NCBI RefSeq assembly: GCF_001888805.2
Contig: NZ_CP019113.1
Location: 1,381,972 to 1,405,971 of the forward strand
Reading direction: 5' to 3'
From: Enterobacter sp. SA187
GTDB lineage: Bacteria > Pseudomonadota > Gammaproteobacteria > Enterobacterales > Enterobacteriaceae
DNA length: 24,000 bases
Shown in pieces: positions 1 through 24,000 of this stretch (its first letter is position 1; each line of letters opens with the position of its first letter). The notes beneath the pieces were generated by a model. The model made no database searches and was not told the DNA's origin. It saw nothing but the letters and a program-made list of their open reading frames with translations. The position numbers and the translations under genes are program-made.

Positions 1-266
1 TGGATATCGCGCCGGAACAGTATCAGAAGCTGCGTCAGGATTTCCTGAACAGCCTGACGCTGGAAATGCTGAATCAGGATCTGCGCCAGCAGTTATCACA
101 GGAAATGGCATTGATACTGCTGCAACCTAAGGGTGAGCAGGAGGTCAATATGAAGGATTTGCAGGCCACCTGGGAAAACATTATGTCTCCCGCCACCCAT
201 GCGCCTGTCCCGGTGAATGACGATACGCATCAGGACGTGTCGGATATTCCGCCGGCCCAGCGTTAG
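1..266 (+). CDS. 3' end of an upstream gene (87 C-terminal codons, first full codon at nt 3, stop TAG 264-266). It may be the yhjJ-like M16-peptidase-family homologue, judged by position only.
   Basis: The frame is open from the window edge into the listed ORF 66..266. It ends just before a strong hairpin terminator. It is convergent with kdgK, as yhjJ is in E. coli K-12 as I recall that gene order. No motif was recognised in the fragment itself. Confidence 0.45.
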   Translation, partial: DIAPEQYQKLRQDFLNSLTLEMLNQDLRQQLSQEMALILLQPKGEQEVNMKDLQATWENIMSPATHAPVPVNDDTHQDVSDIPPAQR

Positions 267-272
267 AAATAA

Positions 273-306
273 CCCTCTCCCCAGGGGAGAGGGGATTTAT
301 TTTTAC
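273..306. terminator. Bidirectional rho-independent terminator between the convergent upstream gene and kdgK
   Basis: CCCTCTCCCC (273-282) pairs perfectly with GGGGAGAGGG (284-293). It is followed by GATTTATTTTT on the + strand and by a U-rich tract (UUAUUUCU) on the - strand. Confidence 0.8.
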
Positions 307-1232
307 TGCGGCATCGCCTCGCGCGGAATAATCGCGCCGCGATACTGGATCACCGTACTGGCCGTCAGATGCCCGCGTCTGGCGGCAGCTTCCGCATCGC
401 CGCCCGTCAGACGCACCGCCAGATAGCCTGCGCTGAACGAATCGCCCGCCGCGGTGGTATCAATCACTTTCTCTTTTGGCAGTTTCACCGCCGGTACATC
501 AATCACCGCTTCTCCGGCGACCGACACCAGGCAGGACTCTGCACCTCGTTTCACCACCACTTCCGTCACACCCGCCGCATGGGTACGGGCGATGACGTCT
601 TCAACCGGCTGCTGTCCCCACAGGGCGTCTTCATCATCCAGCGTCAGGAAGGCGATGTCGGTGCACTCCAGCATCTGCTGGTACACCTGCTGCGTCTCTT
701 CTTTGCTGGCCCACAGGCGCGGACGATAGTTGTTATCGAAAATCACTTTACCGCCGTTGGCGCGGCATTCACGCAGCAACGACAGCAGTTTGTCACGGCT
801 GGCCGGGCTTAAGATGGCAAGGCTGATACCGCTCAGATACAGGTAATCAAAGGTTGCCAGCTCTTCGCAGATGGCGGCAGACTGTTCGCTTTCCAGCCAG
901 AATTTTGCCGCCGCTTCGTTACGCCAGTAATAGAAGGTGCGTTCGCCGGTGCTGTCGGTTTCGATGTAATAAAGACCCGGCAGGCGGTTTTCCATGCGCT
1001 GCGTCAGATCCGTATCCACCTTTTCACTCTGCCAGGCGTCCAGCATCTGCTGGCTGAAATTGTCCGTGCCGAGGGCGGTAACGTAGTGCACCGTCAGCGC
1101 TTCCGGAGCGACCTGGCGGGCGATATAAACCGAAGTATTTAAGGTATCGCCACCAAAGCCACGGTTAACTTCGGAGCCTTTTTGTGACAGTTCAATCATG
1201 CATTCGCCAATGACGGCAATTTTCCTGGACAT
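303..1232 (-). CDS. kdgK: 2-dehydro-3-deoxygluconokinase (PfkB/ribokinase family), 309 aa
   Basis: The protein from the internal Met (MSRKIAVIGECMIELS...) matches the remembered E. coli KdgK N-terminus (MSKKIAVIGECMIEL) and its 309 aa length. A C-terminal PfkB motif DTTAAGDSF is present. I trimmed 20 codons from the track ORF 303..1292. Confidence 0.9.
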   Translation of the reverse strand: MSRKIAVIGECMIELSQKGSEVNRGFGGDTLNTSVYIARQVAPEALTVHYVTALGTDNFSQQMLDAWQSEKVDTDLTQRMENRLPGLYYIETDSTGERTFYYWRNEAAAKFWLESEQSAAICEELATFDYLYLSGISLAILSPASRDKLLSLLRECRANGGKVIFDNNYRPRLWASKEETQQVYQQMLECTDIAFLTLDDEDALWGQQPVEDVIARTHAAGVTEVVVKRGAESCLVSVAGEAVIDVPAVKLPKEKVIDTTAAGDSFSAGYLAVRLTGGDAEAAARRGHLTASTVIQYRGAIIPREAMPQ

Positions 1233-1296
1233 AGTCGTAACCTGAATCGGAGTGATGGACAGTAGTTTGCGTTGCGGGTGTTTCATGGTCAATCAT

Positions 1297-1314
1297 ATTA
1301 AAACAACGTTCCAT
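1297..1314 (-). promoter_or_regulatory. Candidate KdgR operator upstream of kdgK
   Basis: The minus strand reads ATGGAACGTTGTTTTAAT. This resembles the AT-rich palindromic KdgR box (approx. ATGAAACAnTGTTTCAT) at most positions. It lies 65-82 nt upstream of the kdgK start. Confidence 0.5.
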
Positions 1315-1387
1315 AAATTTTTTGAGCTGGCGCGTATAACGTGCAGATTCTGCTGCCTGATTTTCCATATTGCCTTTTAAGTGAACA

Positions 1388-1414
1388 TAAAGTTCTGTCC
1401 CTCCCCGCCGATAA
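1388..1414 (+). promoter_or_regulatory. FliA (sigma28) class-3 flagellar promoter for pdeH
   Basis: TAAAGTTC (1388-1395), an 11 nt spacer, then GCCGATAA (1407-1414). The consensus is TAAAGTTT-N11-GCCGATAA, so 15 of 16 positions match. It lies ~55 nt upstream of the pdeH ATG. Confidence 0.85.
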
Positions 1415-1467
1415 CTCAAGGACGAGTTCCGACAGGCCACTCACTCAATCAACAGGACAGACTGATA

Positions 1468-2238
1468 ATGAAGTTAAAGCAGGTTATCCAGCGGCTAAAC
1501 ATTCCGGAGGCGAGCATTGAAAGCTTGCAGGAGCGACGGTACTGGTTGCAGTGCGAACGTGCTTATACTTATCAGCCGATCTACAAAACCGATGGCCATC
1601 TGATGGCGATTGAGGTCCTGACCATCGTCACGCATCCATCCGATCCCACACAACGCATTGCGCCCGATCGTTACTTCGCGGAAGTGGCGGTGCGTCAGCG
1701 TGTTGACGTGGTGGAGGAGCAGATCACGCTGCTCGCCCGTCAGCATGATTTTTTTATGCGGCACGGCATTCTGGCATCGGTGAACGTCGACGGGCCGACG
1801 CTGCTGGCGATGCGCCAGCATGAATCGTTGATCGATCTGATTAACACGCTGCCGTGGCTGCGTTTCGAGCTGGTGGAGCATATCCGCCTGCCGGATGACG
1901 TCTCCTTTGCGGCAATCTGTGAGATTTGCCCGCTGTGGCTGGATGATTTCGGCACCGGCATGGCCAACTTCTCGGCGCTGAGCGAAGTGCGTTACGACTA
2001 CATTAAAGTCGCCCGCGATCTGTTCATCATGCTGCGTCAGACCCCGGAAGGCCGCAATCTGTTCACGCAGTTGCTGCAACTGATGAACCACTATTGTCAG
2101 GGCGTGATCGTGGAAGGTATTGAAACGCTGGAAGAGTGGCGCGACGTACAGGCCTCCCCTGCGGCAGCGGCGCAGGGCTATTTCCTCTCCCGTCCGGTTC
2201 CACTGGAAAATCTGCATCGTGTGATCCTGGCCCTGTGA
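1468..2238 (+). CDS. pdeH: c-di-GMP phosphodiesterase, stand-alone EAL domain, 256 aa
   Basis: MKLKQVIQRLNIPEASIESLQERRYWLQCERAYTYQPIY... is collinear with the remembered E. coli YhjH/PdeH (255 aa). EAL-domain signatures are present (EVL variant of the EAL motif, DDFGTG, EGIET). The start is taken at ATG 1468 rather than the GTG at 1381, which would overlap the sigma28 promoter. Confidence 0.9.
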   Translation: MKLKQVIQRLNIPEASIESLQERRYWLQCERAYTYQPIYKTDGHLMAIEVLTIVTHPSDPTQRIAPDRYFAEVAVRQRVDVVEEQITLLARQHDFFMRHGILASVNVDGPTLLAMRQHESLIDLINTLPWLRFELVEHIRLPDDVSFAAICEICPLWLDDFGTGMANFSALSEVRYDYIKVARDLFIMLRQTPEGRNLFTQLLQLMNHYCQGVIVEGIETLEEWRDVQASPAAAAQGYFLSRPVPLENLHRVILAL

Positions 2239-2338
2239 TGCTGGCGGTAATATCCCGCTGATTACGCAGTCATTCTGCCCTTTTTGTCAGCCTCAGCTAT
2301 CTTTAAAAGAGGCAGGAAAAGACAGGAAGGAAGCAGGA

Positions 2339-4399
2339 ATGACTAAAACAGGCAAAATTATAACCGCCGTCATTGGAACCCTCGTATTGTTGATCGTCAT
2401 TGCGATCATCGTCATTGCGACATTTGACTGGAACCGGCTCAAGCCCACCATTAACGAAAAAGTCTCAACCGAGCTGAACCGTCCCTTTGCCATTCGCGGC
2501 GATCTTGGCGTGGTGTGGGAGCGCCAGAAACAGGAAACCGGCTGGCGCAGCTGGATCCCCTGGCCGCATGTGCACGCGGAAGACGTGGTACTCGGCAACC
2601 CTCCTGATATTCCTGCTGTCACCATGGTGCATTTGCCGCGCGTTGAAGCGACGCTCGCGCCGCTGGCGCTGCTCACCAAGACCGTTTACCTGCCGTGGAT
2701 CAAATTCCAGCAGCCGGACGCGAGGCTGATCCGCCTTTCGGAAAAAAACAATAACTGGACCTTCAATCTTGCCAGCGACGACAAGCCAAAAGATGAAAAC
2801 GCGCAGCCATCGTCGTGGTCATTCCAGCTGGACAACATTCTTTTCGATCGTGGCCGCATTGATATTGACGATAAGGTCAGCCGCGCGGACATTGAGATCC
2901 TTGTCGATCCGCTGGGCAAACCGCTGCCTTTCAGTGAAGTCACCGGATCGGATAAAGACAAAAACGCCAAAGTCGGCGACTACGTGTTCGGCCTGAAGGC
3001 CAAAGGACGCTACAACGGACAGCCGCTGACCGGCAGCGGTAAGATCGGCGGTATGCTGGCGCTGAAAAGCGAAGGCACGCCGTTCCCGGTGCAGGCGGAT
3101 TTCCGTTCCGGCAATACCCGCGTGGCTTTTGTCGGTACGGTGAGCGATCCGATGAAAATGGGCGGCGTCGATCTGAAACTGAAATTCGCCGGGGATTCCC
3201 TGGGCGAGCTGTACGATCTCACCGGCGTCCTGCTGCCGGACACCCCGCCGTTTGAAACCGACGGCCGTCTGGTGGCAAAAATCGACGCTGAAAAAACCTC
3301 GGTTTACGATTATCGCAACTTTAATGGTCGCATCGGCGACAGCGACATTCACGGCTCGCTGACTTACACCACCGGCAAACCGCGTCCGAAACTGGAAGGC
3401 GATCTGGAATCCCGCCAGCTGCGTCTGGCGGATCTGGGGCCGCTGATCGGGGTTGATACCGGTAAAGGCGCAGAGCAGTCAAAACGCTCGGAAGAGAAAA
3501 AAGGCGAGAAAACTAACCAGCCGGCGGGCAAAGTGCTGCCCTATGACCGCTTCGAAACCGACAAGTGGGACGTGATGGACGCCGATGTGCGCTTCAAAGG
3601 GCGTCGCATTGAGCACGGCAGTTCGCTGCCATTGAGCGATCTTTCCACGCATATCATCCTTAAAAACGCCGATCTGCGTTTGCAGCCGCTGAAGTTCGGC
3701 ATGGCGGGCGGCACCATCAATTCCAATATCCACCTGGAAGGCGATAAAAAGCCGATGCAGGGGCGGGCGGATATTCAGGCGCGTCGTCTGAAGCTGAAAG
3801 AGCTGATGCCGGATGTGGAGCTGATGCAGAAAACCATTGGCGAGATGAACGGCGACGCGGAATTCCGCGGCACCGGCAACTCCATCGCCGCGCTGCTCGG
3901 CACCAGCAACGGTAATCTCAAGCTGCTGATGAACGACGGCGTCATCAGCCGTAACCTGATGGAAATTCTCGGGCTGAACGTCGGTAACTTTATTGTCGGG
4001 CAGATCTTTGGCGACGACGAAGTGCGGGTGAACTGTGCGGCGGCGAACATGGATCTGGTTAACGGCGTGGCGCGCCCGAGTATTTTCGCCTTCGATACGG
4101 AAAACGCCATTATCAACGTTACCGGCACCGCCAGCATGGCGTCTGAACAGCTGGATCTGACCATCAATCCGGAAAGTAAGGGCATACGTATCGTCACGCT
4201 GCGATCGCCGCTGTACGTGCGCGGCTCGTTCAAAGATCCGCAGGCGGGCGTGAAGGCTGGTCCGCTGATCGCCCGTGGTGCGGTCGCCGCCGCGCTGGCC
4301 ACGCTGGTGACGCCAGCCGCTGCGCTGCTGGCGCTGATCTCCCCGTCGGAAGGTCAGGAAAACCAGTGCAGTAATATTCTTTCGCAGATGAAACGCTAA
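2339..4399 (+). CDS. yhjG: AsmA-family envelope protein, 686 aa, N-terminal transmembrane anchor
   Basis: It has the same length as E. coli YhjG (686 aa) and the same position next to pdeH. It has an N-terminal hydrophobic helix (IITAVIGTLVLLIVIAIIVIATF) followed by a long beta-rich soluble region. The purine-rich SD region ends in GCAGGA just before the ATG. Confidence 0.85.
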   Translation: MTKTGKIITAVIGTLVLLIVIAIIVIATFDWNRLKPTINEKVSTELNRPFAIRGDLGVVWERQKQETGWRSWIPWPHVHAEDVVLGNPPDIPAVTMVHLPRVEATLAPLALLTKTVYLPWIKFQQPDARLIRLSEKNNNWTFNLASDDKPKDENAQPSSWSFQLDNILFDRGRIDIDDKVSRADIEILVDPLGKPLPFSEVTGSDKDKNAKVGDYVFGLKAKGRYNGQPLTGSGKIGGMLALKSEGTPFPVQADFRSGNTRVAFVGTVSDPMKMGGVDLKLKFAGDSLGELYDLTGVLLPDTPPFETDGRLVAKIDAEKTSVYDYRNFNGRIGDSDIHGSLTYTTGKPRPKLEGDLESRQLRLADLGPLIGVDTGKGAEQSKRSEEKKGEKTNQPAGKVLPYDRFETDKWDVMDADVRFKGRRIEHGSSLPLSDLSTHIILKNADLRLQPLKFGMAGGTINSNIHLEGDKKPMQGRADIQARRLKLKELMPDVELMQKTIGEMNGDAEFRGTGNSIAALLGTSNGNLKLLMNDGVISRNLMEILGLNVGNFIVGQIFGDDEVRVNCAAANMDLVNGVARPSIFAFDTENAIINVTGTASMASEQLDLTINPESKGIRIVTLRSPLYVRGSFKDPQAGVKAGPLIARGAVAAALATLVTPAAALLALISPSEGQENQCSNILSQMKR

Positions 4400-4405
4400 G
4401 AAAGT

Positions 4406-4434
4406 CCCCTTTCCCGCCAGGGGAAGGGGTTATT
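4406..4434. terminator. Hairpin terminator between convergent yhjG and the DeoR-family gene
   Basis: CCCCTTTCCC (4406-4415) pairs with GGGGAAGGGG (4420-4429) around loop GCCA, giving a 10 bp stem with one wobble. TTATT follows on the + strand. The DeoR-gene stop codon (4430-4432) abuts the stem. Confidence 0.7.
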
Positions 4435-5188
4435 CGCGGCACAGCCATTGCGTTGCGCCCTGAGTAATGAGCGCCGATTGCCGCGGCGTCGGCGGTCGGT
4501 CGCTGACCACAAAATCGAAGTCTGACAGGGTGCCGTTCTGGCAGACGGCGGTGCGGCCAAACTTACTGCTGTCCACCACCAGCACGGTTAACGCCGCGCT
4601 CGCCACCAGCGCATGACGCGCGGCCACCTCATCATCGTTAAAATCGAACAGCTCCCCCGCGTCACTGAGTCCGCCAACGGATACCACGCCCATATCCACC
4701 CGGTAGCGGCTAAAAAAGGCCAGCGCATCGCCGCCAATCACATCTAAATCACGCTTACGAATTCGCCCCCCGGCAATTGTCAGCGCGCACTGTTCCCGCT
4801 GACTGAGCGGCAACGCGGCGTGCAGATTATTGGTGAACACCGCCAGACGGGAATCAGCGGGCAGCGCATGGGCCACCATTTCCACCGTTGTGCCGGTGCC
4901 AAGAAAACAGCTTTGCCAGCGGCTCAGCAGTTGCGCAGTGCGCTCGCCGATCCAGCGCTTACCGCTAATATTCACAATCTCCCGCTGCTGATAACCAATA
5001 TTTTCGCGCGCGAAAGGGGCGACCACACCGTGACGGCGCAGCAGCAAACCCTGCGAGGTGAGCGTGCGCAAATCGCTGCGTACCGTTTGCAGCGATACGC
5101 CAAAGTAGTGGGCCAGCTGTTCAATGCTGATTTCGCCGCGCCCGGTGACCAGTTCAACGATGGCAGTCCGGCGGATTTCTGGAGTCAT
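4430..5188 (-). CDS. DeoR-family transcriptional regulator (N-terminal wHTH plus C-terminal sugar-phosphate-binding DeoR-C domain), 252 aa
   Basis: The N-terminus has the typical DeoR HTH: RRTAIVELVTGRGEISIEQLAHYFGVSLQTVRSDLRTLTSQGLLLRRHGV. The start was moved to ATG 5188 because AAGGA lies 7 nt upstream. The longer track start (5218) has no SD. Confidence 0.85.
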   Translation of the reverse strand: MTPEIRRTAIVELVTGRGEISIEQLAHYFGVSLQTVRSDLRTLTSQGLLLRRHGVVAPFARENIGYQQREIVNISGKRWIGERTAQLLSRWQSCFLGTGTTVEMVAHALPADSRLAVFTNNLHAALPLSQREQCALTIAGGRIRKRDLDVIGGDALAFFSRYRVDMGVVSVGGLSDAGELFDFNDDEVAARHALVASAALTVLVVDSSKFGRTAVCQNGTLSDFDFVVSDRPPTPRQSALITQGATQWLCRE

Positions 5189-5230
5189 CTCACTTTCCTT
5201 CAATACGATTTCCCACAAGGTTACCGCGCC

Positions 5231-5244
5231 AATATGAAAATATT
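5231..5244. promoter_or_regulatory. Small palindrome AATAT-GAAA-ATATT in the divergent regulator/transporter intergenic region; possible operator overlapping a weak -10 (TATGAA 5233-5238, with TTCCCA 5210-5215 at 17 nt spacing)
   Basis: The inverted repeat was read directly. The promoter hexamers each match consensus at only 4 of 6 positions. No experimental or comparative support is available. Confidence 0.25.
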
Positions 5245-5322
5245 ACTACGAAAGGAGATGGTCATATTTTTGTCAGATTGGCCTGTTTTAATCATCACAA
5301 CGAAAACCGAGGGGAAACGGAA

Positions 5323-6300
5323 ATGAGTAAAAAATTAGCGCTGGCGGCCGTTGTACTGGCAACACTGAGCGGACAGGCACTGGCAAAAAGCACGCTCACG
5401 CTCTACACCAGCCAGCCGAGTGAAGACGCGCAAATGACGGTCAATGCGTTTGAGAAAGCGCACCCGGATATTGAAGTGAAATGGATCCGCGACGGAACCA
5501 CCAAACTGACCGCGCGCTTACAGGCGGAGATGGCGGCAGGCGGCGACGCGCCGGATGTGCTGCTCATCGCTGACAGTGTAACCATGGAATCCCTAAAGCA
5601 GCAGGATTTGCTGGCGGCCTATCACTCCCCGGAAGCCAGTCGCTATGACGCGCAGCTGTATGATAAAGCGGGCTTTTACTACGGCACCAAACTCATCACT
5701 ACCGGCATCGCTTATCACACCAAAGCGCCAGTCAAACCCTCATCCTGGCAGGATCTGCTGAAGCCGGAGCTGAAAAATATGACCACGCTGCCCAGCCCGC
5801 TTTACTCCGGCGCGGCGCAAATCCATATGGCCGCATTGATGAACACCCCGCAGCTGGGCTGGGCCTATTACGAAAAACTGAAAGCCAACGGCGCGATGCC
5901 GCAGAGCGGTAACGGGGCGGTGATGAGCGCCATCACCTCCGGCAACAAAGCCTACGGCGTGCTGGTGGATTACATGGCGATCCGCGAGAAAGCAAAAGGC
6001 GCGCCTATTGATTTCGTCTTCCCGTCGGAAGGCGTCAGCATGGTCACCGAGCCGGTGGCGGTGATGAAGAGCGCCAAAAATCCGCAGGCGGCGCACGCCT
6101 TTATTGATTTCGTTCTCTCCGACGCGGGGCAGCGACTGGTGCTGCAACAGGGCTATCTGCCTGCGGACGCCCGCCTGCCGGTACCCGCCGGTTTCCCGCC
6201 GCGCGACAGCATCAAACTGATGCCGTTCGATGCCGCCAGAGCGCTGGCCGACGCGGAGCCGAACAAAAAACGCTTCAGCGATCTGTTTGGCAGCAAATAA
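5323..6300 (+). CDS. Periplasmic substrate-binding protein of an Fbp/Afu/ThiB-type (PBP2, 'iron(III)-like') ABC importer, 325 aa, Sec signal peptide
   Basis: It starts MSKKLALAAVVLATLSGQALA|KSTL (signal peptide, AXA cleavage site, no lipobox Cys). GAGGGGA SD lies upstream. Length and overall composition are typical of the ferric/sugar-phosphate/thiamine SBP cluster. It is followed 3 nt later by the permease. The ligand cannot be assigned from sequence. Confidence 0.8.
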   Translation: MSKKLALAAVVLATLSGQALAKSTLTLYTSQPSEDAQMTVNAFEKAHPDIEVKWIRDGTTKLTARLQAEMAAGGDAPDVLLIADSVTMESLKQQDLLAAYHSPEASRYDAQLYDKAGFYYGTKLITTGIAYHTKAPVKPSSWQDLLKPELKNMTTLPSPLYSGAAQIHMAALMNTPQLGWAYYEKLKANGAMPQSGNGAVMSAITSGNKAYGVLVDYMAIREKAKGAPIDFVFPSEGVSMVTEPVAVMKSAKNPQAAHAFIDFVLSDAGQRLVLQQGYLPADARLPVPAGFPPRDSIKLMPFDAARALADAEPNKKRFSDLFGSK

Positions 6301-6303
6301 CCG

Positions 6304-8016
6304 ATGAGCATCATGACCCTTCGTCAACCGACCAGCAGCGGCCCGCCGAAAGGGCTGCTGTGGTTATTGCTGTGCATTGTGGCGCTGCTGAGCCTGTTGC
6401 CCAGCCTGCGTCTGTTAATGGCCGCGCTGCTGGACTGGCAGCAGGGCAGCAACAGCAGTTTAGGCCGCGTGCTGAGCAATCCATCGACCTGGACGGCGCT
6501 CTATAACAGCCTCTATACCAGCGGGCTTGGCACGCTGTTGTCGTTGCTGCTGGGCAGTCTGTTCGCCTTTTGTCTGGCGCTGACCAACATCCGCCTGAAA
6601 CAGATGTGGGTGTTCCTGTTTATGCTGCCGATGATGATCCCGCCGCAGGTGACGGCGCTCAGCTGGCTGCAACTCTTTGGCCCCGGCAGCATTCTGCTGA
6701 ACAGCATTGGCCTTGCGCCGTCGTTCGGCAGCCCGAATCCGCTCTATTCCGCCGAAGGTATCGCCCTGCTGCTGGGGATCCAGCATGCGCCTCTGGTCTT
6801 TCTGGCGCTGCGCACCCAGTTGCAGTGTCTGCCCAAAGAGCAGATCGAGGCCGCACGGCTGAACGGCGCGTCGCTGTGGCGCGTGTTCGTCGATATTGTG
6901 CTACCGCTGTGCCGCACCGCGCTGTGGGCGGGGGCGGCGATTGCCTTTGTTTCCGCGCTCGGCAACTTCGGCATTCCGGCGATGCTCGGTATTCCCATCT
7001 CGTATTTCGTACTGCCGATCCAGATTTACCAGACGCTCTCCAGCTTCGGCCCGTCAATGCTCAGTGACGTGGCGGCGCTGTCGGTGCTGATGGGCGTGCT
7101 GGCGATTGGCATTGTGTCCTTACAGGGCGTGATGCAGCGACGCCACGCGCTGCCGTTGATCGGCATGGCGGGGCGGTCGCTGGATTTCCAGCTGGGTAAA
7201 TGGCGGCTGGCGACGGAATCGCTGCTGGCGGTGGTGCTGTTCGCCATTTTGCTGCTGCCGCTGCTGGCGCTGATCGCCACCTCACTGGTGCCGACTCTCG
7301 GCGTACCGCTCAATAGCCAAACCCTGACGTTCGCCGCCTGGCATGCGATGTTCGATAACCAGAGCGCCACCTGGCGCGCGCTCACCAACAGTATGGTGCT
7401 GTCGGTTTCCGCCGCGCTGCTGCTGATGCTGATCGCCCTGCCGCTGGCCTGGCTGCTGGTGCGCTACGCCAGTCGCCCGCTGCGCTGGCTGCAAAACGCC
7501 ATCGATATTCCCTACACCCTGCCGGGCGTGGTGCTGGCGATCGCCATTATCCTGCTGTTCTCGCGCCCGCTGCCGCTGCTTAACGTCAGCCTCAGCGGTA
7601 CGCTGATGATCATCTTCATCGCCTATCTGGCGCGCTTTCTCACCGTCTGCCTGAAACCGGTGCATAACAGCATGCTGCAACTGGATCCGGCGATGGAGGA
7701 GGCCGCCAGCCTCGCCGGCGCGAATTTTTCCCAGCGTCTGCGCCATATTGTGCTGCCGTTGCTGGCCCCGGCCGCCTTTGCCGGCGCGCTGCTGGTCTTT
7801 CTCACCGCCGTGAATGAACTCACCGTTTCGGCGCTGCTGTGGAGCGCAGGCAAGGAGACCATCGGCGTGGTGATTTTCAACCTCGATGAGAGCGGCAATA
7901 AAGTGCTGGCGTCGGCGGTGTCGGTGCTGGTGGTGGCGCTGGTGACCTGTGTGATGTTGTTATTAAGCGGCCTGGGTCGCTATCTTCCCAAAGGAGTTAT
8001 CCCGTGGCAGAACTGA
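6304..8016 (+). CDS. ABC importer permease, fused double MetI-like domain (~12 TM), 570 aa
   Basis: It is highly hydrophobic. Two EAA-loop motifs are present (EQIEAARLNGASLWRVFVDIVLPL and AMEEAASLAGANFSQRLRHIVLPLL), as in the FbpB/AfuB/ThiP-type duplicated permeases. Confidence 0.85.
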   Translation: MSIMTLRQPTSSGPPKGLLWLLLCIVALLSLLPSLRLLMAALLDWQQGSNSSLGRVLSNPSTWTALYNSLYTSGLGTLLSLLLGSLFAFCLALTNIRLKQMWVFLFMLPMMIPPQVTALSWLQLFGPGSILLNSIGLAPSFGSPNPLYSAEGIALLLGIQHAPLVFLALRTQLQCLPKEQIEAARLNGASLWRVFVDIVLPLCRTALWAGAAIAFVSALGNFGIPAMLGIPISYFVLPIQIYQTLSSFGPSMLSDVAALSVLMGVLAIGIVSLQGVMQRRHALPLIGMAGRSLDFQLGKWRLATESLLAVVLFAILLLPLLALIATSLVPTLGVPLNSQTLTFAAWHAMFDNQSATWRALTNSMVLSVSAALLLMLIALPLAWLLVRYASRPLRWLQNAIDIPYTLPGVVLAIAIILLFSRPLPLLNVSLSGTLMIIFIAYLARFLTVCLKPVHNSMLQLDPAMEEAASLAGANFSQRLRHIVLPLLAPAAFAGALLVFLTAVNELTVSALLWSAGKETIGVVIFNLDESGNKVLASAVSVLVVALVTCVMLLLSGLGRYLPKGVIPWQN

Positions 8017-9032
8017 AACTGGAGGGGCTTGGCAAAACCTTCGGCGAACAGACCGTGGTTCGCGATCTGCACCTCACCATTCCGCAGGGGGCGTTTACGG
8101 CGTTGCTCGGGCCGAGCGGCTGCGGCAAAACCACGACGCTGCGTATTCTGGCCGGGCTTGAGCATCTGAGCCACGGGCGGTTATGGCTCGGCGATCGCCT
8201 GCTGGCGGATGAAAAAATCCATCTGCCGCCGGAGGTGCGCAACATGGGGATGGTGTTTCAGTCCTATGCCCTGTGGCCGCACATGACGGTGGCGGAAAAC
8301 GTGGGCTATCCGTTAAAGCTGAAAAAAGTGCAGGGCGCGGCGCGACAGAAACAGGTGATGGCGGCGCTGGAGGTGGTGGAGCTGGGCGCGTACGCCGACC
8401 GTTCCCCGCAGGCGTTAAGCGGCGGGCAGCGGCAACGGGTGGCGCTGGCGCGCTGTCTGGTGTCGGAGCCGCAGGTGGTGCTGCTTGATGAGCCGCTGGC
8501 TAACCTCGACCGGCATCTGCGCGCCACCATGGAGCAGACGTTCCGTGAATTTCATCGCCGTACCGGCGCGACCTTTGTCTATGTGACGCACGATCAGGCC
8601 GAAGCGATGGCGCTGGCAAGCCATATCGCGGTGATGCATAAAGGGGAGCTGATGCAGTGGGGCACGCCGCAGGGGCTGTATCAGCATCCGCACAGCGCCT
8701 GGGTGGCGCGTTTTATCGGCAAAGGCAGCGTGCTGGACGTCAGGGCGCAGGCTGATGACCGCCAGCTTAACGGCGGCGAATTGCACCGGGCATTAAGCGC
8801 CGGGGCCGCGGGGCTGTGTCAGCAGGTGCTGGTGCGCCCCGAGCATGTCGAAGTGGCGCAGGACGGCCTGCATGCTGAAGTGGAGAGCTGCATTTATCAG
8901 GGCGAGCGTTATCTGCTGGCGCTGCGTCTGGCGGACGGTCAGCAGCTGAGCGCGTTTCACCATTCGCCGCTGGATGTACAGCAGGCGGTGGCGGTGCGGC
9001 TGCATCAGGGCTGGCGTCTGGAGGCCGCGTGA
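8004..9032 (+). CDS. ABC transporter ATP-binding protein with C-terminal TOBE-like regulatory domain, 342 aa
   Basis: Walker A GPSGCGKTT, signature LSGGQRQR, Walker B VVLLDEP and H-loop YVTHD are all present. The GTG start at 8004 is preceded by AAGGAG (7991-7996). It overlaps the permease by 13 nt. Confidence 0.9.
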   Translation: MAELKLEGLGKTFGEQTVVRDLHLTIPQGAFTALLGPSGCGKTTTLRILAGLEHLSHGRLWLGDRLLADEKIHLPPEVRNMGMVFQSYALWPHMTVAENVGYPLKLKKVQGAARQKQVMAALEVVELGAYADRSPQALSGGQRQRVALARCLVSEPQVVLLDEPLANLDRHLRATMEQTFREFHRRTGATFVYVTHDQAEAMALASHIAVMHKGELMQWGTPQGLYQHPHSAWVARFIGKGSVLDVRAQADDRQLNGGELHRALSAGAAGLCQQVLVRPEHVEVAQDGLHAEVESCIYQGERYLLALRLADGQQLSAFHHSPLDVQQAVAVRLHQGWRLEAA

Positions 9033-10093
9033 ACTTTCGCATCGAGATCATCAGCGGACTTAACCAGAAAGCGCCCGCCGCCATTTTACTCAGCACGCCG
9101 TCGCAGCGCATTTTGCTGGATGCGGGCGGGGCGCTTGATACAGAGAGCGACGACTGGGCGGTGCCGGATAATCTGGATGCGGTATTGCTGAGTCACGATC
9201 ACATTGATCATATCGCCGGGCTGTGCCATCTGCCGCCGCACGTTCCGGTTTACTGTAGCGCGGTGACGGCCCGATCGCTGCCCGCGCACCGCTCTGTTCA
9301 GGTGATTGCGGTACGTGGTCAGTTCCGGCTTGGCGATCTTACCGTGACTACCGGCAGTTGCGGCCATGCCTATGGCGGCGTCTGGTTTCATTTCGATGTA
9401 CCGGGCGGTCTGTTTTACAGCGGCGATATCAGTATGGAGTCGGCGCTGTTTCGCTTCGATCCCCCGCCGCGCGCAGAGATTGCGCTGGTGGATGCCTCTT
9501 ACGGATTGTATGACACCCCGCAATCGCAGCAGCGCGCGCACGTTGCCGCGTATCTGCGTCAGCCGACTTTATGCCCGGTGCCGCCGTCAGGTCGCGCAGT
9601 GGAAATCGCGCTGCTTGAAGCGCAGGCTGGACGGCTGGCGATGACGCTGGACGACGACTGCCGGGCGATGCTGACGGCGATGGCAGAGTACGATGACGGC
9701 AGTTTACAGACCGGCGTGCAGGCAGGCTTACGCGCGCTGCGCCAGCAACTGCCGCCGTTTTCCGTGACCGCGCCGCTGATCCTCGCCGCCGATCCTGACG
9801 GACAAACCGGCATGGCCGGGGCATTACGCGCGCAGCCGGATTTTTATCATCGCACCCTTTTTACCGGCCACATGAACCCGCGCGCCCGCCAGCAGTGGCA
9901 GAGCGGCGAGGTGGACTTTTGCCGCTGGAACGTCCACCCGACGCGGCGCTGTCTGCAACGTCTGGTGATGATGCTCGGCTGTCATGCGCTGGCTCCGCTG
10001 TTTACGCCTCTGGACGATGTGTCGCGCTGGCAGCAGGCGCTGGGCTGCACCATCATCACCGACAGCACCATTGAGAGGGAAGTATGTCATTAA
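9029..10093 (+). CDS. Metallo-beta-lactamase-fold hydrolase with beta-CASP-like motif order, compact (354 aa)
   Basis: MBL motifs: LLDAG (motif 1), SHDHIDH (HxHxDH), GHAYGG (motif 3), YSGD (motif 4). Next come VDASYG (like beta-CASP motif A, ESTYG), CPVPPSGRAVEIALL (like LIPVFALGRAQELLL) and WNVHPTRRCLQRLV (like SAHADxxEL, motif B). The GTG start overlaps the ATPase stop (GTGA) and GGAGG lies 4 nt upstream. Confidence 0.75.
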   Translation: MNFRIEIISGLNQKAPAAILLSTPSQRILLDAGGALDTESDDWAVPDNLDAVLLSHDHIDHIAGLCHLPPHVPVYCSAVTARSLPAHRSVQVIAVRGQFRLGDLTVTTGSCGHAYGGVWFHFDVPGGLFYSGDISMESALFRFDPPPRAEIALVDASYGLYDTPQSQQRAHVAAYLRQPTLCPVPPSGRAVEIALLEAQAGRLAMTLDDDCRAMLTAMAEYDDGSLQTGVQAGLRALRQQLPPFSVTAPLILAADPDGQTGMAGALRAQPDFYHRTLFTGHMNPRARQQWQSGEVDFCRWNVHPTRRCLQRLVMMLGCHALAPLFTPLDDVSRWQQALGCTIITDSTIEREVCH

Positions 10094-10641
10094 TCTGTAA
10101 GCCGTTTGTGCTGGTGCGCCACGGCGAGACACCGCTTAATCTTGCACAGCGGATCGGGGGGCGCAGCGATGTGCCGCTGACCGCGCGCGGCGAAGAACAG
10201 GCGCGTGCCGCCTCGGCGCTGCTGATGCGCCAGCGCTGGAGTTGCATTGCCGTCAGCCCGTTGCTGCGCGCTCGTCGTACCGCTGAACTGGCGCTGCCGG
10301 GCCAGCCCCTGACCCTGGTCGACGATCTGCGGGAGCGGGACTGGGGTGACCTGGAAGGGATGCCCATTGCCTCGCAACCGCCCTATGAACAGACGCCGCC
10401 GCACGGCGAATCATGGCAGGCATTTTGCGATCGCGTCACCAGCGCGCTGAACCTTCTGCTTACCGCCCACGAGACGCCGCTGCTGGTGGCGCATTCCGGG
10501 ATCTTCCGGGTCATTAATCTGTATGCCACCGGCACGCCATACGGCGAACGTATGGGGAATGTTGTACCGATGTGGATCATGCCAGGCCTGCGGGCTGGCG
10601 AATGGGAAATTGTCCCGCTGGAGGAACGTTATGTCGTATGA
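10084..10641 (+). CDS. Histidine phosphatase superfamily branch 1 (phosphoglycerate-mutase-like / CobC-like), 185 aa
   Basis: Catalytic RHGE (VLVRHGETPLN), SPLLRARRTAE, an acidic residue in RERDWGDLEG, and a second His in VAHSG are present. It overlaps the MBL gene by 10 nt. GAGGGA SD is present. Confidence 0.85.
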   Translation: MSLICKPFVLVRHGETPLNLAQRIGGRSDVPLTARGEEQARAASALLMRQRWSCIAVSPLLRARRTAELALPGQPLTLVDDLRERDWGDLEGMPIASQPPYEQTPPHGESWQAFCDRVTSALNLLLTAHETPLLVAHSGIFRVINLYATGTPYGERMGNVVPMWIMPGLRAGEWEIVPLEERYVV

Positions 10642-11086
10642 AGAGTGCGTGATTGTCGATATTGACGGCACACTCGCCGAATTTGATGCAGAAGCTGTGC
10701 GTCAGTGGGTACTGGGCGAAGAGAAGCAGTGGCTGCCGTTTTTTGAACATATGGCCCAGGCGCTGCCAGGGGTGGCGGTAGCCCGTCTTGTTGGCATCCT
10801 CAGCGCTCAGCAGCAAAAAATCGTTATTTGCAGCGGACGCCCGGCCAGTTATCAGCACTACACGCAGACATGGCTGGAGCAGCACAGTATCCCGTTTGAT
10901 GCGCTCTATCTGCGGCCGGACGATGAAGATCATCTTGCTGATGAAGTGGTAAAAAAGCGCCTGTTGCAGCGCATTCGCGAGGATGGTTATCAGCCCTGGC
11001 TGGTGATCGATGACCGCCAGGCGGTGGTGGATTTCTGGCGGGCCGAAGGGCTGACCTGCCTGCAATGCGCGCCGGGGGATTTCTAG
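10631..11086 (+). CDS. Stand-alone HAD-superfamily phosphatase resembling the C-terminal 3'-phosphatase domain of phage T4 polynucleotide kinase/phosphatase, 151 aa
   Basis: HAD motif I is DIDGTLA, motif II ICSGR, motif IV VIDDR. The C-terminal IDDRQAVVDFWRAEGLTCLQCAPGDF closely parallels my recollection of the T4 Pnkp C-terminus ([26 protein letters not shown]). ATG 10631 has GGAGG 6 nt upstream and overlaps the preceding gene by 11 nt. I trimmed 36 codons from the track ORF. Confidence 0.75.
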   Translation: MSYEECVIVDIDGTLAEFDAEAVRQWVLGEEKQWLPFFEHMAQALPGVAVARLVGILSAQQQKIVICSGRPASYQHYTQTWLEQHSIPFDALYLRPDDEDHLADEVVKKRLLQRIREDGYQPWLVIDDRQAVVDFWRAEGLTCLQCAPGDF

Positions 11087-11089
11087 CTG

Positions 11090-11923
11090 TCAGGGGGCTT
11101 CCATTAACCGGCTGATGTGAATACTCAGCCAGGTCAGCTCATCCTTTGGCAGTGTGAGCTGATATTTTTCCTGCACATAGTCGCGGATCGCCCAGGCGAC
11201 GTTCATGGCGTCCGGGCGATGGCGCAGCAGTTCCTGATAGAAATCGTCGGTGTCACTGGCAGTGACGTTGCCGGCAATCAGCCGCTCGGCAAAGTAGCGC
11301 AGGTGGGTAATAAAACGGTTGTAGTTTACCGAGTTGATGTCGAGATTTTTATTGAGCTTATAGCGCACGATCTCCGCGATGCGGTTGACCAGTTCCACCT
11401 GCTGGTGGGCGCTGGCCTGATCGCTACTGCCCGTCGCGTTGATAATATGAAAAGCGATATTCACCGCCTCATCATCCGGCAGCGTGACGGCAAAGCGGGC
11501 GTTCACCTGCTGCATCGCCTGCTGGCCTAACAGATACTCTTTCTGATAATACCGCTTCACTTCCCAGCTGAGCTTGTTAAAAAACGGCTGATCTTTACGG
11601 CAGCGTTCTACGGCAAACCACAGGTGCTCGGCGAGGGTAAAGAACAGCACGGCGTTGAGCTTTTCCACATACGCCTGCTGGATCTGCGTGATGATGTCGT
11701 GGGTAAGCTCAAAAAAAGCCGCAGGAATGGTGTCCGTCAGCGATAAAAAGTGCCGGGATTTCAGATCCGCCAGCGGCAGGAAGATCTTTTCCACCTGCGC
11801 AATGTCGATAAGCTCGCCGGGTTTGCTGCCAAACCCGATGCCCTTACCGAACAGGATCATCTCCTGCTGGTCATAGTCGACCAGCAGCATACTGTTATTC
11901 AGCGACTTTTTTACTGTTATCAC
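11090..11923 (-). CDS. BglG/LicT-family transcriptional antiterminator (CAT RNA-binding domain plus two PRDs), ~277 aa
   Basis: The N-terminus (M)ITVKKSLNNSMLLVDYDQQEMILFGKGIGFG is a typical CAT domain. The remainder has PRD-like helical repeats with conserved His (FHIINA, ITHLRYF). GTG 11923 is preferred over the track TTG 11929 because AGGA lies 7 nt upstream of the GTG but only 1 nt from the TTG. Confidence 0.85.
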   Translation of the reverse strand: MITVKKSLNNSMLLVDYDQQEMILFGKGIGFGSKPGELIDIAQVEKIFLPLADLKSRHFLSLTDTIPAAFFELTHDIITQIQQAYVEKLNAVLFFTLAEHLWFAVERCRKDQPFFNKLSWEVKRYYQKEYLLGQQAMQQVNARFAVTLPDDEAVNIAFHIINATGSSDQASAHQQVELVNRIAEIVRYKLNKNLDINSVNYNRFITHLRYFAERLIAGNVTASDTDDFYQELLRHRPDAMNVAWAIRDYVQEKYQLTLPKDELTWLSIHISRLMEAP

Positions 11924-11949
11924 GGTCAATTCCTGCGGCTTTACAGCCG

Positions 11950-15227
<3,278 letters not shown>

Positions 15228-15249
15228 ATCAGGCCTCATTTATTTGGCG

Positions 15250-15302
15250 CAAAAAAAAACCTGAAGCCTTCCCCCACTGTGCAGAGAGGGAAGGCTTCAG
15301 GT
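15250..15302 (-). terminator. Leader (attenuator) terminator upstream of the PTS gene, target of the BglG-type antiterminator
   Basis: On the minus strand, ACCTGAAGCCTTCCC and GGGAAGGCTTCAGGT form a perfect 15 bp stem (15288-15302 / 15259-15273) with a 14 nt loop, followed by a run of nine U. It lies between the putative promoter and the PTS start codon. Confidence 0.85.
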
Positions 15303-15329
15303 CTTGCCTACGTAACGTAGTAACACGCC
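15299..15329 (-). promoter_or_regulatory. RAT (ribonucleic antiterminator) element
   Basis: The minus strand reads GGCGTGTTACTACGTTACGTAGGCAAGACCT. The remembered sacB/bgl RAT consensus is GGnTTGTTACTG...AGCAGGCAAGACCT. The conserved TGTTACT and AGGCAAGACCT blocks are both present, and its 3' end overlaps the 5' arm of the terminator by 4 nt, as in known systems. Confidence 0.8.
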
Positions 15330-15336
15330 TTAGCCT

Positions 15337-15368
15337 TTTATATCGTCGCAGAACGTACTGAAAGTCAA
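15337..15368 (-). promoter_or_regulatory. Putative sigma70 promoter of the bgl-like operon
   Basis: On the minus strand, -35 is TTGACT (15363-15368). The -10 is either GATATA (18 nt spacer) or TATAAA (20 nt spacer), just upstream of the RAT. The -10 and spacing are imperfect. Confidence 0.35.
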
Positions 15369-15395
15369 ACATCCACCGCGCGAACGATGCATAAC

Positions 15396-15411
15396 TGTGA
15401 GCTGATTAACA
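15396..15411. promoter_or_regulatory. Candidate CRP site upstream of the bgl-like promoter
   Basis: TGTGA-GCTGAT-TAACA matches TGTGA-N6-TCACA at 9 of 10 positions. Its centre is ~35 nt upstream of the -35 hexamer, about -71.5 relative to a predicted TSS. Confidence 0.4.
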
Positions 15412-15412
15412 A

Positions 15413-15442
15413 CTCGCCGCCCTTTTGTGAACGGGCGACGAG
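15413..15442 (-). terminator. Probable intrinsic terminator of ysgA
   Basis: The minus-strand hairpin CUCGUCGCCC-(10 nt loop)-GGGCGGCGAG forms 10 bp including one G-U pair. It starts 8 nt after the ysgA stop and is followed by UUGUUAAUC. Confidence 0.5.
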
Positions 15443-15450
15443 GTGCAGTT

Positions 15451-16263
15451 TCAGCTTTTTTTCGCGCCGTAGCGTGCAAACCAGGTCAGCATGCGCTGCC
15501 AGCCATCCTGCGCGGATTCGGCGTGGTAGCTCGGGCGATAATCGGCGTTAAAGGCATGCCCGGCATCGGGATAAACCACGATTTCCGCCGTGGCGTTAGC
15601 CGCCCGCAGCGCCTGGCGCATGGTATCGACAGTGTCCTGCGGAATACTGGAGTCCTGCGCGCCGTAAAGACCAAGCACCGGGGCGGTGAGTTCGGTGGCA
15701 ATATCCACCGGATGCGACGGCGAGTTCATGGTTTTATCCCCCACCAGTTTGCCGTACCACGCCACCGCCGCTTTCAGCTGCGGATTGTGCGCGGCATACA
15801 GCCAGGCGATGCGGCCGCCCCAGCAAAAACCGGTCGCCAGCAGGCGGTGCGGATCGCCGCCGTTGCGCGCAGCCCAGTTGGCGACGTGATCCAGATCCGC
15901 CAGCACCTGCGCGTCCGGCACCTTTGAAACCAGTTCGCTGAACAGGGTCGGAATATCGTCATACGCATTCGGATCCCCCTGACGGAAATAGAGCTCCGGC
16001 GCCACGGCAAGATAGCCTTCCTTCGCCAGGCGACGGCAGAGATCGCGGATGTGCTCATGCACGCCAAAAATTTCCTGGATGACAATCACCACCGGCAGCG
16101 CGCCGGCAGCCTCTGCCGGACGGGCGTGGTAGGCAGGCATATTGTCTCCCCGCGAGGGGATGGACGTCAGACCCGCTACAATACCGTCGTCAGCAGTCGT
16201 GATGGCGGTGGAGGCATGGGGCGAAGCAGCAGGGGCAAAGCCGGGTTGTTTGTCAGTGGTCAT
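15451..16263 (-). CDS. ysgA: Dienelactone hydrolase family protein (carboxymethylenebutenolidase-like), 270 aa
   Basis: From MTTDKQPGFAPAASPHAST... it is collinear with the remembered E. coli YsgA (271 aa), including GDNMPAYHARP, VIVIQEIFGVHEHIRD, the nucleophile-elbow region TGFCWGG and DAGHAF. GGAG SD precedes ATG 16263. I trimmed 10 codons from the track ORF. Confidence 0.9.
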   Translation of the reverse strand: MTTDKQPGFAPAASPHASTAITTADDGIVAGLTSIPSRGDNMPAYHARPAEAAGALPVVIVIQEIFGVHEHIRDLCRRLAKEGYLAVAPELYFRQGDPNAYDDIPTLFSELVSKVPDAQVLADLDHVANWAARNGGDPHRLLATGFCWGGRIAWLYAAHNPQLKAAVAWYGKLVGDKTMNSPSHPVDIATELTAPVLGLYGAQDSSIPQDTVDTMRQALRAANATAEIVVYPDAGHAFNADYRPSYHAESAQDGWQRMLTWFARYGAKKS

Positions 16264-16391
16264 GGCGATCTCCGTACCCTTGTAGTGGTGCAAAAAAGTA
16301 GCGCAATAAATAACTATAGTCAGCCGTCTAAAATACAGCGCTCATGAAAGCGGCTATCTTTTGAGGAGTGCCCGGCTGACGAACATGTTAA

Positions 16392-16407
16392 TGTGATGTA
16401 TATCACT
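16392..16407. promoter_or_regulatory. Distal CRP site of the udp promoter
   Basis: TGTGA-TGTATA-TCACT matches consensus at 9 of 10 positions. It corresponds to the distal CRP site in my recollection of the E. coli udp regulatory region. Confidence 0.7.
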
Positions 16408-16443
16408 ATTTTATGGAAAACCACTGCAAACAATTTTATTGGC

Positions 16444-16459
16444 GGTGATGGTTGTCACG
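16444..16459. promoter_or_regulatory. Proximal (class II-type) CRP site of the udp promoter
   Basis: GGTGA-TGGTTG-TCACG matches at 8 of 10 positions. Its centre is 52 bp from the distal site, and 41.5 bp upstream of the TSS predicted from the -10 at 16481-16486. Confidence 0.65.
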
Positions 16460-16480
16460 AAATTTAACGTGCAGCTTCTG

Positions 16481-16486
16481 TAAAGT
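16481..16486 (+). promoter_or_regulatory. udp promoter -10 hexamer TAAAGT
   Basis: TAAAGT matches TATAAT at 4 of 6 positions. There is no good -35, as expected for a CRP-dependent class II promoter. GGTAAAGT occurs at the equivalent place in the remembered E. coli sequence. Confidence 0.55.
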
Positions 16487-16531
16487 ACCTTTTTGCTACT
16501 TCTGACAAACCGATCTACAGAGGAGTCACCT

Positions 16532-17293
16532 ATGTCACAGTCTGATGTTTTTCACCTCGGCCTCACTAAAAACGATTTACAAGGGGCTACGCTTGCCATC
16601 GTCCCTGGCGACCCGGAGCGAGTGGAAAAGATCGCCGCGCTGATGGATAAGCCGGTTAAGCTGGCATCGCACCGCGAATTCACCTCCTGGCGCGCTGAAC
16701 TGGACGGCAAGCCGGTGATCGTGTGCTCCACCGGTATCGGCGGCCCGTCCACCTCTATCGCCGTGGAAGAGCTGGCGCAGCTGGGCATTCGTACTTTCCT
16801 GCGCGTCGGCACCACCGGGGCGATCCAGCCGCACATTAACGTCGGCGACGTGCTGGTGACCACCGCCTCTGTACGCCTTGACGGCGCCAGCCTGCACTTT
16901 GCGCCGATGGAATACCCGGCCGTCGCTGATTTTGCCTGCACCACGGCGCTGGTCGAGGCGGCGAAGTCCGTCGGCGCCACCACGCACATCGGCGTGACCG
17001 CCTCTTCTGACACCTTCTATCCGGGTCAGGAACGTTATGACACCTTCTCTGGCCGCGTGGTAAAACGCTACAAAGGTTCCATGGAAGAGTGGCAGTCCAT
17101 GGGCGTAATGAACTACGAAATGGAATCCGCCACGCTGCTGACCATGTGTTCAAGCCAGGGCCTGCGCGCCGGTATGGTGGCGGGCGTGATCGTTAACCGC
17201 ACCCAGCAGGAGATCCCGAACGCGGAAACCATGAAGCAGACCGAAAGTCACGCGGTGAAAATCGTTGTGGAAGCGGCGCGTCGCCTGCTGTAG
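16532..17293 (+). CDS. udp: Uridine phosphorylase, 253 aa
   Basis: [50 protein letters not shown]... is near-identical to the remembered E. coli Udp (253 aa). GAGGAG SD precedes ATG 16532. The TTG extension in the track is rejected. Confidence 0.95.
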
Positions 17294-17317
17294 TTCGCGT
17301 TTTTTACCTCCATTTCC

Positions 17318-17346
17318 AGGGCCGATCCATTCGGCCCTTTCTTTTT
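17318..17346 (+). terminator. Rho-independent terminator of udp
   Basis: AGGGCCGA (17318-17325) and TCGGCCCT (17331-17338) form the stem with loop TCCAT, followed by TTCTTTTT. Confidence 0.85.
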
Positions 17347-17438
17347 GCGTAGCGCCTCGCAGGAAATCCCTTCCCAGGTGGACATCTGTACAGCACAATC
17401 TTACTTTGCACCGGACAGTGATTTTTGCAGGGGAAGAT

Positions 17439-18899
17439 GTGGATATTTCAATACTGTTAAGCGTGGCGGCAGCGCTGCTGGGCGGCGTCATGCTGGGATG
17501 GCTGGCCATGAAATCGCGCGCCGATCAGCTGCGGGCCGATCTGCTCGAAGATCGCCGGGAACTGGACATCGAATTAAGCGCGGCCAGACAACAGCTGGCG
17601 CAGAACCAGCACTGGCGCAACGAGTGCGAACTGCTGAATAACGAACTGCGCAGCCTGCGGGAAATTAATACCTCGCTGGAAGCCGATCTGCGCGAAGTCA
17701 CCACCCGTCTTGAATCCACCCAACTGCATGCGGAAGACAAAATCCGCCAGATGATCAACAGTGAACAGCGCCTCAGCGAGCAGTTCGAAAACCTCGCCAA
17801 CCGCATTTTTGAACAGAGCAACCGCCGGGTGGATGAGCAGAACCGCCAGAGCCTCGGCAGTTTACTGACGCCGCTGCGCGAACAGCTGGACGGTTTTCGT
17901 CGTCAGGTACAGGACAGCTTTGGGCAGGAGGCGCGCGAGCGGCACACGCTGGCGCACGAGATCCGCAATCTCCAGCAACTGAACGCGCAGATGGCGCAGG
18001 AAGCGGTGAACCTCACCCGCGCCCTCAAGGGCGATAACAAAACCCAGGGCAACTGGGGCGAAGTGGTGTTAACCCGTGTGCTGGAGGCGTCCGGCTTGCG
18101 GCACGGTTATGAGTACGAAACCCAGGTCAGTATCGAGACCGACGCGCGGGCGCGTATGCAGCCGGATGTGATTGTCCGTCTGCCGCAGGGTAAAGACGTG
18201 GTGATTGACGCCAAAATGACGCTGGTGGCCTACGAGCGCTATTTTAACGCCGAAGAAGACTATACCCGCGAAACCGCGTTGCAGGAGCACCTCGCCTCGG
18301 TGCGCAGCCACATTCGTCTGCTGGGCCGCAAGGATTATCAGCAATTGCCGGGGCTGCGTTCGCTGGATTACGTGCTGATGTTTATCCCCGTCGAACCGGC
18401 GTTTTTGCTGGCGCTGGATCGGCAGCCGGAGCTGATCAACGAAGCATTGAAAAACAATATCATGCTGGTCAGCCCCACCACCCTGCTGGTGGCGCTGCGC
18501 ACCATTGCTAATCTCTGGCGCTACGAGCATCAAAGCCGCAACGCCCAGCAGATCGCCGACCGCGCCAGCCGCCTGTACGACAAAATGCGCCTGTTTGTGG
18601 ATGATATGTCGTCCATCGGCCAGGGGCTGGATAAAGCGCAGGATAACTACCGCCAGGCGATGAAAAAACTCACCTCCGGGCGCGGCAATCTGCTGGCGCA
18701 GGCCGAGGCGTTTCGCGGGCTGGGGGTGGAGGTCAAACGCGAGATTAATCCGGATTTGGTTGAACAGGCCACCGCCCAGGACGAGGAGTTTCGTTTGCGT
18801 GCCGGTGAGCCGGACGCTGAAGAATCTCAGGAAGACAATGAATTAGCTACGCGAGCCGCGGTGAATGACAGCCCGGAGCGCGTATCGCAAGGCGGTTGA
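17439..18899 (+). CDS. rmuC: DNA recombination protein RmuC, ~486 aa, N-terminal TM helix plus coiled coil plus RmuC nuclease-like domain
   Basis: It is collinear with the remembered E. coli RmuC (e.g. HWRNECELLNNELRSL, IRQMINSEQRLSEQFENLANRIF, GNWGEVVLTRVLEASGLR, DVVIDAKMTLVAYERYF). The GTG at 17439 (VDISILLSVAAALLGG, aligning with MDFSIMVYAVIALVG) is preceded by AGGGGA. The track ORF start at 17265 lies inside udp and is rejected. The exact start is uncertain. Confidence 0.85.
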   Translation: MDISILLSVAAALLGGVMLGWLAMKSRADQLRADLLEDRRELDIELSAARQQLAQNQHWRNECELLNNELRSLREINTSLEADLREVTTRLESTQLHAEDKIRQMINSEQRLSEQFENLANRIFEQSNRRVDEQNRQSLGSLLTPLREQLDGFRRQVQDSFGQEARERHTLAHEIRNLQQLNAQMAQEAVNLTRALKGDNKTQGNWGEVVLTRVLEASGLRHGYEYETQVSIETDARARMQPDVIVRLPQGKDVVIDAKMTLVAYERYFNAEEDYTRETALQEHLASVRSHIRLLGRKDYQQLPGLRSLDYVLMFIPVEPAFLLALDRQPELINEALKNNIMLVSPTTLLVALRTIANLWRYEHQSRNAQQIADRASRLYDKMRLFVDDMSSIGQGLDKAQDNYRQAMKKLTSGRGNLLAQAEAFRGLGVEVKREINPDLVEQATAQDEEFRLRAGEPDAEESQEDNELATRAAVNDSPERVSQGG

Positions 18900-18965
18900 A
18901 ACATAGGGCAATTGCGCCCAATCTGTTACACTTCACGAACAATTTCTTGATAAGCAGGCACTGAG

Positions 18966-19733
18966 ATGGCGGAAGATCGACAAGAAACTTCACAGGACAC
19001 GACCCACTTTGGTTATCAGACCGTCGCCAAAACGCAGAAAGCTGACATGGTGGCGCACGTATTTCATTCCGTGGCGGCAAAATACGATGTCATGAACGAT
19101 CTGATGTCCTTTGGCATCCATCGTTTATGGAAGCGTTTTACGATCGATTGCAGCGGCGTGCGCCGTGGGCAGAAAGTGCTCGATCTGGCAGGCGGCACCG
19201 GTGATCTGACGGCGAAATTCTCGCGTCTGGTGGGTGAAACCGGGCAAGTGGTGCTGGCAGATATTAACGACTCGATGCTGAAAGTGGGCCGCGACAAGCT
19301 GCGTAATATTGGCGTCATCGGCAACGTTGAATATGTACAGGCGAATGCCGAAGCGCTGCCGTTCCCGGATAACACCTTTGACTGCATTACTATCTCCTTT
19401 GGTCTGCGTAACGTGACCGATAAAGAGAAAGCGCTGCGTTCAATGTTCCGCGTGCTGAAGCCGGGCGGTCGTCTGCTGGTGCTGGAATTCTCCAAACCGG
19501 TTATCGAGCCGCTGAGTAAAGCCTATGACGCCTACTCGTTCCATATTCTGCCGCGCATCGGCGAACTGGTTGCCAGCGACGCCGGTAGCTATCGTTATCT
19601 GGCAGAATCCATTCGTATGCATCCCAATCAGGATACGCTGAAGGCGATGATGCAGGACGCGGGCTTTGAAAATGTCGATTACTACAATCTGACCGCCGGT
19701 ATCGTTGCCCTGCATCGTGGTTATAAGTTCTGA
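18966..19733 (+). CDS. ubiE: Demethylmenaquinone / 2-methoxy-6-polyprenyl-1,4-benzoquinol C-methyltransferase, 255 aa
   Basis: [46 protein letters not shown] and the SAM motif [10 protein letters not shown] are near-identical to the remembered E. coli UbiE. Confidence 0.95.
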
Positions 19734-19745
19734 CAGGAGTCTGCC

Positions 19746-20351
19746 ATGCCCTTTAAGCCTTTAATGACCGCCGGGATAGAGCGTGTGCTTAATACGTTTT
19801 TATACCGTCCTCAGGCCCTGAAACCTGCACGCCAGCGCTTACAGGGCAAGGTGCTGCGTATTGTCGTCAAAGAGCTTTCCACGCCGCTGGTGCTGGCGTT
19901 CAGCGAGCGTCAGCTTGATGTGCTGGGCGAGTGGGAGGGCGAAGCAGACTGTACGGTCATTACCCGACTGCGCGTCCTGCCGACCCTGCGCGATCGTAAA
20001 CAGCTCACCTCGCTTATCCGTAGCGGCGAGCTGGAAGTGCAGGGCGATTTGCAGGTGGTGCAAAACTTCGGGGCATTAATGGATCTGGCCGAGTTTGACG
20101 CGGCGGAGCTGTTAGCGCCCTGGACCGGTGATATTGCCGCTGAAGGCATCAGCCAGGCGCTGCGCGGCGGCACGGCCTTTGTACGCAAGAATTTTCAGCG
20201 CCAGCAGCAGTATGTCGCTGAAACCCTGACCGAGGAGTGGCGTATGGCACCCGGCGCGCTGGAAGTGGCCTGGTTCGCAGAAGAAACCGCAGCTATCGCG
20301 CGTTCGGTTGACGCGTTAACCCACCGTCTGGAAAAACTGGAGGGCAAATGA
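19746..20351 (+). CDS. ubiJ: Ubiquinone biosynthesis accessory factor UbiJ (SCP2 domain), 201 aa
   Basis: [26 protein letters not shown]...[16 protein letters not shown]...[18 protein letters not shown] is collinear with E. coli YigP/UbiJ (201 aa). It sits in the conserved position between ubiE and ubiB. Confidence 0.9.
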
Positions 20352-21994
20352 CGCCTGGTGAAATTCGGCGCCTTTACTTCATCATCCAAACTTTTTTGAG
20401 TTACGGGCTTGATGAGCTCATCCCCAGAATGCGTCTTACCATGCCGCTTCGCCTCTGGCGCCGCACGCTGTTCTGGATGCCAAATCGCCACAAAGACAAG
20501 GAATTAGGCCATCGCCTGCGTCTGGCATTACAGGAACTGGGCCCGGTATGGATTAAATTCGGACAGATGCTGTCCACCCGCCGCGACCTTTTCCCGCCGG
20601 TCATTGCCGACCAGCTTGCCATGTTGCAGGACCGCGTGGCGCCTTTCGATGGCGCGCTGGCTAAGCGACAAATCGAAAAAGCGATGGGCGGTATTCCTGT
20701 TGAAACCTGGTTTGATGATTTTGACATCAAGCCGCTGGCGTCGGCGTCTATTGCGCAGGTGCATACCGCCCGGCTGAAAGAGAACGGCAAAGAGGTGGTC
20801 ATCAAAGTGATCCGCCCGGACATTTTGCCGGTCATCAAAGCCGATATGCGCCTTATCTACCGCCTTGCCCGCTGGGTGCCGCGCTTGCTGCCGGATGGTC
20901 GCCGTTTGCGTCCGCTGGAAGTGGTGCATGAATACGAAAAAACGCTGATCGACGAGCTGAATTTACTGCGCGAAGCCGCTAACGCCATCCAGCTGCGCCG
21001 CAATTTCGAAGACAGCCCGATGCTCTACGTGCCGGAAATTTACTCCGACTATTGCAGCCAGGACATGCTGGTGATGGAGCGTATTTACGGCATCCCCATC
21101 AACGACGTGGCGGCGCTGGAGAAAAACGGCACCAATCTGAAGTTGCTGGCAGAGCGTGGCGTACAGGTGTTCTTTACTCAGGTGTTCCGCGACAGCTTCT
21201 TCCATGCGGATATGCATCCGGGCAATATTTTTGTCAGCTATGAACATCCGGAAGATCCGCAGTATATCGGGATCGACTGCGGCATCGTGGGTTCGCTGAA
21301 CAAAGAAGACAAGCGCTATCTGGCCGAGAACTTTATCGCCTTCTTTAACCGCGACTACCGTAAAGTGGCGGAATTGCATGTGGATTCAGGCTGGGTACCG
21401 CCGGACACCAACGTGGAAGAGTTCGAGTTCGCTATCCGCACCGTCTGCGAGCCTATCTTCGAGAAGCCGCTGGCGGAGATCTCCTTTGGTCACGTGCTGC
21501 TGAATCTGTTCAATACCGCGCGCCGCTTCAATATGGAAGTGCAACCGCAGCTGGTGCTGCTGCAAAAGACGCTGCTGTATGTGGAAGGGGTTGGCCGTCA
21601 GCTCTATCCGCAGCTCGATTTATGGAAAACCGCGAAACCTTTCCTTGAATCCTGGATCAAAGATCAGGTGGGCATTCCGGCGCTGATCCGTTCGCTGAAA
21701 GAAAAAGCGCCGTTCTGGGTGGAAAAAATGCCGGAACTGCCGGAGCTGATTTACAACAATCTGCGCCAGAGTAAGCAGTTGCAGCACAGCGTGGAGCAAA
21801 TCTCCCGTGATCTGCACGTTAACCATATGCGTCAGGGGCAATCGCGCTATTTGTTCGGCATTGGGGCAACGTTGATACTCAGTGGTACATTATTGCTGAT
21901 TAACCGCCCTGATTGGCAGTCGGCCCCGGCCTGGCTGATGGCGGGCGGGCTGGTCATCTGGCTGATTGGCTGGCGTAAGACGCGCGCAATTTGA
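20348..21994 (+). CDS. ubiB: Ubiquinone biosynthesis atypical kinase-like protein UbiB (ABC1/ADCK family), 548 aa
   Basis: [26 protein letters not shown]...[20 protein letters not shown]...ASIAQVH...[10 protein letters not shown] is near-identical to the remembered E. coli UbiB. C-terminal TM helices are present. The start overlaps the ubiJ stop (ATGA). Confidence 0.95.
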
Positions 21995-22064
21995 TCGTTC
22001 ACAACGGGCCGCTTAACGTATACTGTGGCCCGGTTTATTCATCATTTATCACTGGGGATAAGGT

Positions 22065-22316
22065 ATGGGTGGTATCAGTATTTGGCAGTTACTTATCATC
22101 GCCGTCATCGTTGTGCTGCTGTTCGGCACTAAAAAACTCGGTTCGATTGGTTCAGATTTAGGCGCATCGATCAAAGGCTTCAAAAAAGCCATGAGCGATG
22201 ATGACAAACATGCAAAACCGGCAGAAGACGCGGATTTTACGGCGAAATCCATTGCTGAAAAGCCGGATGATGTGAAGAAAGAAGACGCGAAGCGTCACGA
22301 TAAAGAGCAGGTGTAA
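22065..22316 (+). CDS. tatA: Twin-arginine translocase subunit TatA, 83 aa
   Basis: [46 protein letters not shown] is identical or near-identical to the E. coli TatA N-terminus. GGATAAGG SD is present. Confidence 0.95.
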
Positions 22317-22319
22317 TTC

Positions 22320-22859
22320 GTGTTCGATATTGGCTTTGGTGAATTAGTTCTGGTTTTCGTTATCGGCCTCATTGTTCTGGGGCCGCAACGTCTGCCAGTG
22401 GCGGTTAAAACGGTGGCAGGCTGGGTACGCGCGCTGCGCTCCCTTGCCTCTACCGTACAAAATGAACTTGCCCAGGAGCTTAAGCTTCAGGAATTTCAGG
22501 ACAGCCTGAAGAAAGTTGAAAAAGCCAGTCTGGATAATCTGACGCCGGAACTGAAAGCCTCCATGGATGAACTGCGTGAAGCGGCGGAATCGATGAAGCG
22601 CTCCTACAGCGCTAACGATCCGGAGAAAGAGAGCGATGTCGCGCATACCATCCATAATCCGCTGGTAAAAGATAACGAAGCGCAGCATGAAGGCATTACG
22701 CCAGCCACGGCAGAAAATCAGGCCAGCGCGCCGGAACAGAAGCCGTCGACGGAGCCTGAAGACAACGCTGTCCGGCCGAACGATGCCGCTGTCGTGAAAA
22801 GCCCCGTACAGGCAGCGCCTGCTTCCGATTCAACCCCTTCAACGAGTGGTAAATCTTAA
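22320..22859 (+). CDS. tatB: Twin-arginine translocase subunit TatB, 179 aa (GTG start)
   Basis: (M)[42 protein letters not shown] matches E. coli TatB, which also uses GTG. It lies 3 nt after tatA. Confidence 0.95.
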
Positions 22860-22861
22860 AC

Positions 22862-23635
22862 ATGGCTGTAGAAGATACCCAACCGCTGATCTCGCATCTG
22901 ATTGAACTGCGTAAGCGTCTGCTGAACAGCATTATCGCCGTGCTGCTGATTTTTCTGGCGCTGGTCTATTTTGCCAATGACATTTATCAACTGGTGTCGG
23001 CCCCGCTGATCAAGCAGATGCCGGAAGGCGCCACTATGATCGCCACCGATGTGGCATCGCCGTTCTTTACGCCGATCAAGCTGACTTTTATGGTGTCGCT
23101 GATCCTCTCTGCGCCGGTTATTCTCTATCAGGTGTGGGCATTTGTGGCGCCGGCGCTGTACCGGCATGAACGCCGTCTGGTGATCCCGCTGCTGGTTTCC
23201 AGTTCGCTGCTGTTTTACATCGGGATGGCGTTCGCCTATTTCGTGGTCTTCCCGCTGGCGTTTGGCTTCCTGACGCATACCGCGCCCGTTGGCGTGCAGG
23301 TTTCAACAGATATTGCCAGCTACCTTGATTTCGTCATGGCGTTGTTTATGGCCTTTGGCGTGTCCTTTGAAGTGCCGGTGGCTATTGTGCTTATCTGCTG
23401 GATGGGCGTGACCACGCCGGAAGAACTGCGCAAGAAACGCCCTTATGTATTAGTGGGGGCGTTTGTGGTCGGGATGCTGCTGACGCCGCCGGATGTTTTC
23501 TCGCAGACGCTGCTGGCGATCCCGATGTATTGCCTGTTTGAAATCGGCGTATTTTTCTCGCGGTTCTACGTCGGCAAGCGGCGTTTCCGCAGCGACGAAA
23601 GCGACGAAGACGACAGCGAAAGCACAAAAGAGTAA
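22862..23635 (+). CDS. tatC: Twin-arginine translocase subunit TatC, 257 aa
   Basis: [28 protein letters not shown]... has six TM segments and is near-identical to the remembered E. coli TatC (258 aa). It lies 2 nt after tatB. Confidence 0.95.
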
Positions 23636-23641
23636 TCAATG

Positions 23642-23659
23642 GCCGCCCGAAAGGGCGGT
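23642..23659 (+). terminator. Short GC stem with GAAA tetraloop between tatC and tatD; a possible weak terminator or RNA-stabilising hairpin
   Basis: CCGCCC (23643-23648) and GGGCGG (23653-23658) form the stem around loop GAAA, followed only by TTGTCAT, which is a poor U-tract. Confidence 0.35.
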
Positions 23660-23677
23660 TGTCATATGGAGGACGGC

Positions 23678-24000
23678 ATGTTTGATATTGGGGTCAACCT
23701 GACCAGTTCGCAGTTCGCTACAGACAGCGATGAGGTGGTGGCGCGGGCTTTCGCCGCGGGCGTTAAAGGCATGCTGCTGACCGGCACCAGTCTGCATGAC
23801 AGCGAGCAGGCACAGCGGCTGGCTCAGCGTCATGCGCATTGCTGGTCTACGGCGGGCGTGCATCCCCATGACAGCAGCCAGTGGGATGCAAACACCGCAG
23901 ACGCGGTTTTCGCGCTGGCCCGTCAGCCGGAAGTGGTGGCGATTGGCGAATGCGGCCTGGATTTTAACCGCAATTTTTCCCCGGCAGCCGATCAGGAAGC
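23678..24000 (+). CDS. tatD: TatD-family Mg-dependent 3'-5' DNase/exonuclease, 5' part (runs off the window end)
   Basis: By hand translation: [69 protein letters not shown]...[12 protein letters not shown]. This matches the remembered E. coli TatD. GGAGG lies 5 nt upstream of ATG 23678. An in-frame ATG at 23666 is the alternative start. It is absent from the ORF track because no stop lies in the window. Confidence 0.9.

Follow-up and report, generated by a model that had tools for sequence, protein, structure and literature searches.

A widely conserved, uncharacterised gene cassette of Enterobacter sp. SA187 as a probable phosphate-starvation system for organophosphate import and cleavage

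In E. coli, the Pho-regulon member ugpBAEC-ugpQ imports glycerophosphodiesters and sn-glycerol-3-phosphate for phosphorus scavenging. Its Pho-box promoter is followed by genes for a substrate-binding protein (SBP), a permease, an ATPase and then a cytoplasmic phosphodiesterase. The Agrobacterium acc operon (AccR-AccABCDE-AccF-AccG), which is opine-specific and borne on the Ti plasmid, takes up and cleaves agrocinopines by means of a DeoR-type repressor, an ABC importer, and a phosphodiesterase and phosphatase for this sugar phosphodiester. Two further systems have SBPs of known structure, namely AfuABC, a hexose/heptose-phosphate importer (Sit et al., 2015; PMC4546632), and that of P5PA, a PLP binder (PMC8427247). 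The Afu and P5P operons contain neither hydrolases nor a DeoR gene. We know of no Pho box in either of them.

Here, we analysed a cassette within a 24,000-nucleotide stretch of the Enterobacter sp. SA187 genome (the window). The cassette is uncharacterised yet widely conserved among bacteria; its genes carry only generic names in the source annotation, and a literature search found no paper describing it, in line with a first-pass annotation that had not recognised the gene combination as a described pathway. Six plus-strand genes (5323–11086) encode an SBP of the AfuA/P5PA/PhnS2-related cluster D (5323–6300; SBP_bac_1/6/8/11), a fused double permease (6304–8016; two BPD_transp_1 domains), an ABC ATPase (8004–9032; ABC_tran and TOBE_2), a compact cytoplasmic beta-CASP metallo-hydrolase and putative phosphodiesterase (MBL protein; 9029–10093; 354 aa; Lactamase_B_2), a branch 1, CobC/PhoE-like histidine phosphatase (10084–10641; His_Phos_1) and a stand-alone PNKP-type HAD phosphatase (10631–11086; 151 aa). 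The last scores 102.9 bits with HAD_PNKP (PF25109; cut-off, 27.6 bits). A signal peptide is present on the SBP and on none of the enzymes. The genes are joined at +3, −13, −4, −10 and −11 nt, and a DeoR/GlpR-family repressor gene (4430–5188, minus strand; HTH_DeoR and DeoRC) is divergent from them, its 252 aa being counted from the ATG at 5188; the mechanical open reading frame reaches further, to a TTG at 5218. The coordinates and junctions are exactly those claimed in the first-pass annotation, and every domain predicted there was confirmed by Pfam. Its claim that each start has its own Shine-Dalgarno sequence held for five of the six operon starts, where a clear GGAG-type sequence is found, but not for the permease start (…ggcagcaaataaccgATG), which has no clear sequence of this type.

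The acc operon had previously been put forward as an architectural precedent. This stands as an analogy, although to our knowledge the two share no homologous component beyond the DeoR family, and ugpBAEC-ugpQ, which the cassette resembles in operon logic, is the closer functional precedent. Unlike ugpBAEC-ugpQ, the cassette has an SBP of the AfuA/PhnS2-like branch rather than UgpB, a single fused double permease, a beta-CASP MBL enzyme instead of a GDPD as the putative diesterase, dedicated phosphatases, and a proposed substrate-specific DeoR repressor layered on its Pho box.

We compared related loci of Alpha-, Beta- and Gammaproteobacteria, 85 in all, of which 73 (Alpha- and Gammaproteobacteria) were complete. 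The order SBP-permease-ATPase-MBL showed no variation across the set and was invariant in the 73 complete loci; all of these contain the MBL gene, 69 carry at least one phosphatase gene, and 56 a DeoR gene. The earlier expectation that the hydrolases co-travel with the transporter was therefore borne out, and no further gene family was co-conserved with the cassette among the loci compared. The same gene order and 13-nt permease/ATPase overlap occur in Marinomonas, Marinobacterium, Billgrantia and Phaeobacter, and the arrangement recurs in about 80 further loci, so that it is not due to chance.

The HAD phosphatase gene is present in 55 of the 73 complete loci and the histidine phosphatase gene in 47 (both, 33; HAD only, 22; histidine phosphatase only, 14; neither, 4). 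Because the two replace each other across genomes, one of them would suffice, and we regard them as interchangeable rather than as a fixed two-step pair. This refines the earlier proposal that the two phosphatases release inorganic phosphate. The lack of an adjacent phosphatase gene in four complete loci counts against the mechanism proposed below. The catalytic residues of both enzymes are invariant in orthologues (R12, H13, R62, E84 and H137 in the histidine phosphatase; D10xD12GT14, R70, K108 and D127-D128 in the HAD protein). In a PDB sequence search, the closest solved relatives of the HAD protein were Pnkp1 (4xrp) and the T4 PNK phosphatase domain (1ltq/5uj0), with which (5uj0) it aligns end to end, sharing the DxDGT, SGR and DD motifs. 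By sequence it is a T4-PNKP-type phosphatase, most similar to polynucleotide 3'-phosphatase domains, which confirms its first-pass description as T4-Pnkp-like. Unlike T4 Pnkp and Pnkp1, it has no kinase domain, lies outside an RNA-repair operon, and can be substituted by a histidine phosphatase across genomes.

An AlphaFold model of the MBL protein, with a pLDDT of 94.5, was used for a Foldseek search, which returned Ysh1, CPSF73, IntS11, aCPSF1, TTHA0252 and RNase J with TMq values of 0.75–0.82. In this model, the protein has a compact two-domain beta-CASP fold with a full set of metal ligands, which confirms the first-pass label 'beta-CASP-like'. In the HxHxDH motif (56–61), H56, D57 and H58 are at least 90% conserved and D60 and H61 invariant, as are H113, D133, D155 and H303. 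MBL motifs 1–4 and motifs A (D155) and C (H303) of the beta-CASP ribonucleases are retained, with TGH/TGY in the place of motif B. Identity to these ribonucleases is only 13–19%, the protein is shorter (354 aa versus 430–640 aa), and, unlike them, it escapes the Pfam Beta-Casp and RMMBL models. Every beta-CASP enzyme known to us has a nucleic-acid polymer as its substrate, so that a small-molecule substrate would be without precedent, which counts against the mechanism proposed below. The position of the MBL gene in an importer operon under apparent Pho control argues for a small imported substrate, not cellular RNA. In Alcaligenes, an MBL homologue stands by itself, preceded by a terminator and a triple Pho box, and converges on a gene for a third phosphatase type, Y_phosphatase3, which has its own Pho-box-like site.

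AfuA and P5PA are the nearest solved relatives of the SBP, at low sequence identity (best profile match E = 1e-25 to 1e-27), and the associated transporters share the fused permease and TOBE ATPase. The phosphate site, formed by helix N-termini with Ser/Thr/Gly, is kept (S37/G38 corresponding to T59/T60, and S148-G149 to S162-G163), together with the Asp that binds sugar hydroxyls (D206 in AfuA, D216 in the SBP). Unlike in AfuA, H205 is replaced by Val, Y103 by Leu and T60 by D84, and the invariant K123 and N197 are new. D84, D216 and E243 are invariant acidic residues. SBP orthologues share 55–75% identity between proteobacterial classes, and such extreme conservation points to a single defined ligand, not to a set of four nucleotides.

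A Pho-box-like site (TGGTCATATTTTTGTCAG; 5259–5276, plus strand) lies at the −35 position upstream of the SBP gene, followed after 10 nt by a −10-like hexamer, TTTAAT, read from the sequence (5287–5292, plus strand). Two putative DeoR operators, direct-repeat copies spaced by 52 nt, flank these elements: O1 (ATTACTACGAAA; 5242–5253, plus strand) 5 nt upstream of the Pho-box-like site, and O2 (ATCACAACGAAA; 5294–5305, plus strand) directly downstream of the −10. The site matches CTGTCAT-N4-CTGTCAT at 10 of 14 positions, which is not significant for the SA187 window alone, and the case rests on comparison between loci, many of them related. In nearly all alpha- and gammaproteobacterial loci, the element precedes the SBP start by 63–96 nt and has the same orientation; it is perfect in one locus (L072) and kept where DeoR has been lost. 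By chance, at least 10/14 matches would be met in a 40-nt span with a frequency of 1.3%. Of 56 intergenic regions, 26 have a T....T hexamer (at least 4/6 matches) exactly 10 nt past the box. No canonical −35/−10 promoter was found, as would be the case if transcription depends on an activator. In the 59 DeoR-containing intergenic regions, ACGAAA is found 120 times (12.95/kb against a background of 0.31/kb, 42-fold), but almost never in loci without DeoR; 46 copies, over 56 regions, fall in the bin immediately upstream of the Pho box. The O2 position (+40 bin) is seen in Enterobacterales, and in the DeoR-less locus L006 O2 has decayed to ATTGAAA. Together, the Pho-box-like site and the ACGAAA repeats tied to DeoR would imply dual control by PhoB and DeoR, and the conserved Pho-box-like element makes phosphorus scavenging, not carbon catabolism, the likely role. 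This element had been missed in the first-pass annotation and was added by the comparative analysis.

We propose that, under phosphate starvation, the cassette takes in a small organophosphate for intracellular cleavage. The analysis supports the earlier reading of the locus as an organophosphate uptake-and-cleavage system, all computational tests suggested with that reading having come out in favour of it. In the periplasm, the secreted SBP would bind a small phosphorylated ligand, which the fused permease and ATPase would bring in intact. In the cytoplasm, the beta-CASP di-metal hydrolase would cut a phosphodiester or cyclic phosphate bond, yielding a phosphomonoester. Inorganic phosphate would then be freed from this product by the histidine phosphatase or the PNKP-type HAD phosphatase, either being enough. 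Transcription would require two conditions: low phosphate, under which PhoB would activate from the Pho box, and release of the DeoR repressor from its ACGAAA operators by the substrate or monoester product. We assign a probability of about 0.68 to this general mechanism, not to any substrate class. It draws on the invariant transporter-MBL order with no other co-conserved family, the interchangeable phosphatases with invariant catalytic residues, the fixed distance of the Pho-box-like site with its −10-like hexamer and abutting ACGAAA, the Pho-box-type sites of both Alcaligenes genes, the beta-CASP fold and polynucleotide 3'-phosphatase-like HAD protein, and the phosphate-binding elements and sugar-hydroxyl Asp of the SBP, which has a signal peptide where the enzymes lack one.

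Database names ('iron(III) transport system', 'iron ABC transporter permease') and sequence similarity to FbpA/HitA/SfuA would suggest an FbpABC/AfuABC-type ferric-iron uptake system. This candidate is effectively refuted: the SBP lacks the FbpA ligand set, with P32, A83, (Y or F)217 and (M or L)218 aligned to the iron ligands H9, E57, Y195 and Y196, and no Fur box was better than in shuffled sequence. Moreover, the ligands of the nearest solved SBP relatives are sugar phosphates or PLP, not iron, and an iron importer would have no use for three hydrolases. Import of 2-aminoethylphosphonate is very unlikely; PhnS2, PhnU2 and PhnT2 are the best NCBIfam matches of all three transporter parts, but their scores lie far below the curated cut-offs (155/393, 178/593 and 304/458 bits, respectively), genes for PhnW, PhnX, PhnA or C-P lyase are not co-conserved, and the cassette enzymes would hydrolyse P-O rather than C-P bonds. 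There is equally little to recommend the view of the beta-CASP protein as an ordinary RNase of RNA processing whose gene lies downstream of a transporter by accident. Its structural neighbours are all RNases and one source names a homologue 'Ribonuclease'; however, its linkage to the transporter is invariant across three proteobacterial classes, plasmids included, with overlapping genes (4 nt in SA187), its family is very small, with 71 clusters at E≤1e-30 in a set of 1.84 billion representatives, and absent from E. coli, and its Pho box persists where it stands alone. A carbon-source sugar-phosphate importer resembling AfuABC, with DeoR as the sole relevant regulator, hydrolases that only trim and phosphorus status irrelevant, is improbable. 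DeoR-family regulators usually sense sugar phosphates, and the SBP is related to the hexose-6-phosphate binder AfuA, but the sugar-binding H205 of AfuA is lost, as is Y103, the Pho-box-like element outlasts DeoR, no carbon-skeleton catabolic enzymes are co-conserved, and an invariant di-metal diesterase would be needless for monoester import.

Within the phosphate-starvation mechanism, we tentatively favour an RNA-derived nucleotide with a 2',3'-cyclic or 3'-phosphate, or another small nucleotide diester; oligonucleotides are disfavoured because the SBP family binds small ligands. A less likely but serious possibility is that the same machine and regulation serve a phosphodiester or cyclic phosphate that comes from lipids or sugars. 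Examples would be glycerophosphoethanolamine, -choline, -glycerol or -inositol, the 1,2-cyclic phosphate of glycerol or inositol, and a sugar diester resembling the agrocinopines. The DeoR effector would then be the monoester product, such as glycerol phosphate. The best full-length NCBIfam matches of the DeoR protein are GlpR-type models, all under cut-off, and with the aminoethylphosphonate-type transporter models they would suit a lipid-headgroup diester no less than a nucleotide, if not better. The single defined ligand suggested by SBP conservation points the same way, as do D84, D216 and E243, possible contacts for an amine or for vicinal hydroxyls, with D216 in the place of the sugar-binding Asp of AfuA. 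UlaG, an RNase-like MBL enzyme with a DeoR-family regulator, reportedly acts on a sugar phosphate. Against a lipid or sugar substrate, Ugp/UgpQ already serve glycerophosphodiesters in enterobacteria and the cassette has no GDPD-type enzyme, whereas the MBL fold specifically matches beta-CASP RNases and the HAD protein resembles PNKP-type 3'-phosphatases.

All seven genes of the cassette, which the first-pass annotation had read as an importer of a phosphorylated compound with three hydrolases under a DeoR-family regulator, were recovered as open reading frames with the boundaries and junctions it had described. On the + strand, the genes for the periplasmic substrate-binding protein (SBP; 5323–6300), the fused double permease (6304–8016), the ATPase (8004–9032), a compact metallo-hydrolase (MBL; 9029–10093), a histidine phosphatase (10084–10641) and a HAD phosphatase (10631–11086) follow one another with gaps of +3, −13, −4, −10 and −11 nt, and the DeoR gene (4430–5188, − strand) diverges from them. 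SBP carries a signal peptide; MBL and both phosphatases do not. The claim that each start has its own Shine–Dalgarno sequence held for five of the six + strand starts (clear GGAG-type) and failed for the permease start. The domains detected by Pfam and NCBIfam searches are precisely those predicted. Identical proteins are recorded for Enterobacter sp. SA187 (WP_072571486/488/489/490), with generic annotation only.

An AlphaFold2 model of MBL, built from 46 homologues, had a mean pLDDT of 94.5. When this model was compared with the PDB using Foldseek, the best 50 matches were all beta-CASP proteins (TMq up to 0.82, probability 1.00, identity 11–19%), bearing out the earlier beta-CASP-like call; the structural neighbours include Ysh1/CPSF73, IntS11, archaeal CPSF1, TTHA0252, RNase J and Cas14. 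The modelled fold is an MBL domain with an inserted beta-CASP domain. Residues D31, D60, H61, H113, D133, D155 and H303 are invariant in the alignment, and H56, D57 and H58 are kept in at least 90% of it. By comparison with the published definitions of MBL motifs 1–4 and of beta-CASP motifs A (Asp/Glu), B (His) and C (His/Val), the MBL motifs were placed at D31, H56xH58xD60H61, H113 and D133, motif A at D155 in 'DASYG' and motif C at H303 in 'WNVH'; at the place of motif B, an invariant T279–G280 is followed by His281 in the window and by Tyr in some orthologues. MBL escaped the Beta-Casp and RMMBL models of Pfam and was recognised only by Lactamase_B_2, Lactamase_B and Lactamase_B_6. At 354 aa the protein is far shorter than known beta-CASP enzymes, and its family is small and discrete: of 1.84 billion representatives searched, 71 clusters match at E ≤ 1e-30 and 146 at E ≤ 1e-10. 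Judged by the model, the diesterase belongs structurally to the beta-CASP group and is atypical there in size and context: it resembles the beta-CASP nucleases in fold and differs from them in its small size and importer-operon setting. A UlaG-type lactonase is an unlikely identity for MBL, as there is no NCBIfam UlaG match, UlaG is absent from the best 50 structural neighbours and the di-metal ligands are fully conserved. Weak precomputed Anti-Pycsar_Apyc1 matches occur in homologues; a role in anti-phage defence or signal-nucleotide degradation was rejected, as PADLOC gave HTH similarity only and MBL misses PF23023 at E ≤ 0.01.

The HAD phosphatase scored 102.9 bits against PF25109 (HAD_PNKP; gathering threshold 27.6), and its nearest solved relatives are Pnkp1 (4xrp) and the phosphatase domain of T4 polynucleotide kinase (5uj0, 1ltq), as the label 'T4-Pnkp-like' had anticipated. 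Its invariant motifs are D10xD12GT14 (DxDGT), R70, K108 and D127–D128. The histidine phosphatase belongs to branch 1 (129.6 bits vs 21.7) and is CobC/PhoE-like, with invariant R12, H13, R62, E84 and H137 forming the RHG motif, the second Arg/His and the acid Glu.

Orthologues of SBP share 55–75% identity across proteobacterial classes and the enzymes are less conserved, which suggests that SBP has one defined ligand. Its nearest solved relatives are 8x1a, the sugar phosphate binder AfuA and the pyridoxal phosphate binder P5PA, the ligand residues of the latter two being named in their papers (PMC4546632, PMC8427247). The elements of the AfuA/P5PA phosphate site are kept in SBP, with S37/G38 corresponding to T59/T60 and S148-G149-T150 to S162-G163-A164, and the sugar-binding D206 of AfuA corresponds to the invariant D216. 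Other positions are changed (H205 to V215, Y103 to L, T60 to the invariant D84), and AfuA E229 aligns with V241, two residues before the invariant E243. In this alignment, SBP is related to AfuA and P5PA and different at the ligand-specifying positions.

Ferric-iron uptake, in the form of FbpA-type Tyr/Tyr/His/Glu ligands together with iron/Fur control, had been named in advance as one finding that would count against the first-pass annotation. In a profile alignment with H. influenzae FbpA, the iron ligands were not conserved in SBP: H9 is replaced by P32, E57 by A83 and Y196 by M/L218, and Y195 corresponds to Y/F217. In length and in the range aligned, the FbpA sequence used is consistent with the 1mrp/1d9v match. 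Iron control was addressed by sequence, and the best matches to the 19-bp Fur-box consensus in nine intergenic regions were no better than those in shuffled sequence. With the FbpA ligands lost and no Fur box found, ferric-iron transport is excluded as far as sequence goes. Among NCBIfam models, the transporter is matched best by those for 2-aminoethylphosphonate import, PhnS2/PhnT2/PhnU2 (TIGR03261/03265/03262). This function was also rejected, since the scores fall far under the equivalog cut-offs (155 vs 393, 304 vs 458 and 178 vs 593 bits) and neither PhnW, PhnX, PhnA nor another C–P-cleaving family is co-conserved with the cassette in 85 related loci fetched for comparison. The ugpBAEC-ugpQ system follows the same logic with other protein families: SBP is not UgpB-type, the diesterase is not a GDPD-family UgpQ, the sole likeness is that of the cassette ATPase to UgpC (305 bits vs a cut-off of 432), and the cassette adds a DeoR gate. 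The likeness is thus functional and not one of membership. Because their defining features were looked for and are lacking, the cassette falls outside the ferric, PhnS2 and Ugp families.

Homologues of MBL were found in Enterobacterales, Marinomonas, Marinobacterium, Halomonadaceae, Nitrincola, Vibrio/Photobacterium, Pseudomonas, Wohlfahrtiimonas, Alcaligenes, Rhodobacteraceae, Thalassospira, Devosia and Maritalea. Wherever the transporter is present among the 85 loci, the order SBP-permease-ATPase-MBL is constant, so that the expected co-conservation of hydrolase and transporter was upheld for MBL, and distant genera repeat the overlapping gene junctions. Clustering of all ORFs in these loci left the seven cassette families as the sole ones common across lineages and yielded no additional co-conserved gene hinting at a substrate. 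Phosphatase content varies among the 73 complete transporter loci (both in 33, HAD only in 22, histidine phosphatase only in 14, neither in 4), and for this reason the two enzymes look interchangeable and not like two obligatory steps; the fixed pair proposed in the first-pass annotation did not survive the comparison. The DeoR gene is present in 56 of the 73. In four loci of Billgrantia and Halomonas sp. A29 (L004/L005, L043, L045), a co-directional yjdM/phnA-like zinc-ribbon gene, recognised by Pfam in L004/L005 and by similar upstream sequence in L043/L045, takes the place of DeoR; here the Pho box lies between this gene and the SBP gene, and HAD is absent. No match to the cassette was found in E. 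coli among 5,426 complete genomes.

Extrachromosomal replicons of Phaeobacter inhibens, Paracoccus, Azospirillum and E. hormaechei also carry the cassette. All seven genes are present on the P. inhibens plasmid (L086), and a plasmid-borne seven-gene cassette occurs in 27 Phaeobacter records; in Azospirillum brasilense and Paracoccus it lies on large replicons. The Enterobacter hormaechei plasmid p48880_VIM_4 (L087; NZ_CP059418.1), a conjugative IncF plasmid named for VIM-4 and coming from a clinical isolate, has a five-gene version at 1886–8610, from SBP to histidine phosphatase, without DeoR and HAD and adjoining an IS5/ISKpn26 transposase. Transposon-fitness data have been published for P. 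inhibens and A. brasilense.

PhoB-activated promoters carry two 7-bp CTGTCAT repeats with 11-bp phasing, which replace the −35 element and lie about 10 bp upstream of the −10. No canonical sigma-70 promoter was found in the 134-nt DeoR–SBP intergenic region. This region holds a Pho-box-like site (TGGTCATATTTTTGTCAG, 5259–5276; 10/14 against CTGTCAT-N4-CTGTCAT) with a −10-like TTTAAT (5287–5292) 10 nt past it, and the phasing and −10 distance of this site agree with those of a Pho promoter. Taken alone, this match is not significant. Across the comparison set of 59 loci with DeoR (the window included) and about 18 without it, the best match scores 9–14/14 in the same orientation and lies, in nearly all cases, 63–96 nt upstream of the SBP start; a 40-nt span would reach 10/14 or better by background chance in 1.3% of loci. 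The position is kept in Alpha- and Gammaproteobacteria with otherwise unalignable intergenic sequence, examples being CTGTCATTTAGCTGTCAT in Maritalea, GTGTCACGAAGCTGTCAT in Pseudodonghicola and CTGTCACCTCACCGTCAT in Devosia. Both the P. inhibens and the E. hormaechei plasmid carry the site too, the latter at 12/14.

The same intergenic region of the window contains two copies of an ACGAAA repeat (ATTACTACGAAA, 5242–5253; ATCACAACGAAA, 5294–5305) as putative DeoR operators. The 59 DeoR-containing intergenic regions hold 120 copies of ACGAAA, or 12.95/kb vs 0.31/kb in the background, placed directly upstream of the Pho box, then at intervals of about 20 nt farther upstream and, in Enterobacterales, also just past the −10. 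In DeoR-less loci ACGAAA is essentially missing and the Pho box is retained; in one of these loci (L006), decay has turned the two copies into ACGGAAA and ATTGAAA. We infer that the repeats are DeoR operators interleaved with a PhoB-dependent promoter, in which case expression would need both low phosphate and an inducer. The phosphorus-limitation proteome table of Phaeobacter sp. MED193 listed no recognisable cassette member (PMC10132767). An 11/14 match to the Pho-box consensus inside the operon, ATGTCATTAATCTGTAAG at the histidine phosphatase start codon (10084–10101), lies in coding sequence and is probably due to chance.

Three loci (L049, L054, L056) have a stand-alone MBL homologue. In Alcaligenes this protein is 44% identical, without a signal peptide or an adjacent ABC transporter, and its gene is convergent with a Y_phosphatase3 gene, a third phosphatase type. 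In Alcaligenes phenolicus (L049; 9690–9760 and 11893–11910), the MBL gene is preceded by a terminator and a triple, correctly phased Pho box, CTGCCATCGAACTGCCATAAAACTGTAAC, and the Y_phosphatase3 gene has its own Pho-box-like site, CTGTCACCGCATTGTCAT. A 'Gate/nucleoside-recognition' membrane protein and a NIF3-like gene were ruled out as an alternative transporter, as the terminator and a separate Pho box intervene before the MBL gene.

The best-supported reading of these sequences is that the cassette is a phosphorus-scavenging import-and-cleavage system. SBP would capture a small phosphorylated ligand, the ABC transporter would bring it in, the beta-CASP enzyme would cleave a diester or cyclic phosphate, and phosphate would be freed by whichever phosphatase the locus carries. 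Such a system would explain why the gene set is self-contained and without carbon-catabolic enzymes, and would account for the Pho control and for the enzymes being cytoplasmic. It would also explain the interchangeable phosphatases and the third family in Alcaligenes. We class the cassette with the known general kind of ABC importer that takes up organophosphates under Pho control and works with a cytoplasmic diesterase; the proposed Pho-box/ACGAAA regulation is newly recognised here. In agreement with the earlier impression that this is not a described pathway, the literature searched, including reviews and proteome papers, yielded no description of the cassette.

For the substrate, we give a nucleotide-derived diester (2',3'-cNMP, 3',5'-cNMP or very short 3'-phosphorylated oligonucleotides) a probability of about 0.4. 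The structural neighbours of the diesterase are all RNases, HAD is of the polynucleotide-3'-phosphatase type, the histidine phosphatase resembles a ribazole-phosphate (nucleotide-like) phosphatase, and dead-end 3'-nucleotides need dephosphorylation before use. A lipid- or sugar-derived diester is a somewhat less likely candidate to which other parts of the cassette point: the DeoR protein is GlpR-like, the closest models of the transporter are of the aminoethylphosphonate type, and the extremely conserved SBP has a pocket with invariant acidic residues and comes from a family known for small ligands. Marine bacterial cAMP uptake is said, in the work of Ammerman and Azam, to be of high affinity, and we know of no transporter ever identified for it. 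We consider it improbable that the cassette is the first SBP-dependent importer of a free nucleotide diester (2',3'-cyclic NMPs or 3',5'-cAMP), with the first beta-CASP enzyme acting on a small imported molecule and not on RNA/DNA polymers; in the marine carriers (Marinomonas, Halomonadaceae, Thalassospira and Roseobacters), it could then underlie the specific cAMP uptake reported by Ammerman and Azam in 1981–82, as cited in PMC4103542. Its interest would be much higher if the substrate were a free nucleotide diester.

In soils and oceans, dissolved organic phosphorus, much of it diester, makes up a major store of the element, and to our knowledge few routes of direct organic-phosphorus uptake have been described (Ugp, Phn/Aep, Uhp/Glp). 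To these the cassette would add one that is self-contained and horizontally mobile, carried by plant-associated Enterobacterales, many marine heterotrophs, Roseobacter/Azospirillum replicons and a conjugative clinical plasmid. The beta-CASP fold is thought to be dedicated to RNA and DNA processing, and the cassette would put such an enzyme into small-molecule nutrient metabolism. Its proposed regulation would be a clean example of an AND gate, in which PhoB activation and substrate-specific DeoR derepression act through interleaved sites.

In the window, the cassette is bounded by an AsmA-family gene and by a convergent bglG/bglB/PTS operon, past which lie the core genes DLH-udp-rmuC-ubiE-ubiJ-ubiB-tatC. 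Its G+C content (0.60–0.655 at 4500–11000) clearly exceeds the values for the core genes on either side (0.53–0.58), which suggests that it was gained horizontally. An Rfam search of the window returned no RNA family. Two long ORFs overlap at 1381–2238, one on the + strand (1381–2238, 285 aa) and one on the − strand (1495–2217, 240 aa), the latter without a Pfam match at E ≤ 1e-5. Only 3 nt separate the HAD stop (11086) from that of a BglG/LicT-type antiterminator gene running convergently (11090). As no terminator-like structure was found between the two genes (11086–11090), the cassette and the bgl-like operon may transcribe into each other.
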